From: Leucoraja erinacea
Taxonomy: Eukaryota
Assembly (NCBI RefSeq): GCF_028641065.1
Contig: NC_073382.1
Coordinates: 81,282,001 to 81,346,000, forward strand
DNA length: 64,000 nt
Direction of reading: 5' to 3'
Shown: in pieces, positions 1 through 64,000 of the stretch
Position numbering within the stretch: the first letter of the stretch is position 1
Layout: every line of letters starts with the position of its first letter
Notes under the pieces: generated by a model
The model's input: the letters and a program-made list of their open reading frames with translations, nothing else
Databases searched by the model: none
Told to the model about the DNA's origin: nothing
Translations under genes and position numbers: made by a program

Positions 1-345
1 TAGACACAAAATGCTGGAGTAACTCAGCGGGCCAGGCAACATCTCTGGAGAGAAGGAACGGGTGATGTTTCGGGTCGAGACCCTTCTTCAGACTGAGCTC
101 AAGCAGACGCAATGTGTAGGAAGGAACTGCAGATGCTGGTTTACACCGAAGATAGTCACAAAATATTAGAGTAACTCAGCGGGACAGGCGGCATCTCTGG
201 AGAGAAGGAATGGGTGACGTCTCTGAAGAATGGTCTCCACCCAAAATGTCACCCATCTCTTCTCTGCAGAGATGCTGCCTGTCCCGTTGAGTTACTCCAG
301 CACTTTGTGTCGGTGTAAACCAGCATCTGCAGTTCTTTCCTACAC
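1..345. mobile_element. Penelope-derived terminal repeat cluster (tandem plus inverted copies)
   Basis: Repeated GCTGGAGTAACTCAGCGGG..GCATCTCTGGAGAGAAGGAATGGGTGAC and its reverse complement. The same family lies at ~470-690, 1283-1455, 2062-2160, 3650-3780, 19598-19830, 26460-26655, 41215-41690 and 48468-48593. Confidence 0.7.
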
Positions 346-1911
346 ATTAATTCTCTTCCCCCTCACCAATCCCAGGAATTATTCCTCTTTTCCATTATTC
401 CCAGGAATCAACGTTCTCCCTTACCATCCCCAGAACTCAGAACCCCTTTGAACCAAATGTGTTGGGAAAGGAACTGCAGACGCCGGTTTAAACAAGCCAA
501 AGACAGACACAAAATGCTGCCGTAACTCAGCGGGACAAGCAACATATCTGGAGAGAGGAATGGGTGATGTTTCATGTCGAGATCCTTCTAGAAGAGGGTC
601 TCAGTCGGAAGAAGGGTCTCGAACTAAAAAGGTCGCCCATTCCTTGCTGTCTGTCCCACTGAGTTACTCCAGCATTTTGTGTCTATCCAGGATCTATCAC
701 TTTGCCAGCACCAACAGTGCTCCCCAGTTCCCTAAAATCCATCCATCCCGTGTGAGAGGCCTTCAGTCCTTCATCGGTGCCTGGGGTTCTGGACAGATCA
801 TGTGATAGGAGTGGAATTATGCCATTCGGCCCATCAAGTCTACTCCGCCATACAATCATGGCTGATCCTCCTAACCCCATTCTCCTGCCTTCTCTCCATA
901 ACCTCTGGCACCCGTACTAATCAAGAATCTATCTATCTCTGCATTGAAAATATCCACTGACTTGGCCTCCACAGCCGTCTGTGGCAAAGAATTCCACAGA
1001 TTCACCACCCGGTGAGTAAAGAAATTCCTCCTCATCTCATTTCCTGACAGTTGTGACTCCTCCCACAAACGTGGCCCAAAGCTTTGTTGGCATCTTCAGG
1101 ACTGTTTCATCACTGGTCCAACCGGGGCAAGGTTACTTTTAACAAGCTGTGTACCGCATGTTAAAAATAACGCCACGCTAAAAGTTAGATGGTCGAAATG
1201 GGATTCATCCCTCACCAAAACAATCACTGAACCAGGGTCATTTTTAATTTGGCACATCCTGACCCTGTGTGTTGTAGAATATGGTCACAAAATGCTGGAG
1301 TAACTCAGCGGGGCAGGCAGACACCATCTCTGGAGAAGATGTATAGGTGACTTTTCTGGTCAGGACCCTTCTCCAGAGATGCTGACTGGCCCGCTGAGTT
1401 AGTCCAGTACTTTGGTCCGGTTTATCTTTGGTATAAACCAGCATCTGCAGTTTGTTGCTCCTACCAGCGTGTTGTGTGTTCCTGCCCTTCACTCCAAGAG
1501 CATCCTCAATGGCAGCAACATGCACTCGTTCATCGGTCAACCTACATTTCAGACTCTCTCTGCTGGTGGAATCCTCCACGTTAACGCCGGCATATTCCAA
1601 CAAGAGAAGCAAGCCCTCGCTCCCCAGTCGAAACCCCTTCAACTGCCATGCGATTGTGATGTGAATTTGTACGCCCCATTTTTGGCACAGCTTGTCCTCC
1701 CCATCACCCCTTGAGTATTACCTTCTACAGGGAAATATAACAAAACATTTTCACAGAATTCATCATTTATTGAGTTTTAACTAAGTACTTTTGCAATTTA
1801 AAAAAAAAAAACAACGAGTGTATGAAAGCAAGGAAGTTGAAACCTCCCACAAACATCATCAGCATCTGGTGGGCTTCAGCCTGAGCCTCTAGAGATTCAC
1901 AAGTCTTTGAT

Positions 1912-1946
<35 letters not shown>

Positions 1947-4683
1947 ATGCCCATCCAAGGTCTACTCCGCCATGCCTCAGGGGCAAGAGTTTCTCATTCA
2001 ACATTATTAATTTTCCAATTCCCAACGTCATTAATAACAGAGGTCTTATCTTTGGATAAAATCTGAAGAAGGGTCTCGACCCGAAATGTCGCCTATTCCC
2101 TTCGCTCCATAGATGCTGCCTCACCCGCTGAGTTTCTCCAGCATTTTTGTCCACCTTCTTATCTTTGGACATCAGTAGAAAACCCGCTGTGTTGCTCAGC
2201 AGTGATTTCCAATCCTGGTTCTATGAATTGGGGCTAGGAGGGGGAGGGGGGGACTTCATTCAGTCTGCACCCAGATCTGTGAGTTGAAATAGTTTTGGTT
2301 CAGGAAGTGGAGACTTTTCATTTAAGTTTGATGTCTTTTTGCTATTTATTTTCTTGGGGTTTGAGTTGACTGCTTACTAAGTCCACAGACTCTCTCAGCA
2401 CAGACTTCCAGAGTTCCATGCCATGTTTCGTCTGTTACTTTTTTTTAAAATTCAAAATGTATTTTCATAGTAATTTATTTGAGAACTTTAAATAGAGGGA
2501 GAAGCAATAATATTGAAGTATTTGGATGCCTTGCACTTTGTGAAATGCCGATTAACTCATTTGTTCTGTAACACACCGGGTTGTGTGAAAGGTGTTCTCA
2601 TCGTCGACCAAGCCTGCTGGAGATTGTGCAGCGCCTCTGGCTTGTTTAAGTTGCTGGAAAAAATCGAAGGTAGACTAAAATGCTGGAGTAACTCCGCGGG
2701 TGAGGCAGCATCTACGGAGCGTAGATGCTGCCTCACCCGCTGAGTTTCTCCAGCATTTTTGTCTACCTCTGGCTTGTTGGTGCATTGGCAAAGACAAACA
2801 CTGTGTAAATGCTGCTTACTTTGTTGCCCTTGCTGCTGCGATCCAATCAACTTCATCACCGCGTATTGGAGTCAGGAAGGGGGCCGGCGGTGAATTGGGA
2901 ACGTCCGACTCCGGTTCACCTGTCCACGTTCGGATTCAAGGGCGTGGAATCGCTGGGAAGCGTTCACCTTTGCAAATCCGCAGCCACCCACGAGAAACGG
3001 ATGCTGAACGTCGACAGGGCGGCATTGTGCGAGCTGGAGCCGCTGCCTGGAAGTCGGCTTTGCACCACCCGACATCAGCTGCTGCCGCAGCACCCGGAGC
3101 GGACTGGAGCTGAGGTGTCTGTGTGAGACAGTTGAACTGTGCAACCTCTGCTGGGGTTCCCGTGCATCTGGCTCTGACAGTGTTATTGCCTCATGGCTTC
3201 TGCCCCTTGACCGTGAGCTTTTGTGATGATTTTCTCCTCTTCCCACACTACCCTCACCTCCAGGGCTAATATTTCAAGAGCCACACAGGAGAGTGGGGTC
3301 GATGCAAACTGAACTATGTCCATTAGGTTTTAATTTTGTTGTGCGCCTGCATTTGCAGCTACATCAATGTGGCGCCTGAGATATGGAAAGAGTTTGCAAT
3401 GTATCTGTGGTGATGAAGCCCCCTCCATCTTTCCCTTCCCCCCGTCCACCTCTCTTCCCTCCTCTGGCTTCACAATATCCACCTGTTCTATCCATGTCAC
3501 ACCTTTTTGCATTTGCATTTCTGGCCTTTCTCCAACCATCTGACAATCAACTCCCCCCCCCCCCACTCATCACCTGTATCCACCTATCACTCGCCAGGGT
3601 TTATCCTGCCTCTCCACTCTTCCAGCTTTCTTACCCCAGACTGCAATCAGTCTGAAGAAGGGTCCCGACCCAAAACATCACCTTTCCATCTTCTCCAAAG
3701 ATGCTGCCCGACCAGCTAAGTTACTCCAGCACTCTGTGTCATATTCTTGTGTAAGCCAGCATCTGCAGTAGTTTGTGTCTCCCACAGCTTCCATCCTGAC
3801 CTCTCCCACACTTGGCCCCTTTCTACCCACACGTTCACTCTCTCTAGAAATCAGCGTGCTTTACAATCGAGGCTTGCTGCACCATCCCGTTCCCATCTGG
3901 CCTTCCCTTCTGTTGTCCAACCTCCGTTGTCCAATCCCACAGATTGTTGATCCTGCCACTTCCTGTTTCCTTTTGACCTCGGCAGTGACCTGTGTTGTTC
4001 TATTACAAAGATTAATGTTTTTTTGGGGGGGGCTCTATGAATATGAACATTCAAATTATTAAATCGGTGGATTTAAAATGTTCGTTCTCGTGCCAAGAGA
4101 GGGGACGGTCTCTCGATAAGCTGTATTTCTTGTGTTCAGTGTTGGTATATTTATTTATGAATTAAAGTCTATATTAAAAAAAAGTGACGTCTGACTTTGG
4201 CTTTACGAGGATGTTGCCAGGACTAGAGGGTGTGAGCTACAAGGAGAGGTTGAGTAGGCTGGGACTCTATTCCATGGAGCACAAGAGGATGAGGGGTAAT
4301 CTAAAAGAGGTGTATAAAATCATGAGAGGAATAGATCAGATAGATGTACAGAGTCTCTTGCCTAGAGTATGTGAATCGAGGACCAGAGGACATAGGTTCA
4401 AGGTGAAGGGGAAAGGGTTTAATAAGAATCTGAGGGGTAACTTTTTCACACAGAGGGAGGTGGGTGTCATGAGCTGCCAAAGGAGGTAGTTGAGGCTAGG
4501 ACTATCCCAACTTTTAAGAAACAGTGGATAGAACAGGTTTGGAGGGATATGGACCAAGTGCAGGCAGGTGGGACTAGTGTTGGCCAGTATAGGCAAGTTG
4601 GGCCGAAGGGCCTGTTTATACGCTGTATCACTATCTCTCTCTGACTATTGCTGTGTCCACATCATGTGTTATCTTGCGATCAA

Positions 4684-4980
4684 GGGCGGCACGGTGGCGC
4701 AGTGGTAGAGTTGCTGCCTTACAGTGCTTGCAACGCCAGAGACCCGGGTTCGATTCCGACTACGGGTGCTGTGTGTCCGGAGTTTGTACATTCTCTCCAT
4801 AACTACGTGGGTTTTCTCTGAGATTTCCTCCCACACTCTAAAAACACACAGGTTTGTAGGTTAATTGGCTTGGTATGAATGGATAAATTGTTCATAGTCT
4901 GTGTAAGATAGTGTTAATGTGCGTGGATCGCTGGTCGGTGGGCCGAAGGGCCCGTTTCCGCGCTGTTTCTCTAAACTGAA
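4684..4980 (+). mobile_element. V-SINE (HE1-like)
   Basis: tRNA-like head (TGGCGCAGTGG, GGTTCGATTCC), V-domain GGAGTTTGTACATTCTC..TTTCCTCCCACACTC, tail GGGCCGAAGGGCC..CTAAACT. Confidence 0.85.
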
Positions 4981-5281
4981 CTGAATATTAATACGATATC
5001 TTTTCTGCCCCAGAACTGTGAATGGCCAGGTGCATGAGAGATGGAATATATTATAGCCATACTGTACGGAAACAGGCCCTTCGGCCCAACTCGTTTGTGG
5101 TCCATATCCCTCTAAACCTTTCCTATCCTTAAGCCTGTCCACGTGTCTTTTGAAAGTTGTGATAGTACCTGCCTCAGCTACCTCCTCAGGCAGCTCGTTC
5201 CATATACCCACCACCCTCTGTGTGAAAAAGTTGCCCATCAGATTCCTAATAAATGGCTTAGTGAAAGTAAAAGCAGTGAAA

Positions 5282-6050
5282 GCAGACTATTATCTAAATG
5301 GTGGCCGATTGGGAAAGGGGGAGATGCAGCGAGACCTGGGTGTCATGGTACACCAGTCATTGAAGGTAGGCATGCAGGTGCAGCAGGCAGTAAAGAAAGC
5401 GAATGGTATGTTAGCTTTCATTGCAAAAGGATTTGAGTATAGGAGCAGGGAGGTTCTACTGCAGTTGTACAGGGTCTTGGTGTGACCACACCTGGAGTAT
5501 TGCGTACAGTTTTGGTCTCCAAATCTGAGGAAGGACATTATTGCCATAGAGGGAGTGCAGAGACGGTTCACCAGACTGATTCCTGGGATGTCAGGACTGT
5601 CTTATGAAGAAAGACTGGATAGACTTGGTTTATACTCTCTAGAATTTAGGAGATTGAGAGGGGATCTTATAGAAACTTACAAAATTCTTAAGGGGTTGGA
5701 CAGGCTAGATGCAGGAAGATTGTTCCCGATGTTGGGGAAGTCCAGGACAAGGGGTCACAGCTTAAGGATAAGGGGGAAATCCTTTAAAACCGAGATGAGA
5801 AGAACTTTTTTCACACAGAGAGTGGTGAATCTCTGGAACTCTCTGCCACAGAGGGTAGTTGAGGCCAGTTCATTGGCTATATTTAAGAGGGAGTTAGATG
5901 TGGCCCTTGTGGCTAAGGGGATCAGGGGGTATGGAGAGAAGGCAGGTACGGGACTCTGAGTTGGATGATCAGCCATGATCATATTGAATGGCGGTGCAGG
6001 CTCGAAGGGCCGAATGGCCTACTCCTGCACCTAATTTCTATGTTTCTATG
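5282..6050 (+). mobile_element. CR1/HER1 LINE 3' fragment
   Basis: ORF2 C-terminus QRRFTRLIPG..YEERL..RGDLIETYK..RGHSL..FFTQRVVNLWNSLP, tail (TTTCTATG)n, in-frame stop. Confidence 0.9.
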
Positions 6051-6261
6051 CTTGGTATAAAATGTAAAATTGTCCCTCGTGTGTGTTGGGCAGTGTTATT
6101 TTGCAAGGATCGCTGGTCACTGCGGACTCGGTGGGTCGAAGGGCCTGAGGGGCAATCTGGGCCGAATGGTCTGTTTCCTTCCTATATGACTGTGCTGAGG
6201 ATGCCAAATAATTTATTATTGTTGCGTGCACCGAGATACAATGAGAAGCTTTGTTAAAGGC

Positions 6262-6560
6262 AGCGGCTCGGAGGCGCAGCGGTAGAGTTCAATCCGGGTT
6301 CGATCCCGACTATGGGTGCCATCTGTACGGAGTTTGTACCTTCTCCCCGTGACCTGCGTGGGTCTTCTCCGAGATCTTCTGTTTCTTCCCGCACACCAAT
6401 GACGCGCAGGTTTGTAGGTTAATTGGCTTGGTATAAATGTAAAAAATCTATTTCTAGTGGGTGTAAGATTGTGTTAATGTGCGGGGATCGCTGGTCGGCG
6501 CGGACTCGATGGGCCAATGGGCCTGTTTCCGCGCTGTATCTAAAGTAAACTAAACTAAAA
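6262..6560 (+). mobile_element. V-SINE (HE1-like)
   Basis: Same family; forms an inverted pair with the copy at 6775-7092. Confidence 0.8.
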
Positions 6561-6774
6561 ATGCCCCCTTCCACCCTGTCCATCTATGTTGTCACATGGT
6601 CTTTATTGACCATTGAATTCTCCAATTTTAGGTAACCTCTAACTTCTCCCCACCTTTCTCCATCGTCACTCCCTTTCTTTCCCTCAAACCCTAACCACTC
6701 CCCTGTTACCCAACGGGACGCACCTATTTCTCCCCTCCACCTACATTACTTCCTCTGGCTCCATAATTCACAAC

Positions 6775-7092
6775 TTTAGTTTAGAAATACCGCGTGGAAA
6801 CAGGCCCTTCGGCCCACCGGGTCCGCGCCGACCAATGATCCCTGCACATTAACACTATCCTACACCCACTAGGGATAATCTTTTAACATTTACCAATCCA
6901 ATTAACCTACAAACCTGCGCGTCATTGGTGTGCGGGAAGAAACAGAAGATCTTGGAGAAGACCAACGCAGGTCACGGGGAGAAGGTACAAATTCCGTACA
7001 GGTGGCGCCCATAGTCGGGACCGAACCCGGGTCTCCGGCGCTGCATTCGCTGCAAGACAGCAACTCTACCGCTGCACCACCGTGACCGCCCA
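6775..7092 (-). mobile_element. V-SINE (HE1-like), full length
   Basis: Head, V-domain and tail all present on the minus strand. Confidence 0.85.
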
Positions 7093-8099
7093 ACTCTTCA
7101 ATCCTTTTGTCTTACATCAGTTTCAGTTCAGTTTAGTTCACTGTCACGTGTACCAAGGTGCAGTGAAAAGCTTTTGCTTTTAAAGACAATGCATGATTAC
7201 AATCCAGCCATTTACAGTGTATAGATACATGATAAGGGAATAACGTTTAGTGCAAGGTAAAGCCAGCAAAGTCCAATCAAGGAAAGTCAGGGGGTCATAA
7301 AAGAGGTTGGGCGTAGTTCAGCACTGCTCTATGGCTGTGGTAGGATGATTGTGAACCTAGACAGATGATGTTTCGGTTTGAGACCCTTCTTCATTGGTCT
7401 GTGTAATGGACTGGGCCACACCTACAATACTTTTTTTTGTGGTCTTGCACAAAGATGTTCCCAAACCGAGCTGTGATGCATCCCAACAGTATGCTTTCTA
7501 TGGTGCATCTGTGGAAATTTATAAGAGTCACTGGAAATATGCCAAATTTCCTCAGTCTCCGCAGGAAGTAGAGGCATTGGTGTGCTTTCTTGGTCCATGA
7601 CAGAGTGTTGGTAATATTAACACCAACAAAGGACTTGGAGGGATGCAGACCTAATACAGGCAAATGGGACTAGTACAGATTGGCATAGGGTTGGCATGAA
7701 GTCAAGAGTGTTTATTGTCATACATCCCAGATAGAACAATGAAATTCTTACTTGCAGCAGCATAACACAATATGTAAATATAGTACTCTGTAAACAATAT
7801 AATAAATGAGGGGGGGGGGGGGGGGGGGGGGGGGAGTCTGAAGAAAGGTCTCGACCTATTCCTTTTTTCCAGGGATGCAATCTGACTCGCTGAGTTACTC
7901 CAGCTTTTTGTGTCTACAATCAATGGAGATATTCCAATTAGGTCCAGTGTATGGACGTTTCTGAATGGAATGGCAGGCACTGAGGGCTGAATGGCCTGCT
8001 ATTTATTCTGCAGTTGTAGGAACCAGCAATGCGCAGAATGGGCTGCACTAATTCCCTGCACTACAATACTGATCTAGTAGCTTTGATACTGACTGCGGT

Positions 8100-8560
8100 T
8101 CCAAGGTGGCTGGACCCGGTGGGAGGGACATCCTTGCAGAGAGAAGGACTACAACTCCCAGCGGCCAGCACGCCCCGCGCATGCTCGATGTCGCCAGGGC
8201 GGTAACCATAGTGACGGGGCCTCCGGAGCCTGAGGTAAAATTAAAAATTATATATATTCCGTCAAATCGGCCGCATTGCCCTGCGAATCACCTGGCGGTG
8301 GGTTAAGGGCGGTGCGGAGGGTTGGGGGTGGTGGGGGTCGAGGTCTGAGGCCCCGGCCTTGTCCCGGAGCGAAGCCTGAAGCCTCGGGCCTGGGCCCGGA
8401 ACTGAATCTAAAGCCTCAGCTCTGAGCCCGGGTCTCAGTCGAGGATTCGCCGCTGTTTTGTTTTTAAGGCGATTGAATTGTTATTTCCGGGGCGAGAGGG
8501 CTAACTGAGGCTAAGCCCCGCCCGCACAGCAAGATCCCACAGACCGGGGGTGGAGGCCTC
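8100..8560 (+). promoter_or_regulatory. CpG-rich housekeeping-type promoter with probable non-coding first exon (donor after 8234)
   Basis: CpG-dense, non-repeat island. ZNF143/SBS motif ACTACAACTCCCAGC 8148-8162, NRF1-like GCGCATGC 8177-8184, RFX X-box-like GTAACCATAGTGAC 8202-8215, and donor GAG|GTAAAA at 8234/8235. Confidence 0.6.
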
Positions 8561-9109
8561 AGGCCCGGGGTCTCTTGCACAGGTACTTGGATAGGACAGG
8601 TTTGGAGGGACGTGGGCCAAACGCGGGCAGGTGGGACTGGTGTAGCATAGAAACATAGACAATAGGTGCAGGAGTAGGCCATTCGGCCCTTCGAGCCAGC
8701 ACCATTCGCCATTCAATATGATCATGGCTGATTATCCAACTCAGTATCCCATCCCTGCCTTCTCTCCATACCCCCTGATCCCTTTAGCCAAAAGGGTCAC
8801 ATCTAACTCCCTCTTAAATGTAGCCAATGAACTGTCCTCAACTACCTTCTGTGGCAGAGAATTCCACAGATTCACCACTCTCTGTGTGTAGCTGGGACAT
8901 GTTGGGCAAGTTGGGCCGAAGGGCCTGTTTCCACACTGTGTGACACTCATCTCTTGTGTCTCCATTTTCACCAATCCACTGCAAAGCTCATCCTTCTGCT
9001 TCCGCAGATGCTGACCGACCCGCAGAGCTCCGCCAGCACTTTCTTGTTTGGCCCAGATTCCAGCATCTACAGCCCTCCAAAGCCCTCCCCACTAATCCTA
9101 AAGGTACGG

Positions 9110-9790
9110 TTTTGACACCCCTATCATAAGGCAAGTTTCCCACTTTCCAAATGTTCTTAATATCTAATAGGGAGGTTTCACGGCAGTCGGGTCACGACCC
9201 ATGACCCGTACTGTTGCTACGCTATGCCAAGTGGAGTACACGCGATGAACTGCAGGTAGGCACTGACCATTGTTTCCAGCGTAGCGGGCCCATTAAAACC
9301 CGCTGAAATTGTCAATTTTTGCGCTGTAAATAATTATGGAAATCGGGATAATTGTGAGAGACATTTAGCCTACTTCAGAATTCCAAAAGTGAGGAGAAAT
9401 AACGGTAGATAGAAGCGAGAGCTGAAGGGACAACAACAGCCAGAGTGCTTGGCGAACATTGGCCATTTGCTCATTGCATTTCATCAACTAAGGCATTTTT
9501 TGTGTTTTTTATTGATTCCTTTGGCATCTAAAAAGTTTCAGAAGTGATAAATCTGGCTGTAAAATTTTAAAATCGCCCATGGTTCTCAAGTGGGGTTTTA
9601 CATACAAAAAGAAAAACGCCTCTGAAGCGAAATTTACAACCAGATTTATCACTTCTGAGACTTTTTAGATACCGAAACTTCCGCCATTTCAGTAACCCCG
9701 ACCCGAATCACGCTCAGTGTAATGAGCGTTGCGGGGAACATTTTATGTATTTTTAAATGTTTTAAATGTTTTTTTAAATTTTAGTTTTAA
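9110..9790. mobile_element. Probable non-autonomous DNA transposon with internal inverted repeat
   Basis: AT-rich non-LINE segment with ~48-bp inverted arms at 9520-9567 and 9630-9677. Boundaries are approximate. Confidence 0.4.
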
Positions 9791-9931
9791 ACGGCACATA
9801 CCTTGTACAGGGAGGAACTGCAGATGCTGGTTTAAACCGAAGACAGACACAAAAGGCTGGAGTAAATCAGCGGATCAGGCAGCATCTCTGGAGAAAAGGA
9901 CTAGGTGATATTTCGGGTCGGCTTTTTCGGT

Positions 9932-10424
<493 letters not shown>

Positions 10425-10929
10425 TAAGGAGGAGTTGGTTTTTTTTAAACCCCGAAGGAAATAGATGTTTAACAAAAAAAGGGGAGGCCGGCGATCGCTC
10501 CGTTTCCGTGTCGGAGAGAGGGGGGTGGGGGGTGATGGTTTTAGTGGAGACGGGTCTCGATCCGAAATGTCACCTATTCCTTTTGTCCAGAAATGTCGCC
10601 TGACCCGCTGCATTTTGTGTATATCCTTTAATCTCTCAGCCTGATATAGCAGAATCGCCCTGAATTAGCTTGACGCCATGATGGAAGCCGGTTACGCAAA
10701 TGGCGCTACGATTACCCATCATCTACTACGGCTTTTTAGCGGAGTGGACCATCTTGCTCGCTATAGGATCTTTGGATGGGACGTGTTGGTCCGTGTGGAC
10801 AAGTTGAGCCGAAGGGCCTCTTTCCGTGGTGTGTGACCACCCTATCCTTGCTCTCATGACCATGTAATGAAGGCAAGCTTCCAACTCTTCATTCTGAAGG
10901 AAGAGCTCTGACGGATAGTGGAGTTAATG

Positions 10930-11358
10930 GGATGGCAGGACTTTCATATGAAGAAAGACTGGATAGACTTGGCTTGTACTCGCTAGAATTTAGAAGATTG
11001 AGGGGGAATCTTATAGAAACTAGACAGGCTAGATGCAGGAAGATTGTTCCCATGTTCGGGAAGTCCAGAACAAGGGGTCACAGTTTGAGGATAAGGGTGA
11101 AGTCTTTTAGGACCGAGATGAGAAAAAAAAATTCACACAGAGAGTGGTGAATCTGTGGAATTCTCTGCCACAGAGGGTGGTTGAGGCCAGTTCATTGGCT
11201 ATATTTAAGAGGGAGTTAGATGTGGCCCTTGTGGCTAAGGGGATTAGGGGGTATGGAGGGAAGGCAGGTACAGGATACTAAATGTGGATGATCAGCCATG
11301 ATCACATTGAATGGCGGTGCTAGCTCGAAGGGCTGAATGGCCAACTTCTGCACCTATA
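10930..11358 (+). mobile_element. CR1 LINE 3' fragment
   Basis: Same ORF2 C-terminal motifs, frameshifted. Confidence 0.85.
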
Positions 11359-11535
11359 TAATAAATAAAGAAATAAATAAATAGATGCTGGAATAGTTCA
11401 GCAGGACTGGCAGCATCCCTGGTGAGAAAGAATGGGTGGCGTTTTGGGTCGAGACCCTTCTTCTGACATCCAGAGATGCTGCCAGTCCCGCTGAGTTTTG
11501 TGTCTATCTTGGGAGCCCTCATCATGGCATCACGA

Positions 11536-11802
11536 CAGATAGCACAATGGGCTAAGAGTTCGGCTGGCGACCGGAAGGTAGCCGGTTCAAATCCCGCTTG
11601 GAGTGCATACTGTCGTTGTGTCCTTGGGCAAGACACTTCACCCACCTTTGCCTGTAATGGAATGTAATTACGGCGGCAGGCGCGGGCACACCGCGACGCC
11701 CTGTGTCTCCCTTTCAAGGGAGATGCTAAAAATGCATTTCGTTGTCTCTGTACACTGTACACTGACAATGACAATAAATTGAATCATTTCATTTTTTTTT
11801 TT
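11536..11802 (+). mobile_element. tRNA-derived SINE of a second family (CORE/AFC-like centre, LINE-derived tail)
   Basis: A-box TAGCACAATGG and B-box GGTTCAAATCC, centre GTGTCCTTGGGCAAGACACTTCACCC, tail GACAATGACAATAAA followed by a T-rich end. Confidence 0.6.
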
Positions 11803-12905
11803 ATCATTTCATTTCATTATCCACTTGCATTGCCACCTTCAAACATCCACAGACGTGTACGTCGACGTCCCTCTGGTACTCAACGCTCCCCAGGGCCCTG
11901 CCGTTCATGGTAGACTTCCAACCCCACTCATCCACACCTTGCACTTTCAGGAATAAATTGTTCCCCATTCTCCTGCCCCAACTGTGCAAACTTTGAGACA
12001 GGATTAAGAATCATTTGGTCATTCATCACAGGTCCTCCCTGCCCGTTCCACTCTAATCCTGTTTGGCCCACATTCTTCCTGTAAAATGTCTTTTAAAAGT
12101 TGTTACGGAACCTAGAAACATAGACAATAGGTGCAGGAGTCAGCCATTTGGACCTTCGAGCCAGCACCTCCATTTATTGTGATCATGGCTGATCATCCAC
12201 AATCAGTAACCCATGCCTGCCTTCACCCCATATCCCTTGATTCCGCTAGCCCCTCGAGCTCTTTAAATTCATCCAGTGAATTGGCCTCCACTGCCTACAG
12301 TGGCAGAGAATTCCACAAATTCACAACTTTCTGAATGAAAAGGTTTTTCCTCGTCTCAGTATTAAATTGCCACCCCTTTATTCTTGGACTGTGGCCCCTG
12401 GTTCTGGACTCACCCAACATTGGGAACATTTTTCCTGCATCGAGCTTGTCCAGTCCTTTTATAATAATTGTATACATTTCTATAAGATGCCCCTCATCCT
12501 TCCAAATTTCAGTGAATACAAGCCCAACACAAGTACCTGCCTCACCTACCTGGTAGGTGTGTGGGACGAGCTGCCAGAGGAGGTATTTGAGGCAGGTACT
12601 ATCACAATGTTCAAAATATATTTGGGCAGGTACTTGGATAGGAAAGCCTTAGAGGGATATGGGCCATGCATGGGGCTAGGGTAGATGGCCATGGGCAAGT
12701 TGGGCCAAAGAGCCTGTTTCCTCTCTGAGTGACTGTGAAATGTAACTTTTTTACAGTTTGGTCACAAATTAGTTTATTGTCACGTGTACCGAGACTTTGC
12801 ATGTAATAATTTGCAATAATTTGCATGTTTATTTATTAATTCTGTTTCTAACCATGGAAGAGTTGGATTTAGCTCTTCAGGACTAAAGGAATCAAGGGAT
12901 ACGGG

Positions 12906-13112
12906 GTAGATAAAAATGCTGGGGAAACTCAGCGGGTGAGGCAGCATCTATAGAGCGAAGGAATAGGTGATGATTCGGGTTGAGACGTCTGAAGAAGGGT
13001 CTCAACCCGAAACGTCACCTATTCCTTCGCTCCATAGATGCTGCCTCACCCACTGAGTTTCTCCAGCATTTTTATCAACCTTCGATTTTTCCAGCATCTG
13101 CAGTTCCTTCTT
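12906..13112. mobile_element. Palindromic Penelope-derived insertion
   Basis: ~80-bp inverted arms (12906-12986 and 12999-13080) around the hammerhead core. Confidence 0.7.
12989..13020 (+). ncRNA. Minimal type I hammerhead ribozyme motif (Penelope terminal repeat)
   Basis: CTGAAGA-A-GGGT(ctca)ACCC-GAAACGTC^ACCT: intact core, stem II and palindromic ACGT. Confidence 0.6.
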
Positions 13113-13256
13113 AATCAAGGGATATGTGGTACTGATTGTGGATGATCGGCGATGATCATATTGAATGGCGGTGCTGGCTCGAAGGGCCGAATGGCCTACT
13201 CCTGCACCCTATGTTCCATCACCATCCTATCTTCTCTTCTTCGTGCAGGGTTGAGT

Positions 13257-13457
13257 ATGGCGACTGACAGCCTCTCCAGTGCCTTCACTTTGTTTGAGAG
13301 CATCCAGCCTGGTCCCGTGTACCGCATCCCCTCTCTCCTCTACCTCAACAGCCACCAGGTCTTCCTGGCGTTTGCAGAGAAACGAACATCATCCTCCGAT
13401 GTGGACGCCAAGATTCTGGTTTTACGGAGAGGGAAGTTTCAAGATGGATCTGTGGAG
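13257..13457 (+). CDS. Sialidase (NEU3/NEU2-like) coding exon 1
   Basis: Acceptor TTCGTGCAG|13249, ATG 13257, YRIP motif, FLAFAEKR, LVLRRG. Phase-0 donor GAG|GTTGGT. Confidence 0.9.
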
Positions 13458-13766
13458 GTTGGTTTTGATTGATTGATTGATTGTCAGATACAGCACGGAA
13501 ACAGAGCCTTCGGCACACCGAATCTACGCCGACCATCGATCGCCCCGATCGCACTAGTTATATGTTATCCCACTTTCTCGTCCACATCCGAGATAGCGCC
13601 CAAACCAAGCGACTCTCAGTGTGCTGGTCAACATACAAGTCATGTTGTCACTTGCGGCCGGAGAACCAAGGCAAATTCCTTGTATGTGAATACTTGGCCA
13701 ATAAACTTCATATTCATTCATTCATTATAATCGCTCCACTCTTTAAAAACTTTACTTCAACAATAT

Positions 13767-14712
13767 AGAAACATAGAAAATAGGCGCAGGAGGAGGCCAT
13801 TTGGCCCTTCGAGCCAGCACCGCCATTCATAGAAACATAGAAAATAGGTGCAGGAGGAGGCCATTCAGCCCTTCGAGTCTGCACCGCCATTCATGTGATC
13901 ATGCCTGATCGTCCCCTATCAATAACCCGTGCCTGTCTTCTCCCCATATCCCTTGACTGCACTAGCCCCTAGAGCTCTATCTAACTCTCTCTTAAATCCA
14001 TCCAGTGATTTGGCCTCCACTGCCGTTCTGTGGCAGGGAATTCCATAAATTCACAACTCTCTGGGTGAAAACGGTTTTTCACACCTCAGTCTTAAATGAC
14101 CTCCCCTTTATTCGAAGACTGTGGCCCCTGGTTCTGGACTCGCCCAACATTGGGAACATTTTTCCTGCGTCTAGCTTGTCCAGTCGTTTTATAATTTTAT
14201 ATGTTTCTATAAGATTTCCCCTCATCCTTCTAAACTCCAGTGAATACAAGCCTAGCCTTTTCAATCTTTCCTCATATGACAGTCCCACCATCCCAGGGAT
14301 CAATCTCGTGAACTTACGCTGCACTGCCTCAAAACTGTACACAATACTCCAGATGTGGTCTCACCGGAGCCCTATACAACTGCAGAAGAACCTCTTTACT
14401 CCTATACTGAAATCCTCTTGTTATGAAGGCCAACATTCCATTAGCTTTCTTCACTGCCTGCTGTACCTGCACGCCAACTTTCAGTGACCGGCTGTACAAG
14501 GACACCCAGGGCACACTGCACCTCGCCCTTACCTAACCTAACCCCAAACTCTTTGAATAATCTGCCCCCTTGTTTTTGCCACCAAAGTGGATAACCTCCA
14601 CATTTATCTATATTATACTGCATCTGCCACGCATCTGCCCACTCACTCAACCTTTCCAGGTCACCCTGCAACCTCCTAACATCCTCTGCACAGTTCACAC
14701 TGCCACCCAGCA
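13767..14712 (-). mobile_element. CR1 LINE fragment with duplicated 3' tail
   Basis: KKANGMLAFI..RPHLEYCVQF..; the tail occurs twice (13767 and 13830). Confidence 0.9.
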
Positions 14713-15941
14713 ATGTGTGTTTTCATGGCTGATCATCTAAAATCGGTAATGTTTTAGATGTTTTCTGTTTAGTCATTCGTAACTTCTTTCGCCCTAGAGC
14801 TAAATTTTACTCTCTCTTGTTACACCATATGGCAAAGACAATAGTAGGCCATTCGGCCCTTCGAGCAATAAACTTATTTTCTTGAGATAATGGCTGATCA
14901 TCCCCAATCAGTACCCGTTCCCTGCTTCCTGCCACCAAAGTGGATAACCTCACATTTATCTTTAAGTGCCCTATATCTAGCTCCCTCTGGAAAGTATCCA
15001 GAGAACTGGACTCCACCACCCTCTGTACATTGAAAATGATCACCAATGCATCCACGATTTCTCTACTGATTTATCTGCCTTCAGTCCCAACAGTTTACCT
15101 GACACAATTTCCTGACTAATGTGAATTCCCTTCAGTTCCTCCCTCCCACTAGATCCTCGGTCCCCTGGTATTTCTGGGAGATTGTTTGTGTCTTCCTTAG
15201 TGAAGACAGAACCAAAGCACTTGTCCTGCCATTTCCTTGTTTCCCATTATAAATTCACCTCTCTCTGATTGTAAGGGACCTAGATTTGTCTTCACTAGTC
15301 ATTTCCTTTAAACATATGGAAAGAAGCTTTTACAGTCAGTTTTTATATTCCCAGCAATCTTTCTTTCGTGACTAAACGTTATTCCTGTACATTGTAAATG
15401 GCTCGATTGTAATCACGTATTAGACAATAGGTGCAGTAGGCCATTCGGCCCTTCGAGCCATTCAATGTGATCATGGCTGATCATCCCCAATCAGTACCCC
15501 GTTCCTGCCTTCTCCCCATATCCCCTGACTCTGCTATCTTTAAGAGCCCTATCTAGCTCTCTCTTCAAAGTATCCAGAGAACCGGCCTCCACCGCCATCT
15601 GAGGCAGAGAATTCCACAGACTCACAACTCTCTGTGAGGAAAAAGTGTTTCCTCGTCTCCGTACATGTGACACTGTACCTGGGTACACGTGACAATAAAC
15701 GAAACTGAATCGATGGTCTGAGCTGCATGTACTTATAGGTACATGTGACTATAAAAAGTAATTGAATGAATCATTGTGGCCTCTGTTCTCCACGCTGTAT
15801 TGTGGCAGCGGAGAAGACAGGAGAATGGGGTTAGGAGGGAGAGATAGATCAGCCATGATTGAATGGCGGAGTAGACTTGATGGGCCGAATGGCCTAATGC
15901 TGTGCTCCTATTATTTCTGACCTGTTGTTTCCCATTCACAG

Positions 15942-16919
15942 TGGGACGAGTCAGTGGAGCTGAGTACTGCTGTGAAGAGCGGTTACCGTTCGATGAATCC
16001 TTGCCCTGTGTACGAGCGGATGAAGCAAGTGGTCTACCTCTTCTTTAACTGCGTGGAGGAGGGGGTGAACGAGTGCAGCCAGGTGCTGTGGGGCAGGAAC
16101 GCGGCCAGGCTGTGCTACGTGACGAGCCAGGACGCGGGGCTCACCTGGGGCCAGGTGACCGACCTGACGGAGAGTGTGATCGGCGAGGAGGTGCGGCATT
16201 GGGGCACCTTCTCCGTCAGCCCCGGCCACGGCATCCAGCGGGTGTGCGGCACGCTGATAGTGCCAGCCTACGCCTACATCATCCGCAATCGGTGCTGCCT
16301 GATACCGCCCGGCTTCTTCACCAAACCCCGCACCTTTTACCTGTACAGCGAGGACGGAGGTGAGCGCTGGAGTGTGGGCGAGCCAGTATCGCGGTGCGGG
16401 ACCGGGGAGAGCGAGATGGCGGAGATCACCGTGTCGTACGGTAACCGGGTGCTGTACTGTAACGCTCGGACCGTCGGCAGGCCCCTGTCGTGCCGCCGCC
16501 CGTCGCGAGTGGAAGCGGTCAGTTTGGAGCCCGGGCGATTCGAGATCGTTCACTCGGCCCGGCAGCTGCCCGAGAGCGACAGCGGCTGCCAGGGCAGTGT
16601 GCTCAGCTTCAGCTGCCCCGCCAGCGACCGGCTCTCCTGGCTCCTGTACGCCCACCCCGTCGGCAGCGGCAAGGACCGGTGGTGGAGACACTGCCGTAAC
16701 CGCACCAACCTGGCCTTTTACCTGAACCGCAGGCCCCTGGAGCAGCGCCACTGGGAGGGGCCCTGGGTAGTCCAGCCGGGGCCCAGCGGCTACTCAGACC
16801 TGGCCTACCTGGACCAGGCATCAACCTTCGCCTGCCTGCATGAGTGCGGTGATCGGCAACCCAACGAGAGGATCGACTTCCGTCTCTTCAGCATCGACGA
16901 CGTGCTGAGGAACATCTAG
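15942..16919 (+). CDS. Sialidase (NEU3/NEU2-like) coding exon 2; spliced protein 392 aa
   Basis: Acceptor CCCATTCACAG|TGG, in frame with exon 1. RSMNPCPVY, Asp boxes SQDAGLTW and SEDGGERW, PGHGIQ, YCNAR, GCQGS, catalytic SGYSDL and HECG. Stop TAG at 16917-16919. Confidence 0.92.
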   Translation, partial: WDESVELSTAVKSGYRSMNPCPVYERMKQVVYLFFNCVEEGVNECSQVLWGRNAARLCYVTSQDAGLTWGQVTDLTESVIGEEVRHWGTFSVSPGHGIQRVCGTLIVPAYAYIIRNRCCLIPPGFFTKPRTFYLYSEDGGERWSVGEPVSRCGTGESEMAEITVSYGNRVLYCNARTVGRPLSCRRPSRVEAVSLEPGRFEIVHSARQLPESDSGCQGSVLSFSCPASDRLSWLLYAHPVGSGKDRWWRHCRNRTNLAFYLNRRPLEQRHWEGPWVVQPGPSGYSDLAYLDQASTFACLHECGDRQPNERIDFRLFSIDDVLRNI

Positions 16920-16949
16920 CAGCGAGGCCGAGGGGTGGCAACATCATTG

Positions 16950-17332
16950 AAACATAGACAATAGGTGCAGGAGGAAGCCATCAAGGCAGCACCGCCATTC
17001 AATGTGATCATGACTGATCATCCCCAATCAATACCCCGTTCCTGCCTTCTTCCCATATCCCTTGATTCCGTTAGTCCCAAGTGCTAAATATAACTCTCTC
17101 TTGAAAACATGCAGAGAATTGGCCTCCACTGCCTTCTGTGGCATGGAATTCCACAGATTCACAACTCTCTGGGTGAAAAAGCTTTTCCTCATCTCAGTCC
17201 TAAATGGCCAACCCCTTATTCTGAAACTGTGACCCCTGGTTCTGGACTCCCCCAATATCGGGAACATATTTCCTGCATCTAGCCTGTCCATTCACTTAAG
17301 AATTTTATATGTTTCTATAAGATCCTCTCTCA
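16950..17332 (-). mobile_element. CR1 LINE 3' fragment just downstream of the sialidase stop
   Basis: ORF2 C-terminus; an oppositely oriented copy lies at 17588-18092. Confidence 0.85.
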
Positions 17333-17587
17333 ACGACTTCTCTTCTTTGAGGGTGCTGACACTGTGGAGTTTGCACGTTCTCCCTATAATGCGGTTGATT
17401 CCCCCCCTGTGCGCATACACCCCACCCCCCCCAACCACTCACTATTTAGTTTAGTTTAGAGATACAGAGCGGAAACAGACCCTTCAGCCCACCGAGTCCA
17501 CGACGACCTGTGATCCCCTGCATAGTAACACCAACCTACACAACAACAATCTTTACCAGAGACAATTAACCTACAAACCTGTATGTC

Positions 17588-18092
17588 TTGCTATTGAGGG
17601 AGTGCAGCGTAGGTTCACCAGGTTAATTCCCAGGATGGCGAGACTGACGTATGATGATATGATATGGCTGGGCTTATATTCATTGGAATTTAGAAGGATG
17701 AGAGGAGATCTTATGGAAATATAAAATTTTTAAGGGATTGGACAGGCTAGATGCAGGAAACATGTCCCGCCTCCCGATGTTGAGGGAGTCCAGAACCAGG
17801 GGTCACAGTTTAAGAATTAGGGGTCGGCCATTTAGGACTGAGTTGAGAAAAAACATTTTCACCCAGAGAGTTGTGAATCTGTGGAATTCTCTGCCACAGA
17901 ATGCAGTGGAGGCCAATTCACTGGATGTATTCATGAGAGTTAGATTTAGCTCTTAGGGCTAAAGGAATCAAAGGATATGGGGGAAAAAGCTGGAACGGGG
18001 TACTGATTTTGGATCAGCCATGATCATATTGAATGGCGGTGCTGGCTCGAAGGGTCAAATAGCCTACTCCTGCACTTACTTTCTCTGTTTCT
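17588..18092 (+). mobile_element. CR1 LINE 3' fragment
   Basis: ORF2 C-terminus and 3' UTR. Confidence 0.85.
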
Positions 18093-19834
18093 GTGTGTTT
18101 GGAGTGTGGGAGGAAACCGGAGCACCCGGAGAAAACCCACTTAGATCACGGGGAGAACGTACAAACTCCGGACAGGCAGCATCCGGAGGCAGCAGCTCTA
18201 CCAACTGCACCACCGTGCCGCCCTAGTGACTACGGTCACTCCTGCAGCTGGAAATTACCCCTGCTAACGAGCATACATGTAGCATGCCTGCACGTGTAAC
18301 ACGTATATACACGCATGCCACACACCCACCACGCATGATGCAGTCCCGTATACACACCCCCTTTCCCCACACAGATTAACTTTTAATTTCATAACCTGTA
18401 GACAATTCCAATTTTCAGTTTAGTTTATTGCCACGTGTACCGTGGTACAGTGAAAAGCTTTTGTTGCGTGCTAACCAGTCAGCGGAAAGACAATACACGA
18501 TTACAATCGAGCCGTCCACAGTCTACAGGTAATAACATTTAGTGCCAGGTAAAGCCAGATCAAAGATAGTCCGAGGGTCACCAATGAGGTAGATAGTAGT
18601 TCAGGACTGCTCTCTAGTTGTGGTGGGATGGTTCAGTTGCCACAGACGGCTGTGGAGGCCAAGTCAGTGGATATTTTTAAGGTGGAGATAGATAGATTCT
18701 TGATTGGTGCGGGTGTCAGGGGTTATGGGGAGAAGGCAGGAGAATGGGGTTAGGAGGGAGAGATAAATCTGCCATGATTGAATGGTGGAGTAGACTTGAT
18801 GGGCCGAATGGCCGAATTCTGGTCCTGTGGCCGATGAAGTTAGGACCTTCACTGTGAACGGCAGGCCTCTGGGGAGTGTTGTACAGCAGAGGGATCTAGA
18901 AATGCAGGGACTTAGTTCCTTGAAAGTGGCATGGCAGGAAGAGAGGGGTTTGGGTATCTTTGGCCTTCATCAGTGAGGATGTTGACTGGAGGAGTTGGGA
19001 TGTTATTACACGATTGTACAAATGATGGTGAGACTGCTGTTGTTTTACTATAGTAGTTTTTATAACTATCTACAATAGTTTATTTACAGGTACAAAGTGG
19101 CAGAGAAAATGCCGCTCTCAGGAGATAGGTATCTTAAATAAGGAATATACATGACAGTATCAAAGCAAAACCTTCTAACTTTCATCCAGGAAGCACTCAA
19201 GCCGTACGGGTGTCTGGGGTTATGGGGAGAAGGCAGGAGAATGGGGTTAGGAGGGAGAGATAGATCAGCCATGATTGAATGGCGGAGTAGACTTGATGGG
19301 CCGAATGGCCTAATTTTGCTCCCATTACTAATGACCTTAAGCCCCTGTGGTGCCCAGTGGGGCAGGGGGAGGTGGAAGTCAGCTGTAGGCCCCATGTTCT
19401 CTCACACTGCCAAGCCAGCTAGTATTTGCGTCGTTCTCAGGGAGACTCCATCACTGGATCATCCCTGAAGCTGCTTCACGGTTATCACAGACCAGTTTAC
19501 ATTGCCAGAGACATTATTCCATGCACTCCAGTATAAATAAATATCAACTATTTATCAATGAAACCGTTTGCTTGACATCTTCTCACGCGGAGTTAAGACA
19601 GAAAAAGCCGGAGTAACTCAGCGGGACAGGCGGCATCTCTGGAGAGAAGGAATGGGTGACGTTTCAGGTCGAGATCCTTCATCAGATTGCTGACCCGAAA
19701 TGTCACCCATTCCTTTTCTCCAGAGATGCTGTCTGACCCGTGGAGTTACACCAGTTTTTTGTGTCTATCTTCGGTTTTAACCAGTTTATTTGTGTCTATC
19801 TTCAGTTAAACCAGCATCTGCAGTTCCTTCTGTG

Positions 19835-20712
19835 GCCAGGTTCAGCTTCAACTCTATCATCAAGTTTGCTGATGACACTGTGGTGGTGGGCCTGATCTCA
19901 GATAACGATGAGAAGGCCTACCGGGAGGAGGTGGCTGATCTAGCACTCTGGTGTCAGGACAACAGCCTCCTCTTTAATATCATAAAACTAAGGAGCTGAT
20001 TGTGGACTTTAGAAGGGCACAACATCCGAGGACGTACACACCACTGGAGATAAATGGGGATACTGTGGACAGGGTGAGCTTTAAATATCTGAGAGTCCAC
20101 ATCACAGAGGATCTGACATGGACAACACACACTGCCGCACTGGTGAGTAAGGCAAGGCAGCGCCTTTACCACCTCAGGCAGCTGAGGAAATTCAGTCTCT
20201 CTGAGGATCCTTCAATCCTTCTACTCTGGGGCTGTAGAAAGCATCTTGTCCGGCAACATCACAATCTGGTTGGGGAACAGCTCTGCCCAGGACAGGAAGG
20301 CTCTGCAGAGAGTAGTGCGTTCAGCCGAACGCACCATGGGAACTACACTCACCCCCCTGCAGGACCTATACACCAGGAGGTGCAGATCCAGAGCCAGCAA
20401 CATTATGGGGGACCCCTACCCCCCCAGCAACGGACTGTTCCAGCTGCTTCGGTCAGGCAAACGCCTCCACTGTCACGCTGTGAGAACAGAGAGGATGAGA
20501 CGGAGTTTCTTCCCACAGGCCATCAGGACTGTAAACTCTGATCTCACCAGGGACTAATTTACTGTTGTGTTGTGTCTTTTTTAAATTGCTGGGGTTTTTT
20601 TCTAAAATGTAAATACTGATTCTGTTCATTGTTTTGCACAATCCCGCAGGCATTGCCACTTTCATTTCACTGCACATCTTGTATGGGTATGTGACAAATA
20701 AACTTGACTTGA
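19835..20712 (+). mobile_element. Rex1/Babar LINE 3' fragment
   Basis: IIKFADDTVVVGLIS..WCQDNSL..KARQRLYHLRQLRK..RRSFFPQAIR, tail AATAAA(CTTGA)n; frameshifted. Relatives at 7396-7625, 38775-38945, 49360-49780 and 56895-57215. Confidence 0.85.
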
Positions 20713-21346
20713 GGTCCTCCAAATTTCACCCAGCGTTTAGTTTAGATTAGAGATACAGCGCGGAAACAGGCGCTTCAGCCCAGCGAGTCCGCATCGACCA
20801 GCGATCCCCGCACATTAACATCACACACTAGGGATAACTTTACAAATTTACATTTATACAAGTTTACCAAGCCAATTAACCTACAAAGGTGTAAGTGTTT
20901 GGAGAGTTCTGCAGCAGGCACAATAACGTTCACAAGACACCTGGATGTGGAGACGGGGTATGGGTCAAACTATCGTGAATGGGGCACCTTAGGTCAGCAG
21001 AGATGAGTTGGGCCGAAGGGTCTGTTTCCATGCTGTATGAGAGTGAATCACATCTCAATGGCCCTCAGGTGGTGTGGCCAGGCCAGGTCGCTCCTGTCCT
21101 ATAGGACGGACAGGTTTCGAGGGATATGGGCCAAATGCAGACAGGTGGGACGAGTGTAGATGGGGCAAGTTGGGTCGAACGGCCTGTTTCCGTGCTGAGT
21201 GACTCTACGATTGCAGATGGTCCCACGGACCTGCGACCCGCAATGACCCCCTGCCGTCGGGGTCAGAACCTTGTGACCCCTGCCTGGGGTCACGACCCTC
21301 CCAATTGCCTGGGCTCACGCCCCACGACCCCCCCCTCTGCCTAGGG

Positions 21347-21570
21347 TCACGCCCCACGACCCCCTGCCCACCCCCACAGGTGGAGGGAGCCGTCGGTGGC
21401 GGCGGAGAGCAGCGCCCGCTGATGCCCAGGGACCCAGGTGTGGGCGGTGACCAGCGGCTGCTCTGACCCGGTCCCCAGCCCGTGGCCCCGGTGGACGATC
21501 ACCGGCTCGGCCCGCACCGGGCTCTCAGACCAGCGGGCGGCGTTGTACACCCGCACTGAACCGTCAAACC
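21347..21570 (-). CDS. WDR73: WDR73 exon 8 (terminal)
   Basis: GFDGSVRVY...HRGH...PLVTAHTW...LLSAATDGSLHLWGW then stop; matches the WDR73 C-terminus. Confidence 0.9.
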
Positions 21571-21624
21571 CTGGGGGGGGGGGAGAGAGAGAGAGGAGGT
21601 CAAACGCACACACGAGTGTCATCT

Positions 21625-22291
21625 AGCACCCAACTCCCCACCCATCCAACCCAACTCCCCACCCCAGCACCCAACTCCCCAGCACCCAACTCCCCACCCC
21701 AGCACCCAACCCCCCCCCCCCCCCACAGCACCCAACTCCCCACCCCCCCCAACCCCCACCCACCCCCCCCCCCCCCACCCCCACACCCCACCCCCAACCC
21801 CCACCCCAGCACCCAACCCCCCACCCAGCTCCCCACCCCCCCACCCAACCCCCCACCCCAGCACCCAACCCCCCACCCCAGCACCCAACCCCCCCACCCC
21901 AGCACCCAACCCCCCACCCAACTCCCCACCCCAGCACCCAACTCCCCACCCCAGCACCCAACTCCCCCACCCCAGCACCCAACCCCCCACCCCAGCACCC
22001 ACCCCCCCCCAACCCCCCACCCAACCTCCCCACCCCCAGCACCCAACCCCCCACCCCAGCACCCAACTCCCCACCCCAGCACCCAACTCCCCACCCCAGC
22101 ACCCAACCCCCCACCAACCCCCCACCCAGCACCCAACTCCCCACCCCAGCACCCCAACTCCCCACCCCCAGCACCCAACTCCCCACCCCAGCACCCAACC
22201 CCCCACCCCAGCACCCACCCCCCCACCCAACCCCCCACCCACCCCCCCAGCACCCAACCCCCCACCCCAGCACCCAACTCCACCCCAGCAC
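21625..22291. repeat. C-rich minisatellite (~20-bp unit CACCCCAGCACCCAACTCCC)
   Basis: Directly visible tandem array in the last WDR73 intron. Confidence 0.95.
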
Positions 22292-23460
22292 CGCCATTCA
22301 TTGTGATCATGGCTGATCGTCCCCAATCAATAACCCGTGCCTGCCTTCTCCCCATATCTCTTGATTCCGCTAGCCCCTAGAGCTCTATCTAACTCACTAA
22401 ATTCATCCAGTGAATTGGCCTCCACTGCCCTCTGTGGCAGAGAATTCCACAAATTCACAACTCTCTGGGTGACATTTTTTTTCTCATCTCAGTTTTAAAC
22501 GGCCTCCCCTTTATTCTAAAACTGGCCCCTGGTTCTTGACTCCCTCAACATTGGGAACATTTTCCCTGCATCTAGCCTGTCCAGTCCTTTTATCATTTTA
22601 TATGCTTCTACAAGATCGCCCCTCATCCTTCTAAATTTCAATGAATACAAGCCCAGTCTTTCCATTCTTTCCTCATATGCCAGTCCCACCATCCCAGGGA
22701 TCAATCTCGTGAACCTACGCAGCACTCCCTCAATAGCAAGGATGTCCTTCCTCAAATTAGGAGACCAAAACTGCACACAATACTCCAGATGTGGTCTCAC
22801 CAGGACCCTGTACATCTGCAGAAGGACCTCTTTACTCCTATACTCAAATCCTCTTGTTATGAAGGCCAACTTGCCATTAGCTTTCTTCACTGCCTGCTGT
22901 ACCTGCATGTTTACTTTCAGTGGCTGGTGTACAAGGACAACCAGGTCTCGTTGCACTTCCATTTTTCCTAATCTGACACCATTCAGATAATAATCTGCTT
23001 CCTTGTTCTTGCCACCAAAGTGGATAACCTCACATCTACATTATACTGCATCGGCCATGCATCTGCCCACTCACCCAACCTGTCCAAGTCACCCTGCAAT
23101 CCCCTAGCATCCTCTTCGCAGTTCACACTGTCACCCATCTTTGTGTCGTCTGCAAATTTGTCAGTGTTACTTTAATTCCATCATCTAAATCATTAATATA
23201 TATTGTAAATAGTTGCGGCCCCAGCACCGAGTCTTGCGGCACTCCACTCGCCACTGCCTGCAATTCTGACAGGGATCCGTTTATTCCTACTCTTTGTTTC
23301 CTGTCTGCCAATCAATTCTCTCTCCATGTCAACACCCTACCCCCAATACAATGTGCTCTGATTGTGCCCACTGATCTCCTGTGCGGGACCTTATCAAAGG
23401 CTTTCTGAAAGTCCAGATACACTACATCCACTGGCTCTCCTTCATCCAATTTACTTGCCA
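22292..23460 (-). mobile_element. CR1 LINE fragment including part of the RT domain
   Basis: [41 protein letters not shown]; frameshifted. Confidence 0.9.
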
Positions 23461-23875
23461 CAACCGAAGATCTGAGAGAAAACTCACGCAGGTCACGGGG
23501 AGCACGCACAAACTCCGCATAGACAGCACCCGTGGTCAATATCTCTGGCGCTGTGAGGCAGCAACTCTACCCGCTGCGCCACCGTGGCGCCCTTAATTCC
23601 ATTGATCCTGGAATTCTTTGCCACAGAAGGCTGTGGAGGCCAAGCAATCAATATTTTTAAGGCAGAGTTCGATAGATTCTTGATTTGTACGGGTGTCAGG
23701 GGTTATGGGGAGAAGGCAGGAGAATGGGATTAGGAGGGAGAGATAGATCAACCATGATTGAATGGGTGAGTAGACTCGATGGGGCCGAATGGCCTAATTC
23801 TACTATGCCTTATGACCAGCTCAGTATTTTGCCGCAGTTTCTGACTTCCCGCATGCCCGCCCGCAGCCCGCGTAC

Positions 23876-24223
23876 CTGAGACAGCCAGGTGGTGGCGCAG
23901 GTGAGGTGCCCAGGTGAGGCAGAGGTGGTCAGTGTTGTCCGGTGTCTGGGTAATGTCCATCTGTGCCCGTGCCAGGGCGGTACTGAGATCCCGGCGGTCA
24001 GTCAGCACCAGCTGCCCGCTGGACGAGAGCCTGGCCACCGCCGTGCCGCCGGGCTCCAGCGCCATGGTCCAGTGGCCAGCGCCCGCGGCCGGGCTGGGGG
24101 GACTGGTCAGTGCCGGGCACTGCCGGGTATCGCCGATGCCCAGCCGCCCGCTCTCCGTACACAACAGGAAGGTGCAGCTGTCCAGTAACGCCAGCCCGCT
24201 GACCGATTCACCGGCGTCCAGCC
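23876..24223 (-). CDS. WDR73: WDR73 exon 7
   Basis: LLDSCTFLLCTESGRLGIGDTRQ...LTDRRDL...LTWAPHLRHHLAVSG; AG/GT borders, 348 nt. Confidence 0.9.
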
Positions 24224-24504
24224 CTGCGGGAGCGGCAGCACCCAGTTAGATGGCAGTGCCAGCGGCCAGAGGTACTGACCCTCTTCTTGCGAACTCCCCC
24301 ACTCCCAGCCCGCTGACCCCTTCCCCATCATCAAGCCCCATGGGAGGGGCAGCGGCCAGAGACACTGACCCCCTCCTCCAGAACTCCAAACCCCCTCCCG
24401 ACCATCACACTCCCAGCCTGCTGACCCCTCCTCATCACCTGGCCATGCAGGAGGGGTAGAGTCCATTAGACGGCAACACCAGCGGCCAGAGATGCTGACA
24501 CATC

Positions 24505-24782
24505 CAGTTTTTATTTTTAACCAAAAATAATTGTAATCAATTATTCACAAAAATGATATGTCCGATACAAAACAGACCCACGTCTGTAAAACAAATATTC
24601 CTAAATTCTGAATATGAAACAACTATTTCCCCATCCTTATCGAGGATGACTCAGCAGTCCCGGAAATCCCCAGGGTGCCCGTAGACAGCGCCTAGTCCCT
24701 CTCTAAACCCACCAGGGCACGGACATAACCCCAGAAAAGGGGCCCTCTTCCGCCTGGCATCGTGACTCGCGGATGGCCAGCT
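24505..24782 (-). mobile_element. Tx1/L1-like LINE 3' end
   Basis: Minus strand reads LAIRESR..FWGYVRALVGLERD, followed by an AT-rich 3' UTR with AATAAA. Confidence 0.5.
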
Positions 24783-35852: not shown

Positions 35853-37554
35853 CTATTGCACTTGGCAGCTGCGAGGAGCTAGTATCTTTGGCTGCTTTCA
35901 CCACATCTGCCCACAGCTCCAGCCCTCTTCTGCCATCTATTTATCTAACCTGCAGGTTGTGGGGAAGAGCGTAACGTACATAAATTCATAAATTTCATGT
36001 CACAGGAGCATTCAGCCCATCAAGTCTACTCCGCCATTCAATCATGGCAGATCTATCACTCCTTCCTAACCCCATTCTCCTGCCATCTCCCCATAACCTC
36101 TGACACCCGTACTGATCAAGAATCTATCTATCTCTGCCTTCACGGCCTTTGCAGCCGTCTGTGACAAAGAATTCCACAGATTCACCACCCTCTGACTAAA
36201 GAAATTCCTCCTCAACTCCTTCCTAAAAGAACATCCTTTAATTCTGAGGCCGTGACCTCTGGTCCTATACTCTGCCACTAGTGGAAACATCCTCTCCACA
36301 TCCACTCTATCCAAGCCTTTCACTATTCTGTAAGTCTGTGGAATTCTCTACCTCAGAGGGCAGTGGAGGCCGGTTCTCTGGATGCTTTCAAGAGAGCTAG
36401 TTAGGGCTCTTAAAGATAGTGGAGTCAGGGGATATGGGGAGAAGGCAGGAATGGGACCATGATCACATTTAATGGCTCGAAAGGCCAAATGGCCTACTCC
36501 TGAGCCTATTGTGTATTGTCTATTGTCTATTGTACCTTTTCAATGAGATCCCCCCTCATTCTTCTAAACTCCAGCGAGCACTGACCCAGTGCCGTCAAAC
36601 GCTCATCATAGGTTAATCCGCTCATTCCTGGGATCATTCCCGTACAAGTAAGTAAACTACAGGCCCACCACCGACATTCCGGCAACCAGCGGGCCGGCAC
36701 CTCTTTTAATCCGGACAAATTTACGAGAGCGAGTTTGAAATCCCCCTGGAAGTCCCCCCGGAAATGTGGCCACCAGGCCGGGTGAGCCGGCCGATCTCCA
36801 CCTCATCGGGACTTCCGAATCTGCCCCCTGCTGCCGAGGCCCAGTCGAGGGCCGGCAGATCCGTTCCCATAGCCGACTATCGAGGCCGACTTTGCAGGCC
36901 GGTATCTCGGCCTCTCGGCGGCCTAGGCGGAAGGTTCCGGTACCGTTGGACTCCTCTTGGAGGCCGTGGCCTCTGTTGGTGCGGCAACGTGGTCCGGCAA
37001 CATCTCACCAGGGACTAACTTTACTGTACCACTCTACTGCTTTTTTAAAAATTGCTGTTTTTTCCCCTTTTTCCTTCCACCCACAATATTTAATATGTAA
37101 AAGAATATGTAATTCTGTTCCATTCTGTTTGTAGTTTGTTTGGTTGTTTGTTTGTTTGTCCTTTTGCACAAAGTCCGCGAGCATTGCCAATTTTCATTTC
37201 ACTGCACATCTCGTATGTGTATGTGATGAATAAACTTGACTTGACTTGACTTGACCTTGACTTGACTTGACCCAGAAAGGCTCTGGAACCAAAGGTGCCG
37301 GAAAATCAGTGGTGGAGTTAAGAGTCACGAGTGTTTTATTGTCACATGAAATTCTTACTTGCTGCAGTACAACAGAATATGTGAATATGTCAACATTGTA
37401 TATAACGGGTGGAAAGAAGAAAAAGTTCAATAAATACTACTTGTTATTGCCGATCGTGCACTACTGCCGAGTAAGGGATTACAGAATGCTCGAGGATCAT
37501 TGTATAAGTAGTAGGGACAAAGAACTGCAGATGCTGGTTAATACACAAAAGGAC

Positions 37555-37836
37555 ACAAAGTTCTGGAGTAACTCAGCGGGTCAGGCAGCATCTGTGGAGA
37601 ACATGGTTAGGTGACGTTTCACAGAGTGCTGGAGTAACTCAGCGGGTCAGGCAGCATCTGTGGAGAACATGGTAGGTGACGTTTCACAGAGTGCTGGAGT
37701 AACTCAGCGGGTCAGGCAGCATCTGTGGAGAACGTGGATAGGTGACGTTTCACAGAGTGCTGGAGTAACTCAGCGGGTCAGGCAACATCTGTGGAGAACG
37801 TGGATAGGTGACGGTTCACAGAGTGCTGGAGTAACT
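37555..37836. repeat. Same 66-bp tandem repeat, ~4 copies
   Basis: Near-identical unit to the 30.7-kb array. Confidence 0.9.
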
Positions 37837-37873
37837 TGGTGTACTATCTTTGCGTATTAACCTTTTCTCCAGA

Positions 37874-38141
37874 AACAGGCCCTTAGGCCCACCGAGTCTG
37901 TGCTGACCAGCGATCACCCCATACACTAGCACTATGATACACCAGTGACAATTTACAGAAGCCCATTAGCCTGCAAACCCGCACGTCTTTGGAGTGTGGG
38001 GGGGAAACCGAAGCACCCGGAGAAAACCCACGCGGTCACAGGGAGGAACGTACAAACTCCATACAGACAGCACCCGAGGTCAGGAACGAACCCGGGTCTC
38101 TGATGCTGTGAGGCAGCAACTCTACCGTTGCGCCACCGTGC
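37874..38141 (-). mobile_element. V-SINE (HE1-like)
   Basis: Same family motifs. Confidence 0.8.
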
Positions 38142-38333
38142 CTCCAGAGGTGACGAGTTTAACTTGGCAGAAGATACGATAGAACTTTTTTTATCCCAGG
38201 AGGGAAATCGATCTGCCAACAGTCATAAAAACACAAGATACATGAAACATGAAATTAAAGTGACAAGTGAAAGGATTGGGGGATGTGCAAAGATTGGGCG
38301 GTGGAGTGTCTCAGTCTCAGTCTACCCCACGAC

Positions 38334-38772
38334 AGAATGGAGCGGCTGGGCTTGTACACTCTGGAGTTTAGAAGAACGAGAGGGGATCTTATTGAAACAT
38401 ATAGATTATTAAGGGTTTGGAGACGCTAGAGGCAGGAAACATGTTCCCGATGTTGGGGGAGTCCAGAACCAGGGGCCACAGTTTAAGAATAAGGGGTAAG
38501 CCATTTAGAACAGAGACGAGGAAACACTTTTTCATCCAGAGAGTTGTGAGTCTGTGGAATTCTCTGCCTCAGAGGGCGGTGGAGGCCGGTTCTCTGGATA
38601 CTTTCAAGAGAGAGCTAGATAGGGCTCTTAAAGATAGCGGAGTCAGCGGATATGGGGAGAAGGCAGGAACGGGGCACTGATTGGGGATGATCAGCCATGA
38701 TCACATTGAATGCGGTGCTGGCTCGAAGGGCCGAATGGCCTACTCCTGCACCTATTGTCTATTGACTATTGA
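38334..38772 (+). mobile_element. CR1 LINE 3' fragment, (TATTGTC)n-tail subfamily
   Basis: ORF2 C-terminus. Relatives at 29390-29793, 43380-43778, 46408-47040, 48594-48927, 51570-51990, 52243-52673, 54605-55100, 55500-55900 and 59907-60405. Confidence 0.9.
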
Positions 38773-39379
38773 CTAGAAGGGGGAGGGGTTGTACAGTTTG
38801 ATAGCCACAGGGAAGAAGGATCTCCTGTGGCGTTGTGTGCTGCATCTTGGTGCAACCAGACTGTTGCTGAAGGTGCTCCTCAGGTTGACCAGTGTGTCAT
38901 GGAGGGGGTGAGCTGTATTGTCCAGGATGCTCCGCAGTTTGAGGAGACCAAGACCAAACCTCCTGTGAATCCAACTCCGACTCCAGCCCCCCGGGGCGGA
39001 GCCGGCCTTCCCGATGAGCCAGTGTGGGTACAGTAGTATGTGGAGCACGGAAGATGCGGGCCGAAGGGCCTGTCCCTGGGTCTGTTTTCCAGTCCCTGCC
39101 TTTTCAAGTGTGGGTTAACGATGCTTGTGAATCACGGTGTGAGTCTCGGAAGCAGGTTGACAAAGTGCCAACGATGTACGTTCTAAAGAGGAACAGAGAC
39201 ATGCTCGACAAGGCAGCTTGTTCCTGCGGCATCTCACGCAATGATGTGTTGCCAGCATGTATTTTAAACCAGGGAGAGGTGGCAGACTCTGTCCAGCGGT
39301 GGGGGTGGGGGGTGCAAGGGAATTTAAACCGTTGCCCCTCCCACACCGACTTTAATCTTGCAGCTGGGAGCTGCTTTCT

Positions 39380-39625
39380 NNNNNNNNNNNNNNNNNNNNN
39401 NNNNNNNNNNNNNNNNNNNNNNNNNNNNNNNNNNNNNNNNNNNNNNNNNNNNNNNNNNNNNNNNNNNNNNNNNNNNNNNNNNNNNNNNNNNNNNNNNNNN
39501 NNNNNNNNNNNNNNNNNNNNNNNNNNNNNNNNNNNNNNNNNNNNNNNNNNNNNNNNNNNNNNNNNNNNNNNNNNNNNNNNNNNNNNNNNNNNNNNNNNNN
39601 NNNNNNNNNNNNNNNNNNNNNNNNN
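39380..39625. other. Assembly gap (246 N)
   Basis: Run of N. Confidence 1.
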
Positions 39626-42192
39626 CCTCTCCTCTCTCCTCTCATCTCCCCCCTTCTCCTCTCCCTGTCTCCTCGTCTCTCCTCTCTCTCTCTCCTCTCC
39701 TATCCTCCTCCCTCTCCCTCTCCTCGCCTACCCTCCAATCCTCTCTTTTCCTTCCCTCTCCTCCTCTCCCCCCCCATCCCCCTCTCATCTCCTCCCCCCC
39801 CCCCCCCCCCCCTCCCCCCTCCCCCCCCCCCCCCCCCCCCCCCCCCACATCCTACCCCCCTGCACCCCCCCCCCAACCCCCCCCCCCCCCCCCCCCGTGT
39901 GGATCACACTGCCCCGCCACAGGTAAGCAAAGACTTCATCGCTCTGGGGATTTGTGGGGGGTAGCGACCTGAACCTGTGACAGGATGGTTCGTAGCTGGA
40001 GGGAGGGTGAGGGGAGGGGAGGGGGAGAGGGGGGGGTGAGGAGAGTGGGGAGAGGGAGTGGGGAGAGGGAGTGGGGAGGGGGGGGTGGGGGCGTAGGGTT
40101 GGAGGGACCTGGATAAATGGATGCAGTTGGAATGGTGAAGGGGGGAAGGGGGGGGGGCAGGGCAGTGCCAATATAGCAGCATGTTGTAGATGGGCTGAAT
40201 GGCCTGTTAGTGTGCGGGTGGCAGATGGGGCAGTCGGAGGAGAGGCTGGAGTTACACAGGAAGATCCCAGGTACATGAGCTTGGATGTGGCAGGATGAAC
40301 CAGGATAGCGCGGCACCTCCTCACCACACCACCCCCCCCCCCCCCCCCCCCAGTGTGACCTTCACTCACCCCAGCCCCTCCCCCCCCCCCCTCCCCCTCA
40401 CCCTCGCCCCCCCTCTCATCCCCGCCCCCCCCCCCCCACCCCACCCCCCCCCCTCACCCCCCCCCCTCCCCCCCCCCCCCCCCTCACCCTCGCCCCCCCC
40501 TAGAGCATGGTACTCCCTCACCCCTGCCTCACCACCCTCCCCCCCCTCACCACTGCCCCATCCTAAGGGCAACCTTTCCACACAGAGGGCGGTGGGTGTA
40601 CGGAACGAGGCAGTTGGCAGAGATTCTCACAACATTTAAAATACATTTGGGCAGGTACATGGATAGGACCGGTTTGGAGGGATCTGGGCCGAACGCAGGC
40701 AGGTGGGACTTGCATTGATGGGGCATGTTGGTTAGTATGGATGAGTCGGGCCGAAGGGCCTGTGCCCGTGCTGTGTGACTCCCCTCCTCTCTCCCACGTC
40801 CTTTTGCTTCGGCTCGAAGTAGAGACTCCTGGCATGGACTTGGGAGTCGGAGACAGGGATTAGATGATTTTTTGTTTTAATTGTCATGTGTACCGTGGTA
40901 CAGTGAAAAGCTTTTGTTACATGCTGACCAGTCAGCGGAAAAACAATACATGATTACAATCGAGCCATCCACAGTGTACAGATTCAGGATAAGGGAATAA
41001 CGTTTAGTGCAAGGTAAAGCCAGCAAAGTCCGATCGAGATAGATTCAAGATTCAAGAGAGTTTATTGTCATGTGTTCCAGATAGGACAATGAAATTCTTG
41101 CTTTGCTTCAGCTCAACAGACTATAGTAGGCATAAATAAATACAGAACAGATCAGTGTGTCAATATACCATTGAATATATATATATATACACACATAAAT
41201 AAACCTATAAACAGGTAGACACAAACTGCTGGAGTAACTCAGCGGGTCAGGCAACATCTCTGGAGAGAAGGAATGGGTGATATTTCGGGTCGAGACCCTT
41301 CTTCAGAGTTACTCCAGCATGTCGTGTCTATCTTCGATTGTAACCAGCGTCTGCAGTTCCTTCCCACACAAAGGGCAGTGGTATGAATATTGATTTCTCT
41401 CACTTCAGGTAGCCCCGGCATTCCCTCTCTCTCTATCCCTCCCCCACACAAGTCGCACCAGCTTCTTGTTCTCATCCAGCAAACCGCTAACAATGGCCCG
41501 TTTACTTTCTCATCGTGCCTTTTTTTGCATATCTTTCATTCATTGTTCTTTATCTCTCCACATCACCAGCTATATCTCTCGTTTCCCTTATCCCTAACCA
41601 GTCTGAACAAGGGTCTCGACCCGAAACGTCACCCATTCCTTCTCTCCAGAGATGCTGCCTGTCCCGCTGAGTTACTCCAGCATTGTGTGTCTGTCAGGGG
41701 ATAGTCAGAGGGTCTCCAGTGAGGTAGCGGGTAGTTCAGGGCTGCAGTTAGGGGGAAAGGGCGCCCCTCTATCTCTCTCCCCCCCCCCCCCCCTTACTGG
41801 ACCTGCCCCCCTCCCCCAGCCAGGGGCGGTCTCTGCACGTGATGGACGCGGCTGGACAGCAATGGTCAGCGGACAGCTGGTGGCCAAAATTAGCCCGGGA
41901 CTTATTCCGGGAATTGGTTTATCCACGGGGGGAGGTGGGGGTGGGAGGGGGAGAGGAGGCCGGGACAGAGCAGGATCATTTCCTGCCCCCCCCCCCCCCC
42001 CCCCCACCCTCCACCCCTCTCTCTGACTGACTCTGAGGCTCTGGAGAGGGACGAGGGGAAGGGGGGAGATGGGAAGGGTCGCCTTGAATGACAGACACCC
42101 CTCCCAAGGTCAATCCATTCCCCATTCCCCATCCCACCTCTCCCTCTCTCGCTCCTTCTCTCCCTCCCTCCCTCTCTCGCTCCCTCACTCCC

Positions 42193-42352
42193 NNNNNNNN
42201 NNNNNNNNNNNNNNNNNNNNNNNNNNNNNNNNNNNNNNNNNNNNNNNNNNNNNNNNNNNNNNNNNNNNNNNNNNNNNNNNNNNNNNNNNNNNNNNNNNNN
42301 NNNNNNNNNNNNNNNNNNNNNNNNNNNNNNNNNNNNNNNNNNNNNNNNNNNN
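42193..42352. other. Assembly gap (160 N)
   Basis: Run of N. Confidence 1.
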
Positions 42353-42871
42353 TCCCCCTTCTCCTCCCCCTCTCTCTCCCTCCCTCTCTCTCCCTCTCCC
42401 TTCCCCTTCTCCGCCCCCCCATCATCCCTCCCTCCCTCCCCAGACCCCCCCCCCACACACCCACACCCCCTCTCTCACTCCCTCCCCCCCCGGATAAAAA
42501 TATCCACGGTCCCTCCTCCCTCCCACTCTCCCATCTCTCGTCTCCCCTCCCCCCTCTCTCCCTCTCGACCCGAAACTCCCTCCCCCCCACAGATCTCCCT
42601 GACCTACTGAGTTACTCCACACCCTCTCCCCATCCCCAGATCTCCTGACGCCACCCAGCATCATATCTCTGCACACACCCCTGACACAACAGCCCCTCCC
42701 AAGACCCCCCCCCCCCACACACACACATTCACCCACGACTCTCTCAATCTGCCCACACACCCCCTGATAAAAATATCCACGGTCCAGAATTAGACTGGGA
42801 ATGTGTGGATCGTTCCGGGAAATCAGCCCACATCAACAAAGACCATCTCTCGATCTCCCTCTCCCCCGACT

Positions 42872-43163
42872 CTAGAGTTGCTGCCTTACAGCGAATGCAG
42901 CCCCGGAGACCCGGGTTCGAACCCGACTACGGGCGCTGTCTGTATGGAGTTTGTACGTTCTCCCCGTGACCTGTGTGGGTTTTCTCCGAGATGTTCAGTT
43001 TCCTCCCACACTCCAAAGACGTACAGGCTTGCAGGTTAATTGACTTGGGGTAAATGTAAGTTGTCCCTAGTGGGTGTAGGATAGTGTTAGTGTGCGGGGA
43101 TCGCTGGTCGGCGCGGACCCGGAGGGCCAAAGGGCCTTTTTCCACGCTGTATCTCTAAACTAA
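42872..43163 (+). mobile_element. V-SINE (HE1-like)
   Basis: Same family motifs. Confidence 0.8.
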
Positions 43164-43878
43164 ATACATGATTACAATCGAGTCATTCACAGTGTACAGA
43201 TACATGAGGAGGTAGTTGAGGCATGAACTATCACATTTAAAAGATACTTGGACAGGTACATGGCTAGGACAGGTTGACAGGTGTTTTTCCCAAATACGTC
43301 AGGTGGGACTGGTGTAGATGGGACATGTTGGTCGGTATGGGCAAGTTGGGCTGAAGGGCCAGTTTCTGCGCAGTATCATTCTGGAGTTCAGAAGGATGAG
43401 AGGGTATCATATTGAAACATATAAGATTGTTAAGGGCTTGGACACGCTAGAGGCAGGAAACATGTTCCCGATGTTGGGGGAGTCCAGAACCAGGGGCCAC
43501 AGTTTAAGTATAAGGGGTAAGCCATTTAGAACGGAGACGAGGAAACACTTTTTCTCACAGAGAGTTGTGAGTCTGTGGAATGCTCTGCCTCAGAGGCCGG
43601 TTCTCTGGATATTTTCAAGAGTGAGCTAGATAGGGCTCTTAAAGATAGCGGAGTCAGGGGATATGGGGAGAAGGCAGGAACGGGGTACTGATTGGGAATG
43701 ATCAGCCATGATCACATTGATTGGCGGTGCTGGCTCGAAGGGCCGAATGGCCGACTCCTACACCTCTTGTCTATTGTTTCTGCGCTATGACTACGAGTAT
43801 AATGAAGATGGGCCGAAGGGCCAGTTGAGTTGCAGTGTGACTGTGTTGTTGTGTCCACAGGTGCGTGTGGCCGGAGTG

Positions 43879-44448
43879 ATGGTGACCATCCGAGTGATGC
43901 TGCTGGGCAGTGAGCTGGTGGGCAAGACCTCGCTGGTGGTCTGCTTGACCACCCGCCTCTTCCCCCGTGACAGCCTGCCCACGGTCTTCGACTCCTTCAG
44001 CACGCAGCTGCGCCTGGGCGAGCGGACGGTGGTGCTGAACGTGTGGGACACGGCTTCGCAGGAGGAGCACCGCCTGTCCGTGCGCCAGTTCTACTACCCG
44101 CTGGCCGACATCTTCCTCATCTGCTTCTCCATCGGCGACCCCTCCTCCTTCGAGCGGGTGTGGGCCGACTGGTACCGCGAGGTGCGCCAGCACCGGCCCG
44201 ACGTGCCCGTGCTCCTGGTGGGCACCAAGAAGGACCTCCGGCAAGAACAGGCCGCCGCCGGCCAGCGCCAGGCCGCGCCCGTCTCCTACCAGCAGGGGGC
44301 CCGGCTGGCCCGCAGGATGAGGGCCGTCAAGTATCTGGAATGTTCCGCCCTGCAGCGGGAGGGGGTGGGCGAGGTCTTCGAAGAGGCCGCCAGGGCCGTC
44401 TTGAGGGGGGGGCGCTCCAAACGCACCCGATCCTGCGTGCTGACGTGA
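43879..44448 (+). CDS. RhoG-like small GTPase, atypical, 189 aa, single coding exon
   Basis: Acceptor GTGTCCACAG|43861, ATG 43879. GxxxVGKT, PTVFD, WDTA.QEE, LLVGTKKDLR, YLECSALQ and C-terminal RSCVLT; collinear with RhoG. Confidence 0.9.
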   Translation: MVTIRVMLLGSELVGKTSLVVCLTTRLFPRDSLPTVFDSFSTQLRLGERTVVLNVWDTASQEEHRLSVRQFYYPLADIFLICFSIGDPSSFERVWADWYREVRQHRPDVPVLLVGTKKDLRQEQAAAGQRQAAPVSYQQGARLARRMRAVKYLECSALQREGVGEVFEEAARAVLRGGRSKRTRSCVLT

Positions 44449-45637
44449 CCCCCCCCCCCCCCCCCCCCCCCTCTCCTCCCCCCCCCCCCCCCCCCCTATA
44501 ATGTTACCAGGACTGCAGGGAGAGGTTCAACACAATTGGGACTATATTCATCAGAGGATGATTCAGTTCAGTTTAGTCTATCGTCCCGTGTACCGAGGTA
44601 CAGTGAAAAGCATTTGTTGCGTGCTAACCAGTCAGCGGAAAGACAATACATGATTACAATCGAGCCGTCCACAGTGTACAGATACAGGATAAAGGGAATA
44701 ACGTTTCGTGCAAAATAACTCCGATCAAGGATAGTCCGAAGGGGTCTCCAATGAGTTAGCTGGTAGTCCAGGGCGATCTTAACGAGGTGGATAAAATCAT
44801 GAGGGGAATAGATCGGGTAGACGCACAGAGTCTCTTGGCCAGAGTAGGGGAAGCGAGGACCAGAGGACATAGGTTAATGGTGAGAGGGGAAAGATTTAGT
44901 AGGAACTCGAGAGGTAACGTTTTCCACACAGAGGGTGGTGGATGTATGGAACAAGCTGGCAGAGGAGGTGGTTGAGGCTGGGACTATCGCAACGTTTAAG
45001 AAACATTTGGACAGGTACATGGATAGGACAGGTTTGGAGGGATATGGGCCAAACGCAGGCGGGTGAGACTAGTGTAGATGTTGGTCAGTGTGGGCAAGTT
45101 GGGCCGAAGGGCCTGTTCCCATGCTGGGTGACAATGTGGAAACAGGCCCCTCATTAATGTCGCTAGAAATGAACCAATCTCCCAGTTTCCTAAACCCTTC
45201 AGAAGGGTCCCGACCCGAAACATTCTCCAGAGATGCTGGTCCCGAGATGCTGCCCGACCTGCTGAGTTACTCCAGCACTCGAAACGTTCTCCACAGATGC
45301 TGCCTGACCCACTGAGTTACTCCAGCACTCTGTGAAACGTCATCTATCTACGTTCATCAGTGTCGGCAGGGATAAGTTTGGCCAAAGAGCCTGTTTACGT
45401 GTTGTATGACTCTGTGACTCTCAAAGGGTTATGGGGGTTTTCTAACAGTTTGCAGTGCTCTTAGGGCGAAGCCATTCTGCCTGTCAAGCCTGTGCTATCC
45501 CTATGAGAGAGAGTTGTTCGCCCAAAGTTCTTGCCATTGGTTGTCTGCCAAATTGGCTTAAAGATTGACTCATCTTGCAGCCGATGGAATAACAGAAACT
45601 TCTAGAAACACTCGTGGGTGGGGGGGGGGGGGGGGGC

Positions 45638-45948
45638 TGGTGGCGCACCGGTAGAGTTGCTGCCTCACAGCGCCAGAGACCTGGGTTCAATCCTGACCAC
45701 GGGTGCTGTCTGTACGGATATTGCACGTTCTCCCCGTGACATGCATGGGATTTCTCCGAGCTCTCCGGTTTCCTCCCACACTTCAAAGACGTGCAGGTTT
45801 GTAGGTTAATTGGCTTGGTGTAAATGTGAATTGTCCCTGGTGTGCGTGTGGGATAGTGTGAATGTGCGGGGATCGCTGGTCGGTCCGGACTCGATGGGCC
45901 GAAAGGCCTGCTTCCACGCTGTTTCTCAAAACTCACCTAAACTAAACT
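45638..45948 (+). mobile_element. V-SINE (HE1-like)
   Basis: Same family motifs with a (CTAAA)n tail. Confidence 0.8.
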
Positions 45949-47954
45949 ACTCAGCAGGTCGGGCAGCATCTACTGGGTGGGAATAAATGAAGGGTTTTCG
46001 ATCTGAAACATCCCTGTCCCGATCAAGATCAGGAACGTTTAATTTTCACTTTGATCGGCAACGGAACAATGAAATTCTTTCTTGCTGCAGCTTTTACAGC
46101 CAATAATCGTAGATAAATATATAATAATCAATAATGCGATCAATAAATAGTCAGTAATAGTGCCAAACCGAAGTCCGTAGAGCAACCGCAGACACAGTCT
46201 GCAGAAAATCACAGTTCCTGAGGTTAGTGTTGGGCCTGATGGTTGCTGGTTCCTGAACCTGGAGGTCACGGTTTTCAGGCCCCTGTACCTTCTTCTCGAT
46301 GGTAGCAGCGAGATGAGAGCGTGGCCAGGTTGGTGAGGGTCTCTGACGATGCTGGCTGCCTTTTTGAGGCAGAGCCTCCTGTAGATGTTGGGAGGTCAGT
46401 ACAATAGAGAATAGACAATAGGTGCAGGAGTGGGCCATTTGGCCCTTCGAGCCAGCACATCCATTCAATGTGATCATGGCAAATTATCCCCAATCAGTAC
46501 CCCATTCCTGCCTTCTCCCCATATCCCCTGACTCCGCTATCTTTAAGAGCCCTATCTAGCTCTCTCTTGAAAGTATCCAGAGAACCAGCCTCCACCGCCC
46601 TCTGAGGCAGACAATTCCACACTCACAACTCTCTGGGTGAAAAAGTGTTTCCTCGTCTCCGTTCTAAATGGCTTACTCCTTATTCTTAAACGGTGGCCCC
46701 TGGTTCTGGACTCCCCCAACATCGGGAACATGTTTCCTGCATCTAGCGTGTCCAAGCCCTTAACAATCTTATATGTTTCAATGAGATCCTTCTAAACTCC
46801 AGAGTGTACAAGCCCAGCCGCTCCATTCTCTCAGCACATGACAGTCCCGCCATCCCGGGAATTAACCTTGTAAACCTACGCTGCATTCCCTCAATAGCAA
46901 GAATTGCCTTCCTCAAATTAGAGGGCCAAAACTGCACACAATACTCCAGGTATGGTCTCACTAGGGCTCTGTACAACTGCAGAAGGACCTCTTTGCTCCT
47001 ATATTCGATTCCTCTTGTTATAAAGGCCAACATGCCATTTGCTTACCCGTGCTGGACTAGTGTAGAAGGGGCATGTTGGCTGGTGCGGGCAAGTTGGGCC
47101 AAAGGGCAGTGTCCACCACTCTCTGTAGATCCCTTCGTTGCTGGGCGTTTGAGTCGCTGATCCAGGCCGTGATGGCCATGATGGTCAGTGTGCTCTGGAG
47201 CCTGCTCTGACCGATGGAAGTGACTGACCTACAGAGCGATGCCAAGGGTCCAATGTCCCCAACACTGCTGGCCACCTGGTGGGGGGGGACAGACACACCT
47301 GGGGAGGACACACCTGGACTCCCGCCACCCTGACCTTGAGAGAGTTGATGACCCCAGGAGAAGGGTGACCGGGGGAGGACCTCATTGCAACTTACCGAAT
47401 AGTGAAAGGCCCGGATAGAGTGGATGTGGAGAGGATGTTTCCACTAGTGGGAGAGTGTAGGACTAGAGGGCACAGCCTCAGATTTAAAGGACGTTCTTTT
47501 AGAAAGGAGATGAGGAGGAATTTCTTTAGCCAGAGGGTGCTGAATCTGTGGAATTCTTTGCCACACACATGCCAAGTCAATGGGTATCTTTAAGGCATAG
47601 ATGGATATATTCTTGATTAGTACAGGTGTCAGGGGTTATGGGGAGAAGGCAGGAGAATGGGGTTAGGAGGGAGAGATAGATCAGCCTTGATTGAATGGCT
47701 GAGTAGACTTGATGGGCCGAATGGCCTGATTCTGTTCCTATCACTTATGACCTTATGAACCCTGTGCTCCGATTGGGTGAAACCGGTTGACTTCATGTCT
47801 ACACGTCAGACGGCCTTTGCTGATTGGTCGGCAGCTCGTCACCAGTGATTGGCCGAGCAGGGTGTGATATGATTGGACATCTTTAAATCAGCGTCGCGAT
47901 TGGCCGGCTCCATCTCTTGTCTCGACAGGTGAAGGTGTGTTGTGGAAACACCTG

Positions 47955-48170
47955 GCAACATCTGCGAGCAGCTGTAAACATCTGTAGACACCTGTAAACG
48001 TCTGTAAACATCTCTAGACGCCTGTAAACAGCTGTAAACATCTCTAGACGCCTGTAAACAGCTGTAAACATCTCTAGACAGCTGTAAACATCTGCAAAAA
48101 AGGCGGTAAACAGATGTGAACATTTGTAAGGAGCTGTGAAGATCAGAAAACATCTGTAACATCTGTAAAC
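47955..48170. repeat. 10-bp-period tandem array (CTGTAAACAN variants) with 30-bp higher order
   Basis: gctgtaaaca/tctctagacg/cctgtaaaca repeated in register. Confidence 0.85.
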
Positions 48171-51169
48171 TTACTCTGGTAATGGTTGCATCCAAATAAA
48201 GTGTCTTTAGCAGAGTGTCTGTTGTCATGTCTGGGTCTCCAGCCTTGGTTCAGGTGTTTAGATGTGGAGGGGTCGCTGAGAACTAAGGGGGATCGGGTTG
48301 GGGGGGGGCCGGGGGGAGAAGGGATGAGAATTTTTTGTAACTTTGTCGGTGGCTGTTTCGTGTACGTGGTTTGCAAAGACCAGGATTTTCACTGCACCTA
48401 CTGTACAAGTGGCACGGAAGCTCGAAGGGCCGAATGGCCTACTGTGCACCTATTGTCGATAGTTGATGTGCAGGAAGGAATTGCAGATGCTGGTTTACTC
48501 CGAAGATGGGCACAGAATGCTGGAGTAACTCAGCGGTCAGGCAGCATCTCTGGAGAGAAGGAATGGGTGACATTTCGGGTCGAGACCCTTCTTAGACAAT
48601 AGACAATAGGTGCAGGAGTAGGCCATTTGGCCCTTCGAGCCAGCACCACCATTCAATGTGATCATGGCTGACCATCCACAATGAGTACCCCGTTCCTGCC
48701 TTCTCCACATATCCCCTGACTCCGTTATCTTTAAGAGCCCTATCTAGCTCTCTCTTGAAAGCATCCAGAGAACCTGCCTCCACTGCCCTCTGAGGCAGAG
48801 AATTCCACAAACTCACCACTCTCTGTGTGAAAAAGTGTTTCCTCGTCTCCGTTTTAAATGGCTTACCCCTTATTCTTAAACTGTGTGGCCCCTGGTTCTG
48901 GACCCCCCCCCCCCAACATCGGGAACATCTGTAAAGAATTATCCTCACCAGTGTAAAACTGCATGCTATCCAGTCCCATCATGCCGTACCTGCACAATAG
49001 ATCTTCTGTTGAACTACAGGCAAATAGCCGGAACCATCTTGCTACATCCAAGTCTCTGAAAAGATCGGTCTGGGCCCAAAGAACACAAAACAATACAGCA
49101 CAGGAACAGGCCCTTCGGCCCACGATGTTCGTGTTGAACATGGAGCCATCACATCGCTACACATCAAGTCAAGACAAGAGTCAAGAGAGTTTTATTGTCA
49201 TGTGTCCCAGATAGGATCATAACTCTTGCTTGCTGCAGCACAACAGAACATGTAAACATAATACAGAACGGGAGATAAAGTTGATTGTGTCTATAGACCA
49301 TCGACCATATATGTACACAAAAATAAACAGACAAAGTGCACTAAGCTGTTATTGTTCAGAGTTTGTTTGTAGTTGTGCTTAATAGTCTGATAGCTGTGGG
49401 GAAGCAGCTGTTCCTGAACCTGGATGTTGCAGATTTCAGGCTCCTGTACCGTCTACCTGATGGCAGCGGAGAGATGAGTGTGTGGCCAGGATGGTGTGGG
49501 TCTTTCATGATGCTGGCAGCCTTTTTGAGGCAGCGACTGCGATAGATCCCCTAGATGGTGGGGAGGTCAGAGCCGATGATGGACTGGGCAGTGGTCACGA
49601 TTTTCTGCATTCTTTTCCGCTCCTGAACGTTCAAGTTTCCGAACCAAACCACGATGCAGCCAGTCAGCATGCTCTCTACTGTGCACCTGTAGAAGTTAGA
49701 GAGAGTCCTCCTTGACAAACCGACGCTCCGTAATCTTATCCGGAAGTAGAGGCGCTGATGTGCCTTCTTTATGATTGCATTGGCGATCCACATACATACA
49801 AGATACAAGATACATTTAATTGTCATTTGGACCCCTTGAGGTCCAAACGAAATGCCGTTTCTGCTGCCATACATTACAAACTAGACCCAAGACACAACAT
49901 GTTACATAAACATCCATACATTGCTAGGAAGGCCAAATAAACAATACTGCACTGCCCCCCCCCCCCCCCCCCCCCCGAAGGAGTCAAAGTCAAAGGCCAT
50001 CCCTCCATTCCCTTCATAGCCATGTGTCTATCTACCGCCATAGACAATAGGTGCAGGAGTAGGCCATGGCCCTGACCATCCCCCATTCAATCATGGCTGA
50101 TCATCCCCCTACCCCGTTCCTGCCTTCTCCCTATATCCCTTGATGACGTCTAGTTTAATGCCTTTTGAAAAGCTCTTTGTTGCGTGCTATCCAGTCAGTG
50201 GAAAGACTGTACATGATTACAATCGAGCCGTCCACAGTTTACAGATACAGGATAAAGGGAATAAAAGCTTTTAAAAAACACTTCAACACCATTATCGTAT
50301 CTGCCTCTGTGTAAAACACTTGCCCCGCACATCTCCTTTAAACTTTGCACCTCTCACCTTAAAGCTGTGCCCTCTAGTCTGTGACATCCCCACTCTGGGG
50401 GCAAGGCTGTGACTGTCTACCCTCTCTCCACCCCCCTCTCTCACCTCTCTCTCTCTCTGCCTCTGTGTCTCTGTCTCTGCTCCCTCTCTCTCTGTCCCCT
50501 CTCTCTACCCCCCTACCTCTCTAGACACATCTGCGAGTTTGGGGCTATGGGTGAGTGGATCGGGCGGGGGATGGGGTAAAAGGAGCAAATTAATAATATT
50601 AATATAATATCAAGGGGGTGGTTAGTGTGTGGGGGGGGTGGGCGTGACGCCGCAGGCCGCCCCCCCGAGCCACATTGAGGGGACGGGACCCAATGGGTCC
50701 CACTCGGTCTAGTAATTTTATAAATATCTATCAAGTCTCCCCTCGACCTCCGACATTCTGGAGACAACAATCGCAGTCTGTCCAACATCTCCCTGTAGCG
50801 GAAACCCTCTAATCCCGGCATCGTTCTGGTAAACCTCCTCTGCACCGTCTCCAAAGCCCCCAGGCCCTTGGCCGAGGGGTCAGCATGGACTCGATGGGCC
50901 GAAGGATCTGTTTCCGCGCTGCATTTCTAAACAAAACTAAGCTGGGAGGTTGCGACAGGTTGCGAGAGAATGGGCTGGAAAGTTGGCAGGTGAGTTCCAG
51001 ATAGAATTTAATCTGGACAAGTGTGCAGCGATACACATCGGGACATCGAAAACTAATCGGACAAGTAACATTTACCAACAAGTAAATTGATGGGACTTCA
51101 GGAGTCTTGTTGCACTTGGGAGTGTTGTGTACAGATCAGGTGGACACACGATAGCAAGGATTCAGTAGC

Positions 51170-51172
<3 letters not shown>

Positions 51173-51222
<50 letters not shown>
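51173..51222. repeat. (GA)n microsatellite
   Basis: Perfect dinucleotide run. Confidence 0.95.
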
Positions 51223-51227
<5 letters not shown>

Positions 51228-51999
51228 CAGAGAGAGTGCAGGAGGAGGCCATTCGGCCCTTCGAGCCAGCACCGCCATTCAATGTGATCATCATACCCCA
51301 ATCAGTACCCCGTTCCTGCCTTCTCCCCATATCCCCTGACTCCACTATCTTTAAGAACCCTATCTAACTCTCTCTTGAAAGTATCCAGAGAACCGGCCTC
51401 CACCTTCCTCTGAGGCAGAGAATTCCACAGACTCACAACTTTCAGTGTGAAAAAGTGTTTTGACATGGTGGTGCAGCGGGTAGAGCTGCTGCCTTACGGC
51501 ACCAGAGACCCGGGTTCGATACTGACTACGGGTGCTGTCTGTGTGGAGTTTCCTCGTTCTCCCCCAGTCTATGAAAGTAAGCATGCAGGTACAGCAGGCA
51601 GCGAAGAAAGCCAATGGCATGTTGGCCTTTATAACAAGAGGAATCGAGTATAGGAGCAAAGAGGTCCTTCTGCAGTTGTACAGATCCCTAGTGAGACCAC
51701 ACCTGTAGTATTGTGTGCAGTTTTGGTCCCCTAATTTGAGGAAGGGCATTCTTGCTATTGAGGGAGTGCAGCGTAGGTTTACACGGTTAATTCCTGGGAT
51801 GGCGGGGCTGTCATGTGCTGAGAGAATGGAGCAGCTGGGCTTGTACACTCTGGAGTTTAGAAGGTTGAGAGGGCATCTTGTTGAAACGTATAAGGTTGTT
51901 AAGGGCTTGGACACATTAGATGCAGGAAATATGTTCGTGATGTTGGGGGAGACCAGAACCAGGGGCCACAGTTTAAGATTAAGGAGTAAGAGTCTAAAT

Positions 52000-53335
52000 G
52001 TCATACCATGCATAAGATTCTATCGGAATACAACATGGGTAGCTATACATCGCTTGCTGTCGACCATCACCCACACCTAGGAGTCGAATTAAGTAAAGAT
52101 TTAAGTTGGGCGACACATATTAGTCAAGTGTACAACAAAGCAAATAGAACTCTCGGCCTACTCAAGAGAAATGTTTACGCATGTAGTACATCCGTCAAAG
52201 AGAACGCCTCCAAGTCCTTGGTCAGGCCCAAATTGGTGTATTAGACAATAGACAATAGGTGCAGGAGTAGGCCATTCGGCCCTTTGAGCCAGCACCACCA
52301 TTCAAGGTGATCATGGCTGATCATCCCCAATCAGTACCCCGTTCCTGCCTTCTCCCCATATCCCCTGACTCCGCTATCTTTAAGAGCCCTATCTAGCTCT
52401 CTCTTGAAAATATCCAGAGAACCTGCCCTCTGAGGAAGAGAATTCCACACACTCACCACTCTCTGTGAGAAAAAGTGTTTCCTCATCTCCGTTCTAAATG
52501 GTTTACTCCTTATTGTTAAACTGTGTGTGGCCCCTGGTTCTGGACTCCCCCAACATCGGGAACATGTCTCCCTGCCTCTAGCGTGTCCAAATCCTTAACA
52601 ATCTTATATGTTCCAATGAGATATCCTCTCATCCTTCTAAACTCCAGTGTACAAGCCCAGCTGCTCCATTCTCTGTAGTACATCCGTCAACGAGAATGCC
52701 TACAAGTCCTTGGTCAGGCCCAAATTGGAGTATTGTGGAGCCGTATGGGATCCGTTGAACAACAACAACAAGATCGCCCCTGGAGAAAGTACAACTCCGA
52801 GCAGCCCGCTCTGTATGTCATGACTCCAAGCGGGAATAATATGCTGACTTCTCTCGGATGGGATAGAAACATAGAAACATAGAAAATAGGTGCAGGAGTA
52901 GGCCATTCGGCCCTTCGAGCCTGCACCGCCATTCAATATGATCATGGCTGATCATCCAACTTAGTATCCCGTACCTGCCTTCTCTCCATACCCCTGATCC
53001 CCTTGGCCACAAGGGCCACATCTAACTCCCTCTTAAATGGTTCCCTCCAATGAACTGGCCTCGACTACCCTCTGTGGCAGAGAGTTCCAGATATACCCAG
53101 GATACCCTAGAGCTACGCAGAATCAAGCTAAGACTTACTGCAAGTTACAAGGAGATTCACACAATCAAGCCATCAAATCTCCCGTCATCCCAGAGCACCG
53201 ACTGTCGTGAAACAAGACAAAATAACGGTCCCTACATCATCAACTCGCTAAACTTTATTCCCAATATTCCCTTTACCCAAGGATGATAAGGGAATGGAAT
53301 AGGTTACCACCCAACACACGTGCTGCTCCTGATGT
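52000..53335 (+). mobile_element. Divergent non-LTR retrotransposon remnant interrupted by two CR1 insertions
   Basis: HLGVELSKDLSWATHI..KANRTLGLLKRN..SLVRPKLEYCGAVWDP, in pieces at 52000-52242, 52674-52862 and 53092-53335. Confidence 0.7.
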
Positions 53336-54222
53336 TAAGTAAGTAAGTACGTTTTATTCATATTGAACGTGTTAAGTCAACTCACATTGACACCAAAGTG
53401 CTTTACATAAAATAAATAATAAGTTTCCATACAAACCATAGAAAAAGGTTTAAAAAAAATTAAAAATTAAAATTTTAAATATGGACACAACACATTATAG
53501 AGTTCAACACAAACGTTCCCCCACAGCAGAATCAAAATCTTCCACTGTGGGGAAAGGCACCAGAAAGTTAAGTCCTCTTCCTCTGTGAAACACCCGAGGT
53601 CGGGGCCCATTTGTGGCCTTGCAGCCAGTCCGATGATTTTCAGGACCCTCTTGCCGTGAAGATGGAACTCCGGCATCGGGTGAAACATTCCTCAGCGGCT
53701 TGGAAAGTCGTTTAAAAATGGGATTGAGCAACTCGATTTCCTCAACTTGGTCAAAAAGGCCCACTTCCAAATGTAATGGCTACTCTCCTCACTGCGACCT
53801 GCGCAAGGTGACCTCTGATGAGGTGTTTGTGCAGTAATCAACCAGAACTGGGGCCAATTTTCTTTGGAAAGCCAATTAACCTACAAAACTGTACGTCTTT
53901 GGGGTGTGGGAGGAAACCGGAGCGCCCGGAGAAAACCCTCTTCTCATTCCTCTTCTCCTGCCTTCTCCCCTCTCCATCTCTCCTCATGAGGGGAATGGAT
54001 AGGGTGAATGCACCTTTACCCAGAGTAGGGGAATCGAGAACCAGAGGACATAGGTTTAAGGTGAGAGGAAAAAGATTTAAAAGGAATCTGAGGGGTCACT
54101 TTATTCACACAGAGGGTGGTGGGTGTGTGGAACAAGTAGTTGAGGCAGGGACTATTGCAATGTTTAAGAAACATTTGGACAGGTACATGGATAGGCCAGG
54201 TTTAGAGGGATATGGGTTAAAT

Positions 54223-54537
54223 GCGGCACGGTCGTGCAGCGGGTAGAGCTGCTGCCTCACACTGCCAGAGACCCGGGTTCGATCCCGACCACGGGTGCTG
54301 TCTGTACGGAGTTTGCACGTTCTCCCCGTGACCTGCGTGGGGTTTTCTCTGGGTGCTCCGGTTTCCTCCCACACTCCAAGGACGTGCAGATTTGTAGGTT
54401 AATCAGCTTTGTAAATGTAAAAATTGTCCCTAGTGTGTGTCGGATAGTATTAATGTCCGGGGATCACAGGTCAGTGCGGACTCGGTGGGCCAAAGGACCT
54501 GTTTCCGCGCTGTATCTCTAAACTAAACTAAACTAAA
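54223..54537 (+). mobile_element. V-SINE (HE1-like)
   Basis: Same family motifs with a (CTAAA)n tail. Confidence 0.85.
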
Positions 54538-55949
54538 ATGTTTTTTCTGAGGGTTGTGAGAATGGGGAACTTGAGCAGATGGGACTGGTGTAGATGGGGA
54601 TTCTAATGAGGGAGTGCAGCAAAGGTTCACCAGGTTAATTCCCGGGATGGCGGGACTGTCGTATGATGAGAGAATGGAGCGGCTGGGCTTGTACACTCTG
54701 CAGTTTAGAAGGATGAGAGGGTATCTTATTGAAACATATAAGATTATTAAGGGTTTGGACACGCTAGAGGCAGGAAACATGATCCCGATGTTGGGGGAGT
54801 CCAGAACCAGGGGCCACACACAGTTTAACAATAAGGGGTAAACCATTTAGAATGGAGACGAGGAAACACTTTTTCACACAGTGAGTTGTGAGCCTGTGGA
54901 ATTCTCTGCCTCAGAGGCCGGTTCTCTGGATATTTTCAAGAGAGAGCTAGATAGGGTTCTTAAAAATAGCAGAGTCAGGGGATATGGGGAGAAGGCAGGA
55001 ACGGGGTACTGATTGGGGATGATCAGCCATGATCACATTGCATGGCGGTGCTGGCTCGAAGGGCGAAAGGCCTACTCCTGCACCCTATTGTCAATTGTCT
55101 ATTGACATGATCACATTGAATGGCGTTGCTGGCTCGAAGGGCCGAATAGCCTACTCCTGCACCCTATTGTCAATTGTCTTGTTGTCGGCTGGCATGGGCA
55201 TGTTGGGCCGAAGGGCCTGTGTCCGTGGTGGGCGATTCAATGACGTTGGTCGCGGGAACGCTGAGTCTGTTCCCCGAGGAGCCGGTTTTGTCAGGTTCGA
55301 TAATAAACGTTGCATCAGCGGGCTGTTGCTCTCACATCTCGTTAACAACACAGTTTGTTCTCTGGACTCCTGGGGCGCGAGAAATCACAACCAGAGGGGA
55401 ACGGCGCACGGTGTCACAGAGAGGTGTAGGGTGCTGCTCCCCTCCCCCCCCCCCCCCCCCCCCCCCCCCTTCCCCACCTGACCCAACCCCACCCATTATG
55501 AAGGATGAGAGAGGATCTTGTAGAAACATATAAATTATTAAGTGTTTGGACACGCTAGAGACAGGAAACATGTTCCCGATGTTGGGGGAGTCCAGAACCA
55601 GGGGACACAGTTTAAGAATAAGGGGTAAGCCATTTAGAACAGAGATGAGGAAACACGTTTTCACCCAGAGAGTTGTGAGTTTGTGGAATTGTCTGCCTCA
55701 GAGGGCGGTGGAGGCAGGTTCTCTGGATACTTTCAAGAGAGAGCTAGATAGGGTTCTTAAAGATAGCGGAGTTACGGGATATGGGGAGAAGGCAGAAACG
55801 GGGTACTGATTGGGGATGATCAGCCATGATAACATTGAATGGCGGTGCTGGTTCGAAGGGCCGAATGGCCTCCTCCTGCACCGATTGTCTGTTGTCTATT
55901 CTCCAACCTCCCCATCCCATCCCCACCCATCAATCTCTACCTCCACAAT

Positions 55950-56265
55950 GGGTGGCGCAGCGGTAGAGTTGCTGCCTTACAGTGCTGGCAGCGCCAGAGA
56001 CCTGGGTTCGATCCCGACCACGGGCGCTGTCTGTACGGAGTTTGCACGTTCTCCCTGTGACCTGTGTGGGTTTTCCCCAAGATCTTCGGGTTCCTCCCAC
56101 ACTCCAAAGACGTACAGATTTGTAGGTTAAATGGCTTGGTAAATGTAAATATTTCCTGTAGAGCGTGTAGGATAGTGTTAGTGCACGGGCATCACTGGTC
56201 AGTGCGGACACGGTGGGCCGAAGGGCCTCTTTCCATGCTGTATCTCTAAACTCAACTAAACTAAA
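55950..56265 (+). mobile_element. V-SINE (HE1-like)
   Basis: Same family motifs. Confidence 0.85.
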
Positions 56266-57836
56266 CCTCCCTCCCCTGTCCCATCTCCACCCAGCAGTGA
56301 GATGCTGCAGATGTTCTATTAACCATATAACAATTACAGCACAGAAACAGGCCATCTCGGCCCTTCTAGTCCATGCCGAACACTTATTCTCCCCTAGTCC
56401 CATCTACCTGCACTCAGACCATAACCCTCCATTCCTTTCCCGCCCATATAACTATCCAATTTATTTTTAAATGATAAAATCGAACCTGCCTCCACCACCT
56501 CCACTGGAAGCTCATTCCACACAGCTACCACTCTCTGAGTAAAGAAGTTCCCCCTCATGTTACCCCTAAACTTCTGTCCCTTAATTCTCAAGTCATGTCC
56601 TCAAGTTGTTCCTACTCTCAGTGAATCTTATCCACGTCAACTATGTCTATCCCTCTCATCATTTTAAAGACCTCTATCAAGTCCCCCCTTAACCTTCTGC
56701 GCTCCAAAAATAAAGACCTAACTTGTTCAACCTTTCTCTGTAACTCAGCCATGATCACATTGAATGGCGGTGCTGGCTCGAAGGGCCAAATGGCCTACTC
56801 CTGCACCTATTGTCTATTCGATCTGAAGAAGGATCTCGACCCGAATCGTCACCTATTCTTTTGCTCCATAGATGCTGCCTCTCCAGCATTGTTGTCTACC
56901 TTCTACCAATCGGTGGTGGCCAGTGCCATCTTCTTCACTGCCGTGTGCCGGGGCATCAGGGCGAAGGCTGCGGACGCCAACACGGTCAACAAACTCATCA
57001 GGAAGGCCGGCTCCGCCCTGGGAGGTTGGTCTTGGCGGGGAGGATGTTCCTCAAACTGCGGAGCATCCTGGACAATACAGCTCACCCCCTCCGTGACACA
57101 CTGGCCAACCTGAGGAGCACCTTCAGCAACAGACTGGTTCCACCAAGATGCAGCACACAACGCCACAGGAGATCCTTCTTCCCTGTGGCTATCAAACTGT
57201 ACAACCCCTCCCCCTTCTGTTATGTGGTACGCTGACTCCCCTCCCTCTCTCCCCAATCTTTGCACATCCCCAATCCTTTCCACTCGTCACTTTAACCTCA
57301 TTAAACAGGTTGAGTCGGCTGGGTCCGGATTCCTTGGAGCGCAGGAGGATGAGGGGTGATCTTATAAAATCATGCGAGGAATAGCTCGAGTAGATGTACA
57401 GAGTCTCTCGCCCAGAGTAGGACCAGACATAGGTTTAAGGTGAGGAGGGGATGATTTAATAGGAACCTGAGAGGCAACTTTTTCACACAGAGGGTGGTGG
57501 GTGTATGGAACAAGCTGCTAAGGAGGTAGTTGAGGCTGGGTCTATCCCAACGTTTAATAGACATTTGGACAGGTACATGGATAAGAAAGGTTTAGAGGGA
57601 TGTGGGCCAAACGCGGGCAGGTGGGACTAGTGTAGATGGGACTTGTTGGTCAGCATGGATAGGTTGCGCTGAAGGGACAGTTTCTGTCTGTGTGGAGTTT
57701 GCACGTTTGGCAAGGATGAGCTGGAAGAGGCTTTGCATGGTTTCATTGAGAAACAAGGTGGCTATTTAGATCTCTCCTCTCCTTTCCTCTCCTCTCTCCT
57801 CTCCCCTCCTCCCTCCACTCCTCTCCTCTCCCCGCG

Positions 57837-57885
57837 ATGTTCTCCCTCCGCTTATCGCTGCTCCTGTCGTTGTTCCTGTATCCAG
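57837..57885 (+). CDS. Nicotinic acetylcholine receptor alpha9/alpha10-like exon 1 (signal peptide)
   Basis: MFSLRLSLLLSLFLYP hydrophobic leader; phase-1 donor CAG|GTGAGG. Confidence 0.7.
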
Positions 57886-58052
57886 GTGAGGTCAGTCCCG
57901 GTGGGTCGGTACAGCAGTGGCCGGACGGGCCGGGCGGCCGCACCGCGCTCCTTGTTCCTCCCCCTCCCACCTTGCCCCCCTCCCCACTCCTCTGAAGATG
58001 TTCCCCACTCACCTCTCCCCTCTCTCCCCCTCTACCCCCCACCCACCTGCAG

Positions 58053-58195
58053 CCTCGGACGCTGCGAGCGGGGGGGCTGCGCGGCGGCTGCTACGGGACG
58101 TGGTGGGGGTCGGGGTCAGGGTCCGGCCGGTCTGGGACACGGAGCAACCGGTCAGCGTCAGCCTCAGCCTCGGAGTCCGTCAACTCATCCGTCTG
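58053..58195 (+). CDS. nAChR alpha9/alpha10-like exon 2
   Basis: ARRLLRDVV..VRPVWDTEQPVSVSLSLGVRQLIRL, homologous to alpha10 KLFRDLF..LRPVADTDQTLNVTL..QIIDM; phase 1 to phase 0. Confidence 0.8.
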
Positions 58196-58219
58196 GTGGG
58201 TCCCGTTTAATCCCCTGAC

Positions 58220-58995
58220 CTTCCCCTCTCCTCTCTCTCTCTCTCTCTCTCATCTCTCATCCCCTCTCCTATACTCCCCTCTCCTCCCAGTGTTGTCCCC
58301 CCGCAATTACAAGCCCAGTTATTCTGTGGTCAACACTCCCACCCAGTGATCTCTCTCCTCTCCTCTCCTCCCTACCCTACACCCCCTCCCCCTCCCCCTC
58401 CTCCCTCCCTTCTCCTCCTCTCCACTCCTCCCCCTCCTCCTTCCCCCTCTCCTCCTCCTCTCCTCCCCCCCTCCCTCCTCTCCCCTCTCCTCCCCTCCGC
58501 TCTCCTCTACTCCCATTCCACTTCCTTCCTCCCCCCCGCTCTTCTCTCCCCCTCATCTCTCCTCTGCACCCTTCTCTCCCCTCCTCTGCTCCCTTCTCCC
58601 CCTCATCTACCCTCTACCCTTATCTCCTCTCTCCCCTCCCCTCCCTCCTCTCCCCCTCTCTCTCCACCGCTCTCCCCTCTTCCCCTCCACCTCTCCTCTC
58701 CTCGCCTCTCCTCTCTTACCCTCTCTAATCCCCTCCTGTGTTCCCCTCCCTCTACCTCTCTCCCTACCCCTCAAATCCTCTCCTCTTTCCACTCCCATCT
58801 CTCTCTTCTCCTCTCCTTCTCCTCTCCTCCCCTCCTCTCTTCTCATCCCTCTCCTCTCCTCCCCCCTTCCCCCCCCCTCTCCCTCCCCTTCTCTCCCCCA
58901 CCCCCCTCTCTCTCTCCAATTCCTCCCTCTCCCTTTCATTCTCTCTCCTCCTCCCCTTCTCTCACCTTCCTCTAGTTTCCTTCCTCCCTCCCAAT
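58220..58995. repeat. Polypyrimidine low-complexity tract (similar tracts at 27970-28230, 32960-33225, 39626-39896, 42353-42600)
   Basis: Almost pure C/T sequence. Confidence 0.9.
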
Positions 58996-59027
58996 CCTAC
59001 GGTTCGTTCATCGTTCATATGAGATAG

Positions 59028-59480
59028 CACTAGAATTAGGCCATTCGGCCCATCAAGTCTATTCTGCCATTCAATCATAGCTGATCTATCTCTCCCTCCT
59101 AACCCCATTCTCCTGCCTTCTCCCCATAACCCCTGACACCCATACTGATCAAGAATCTATCTATCTCTACCTTAAAAATATCCTCCGACTTGGCCTCCAC
59201 AGCAGTCTGTGGCAAAGAATTCCACAGATTCACCACCCTCTGTCTAAAGCAATTTGTCCTCATCTCCTTCCTAAAGGAACGTCCTTTAATTCCGAGCCTG
59301 TGACCTCTCGTCCTAGACGCTCCCACTAGTGGAAACATCATATCCACATCCACTCTATCCAGGCCTTTCACTATTCTGTGTGTTTCAATGAGGTCGCCCC
59401 TCATCCTTCTAAACTCCAGCGAGTACAGGCCCAGTGCCGACAAACGCTCATCATAGGTTAACCCACTCATTCCTCGGATC
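59028..59480 (-). mobile_element. CR1 LINE 3' fragment, third subfamily (..EKAGEWG end)
   Basis: ORF2 C-terminus. Relatives at 805-1040, 36000-36335, 47375-47757 and 62973-63345. Confidence 0.85.
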
Positions 59481-61074
59481 GTTCTTGGAAACTGCCTCCT
59501 CACTCATCCCTCCACCTCTTCCCTCTCTTTGCCTTGCTCACTCCCCACCTCCCTCCACCTTCCCTCCCCCCACACCCTCGCTCCCTCCCCTCTCCCCTCG
59601 CCCCTCACCTCCTCTCTGTGTCTATCCAAATTGGAAATGGTGCCAAGGTTTACGAGGATGTTGCCAGGACTCGAGGGGCCTGAGGTTGAGGGAGAGGTTG
59701 GGGGAGGGGTTGGGGGCAGGGAGAGGTTGGGGGCAGGCTGGCACTTTAATCAATGGAGGGCAGGAGGATGAGGGATGATGTTACAGAGGTGTATAAAATC
59801 ACGAGGGAAATAGATCAAAGGAATGAAAGAGTATTTTATTGTTACTTGTTCCAATTAAGGTACAGTGATACTCAATTTCAGGTAGATGCACAGAGTCACT
59901 TGCCAGTAGACAATAGGTGCAGGAGTAGGCCTTTCAGCCCTTCGAGCCAGCACCGCCATGCAATATGATCATGGCTGATCATCCCCAATCAGTACCCCCC
60001 GTTCCTGCCTTCTCCCCATATCCCCTGACTCTGCTATCTTTAAGAGCCCTATCTAGCTCTCTCTTGAAAGTATCCAGAGAACCGGCCTACACCGCCCTCT
60101 GAGGCAGCGAATTCCACAGATTTACAACTATGTGAAAAAGTTGTTTCCTCGTCTCCGTTCTAAATGGCTTTTCCCTTATTCTTAAACTGTGGTCCCTGAT
60201 TCTGGACTCCCCCAACATCGGGAACATGTTTCCTGCCTCTAGTGTGTCCAAACCCTTAATAATCTTATATGTTTCAATAAGAAACCCTCTCATCATAAAT
60301 TCCAGAGTGTACAAGCCCAGCCGTTCGATTCTCTCAGCATATGGCAGTCCCGCCACCTTGGGAATTAACCTTGTAAACCTACGCTGCACTCCCTCAATAG
60401 CAAGAATTGCCCATAGTAGGGGAATCGAGGACCAGAGGACATGGGTTTAAGGTGAGGGGGGAAAGAATTAATAGAAACCTGAGGGGTAATCTTTTCACAC
60501 AGGTGGTGGGTGTATGGAACAAGCTGCCAGAGGAGGTAGTTGAGGCTGGGACTATCACAATACTCTGTAATGTCTATAACAATATAACAATCTGAAGAAG
60601 GGTCTTGACCCAAAACGTCGCCTTTTTCCTTCACTCCATAGATGCTGCCTCACCCGCTGAGTTTCTCCAGCACTTTTGTCTACCCATAACAATATTTAAA
60701 ATATATTTGGACAGGTACATGGATTTATTTGGACAGGTTTAGAGGGATGTGGGCCAAACGCAGGCAGGTGGGACTAGTGTAGATTGGACATATTGGCCAG
60801 TGTGTGCAAGTTGGGCCGAAGGGCCTGTTTCCGCGCTGTATCACTCTGTGACTTGTTTACCGGTCACAGACTCATGGGGAGGACGATGTTTCAGGTCATT
60901 TCAGGATATTTTTAATGCAGCTATAGACAGATTCTTGATCAGTACGGGTGTCGGGGGTTATGGGGAGAAGGCAGGGGAATGGGGTTAGGGGGGAGAGATA
61001 GACCAGCCATGATTGAATGGCGGAGTAGACTTGATGGGCCGAATGGCCTAATTCTGCTGTTATCACTGGTGAAG

Positions 61075-61229
61075 GACGAGAGGGAGCAGGTTCTGACCAG
61101 TTACCTGTGGACGAGGCAGGAGTGGACAGATGAGCTCCATCGTTGGAACAAGAGCGACTACGATGGTCTAGAGACCATCCACGTCCCTGGCCGCTACCTG
61201 TGGAGACCCGACATCGTCCTGTACAACAG
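61075..61229 (+). CDS. nAChR alpha9/alpha10-like exon 3; gene continues beyond the window
   Basis: [44 protein letters not shown]; 155 nt, donor AG|GTGAGT. Confidence 0.9.
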
Positions 61230-61719
61230 GTGAGTCAATCCCCCCTCCCCACACCTCACCTGTATCCACCTCTCACCTGCACAGGCACAAAGTGCTGGAG
61301 TAACTCAGCGGTGATGGTCAGGCAACATAGAAGCGTAGAATCATCAGAAATAGTTGCAGGATTAGTCCATTCGGCCATTAGTGCCAGCACCGCCATTCAA
61401 TAGACAATAGACAATAGGTGGAGGAGTAGGCCATTTGGCCCTTCGAGCCAGCACCGCCATTCAATGTGATCATGGCTGATCATCCACAATCAGTACCCCG
61501 TTCCTGCCTTCTCCCCATATCCCCTGACACCGCTATCTTTAAGAGCCCTATCTATCTCTCTCTTGAAAGTATCTTTCCCTCCAACCCCATTCTCCTGCCT
61601 TCTCCCCATTTTCAATAGGGAGTTGTATTTGGCTCTTAGGGCTAAAGGAATCAATGGATATGGGGGAAAAGCAGGAACGGGGTACTGATTTTAGATGATC
61701 GGCCATGATCGTATCGAAT

Positions 61720-62972
61720 CAGGATGCTTGACTAATCTGGAATTTTTTGAGGATGTGACAAGTAAAATGGACAAGGGAGAGCCAGTGGATGTAGTGTACC
61801 TGGACTTTCAGAAAGCATTTTATATGGTCTCACAGGAGATTAGTGGGCAAAATTAGGGCACATGGTATTGGGGGTAGAGTGCTGACATGGATAGAAAATT
61901 GGTTGGCAGACAGGAAACAAAGAGTAGGGATTAATGGGTCCCTTTCAGAATGGCAGGCAGTGACTAGTGGGGTACCGCACGGCTCAGTGCTGGGACCGCA
62001 GCTATTTACAATATACATCAATGATTTAGATGAAGGAATTCACAGTAACATTAGCAAATTTGCAGATGACACAAAGCTGGGTGGCAGTGTGAACTGCGAG
62101 GAGGATGCTATGTGAATGCAGGGTGACTTGGACAGGTTGGGGGAGTGGGCAGATGCATGGCAGGTGCAGTTTAATGTGGATAAATGTGAGGTTATCCACT
62201 TTGGTAGCAAAACAGATTACTATCTAAATTGTGTCAAGTGGGGAAAAGGGGAAGTACAATGGGATCTGGGGGTCCTTGTTCATTAGTCAATGAAAGTAAG
62301 CATGCAGGTACAGCAGGCAGTGAAGAAAGCGAATGGCATGTTGGCCTTCATAACAAGAGGAGTAGAGGAGCAAAGAGGTCCTTCTGCAGTTGTACAGGGC
62401 CTTAGTGAGACCACACCTGGAGTATTGTGTGCAGTTTTATTCTTCAAATTTGAGGAAGGACATTCTTGCTATTGAGGGAGTGCAGCGTAGGTTTACAAGG
62501 TTAATTCCCGGGATGACGGGACTGTCATATGCTGAGAGAATGGAGCAGCTGGGCTTGTACACTCTGGAGTTTAGAAGGATGAGAGGGAGTCTTATTGAAA
62601 CATATAGGATTATTAAGGGATTGGACATGTTAGAGGCAGGAAACATGTTCCCGATGTTGGGGGAGTCCAGAACCAGGGACCACAGTTTAAAAATAAGGGG
62701 TATGCCATTTAGAACGGAGATGAGGGAACACATTTTCACACAGAGAGTTGTGAGTCTGTGGAATTCTCTGACTCAGAGGGCAGTGGAGGCCGGTTCTCTG
62801 AATGCTTTCAAGAGGGAGTTAGAGCTCTTAAAGATAGCGGAGTAAGGGGATATGGGGAGAAGGCAGGAACGGGGTACTGATTGGGGATGATCAGCCATGA
62901 TCATATTGAATGGCAGTGCTTGCTCGAATGGCCGAATGGCCTACTCCTGCACCTATTTTTCTATGTTTCTAT
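61720..62972 (+). mobile_element. CR1 LINE fragment (longest in window)
   Basis: RT motifs [19 protein letters not shown] and KFADDTKL through to the 3' tail; contains stops and frameshifts. Confidence 0.9.
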
Positions 62973-63374
62973 AGCCCCTGACACCCATACTAATCAAGAA
63001 TCTATCTGTCTGCTTTAAAAATACCCATGGACTAGGCCTCCACAGCCGTCTGTGGCAATGAATTCCACAGACCCTCTGACTAAAGAAATTCTTCCTCATC
63101 TCCGTTCTAAAGGAACGTCCTTTAATTCTGAGACTATGACCTCTGGTCTTAGACTCTCCCACTAGTGGAAACATCCTCTCCACATCCACTCTATCCAAGC
63201 CTTTCACTATTCCATAAGTTTTAATGAGGTGGGTCCCCTCATCCTTCTAAACTCCAGCAAGTACAGGCCCAGTGCTGTTAAACGCTCATCATAAGTTAAC
63301 CCACTCATCCGACCTCCTCTGGACCCTCTCCAACGGCAGCACATCCTTCGTCAGAGAAGGAGCTGTTTCTCAGA

Positions 63375-63977
63375 TAGGTAATGTTTCAGGTCTGGACTGA
63401 AGAAGGATCCCGACCCGAAACGTCACCTATCCATGTTCTCCACAGATGCTGCCTGACCCGCTGAGTTACAGTAGCTCTGGAGAGAAGGAACAGGTGACGT
63501 TTTGGGTCGAGAGCCTTCTTCAGACTGAGAGTCAGGGGAGAGGGAGACGCAGAGATAAGGAAGTGTAAGGTGTGAAAACAAGACATCAAAGGGGATGCCT
63601 CGAGGGAGAAAGTTTAGCCACATGTGTTGCATCTCTACATGCGGTTGCAGGGGAACGTACCTGGGGAAAGGGGTGGTTTGGGTGGGAAGGGATGAGTTAA
63701 CCAGTGAGTTGCGGAGGGAACGGTCTCTGCAGAAAGTGGAGAGGAGGTGGCAAACATTTCGGAGGATGATGTGTTGTATGTGACAGCTGGTGGGGTGGAA
63801 GGTGAGGACTAGGGGGACTCTGTCTCTGTTGCGACTAGGGGGAGGGGGAGCAAGGGCGGAGCTGCGGGGTACCGAGGAGACACGAGTGAGGGCCTCATCT
63901 ATGATGGGGGGGTGAGGGGAACCTCCGTTCCCTAAAGAATGAGCACATCTCGGATGTCCTGGTATGGAACACCTCAC
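63375..63977 (-). mobile_element. Penelope-like element fragment with inverted terminal repeats
   Basis: NRDRVPLVLTFHP...IILRN...RDRSLRNSLV is typical of the PLE RT-to-GIY-YIG linker; adjacent hammerhead-bearing repeats occur in both orientations. Confidence 0.75.
63397..63428 (+). ncRNA. Minimal hammerhead motif beside a Penelope ORF remnant
   Basis: CTGAAGAAGGATCCCGACCCGAAACGTC^ACCT; one stem II mismatch. Confidence 0.45.
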
Positions 63978-64000
63978 CTCTATCCCTTACTCACATTTCC

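What the first reader, a model, noticed from the sequence alone, without database searches (positions are those of the whole stretch)
12906..13112. Abundant repeat family carries minimal type I hammerhead ribozymes
Seen: consensus CTGAAGA-A-GGGT(ctcg)ACCC-GAAACGTC^ACC. Cores are intact at 12989(+), 34431(+, CUGAUGA), 63397(+), 19655-19685(-) and 31034-31064(-). Variants occur at 61-91(-), 2063(+) and 41276-41305(-), and core-broken copies at 3652, 10159, 41603, 56823 and 60593. Known: Penelope-like elements carry minimal type I hammerheads whose stem III is reduced to a palindrome (here ACGU) and which are thought to cleave as dimers; a PLE ORF remnant at 63.4-64 kb is joined to this repeat. 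Inference: roughly one motif per 5 kb implies a very large genomic ribozyme load. The copy at 12989 is sense to the sialidase, ~230 nt before its acceptor, and is sequestered in a long hairpin that could silence cleavage.
Basis: partly seen in the sequence, partly recalled or inferred. Interest (0 to 1): 0.7.

Follow-up and report, generated by a model that had tools for sequence, protein, structure and literature searches.

The report
Penelope retrotransposon ends carrying fossil hammerheads
The repeat is the end piece of a very abundant Penelope-type jumping gene in a shark/ray-type fish and carries the letters of an already described tiny self-cutting RNA (hammerhead); the scattered copies decay like neutral DNA and show no orientation bias in the introns tested, so they likely do not cut host RNAs and the motif likely works only inside the parent element.

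Summary
The motif is real and far beyond chance. It is the 3' pseudo-LTR of a Neptune-type Penelope-like element (PLE) in a cartilaginous fish, sense to an RT-GIY-YIG ORF (100 of 126 ORF ends). It matches the published PLE minimal hammerhead, but helix I is only 2 bp, so most copies escape the published descriptor. Scale: about 455,000 motif-spanning copies, about 107,000 with intact core, 19,848 perfect matches. Only 20.4% of copies keep all 13 core letters, as matched flank letters do (20.8%). In seven large genes intact copies lie 19 sense against 19 antisense. Copy ends do not pile up at the cut site. The hairpin at 12905-13112 is the ordinary PLE 5' inversion with a 12-bp target duplication. 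Side result: young 66-bp arrays of the substrate half sit inside older copies. This scan has noted the family, and the arrays, before on other DNA. Verdict: new member of a known kind.

The parts
12890..12901 (.). left target-site duplication (12 bp exact)
12905..12986 (-). inverted, 5'-truncated pLTR arm without tail (model positions 23-105; lacks CUGANGA)
12987..13018 (+). minimal type I hammerhead motif: helix I 5' strand 12987-12988, CUGAAGA 12989-12995, extra A 12996, helix II 12997-13008, GAA 13009-13011, ACGU palindrome 13012-13015, C17 13016 (predicted cut after it), helix I 3' strand 13017-13018
12987..13112 (+). sense pLTR arm with the roughly 30-nt PLE tail; pairs with the inverted arm as one long hairpin
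13113..13124 (.). right target-site duplication
13249..13457 (+). sialidase (NEU2/3/4-like) first coding exon, YRIP motif; joined to 15940-16962 in a relative's transcript contig
34428..34462 (+). copy with CUGAUGA, 3-bp helix II and 3-bp helix I; the only window copy that passes the published descriptor
63397..63476 (+). copy with core letters but broken helix II and no helix I; tail-to-tail with the ORF-linked copy
63473..63531 (-). ORF-linked pLTR copy with native upstream UTR, G12 changed to A
63639..63905 (-). PLE ORF remnant (region between RT and the Cys linker)
19592..19784 (.). head-to-head pair; minus arm has CUGAUGA core (C3 19685), 1-bp helix I
30978..31066 (-). copy with core letters (C3 31064, GUA site, 1-bp helix I) that heads a tandem array
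30640..30978 (-). five tandem 63-66-bp units holding only the GAAACGUC^ACC half of the motif
37519..37817 (-). second tandem array of the same 66-bp unit (4 units), no catalytic half
1..96 (-). variant copy (C3 91), ACAU instead of the palindrome
2059..2161 (+). variant copy (C3 2063), AUGU, 1-bp helix I
41211..41311 (-). variant copy (C3 41306), AUAU, 1-bp helix I
3645..3775 (+). core-broken copy (G12 to A)
10150..10191 (+). core-broken copy (A14 to G)
41592..41721 (+). core-broken copy (G8 to C) with native UTR
56816..56929 (+). core-broken copy (A15.1 to U)
60587..60687 (+). core-broken copy (G12 to A)

Best explanation
The repeat is the terminal repeat (pLTR) of an abundant Neptune-type Penelope-like retrotransposon and carries a minimal type I hammerhead motif that is likely kept by selection in the transposing master elements, where it would cut only as a pair and probably with help from the element's protein, while the hundreds of thousands of inserted copies decay neutrally and likely do not cut host RNA. 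Shown: location in the 3' pLTR sense to the ORF; the core, extra A, 4-bp helix II, ACGU palindrome and 2-bp helix I; neutral decay of copies; no intron orientation bias; copy ends not at the cut site. Inferred: reverse transcription starts at one of two 3' points about 30 nt apart on mostly uncut RNA and often stops 3-5 nt before the core, giving solo stubs and head-to-head inversions such as 12905-13112; two motifs pair through ACGU/ACGU to form helix III only when held by protein.
For: Sense motif within 520 nt of the stop in 100 of 126 GIY-YIG C-termini. Near-full ORFs of 775-838 aa with RT, Cys linker and GIY-YIG; best named homologs from Mobula, Chiloscyllium, Rhincodon, Hypanus at 65-73%. 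Subfamily-level changes inside the motif fall in loop II, at 11.4 (U-A to U-G), H17 (C to U), 1.1 (U-A to U-G) and unpaired 1.4, none in the 13 core letters at population level. H17 is G in 3 of 325 copies. All 13 core letters in 20.4% of 333 copies against 20.8% for matched flank sets. Seven genes, 800 kb: 102 sense/112 antisense motif-spanning, 19/19 intact. Of 682 hits 7 start at positions 39-41 (background about 5 per position) and 1 ends there, while 153 and 152 end at the two tail points. The active dimer fold lies 16-22 kcal/mol above the best dimer fold in 3 of 3 copies. Literature: same motif class, no monomer activity and low dimer activity (PMC4209133); protein-dependent cleavage and uncut RNA as the main template in the anole element (PMC11167929).
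Against: No cleavage assay. Selection in masters is only weakly shown: 0 of 13 core against 13 of 52 flank polymorphic positions gives p=0.055, and with subfamily consensuses (one 12-member cluster has G12 to A) p=0.28. The downstream 100 nt are conserved too, so the whole pLTR is constrained. Non-CpG core letters are slightly less changed than flank in the larger set (6.8% against 8.1%, p=0.013), though CpG core letters are more changed (28% against 24%, p=0.02). The intron test has 38 intact copies in 7 genes and cannot exclude a modest bias. Folding energies ignore tertiary contacts and magnesium.
Confidence: 0.8

Rival explanations
1. The motif is a catalytically dead relic in this lineage, kept because it overlaps the element's internal promoter or the RNA structure that the RT binds.
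For: Helix I is 2 bp with a U-A or U-G pair next to the core; the 2-bp examples in the published alignment are G-C rich. Family match in solo stubs begins 3-5 nt before C3, at TCAGT, which resembles an initiator (consensus recalled, not from a call); Penelope has an internal promoter in its pLTR (PMC2377424 passages). Templates look uncut. Naiad PLEs proliferate without canonical hammerheads (PMC8557442 passages).
Against: All hammerhead rules are met together (11 core letters, spacing, G10.1-C11.1, palindrome, NUH), and subfamily changes at paired sites keep pairing; a DNA promoter would not need that. The equally minimal anole motif cuts with protein.
Confidence: 0.13
2. One reading: tens of thousands of intact copies are live ribozymes that cut host pre-mRNAs unless silenced by hairpins.
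For: About 107,000 core-intact copies, 19,848 perfect ones; family reads are abundant in poly(A) libraries of related fish, on both strands; the 12989 copy is locked in a hairpin.
Against: No orientation bias; one ITPR gene carries 8 intact sense copies in 100 kb; 33 of 38 intact intronic copies lack an inverted partner; intact cores are neither preserved nor purged; none of the 6 listed read start/end pile-ups lies at the cut site (fragmented libraries, weak).
Confidence: 0.04
3. The 66-bp arrays that follow some copies (e.g. 31064) are substrate-only retrozymes: the host copy's catalytic half cuts each unit, and 66-nt monomers circularise and are copied by rolling-circle reverse transcription into older pLTRs.
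For: One shared seam exactly at G12, 18,764 exact matches; internal units 1.9% from their consensus against 6.4% for first units and 11% for the host 5' half, with host alleles of different subfamilies at both ends in 22 arrays; a unit can supply helix III in cis, extended by 3 bp.
Against: The cis fold is 9-17 kcal/mol above the best fold in 5 of 5 cases and the host halves are mostly decayed; arrays cluster regionally (24 exact seams on the 170-Mb contig C1, well over 100 in C2:24-26 Mb; none in 800 kb of genes), which fits DNA-level conversion or recombination; 20 loci were picked by an exact seam match, which favours young units. No circular RNA evidence.
Confidence: 0.07

Closest known systems
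Minimal type I hammerheads (min-HHR) in pLTRs of metazoan PLEs, Cervera and de la Pena 2014 (PMC4209133)
   Same: CUGANGAH core, unpaired base between 9 and 10.1, G10.1-C11.1, palindromic 15.2/16.2 without loop 3, NUH, location in pLTR, mostly solo or opposite-strand copies. The Culex quinquefasciatus row has the same plan (2-bp helix I, CGUC).
   Different: Helix I is 2 bp with U-A/U-G next to the core (descriptor needs 3-7 bp; 4 of 43 core hits in 800 kb pass); helix II 4 bp, shorter than most listed; estimated copy number 10-100 times the 4,000 (coelacanth) and 9,000 (Xenopus) reported; no cartilaginous fish found in the supplement text searched.
Poseidon element of Anolis carolinensis, Frangieh et al. 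2024 (PMC11167929)
   Same: pLTR hammerhead, two 3' ends 30-40 nt apart (tail), no sign of templates cut at the ribozyme.
   Different: There the ORF starts inside the hammerhead and the clade lacks the Cys linker; here the motif lies 90-225 nt after the stop of a Neptune-type ORF; protein-assisted cleavage was shown there, not here.
Neptune-clade EN+ Penelope-like elements (Craig et al. 2021, PMC8557442)
   Same: RT plus C-terminal GIY-YIG with CX2-5CxxC linker, 5' truncation, inverted 5' pLTR, optional tail.
   Different: Extreme excess of pLTR-only stubs; clade placement here rests on the linker motif, no tree was built.
Vertebrate non-LTR retrozymes (bioRxiv 10.64898/2026.07.22.740005)
   Same: pLTR-derived tandem repeats, multimers clustered in a few chromosome regions.
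   Different: Retrozyme units each hold a complete hammerhead; the 66-bp units here lack CUGANGA and helix II, and the main family is dispersed.

Membership tests
PLE minimal type I hammerhead | CUGANGA and GAAA-NN-UH core in order with correct spacing | tested here: met
   all subfamily consensuses but one 12-member cluster
PLE minimal type I hammerhead | unpaired nucleotide between A9 and 10.1 | tested here: met
   A in 309 of 324 copies
PLE minimal type I hammerhead | G10.1-C11.1 pair and helix II of 3-7 bp | tested here: met
   4-bp helix with YYCG loop in all 7 subfamily consensuses
PLE minimal type I hammerhead | palindromic 15.1-16.1, no loop 3 (dimer-only helix III) | tested here: met
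   ACGU in all 7 consensuses
PLE minimal type I hammerhead | helix I present (descriptor 3-7 bp; the authors also list 2-bp members) | tested here: inconclusive
   2 bp in consensus; 48 of 54 passing ORF-linked copies have exactly 2 bp; fails the descriptor but matches the 2-bp exceptions in Drosophila, Culex and Oikopleura
PLE minimal type I hammerhead | lies in the pLTR, sense to a PLE ORF | tested here: met
   100 of 126
PLE minimal type I hammerhead | site-specific self-cleavage as dimer or with protein | not testable with these tools
   needs bench assay
Neptune-type EN+ PLE | single ORF with RT and C-terminal GIY-YIG | tested here: met
   GIY-YIG E=0.014, below cut-off; homologs carry PF00078, PF01541
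Neptune-type EN+ PLE | CX2-5CxxC linker between RT and EN | tested here: met
   seen in L233 and L234 translations; feature from PMC8557442
Neptune-type EN+ PLE | inverted 5' pLTR and optional 30-40-bp tail | tested here: met
   55 head-to-head against 1 tail-to-tail; two end peaks
Neptune-type EN+ PLE | phylogenetic placement of the RT among named clades | not tested
   no named reference set in session
Non-LTR retrozyme | tandem units each with a complete hammerhead | tested here: not met
   66-bp units start at G12 and lack CUGANGA and helix II

The most novel reading that the evidence does not exclude
The 66-bp tandem arrays are a ribozyme parasite: units keep only the substrate half (ACGU palindrome and GUC cut site), borrow the catalytic half of a host Penelope hammerhead to be cut into 66-nt monomers, circularise, and home by rolling-circle reverse transcription into older pLTR copies at thousands of sites.
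Probability: 0.07. Interest if true: 0.75.

Novelty: new member of a known kind. Interest (0 to 1): 0.3.

Why it matters
As it stands the class is published; what this adds is scale and a clean negative. A vertebrate genome tolerates on the order of 100,000 core-intact hammerhead motifs, many in introns in sense, with no sign of purging. That is genome-scale support for the view, so far resting on one in vitro system, that PLE hammerheads are off unless the element's protein or a close partner holds them. It also shows that descriptor searches needing a 3-bp helix I miss about 90% of this family. Young, near-intact elements (L233, L234) give ready material to test whether a 2-bp helix I motif cuts.

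Tried and rejected
Rfam scan of the window found no hammerhead family at E<=10; Rfam models need a longer helix III, so this is no evidence against. Apparent one-strand polarity of arrays over C2:24-26 Mb was a listing artefact: the reverse-complement pattern listed other places there. Shared flanks (segmental duplication) as the source of arrays: flank matches are non-collinear repeats (output partly cut). A longer helix I across a 2x2 loop: possible only in some subfamilies, not general. Sequence continuing from the tail into an ORF start (tandem 5' pLTR): not found downstream of 194 tail-ending hits or upstream of 14 long ORFs, so the element's 5' end was not defined. RNAalifold on 7 consensuses did not recover the hammerhead fold and showed only one-sided changes. 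First upstream classification was contaminated by two inverted sequences and was replaced. Run search: no RNA holder listed. Upstream sialidase exon not located. Luense et al. 2017 (dimer cleavage) is not held; known only from its title and a review's summary. Paper searches for a report in sharks, skates or rays gave no direct description; listings only were seen. Supplements of the 2026 preprint, which sampled one chondrichthyan, and file 1 of PMC4209133 could not be seen and may bear on novelty.

Full report
Observation. The stretch 12905-13112 is one insertion flanked by a 12-bp target-site duplication (12890-12901 and 13113-13124). It has an inverted arm (12905-12986) and a sense arm that begins with GU-CUGAAGA-A-GGGU-CUCA-ACCC-GAA-ACGU-C^AC. 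A core pattern has 6 matches in the window and none in 100 shuffles. My re-implementation of the published descriptor without its helix I minimum gives 43 hits in 800 kb of genome against 7 in 4 Mb of Markov sequence. A profile built from 22 ORF-linked copies finds 51 hits in the window, 21 spanning the motif. When helices are checked, 2 of its 8 intact or variant copies (12989, 34431) keep both the palindrome and a helix I of 2 bp or more. Its five broken copies are broken as stated.

What the repeat is. The window lies in a 2.19-Gb genome. The ORF remnant at 63.6-63.9 kb is on the minus strand and has 33,517 first-look candidates genome-wide. It joins the minus copy at 63523, not 63397. Among 126 GIY-YIG C-termini in all fetched loci, 100 have the motif in sense within 520 nt of the stop, mostly at 90-120 or 165-225 nt. 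Fourteen loci picked for long frames show ORFs of 557-838 aa; the two I printed hold RT, a CxxxxCxxC linker and GIY-YIG. The linker marks the Neptune and Nematis clades (PMC8557442, passages). The best named homologs are from Mobula, Chiloscyllium, Rhincodon and Hypanus at 65-73% identity, so the host is a cartilaginous fish. In 800 kb of evenly spaced samples, 55 neighbouring pairs are head-to-head and 1 tail-to-tail. Of 682 hits, 153 and 152 end at two points about 32 nt apart. Inverted 5' copies and a 30-40-bp optional tail are standard PLE features. The hairpin at the finding (-151.8 kcal/mol) is therefore the ordinary insertion structure.

Anatomy of the motif. Seven subfamily consensuses (205 of 293 copies clustered) share CAGU-CUGAAGA-A-GGGU-YYCG-RCCC-GAAACGUY-RCC; one 12-member cluster has G12 to A at a CpG. 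Helix I is U-A or U-G plus G-C, then A opposite C in 195 of 333 copies. The published descriptor needs 3-7 bp (PMC4209133 supplement passages), and only 4 of 43 core hits in the sample pass it. The same paper lists 2-bp helix I members, G-C rich, in Drosophila, Culex and Oikopleura. Population-level changes inside the motif are in loop II, 11.4, H17, 1.1 and 1.4, all compatible with the fold, but the contrast with the flank is not significant (p=0.055 or 0.28).

Scale. 166 motif-spanning copies in 800 kb (80 stretches of 10 kb on contigs C1-C41) give about 455,000 genome-wide (bootstrap 381,000-526,000); 39 with intact core, palindrome and helix II give about 107,000 (74,000-142,000), 26 of the 39 with helix I of 2 bp or more. 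An exact 35-letter pattern has 19,848 matches, control 0. The published counts are about 4,000 in coelacanth and 9,000 in Xenopus, under a stricter helix I rule.

Do the copies matter as ribozymes? First, conservation. In 148 sample copies non-CpG core letters differ in 7.6% against 8.1% in the flank (p=0.58). In 333 copies the figures are 6.8% against 8.1% (p=0.013), while CpG core letters differ more than other CpGs (28% against 24%); all 13 core letters survive in 20.4% of copies against 20.8% for matched flank sets. Copies are neither preserved nor purged. Second, orientation. In 800 kb inside three ITPR and four dynein heavy-chain genes (bounds) there are 102 sense and 112 antisense spanning copies, 19 and 19 intact; 33 of the 38 intact copies have no inverted partner. 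Third, ends. 7 of 682 hits start at model positions 39-41, below the background of about 5 per position, and 1 ends there. Instead 94 of 166 sample copies are stubs whose family match starts 3-5 nt before C3, a point that earlier scan notes had raised and that I re-tested. Fourth, energy. The active dimer fold is -6 to -10 kcal/mol against -25 to -29 for the best dimer fold in 3 copies. Fifth, RNA. Raw poly(A) reads of two related-fish runs pile on the repeat (depth 1,790 and 3,765 at 13086, mostly 90-95% alike, so from other copies) and none of the 6 listed start or end pile-ups is at the cut site; such libraries are fragmented, so this is weak. A transcript contig joins 13247-13455 to 15940-16962 and has 26 further 5' letters that do not fit upstream, so 12989 is likely intronic; the exon matches sialidase-2 structures at E=5e-9.

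How it likely works. Shown: position, anatomy, neutral decay, no bias, uncut-looking ends. Inferred: master elements keep the motif; two copies pair ACGU with ACGU to build helix III, and with a 2-bp helix I this needs a chaperone. This follows the Schistosoma min-HHR, inactive as monomer and weak as dimer (PMC4209133, main text parts 1-2 of 4), and the anole element, whose hammerhead cuts only with its protein, is not needed for insertion, and leaves no reads ending at the site (PMC11167929, parts 1-2 of 4). A review summarises dimer cleavage as very slow (PMC6765202, passages).

Side result. The copy at 31064 heads five tandem units that begin at G12; a second array is at 37519-37817. The seam has 18,764 exact matches. 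In 22 arrays internal units are 1.9% from their consensus, first units 6.4%, host 5' halves 11%, and the outer parts carry alleles of different subfamilies; 20 of the loci were chosen by an exact seam match, which favours young units. So a young block sits in older hosts. A cis hammerhead can be drawn but lies 9-17 kcal/mol above the best fold, hosts are mostly decayed, and arrays cluster by region. Retrozyme multimers cluster too, but each unit has a full ribozyme (bioRxiv 10.64898/2026.07.22.740005, parts 1-3 of 5; supplements closed). An earlier scan note reached a DNA-conversion reading of these arrays; my data fit it better than a ribozyme route.

Verdict. A real, huge, but known kind of element. 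Five paper searches (listings only) found no description in cartilaginous fish, though the 2026 preprint sampled one chondrichthyan genome. This scan has reported the family many times in this and related genomes. New member of a known kind; interest 0.3.

Noticed in passing
window 30640-30978 (-), 37519-37817 (-), one seam near 45322 (+); L140, L247-L266: Young 66-bp tandem arrays of the substrate half of the motif, one shared seam, embedded in older pLTR copies of several subfamilies; regionally clustered.
   Followed up: partly
genome sample L061-L220: About half of motif-spanning copies (94 of 166; 109 of 214) are solo stubs whose 5' edge is 3-5 nt before C3, at TCAGT; possibly the RNA start.
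   Followed up: partly
window 13035-13075 region of the pLTR: Downstream stem-loop (AUGCUG/CAGCAU core) present in subfamily consensuses; array units carry changes that lengthen it; candidate RT-binding element.
   Followed up: partly
window 35324-35397 (+): tRNA-Gln(CUG) gene, 68.4 bits.
   Followed up: no
window 9530-9666: Near-perfect 137-bp hairpin unrelated to the pLTR, MITE-like.
   Followed up: no
window 13249-13457 and 15940-16919 (+): Two coding exons of a NEU2/3/4-type sialidase.
   Followed up: partly
window 43702-44448 (+): Open frame that reads like a Rho-family small GTPase ending in a CAAX box (family recalled, not searched).
   Followed up: no
L233, L234 (G000:C1339, C12): Young PLE copies with 838- and 775-aa open frames and intact motif; many identical-scoring RT hits suggest recent activity.
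   Followed up: partly

What the first reader, a model, noticed from the sequence alone, without database searches (positions are those of the whole stretch)
43879..44448. Atypical RhoG-like GTPase predicted to be hydrolysis-defective and differently prenylated
Seen (RhoG numbering): P-loop GSELVGKT (D11S, G12E), Y32S, DTASQ (G60S, Q61 kept), a one-residue insertion in switch II, a shortened insert helix and CAAX CVLT. The ORF is intact, with K16/T17/T35/D57, TKKD and CSAL conserved. Known: G12 substitutions block GAP-stimulated hydrolysis, atypical Rhos (RhoH, Rnd) are GTP-locked through changes at 12/59/61, and X=Leu favours geranylgeranylation while Thr favours farnesylation. Inference: an independently evolved atypical Rho with a substitution set unlike RhoH or Rnd.
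Basis: partly seen in the sequence, partly recalled or inferred. Interest (0 to 1): 0.7.

Follow-up and report, generated by a model that had tools for sequence, protein, structure and literature searches.

The report
Atypical RhoG duplicate of cartilaginous fishes
Sharks, rays, skates and a chimaera share an intact extra copy of the cell-signalling switch gene RhoG in which two glycines needed to split GTP are replaced, so the protein is predicted to stay loaded with GTP and likely binds different partners from its parent gene.

Summary
The ORF (43879-44448, +, 189 aa) and every substitution listed are real. It is an intact RhoG paralogue about 160 kb from canonical RHOG, with orthologues in 21 named chondrichthyan species, including Callorhinchus. 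None was found outside that group. The orthologues form one clade inside RhoG (100/100), apart from RhoH, with a long stem and constrained G boxes.

G12 and G60 are lost in 24 of 24 sequences.

Best reading: a GAP-resistant, mostly GTP-bound atypical Rho whose rebuilt switch II likely no longer binds ELMO or RhoGDI. This is inferred from Rac3, KRAS and RhoG mutants; nothing was assayed. Farnesylation of CVLT is plausible but weakly supported. dN/dS was not obtained, and transcription evidence is thin.

Databases already call the gene 'RhoG-like'; three paper searches found no description of it. This scan noted the same gene in another genome (e1-8610734).

The parts
43840..43860 (+). Putative splice acceptor (T-rich tract ending in CAG) before the single coding exon; upstream exon not located
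   Evidence: Sequence; both canonical RhoG paralogues of this genome have an acceptor-like site shortly before the ATG; no splice joint seen in reads, so inferred
43879..44448 (+). Coding exon of the atypical RhoG paralogue, 189 aa plus stop
   Evidence: the exact protein is already in NCBI/UniRef; AlphaFold2 model pLDDT 80.2, pTM 0.81, best fold matches RhoG
43906..43932 (+). P-loop GSELVGKTS: G12E, A13L, C18S; G10, G15, K16, T17 kept
   Evidence: E12 in 23 of 24 (A in Callorhinchus), L13 and S18 in 24 of 24
43960..43998 (+). Switch I: F28, P34, T35, V36, F37, D38 kept; Y32S, N39S, Y40F
   Evidence: S32 in 24 of 24; T35 and D38 in 24 of 24
44047..44103 (+). G3 box and rebuilt switch II: G60S (P in most orthologues), A59 and Q61 kept, Y64H, one-residue insertion, R66 lost, R68 kept, T69Q, L70F, S71Y
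   Evidence: residues 61-63 are modelled with pLDDT under 50
44224..44235 (+). G4 box TKKD (guanine binding), intact
44242..44277 (+). Rho insert region, three residues short in skates; full length in 20 of 24 orthologues
44341..44352 (+). G5 box CSAL, intact
   Evidence: C, S, A in 24 of 24
44404..44445 (+). Polybasic tail (net charge +5) and CaaX CVLT
   Evidence: X = Thr in 24 of 24 orthologues against Leu in 32 of 34 canonical RhoG
61066..61227 (+). Exon of the nicotinic receptor-like gene that begins the block (receptor, NUP98, PGAP2-like) separating this gene from canonical RHOG; context, not part of the gene
   Evidence: Pfam Neur_chan_LBD, Nucleoporin2, Nup96, Frag1; canonical RHOG at G000:C6:81486414

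Best explanation
This gene is a conserved, chondrichthyan-wide paralogue of RhoG, likely a local duplicate of RHOG, that has lost G12 and G60 and is predicted to sit on membranes mostly GTP-bound and GAP-resistant, likely signalling through partners other than ELMO. Shown: intact ORF, orthologues in sharks, rays, skates and a chimaera, position about 160 kb from RHOG, nesting in the RhoG clade, kept nucleotide and Mg-binding residues, rebuilt switch II, CaaX ending in Thr. Inferred, step by step: (1) it still binds GTP-Mg, because K16, T17, F28, T35, D57, S158 and A159 are invariant and the G4 box is nearly so; (2) bulky E12 and L13 block the GAP arginine finger, and P/S60 misplaces Q61 and removes the flexible gamma-phosphate sensor, so hydrolysis is very slow; L13 may fill the space left by Y32S; (3) loss of Y64, R66, L67 and L70 removes the ELMO and RhoGDI contacts; (4) CVLT is probably farnesylated and, with the basic tail, anchors it without GDI extraction; (5) as with Rnd and RhoH, activity would be set by expression and turnover, not by GEF/GAP cycling. 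The partner and tissue are unknown.
For: Residue states in 24 atypical against 34 canonical RhoG sequences; 23 positions are fixed (at least 90%) for different residues and cluster in the P-loop, its preceding strand and switch II. Clade support 100/100, stem 0.79 changes per column, inside RhoG at 98/99. Columns invariant in canonical RhoG are invariant in the clade in 51 of 91 cases, against 24 of 100 for variable columns (odds ratio 4.0, p 7e-6). Rac3 G12R and G60D strongly suppress hydrolysis, and G60D barely activates SRF or NF-kB reporters (PMC9473360, passages). In KRAS all G12 substitutions except Pro and all G13 substitutions except Ala/Ser transform, while G60 changes reduce G12D output and G12D/G60R loses PI3K binding (PMC11526993, passages). 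RhoG R66A does not bind ELMO2; V36, F37, Y64, L67 and L70 form the hydrophobic interface (PMC7351999, passages). The Ala-Tyr-Arg triplet of switch II is conserved in all RhoGDI-1 targets (PMC8253491, passages). Synteny.
Against: No biochemistry on this protein. Q61 is kept in 23 of 24 and A59 in 23 of 24, which could mean residual hydrolysis. The Callorhinchus orthologue has milder A12/A60 but also W56R and K116Q, so the state may differ between lineages. V36, F37, D38 and W56 of the effector surface are largely kept, and Rac3 G60D still binds some effectors. The position of the switch II insertion is an alignment choice; an Arg lies at 65 in 14 of 24 and could partly stand in for R66. The yeast FTase screen gives CVLT 1.06, CVIM 1.05 and CVLL 0.80, which does not discriminate. 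Transcription evidence is thin: one 530-nt contig in a run only guessed to be RNA, 3 reads in one RNA run, 0 in two others, no splice joint. The clade evolves faster than RHOG (Hypanus to Callorhinchus 60% against 86% identity). An origin from the second paralogue RHOG2 is not rejected (p-AU 0.158).
Confidence: 0.6

Rival explanations
1. Weak-binding or fast-exchanging pseudoGTPase: L13, S18, S32 and P60 together loosen the pocket, so the protein exchanges freely or has no nucleotide-dependent switch, and acts as a scaffold or as a trap for RhoG/Rac GEFs.
For: Changes surround the phosphates; Pro at 60 has no backbone NH for the gamma-phosphate (established G3 chemistry, recalled); Callorhinchus has K116Q, and Rac3 K116N and Y64C exchange fast; N39 is replaced in 24 of 24 and RAC1 N39S is a disease variant (its dominant-negative effect is recalled).
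Against: K16, T17, F28, T35, D57, S158 and A159 are invariant and D118 is kept in 23 of 24; Rac3 G60D slows exchange; the GEF-binding switch II is itself rebuilt.
Confidence: 0.18
2. Always-on RhoG: GTP-locked but still driving ELMO-DOCK-Rac, like a natural RhoG G12V.
For: G12E and A13L; V36, F37, D38, W56, R68 and P73 are mostly kept; best structural matches are RhoG-ELMO complexes, which reflects fold likeness only.
Against: R66, needed for ELMO2 binding, is S/A in 24 of 24; Y64H and L70F in 24 of 24, L67 replaced in 24 of 24; G60 changes blunt effector output.
Confidence: 0.1
3. A still-cycling GTPase with new specificity: Q61 remains catalytic, and a co-evolved GAP or intrinsic hydrolysis turns it off.
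For: Q61 in 23 of 24, A59 in 23 of 24, T35 and D57 invariant; the conserved new switch II could be a surface for a dedicated regulator.
Against: Both glycines are lost in 24 of 24; Narcine has R61 and Cetorhinus S59; single G12 or G60 changes already suppress hydrolysis in Rac3.
Confidence: 0.09
4. A decaying or relaxed duplicate without function.
For: Faster evolution than RHOG and a long Narcine branch; few RNA reads; dN/dS not obtained; protein databases hold mostly intact copies.
Against: Intact, same-length proteins in 21 named species spanning sharks, rays and a chimaera; constraint follows that of canonical RhoG; derived residues are fixed; skate differences fall only in the insert and tail.
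Confidence: 0.03

Closest known systems
RhoG (Rac subfamily, classical switch; human 6uka_A)
   Same: About 50% identity, same fold (TM 0.83 to 7y4a_A), single coding exon behind a 5' acceptor, same genomic block, nested in the RhoG clade.
   Different: G12E/A, A13L, C18S, Y32S, G60P/S/A, Y64H, switch II insertion, R66 lost, CaaX Thr instead of Leu.
RhoH (GTPase-deficient atypical Rho)
   Same: Predicted to work alike: GTP-bound, GAP-resistant; loss of G12, Y64 and R66 (RhoH has Phe and Ser at 64 and 66, PMC8253491 table).
   Different: Not a member: this genome has a separate RhoH-type gene (L006: V12, S59, G60, N61, no insert helix; the name RhoH is my recalled assignment). Grouping with it is rejected at p-AU 0.036. 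The new clade keeps Q61 and loses G60.
Rnd1-3 (GTPase-deficient, farnesylated)
   Same: Predicted constitutive GTP loading, no RhoGDI-1 binding, probable farnesylation.
   Different: Rnd3 has S12, S59, D61 by PMC9029563; here A59 and Q61 are kept and G60 is lost. No Rnd was in the trees; origin inside RhoG is shown positively.
RhoD, RhoF, RhoU, RhoV (fast-cycling atypical Rho)
   Same: RhoD is thought to be farnesylated and does not bind RhoGDI-1; its Thr-ending CaaX is recalled.
   Different: These keep the classical residues at 12, 59 and 61; here 12 is changed and F28 is kept.
Disease variants Rac3 G12R and G60D, KRAS G12D/G60R
   Same: Same positions changed; hydrolysis suppressed, effector output altered.
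   Different: Single pathogenic mutations in other proteins and to other residues; here the changes are combined, fixed and maintained across a vertebrate class.

Membership tests
Rho family small GTPase | Ras-type G domain with G1-G5 boxes, Rho insert and CaaX | tested here: met
   insert shortened by three residues in skates only
RhoG lineage (descent) | Nests within vertebrate RhoG in a tree | tested here: met
   98/99 in the 36-row tree, 99 SH-aLRT in the 71-row quick tree; Rnd, RhoD/F, RhoU/V and RhoBTB were not included
RhoG lineage (descent) | Sister to chondrichthyan RHOG rather than to RHOG2 | tested here: inconclusive
   With chondrichthyan RHOG p-AU 0.446 (no likelihood loss); with RHOG2 0.158; with ray-finned RhoG 0.041; synteny favours RHOG
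Classical RhoG (function) | G12, G60 and Q61 catalytic set | tested here: not met
   G12 0 of 24, G60 0 of 24, Q61 23 of 24
Classical RhoG (function) | ELMO-binding residues V36, F37, Y64, R66, L67, L70 | tested here: not met
   V36 and F37 kept in 23 of 24; Y64, R66, L67 and L70 in 0 of 24; binding itself not tested
Classical RhoG (function) | CaaX ending in Leu (geranylgeranyl) | tested here: not met
   Thr in 24 of 24; the lipid itself not tested
GTPase-deficient atypical Rho (Rnd, RhoH, RhoBTB) | Substitution at position 12 | tested here: met
   E in 23, A in 1 of 24
GTPase-deficient atypical Rho (Rnd, RhoH, RhoBTB) | Substitutions at 59 and 61 | tested here: not met
   A59 and Q61 each in 23 of 24; G60 is changed instead
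GTPase-deficient atypical Rho (Rnd, RhoH, RhoBTB) | No hydrolysis, GTP-bound in cells, refractory to GAP, GEF and GDI | not testable with these tools
   Inferred from mutants of Rac3, KRAS and RhoG
RhoH subfamily | Groups with RhoH; lacks the insert helix | tested here: not met
   p-AU 0.036 with one RhoH-type row, L006; insert present in 20 of 24
Fast-cycling atypical Rho (RhoD/F, RhoU/V) | Classical 12/59/61 with high intrinsic exchange | tested here: not met
   Position 12 changed; exchange rate not testable

The most novel reading that the evidence does not exclude
An undescribed vertebrate Rho subfamily, as old as the shark-chimaera split, that inactivates the switch by a route not used by Rnd, RhoH or RhoBTB. 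It drops both hinge glycines (12 and 60, mostly to Pro) while keeping A59 and Q61, swaps Y32 for L13, rebuilds switch II as a nucleotide-independent binding surface for a new partner, and changes its lipid anchor. Separate degenerate RhoG copies in percomorph fishes, salamanders and a frog suggest that RhoG repeatedly spawns such proteins.
Probability: 0.3. Interest if true: 0.68.

Novelty: new variant of a known kind. Interest (0 to 1): 0.5.

Why it matters
The vertebrate Rho family is usually treated as a closed set of about 20 genes with three GTPase-deficient subfamilies. This would be a further one, born from a classical member whose parent gene still lies beside it. That makes the conversion from switch to atypical Rho traceable residue by residue and testable with purified proteins. 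It also gives a natural, long-maintained example of G12 plus G60 substitution, positions otherwise known from cancer and developmental disease. Its reach is limited to cartilaginous fishes, and no phenotype or tissue is known.

Tried and rejected
Longer 246-aa ORF from 43708: rejected; its extra part lies upstream of the acceptor and the orthologues begin at the 43879 Met. Identity as RhoH: rejected. Skate-specific oddity or pseudogene: rejected. Retrocopy: unlikely, since an acceptor-like site precedes the ATG as in both canonical paralogues. Bony-vertebrate orthologues: none among the best 120 of 1451 hits of the profile search (only 7991 candidates scored), the best 150 of the full HMMER search, or by motif scan of all 325 proteins then held; relatives hidden in 50% clusters are not excluded. 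Common origin with the degenerate teleost or salamander copies: not seen in either tree; the union with ray-finned RhoG including the percomorph copies gave p-AU 0.041; the union with the salamander copies was not tested. No RNA holder was listed on record. Runs X14 and X18 laid 0 reads, which is no test. dN/dS was not obtained, because no orthologous DNA was in hand. The yeast FTase data did not discriminate CVLT from CVLL. The careful 71-row tree did not finish, so its quick version is cited. P0175, P0178, P0181 and P0182 (isoforms or partial models of genes already counted) were left out of the 24, and G_Rana out of the 34 canonical rows. PMC12490416, PMC7600811 and PMC9762944 (passages) added little. 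The complex predictor was not used.

Full report
Observation. Window 43879-44448 (+) is an open frame of 189 aa with a Pfam Ras match at E 1.4e-40. Its best solved-structure relative is human RhoG (6uka_A, E 4e-57), ahead of Rac1 (8e-50) and Cdc42 (6e-44). Third-position GC is 93% against 47% at second positions and about 50% in the flanks. A CAG acceptor ends 18 nt before the ATG, and both canonical RhoG paralogues of the genome have a similar site shortly before their ATG. An AlphaFold2 model built on 27 sequences has pLDDT 80.2 and pTM 0.81, with low confidence at 61-63, 123-130 and the tail. Its top Foldseek matches are RhoG chains (TM 0.83).

Distribution. A search with the protein gave 171 hits among 906 candidates. 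The top ten (56-99% identical) are one unnamed near-identical record and nine chondrichthyan proteins; canonical RhoG follows at about 49-53%. Cluster look-ups raised the set to 21 named species plus the window's protein and two unnamed records. The window's protein is 98% identical to the Amblyraja radiata orthologue, so the source is a skate. A profile search scored these proteins at 332-394 bits and canonical RhoG at 255 or less, with two longer invertebrate proteins in between (best 120 of 1451 shown). A full HMMER search of 1.84 billion representatives showed one single-domain member at 393.5 bits and the next at 248 (best 150 shown). A motif scan of all 325 proteins then held found the derived P-loop only in this group. 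So the gene looks restricted to chondrichthyans, within the limits of clustering. Databases name it 'RhoG-like', or 'member Gb' in three species.

Origin. In this genome the order is BCL7, a sialidase-like gene, WDR73, this gene (+), a nicotinic receptor-like gene, NUP98, a PGAP2-like (Frag1) gene, then canonical RHOG (-) about 160 kb away, followed by a TRPC-like channel. That human RHOG lies beside PGAP2, NUP98 and CHRNA10 is recalled, not tested. The genome also holds a second canonical paralogue (L002) and a RhoH-type gene (L006; name recalled). In a 36-row tree the six atypical rows form one clade (100/100) on a stem of 0.79 changes per column, inside RhoG (98/99), on the RHOG side at only 88/88. 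The 71-row quick tree agrees. AU tests gave: with RhoH p 0.036; with chondrichthyan RHOG 0.446 at no likelihood cost; with RHOG2 0.158; with ray-finned RhoG 0.041. Rnd, RhoD/F, RhoU/V and RhoBTB were not in the trees, and long branches are involved. The simplest reading is a local duplication of RHOG before the split of chimaeras and elasmobranchs.

Which changes are family features. I compared 24 atypical with 34 canonical RhoG sequences. Position 12 is E in 23 and A in Callorhinchus; 13 is L in 24; 18 is S in 24; 32 is S in 24; 39 is T, S or A; 60 is P in 20, S in 3 and A in 1; 61 is Q in 23 and R in Narcine; 64 is H in 24. The one-residue insertion is present in 24, R66 is S or A in 24, 70 is F and 71 is Y in 24, and the last residue is T in 24. 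K16, T17, F28, T35, D38, D57, R68, C157, S158 and A159 are invariant. K116 and D118 are each kept in 23. The insert helix is short only in three skates and Narcine.

Selection. dN/dS could not be computed. At protein level, 51 of 91 columns invariant in canonical RhoG are also invariant in the clade, against 24 of 100 other columns (odds ratio 4.0, p 7e-6; entropy correlation 0.44). Among nine elasmobranch representatives, identity is 93% in the P-loop, 85% in switch I, 86% in switch II and 53% in the insert. The two other skate-like proteins differ from the window's only in the insert and tail. The clade does evolve faster than RHOG (60% against 86% identity from Hypanus to Callorhinchus). 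The sequences are related, so these counts are not independent events.

Expression. No listed holder was on record as RNA. Of four runs laid on the gene, one gave a 530-nt contig at depth 7.5 in a run only guessed to be RNA, one RNA run gave 3 reads out of 8.7 million read (all of the orientation expected for a + strand transcript in a usual stranded library), and two gave none; no splice joint was seen. Several orthologues have multiple RefSeq accessions for one protein, and a Chiloscyllium isoform has an upstream in-frame extension. This suggests spliced transcript models, but that is inference. Transcription is probable, low or tissue-restricted, and not firmly shown.

Mechanism (inferred). 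Nucleotide and Mg contacts are kept, so GTP binding is likely. GAP catalysis needs G12 and a positioned Q61 (PMC8305018, passages). Rac3 G12R and G60D each strongly suppress hydrolysis; G60D also slows exchange and has marginal effects on SRF and none on NF-kB reporters (PMC9473360, passages). In KRAS nearly all G12 and G13 substitutions transform, G60S is moderately transforming, and second-site G60 changes reduce G12D output (PMC11526993, passages). RhoG binds ELMO2 through R66 and through V36, F37, Y64, L67 and L70, and R66A does not bind (PMC7351999, passages; W56 and T69 also matter, PMC10023680, passages). Four of those six residues are replaced in all 24 sequences. RhoGDI-1 targets share the Ala-Tyr-Arg triplet of switch II and are geranylgeranylated (PMC8253491, passages); this protein keeps only the Ala. 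CaaX motifs ending in L, F, M or I favour GGTase-I (PMC10320760, passages), so Thr makes farnesylation likely. The same paper's screen, however, scores CVLT 1.06, CVIM 1.05 and CVLL 0.80 (supplement rows), which does not separate them. I therefore favour a GTP-loaded, GAP-resistant, membrane-anchored Rho with a new partner (0.6), over a loose or fast-exchanging pseudoGTPase (0.18), an always-on ELMO activator (0.1), a still-cycling enzyme (0.09) or decay (0.03). The main result against the favoured reading is the retention of Q61 and A59.

Comparison and novelty. Known GTPase-deficient Rho proteins change 12, 59 and 61; fast-cycling ones keep all three (PMC9029563, passages). This clade changes 12, 13 and 60 and keeps 59 and 61. 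It is predicted to work like RhoH or Rnd but is a member of neither. Three paper searches found no description: RhoG, atypical Rho, cartilaginous, evolution (20 of 121 listed); RhoG, shark, Rho GTPase, paralog (5 of 5 listed); RhoG-like, chondrichthyan (0). I saw only listings for these, and subscription papers on Rho evolution are not covered. An unreviewed note of this scan describes the same gene from another genome (e1-8610734). It agrees with a reading I had recorded before seeing it and is not independent support.

Verdict. A real, conserved and apparently undescribed atypical RhoG paralogue of cartilaginous fishes: a new variant of a known kind, interest 0.5.

Noticed in passing
G000:C6:81486414-81486674 (-), L045:414-674: The canonical RHOG copy matches Amblyraja RhoG at 97% for codons 1-87, then runs into low-complexity sequence; its 3' half was not found in this assembly. 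Probably an assembly defect, since the Amblyraja protein is whole; not checked with reads.
   Followed up: partly
L031:867-1364 (+), gene starting near window 61066: The nicotinic receptor-like subunit beside NUP98 keeps the Cys-loop but lacks the vicinal Cys-Cys of loop C that the alpha-7 subunit has at the aligned place, so it may be a non-ligand-binding or divergent subunit at the position of CHRNA10 (position recalled).
   Followed up: partly
P0326, P0254, P0109, P0119 (percomorph-type); P0116, P0256 (salamanders); P0114 (bullfrog): Other degenerate RhoG copies with changes at 12, 59, 60 or 61 (for example S12 with S60/E61 in Epinephelus, S12 with P60 in Lissotriton) branch separately from the chondrichthyan clade.
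   Followed up: partly
P0012 (Callorhinchus orthologue): Carries A12, A60, W56R, K116Q and L160R and sits on a long branch; it may differ in nucleotide handling from the elasmobranch proteins.
   Followed up: no
window 35324-35397 (+): tRNA-Gln(CTG) in a CpG-rich stretch next to the likely first exon of WDR73.
   Followed up: no
L003 and L004 (G000:C26, about 20 kb apart): Two tandem intronless RhoA/B-like genes with near-identical 3' halves and divergent N- and C-termini.
   Followed up: no
window 15993-16919 (+): Large exon of a sialidase-like (BNR_2) gene, with a likely earlier exon near 13224-13472.
   Followed up: no
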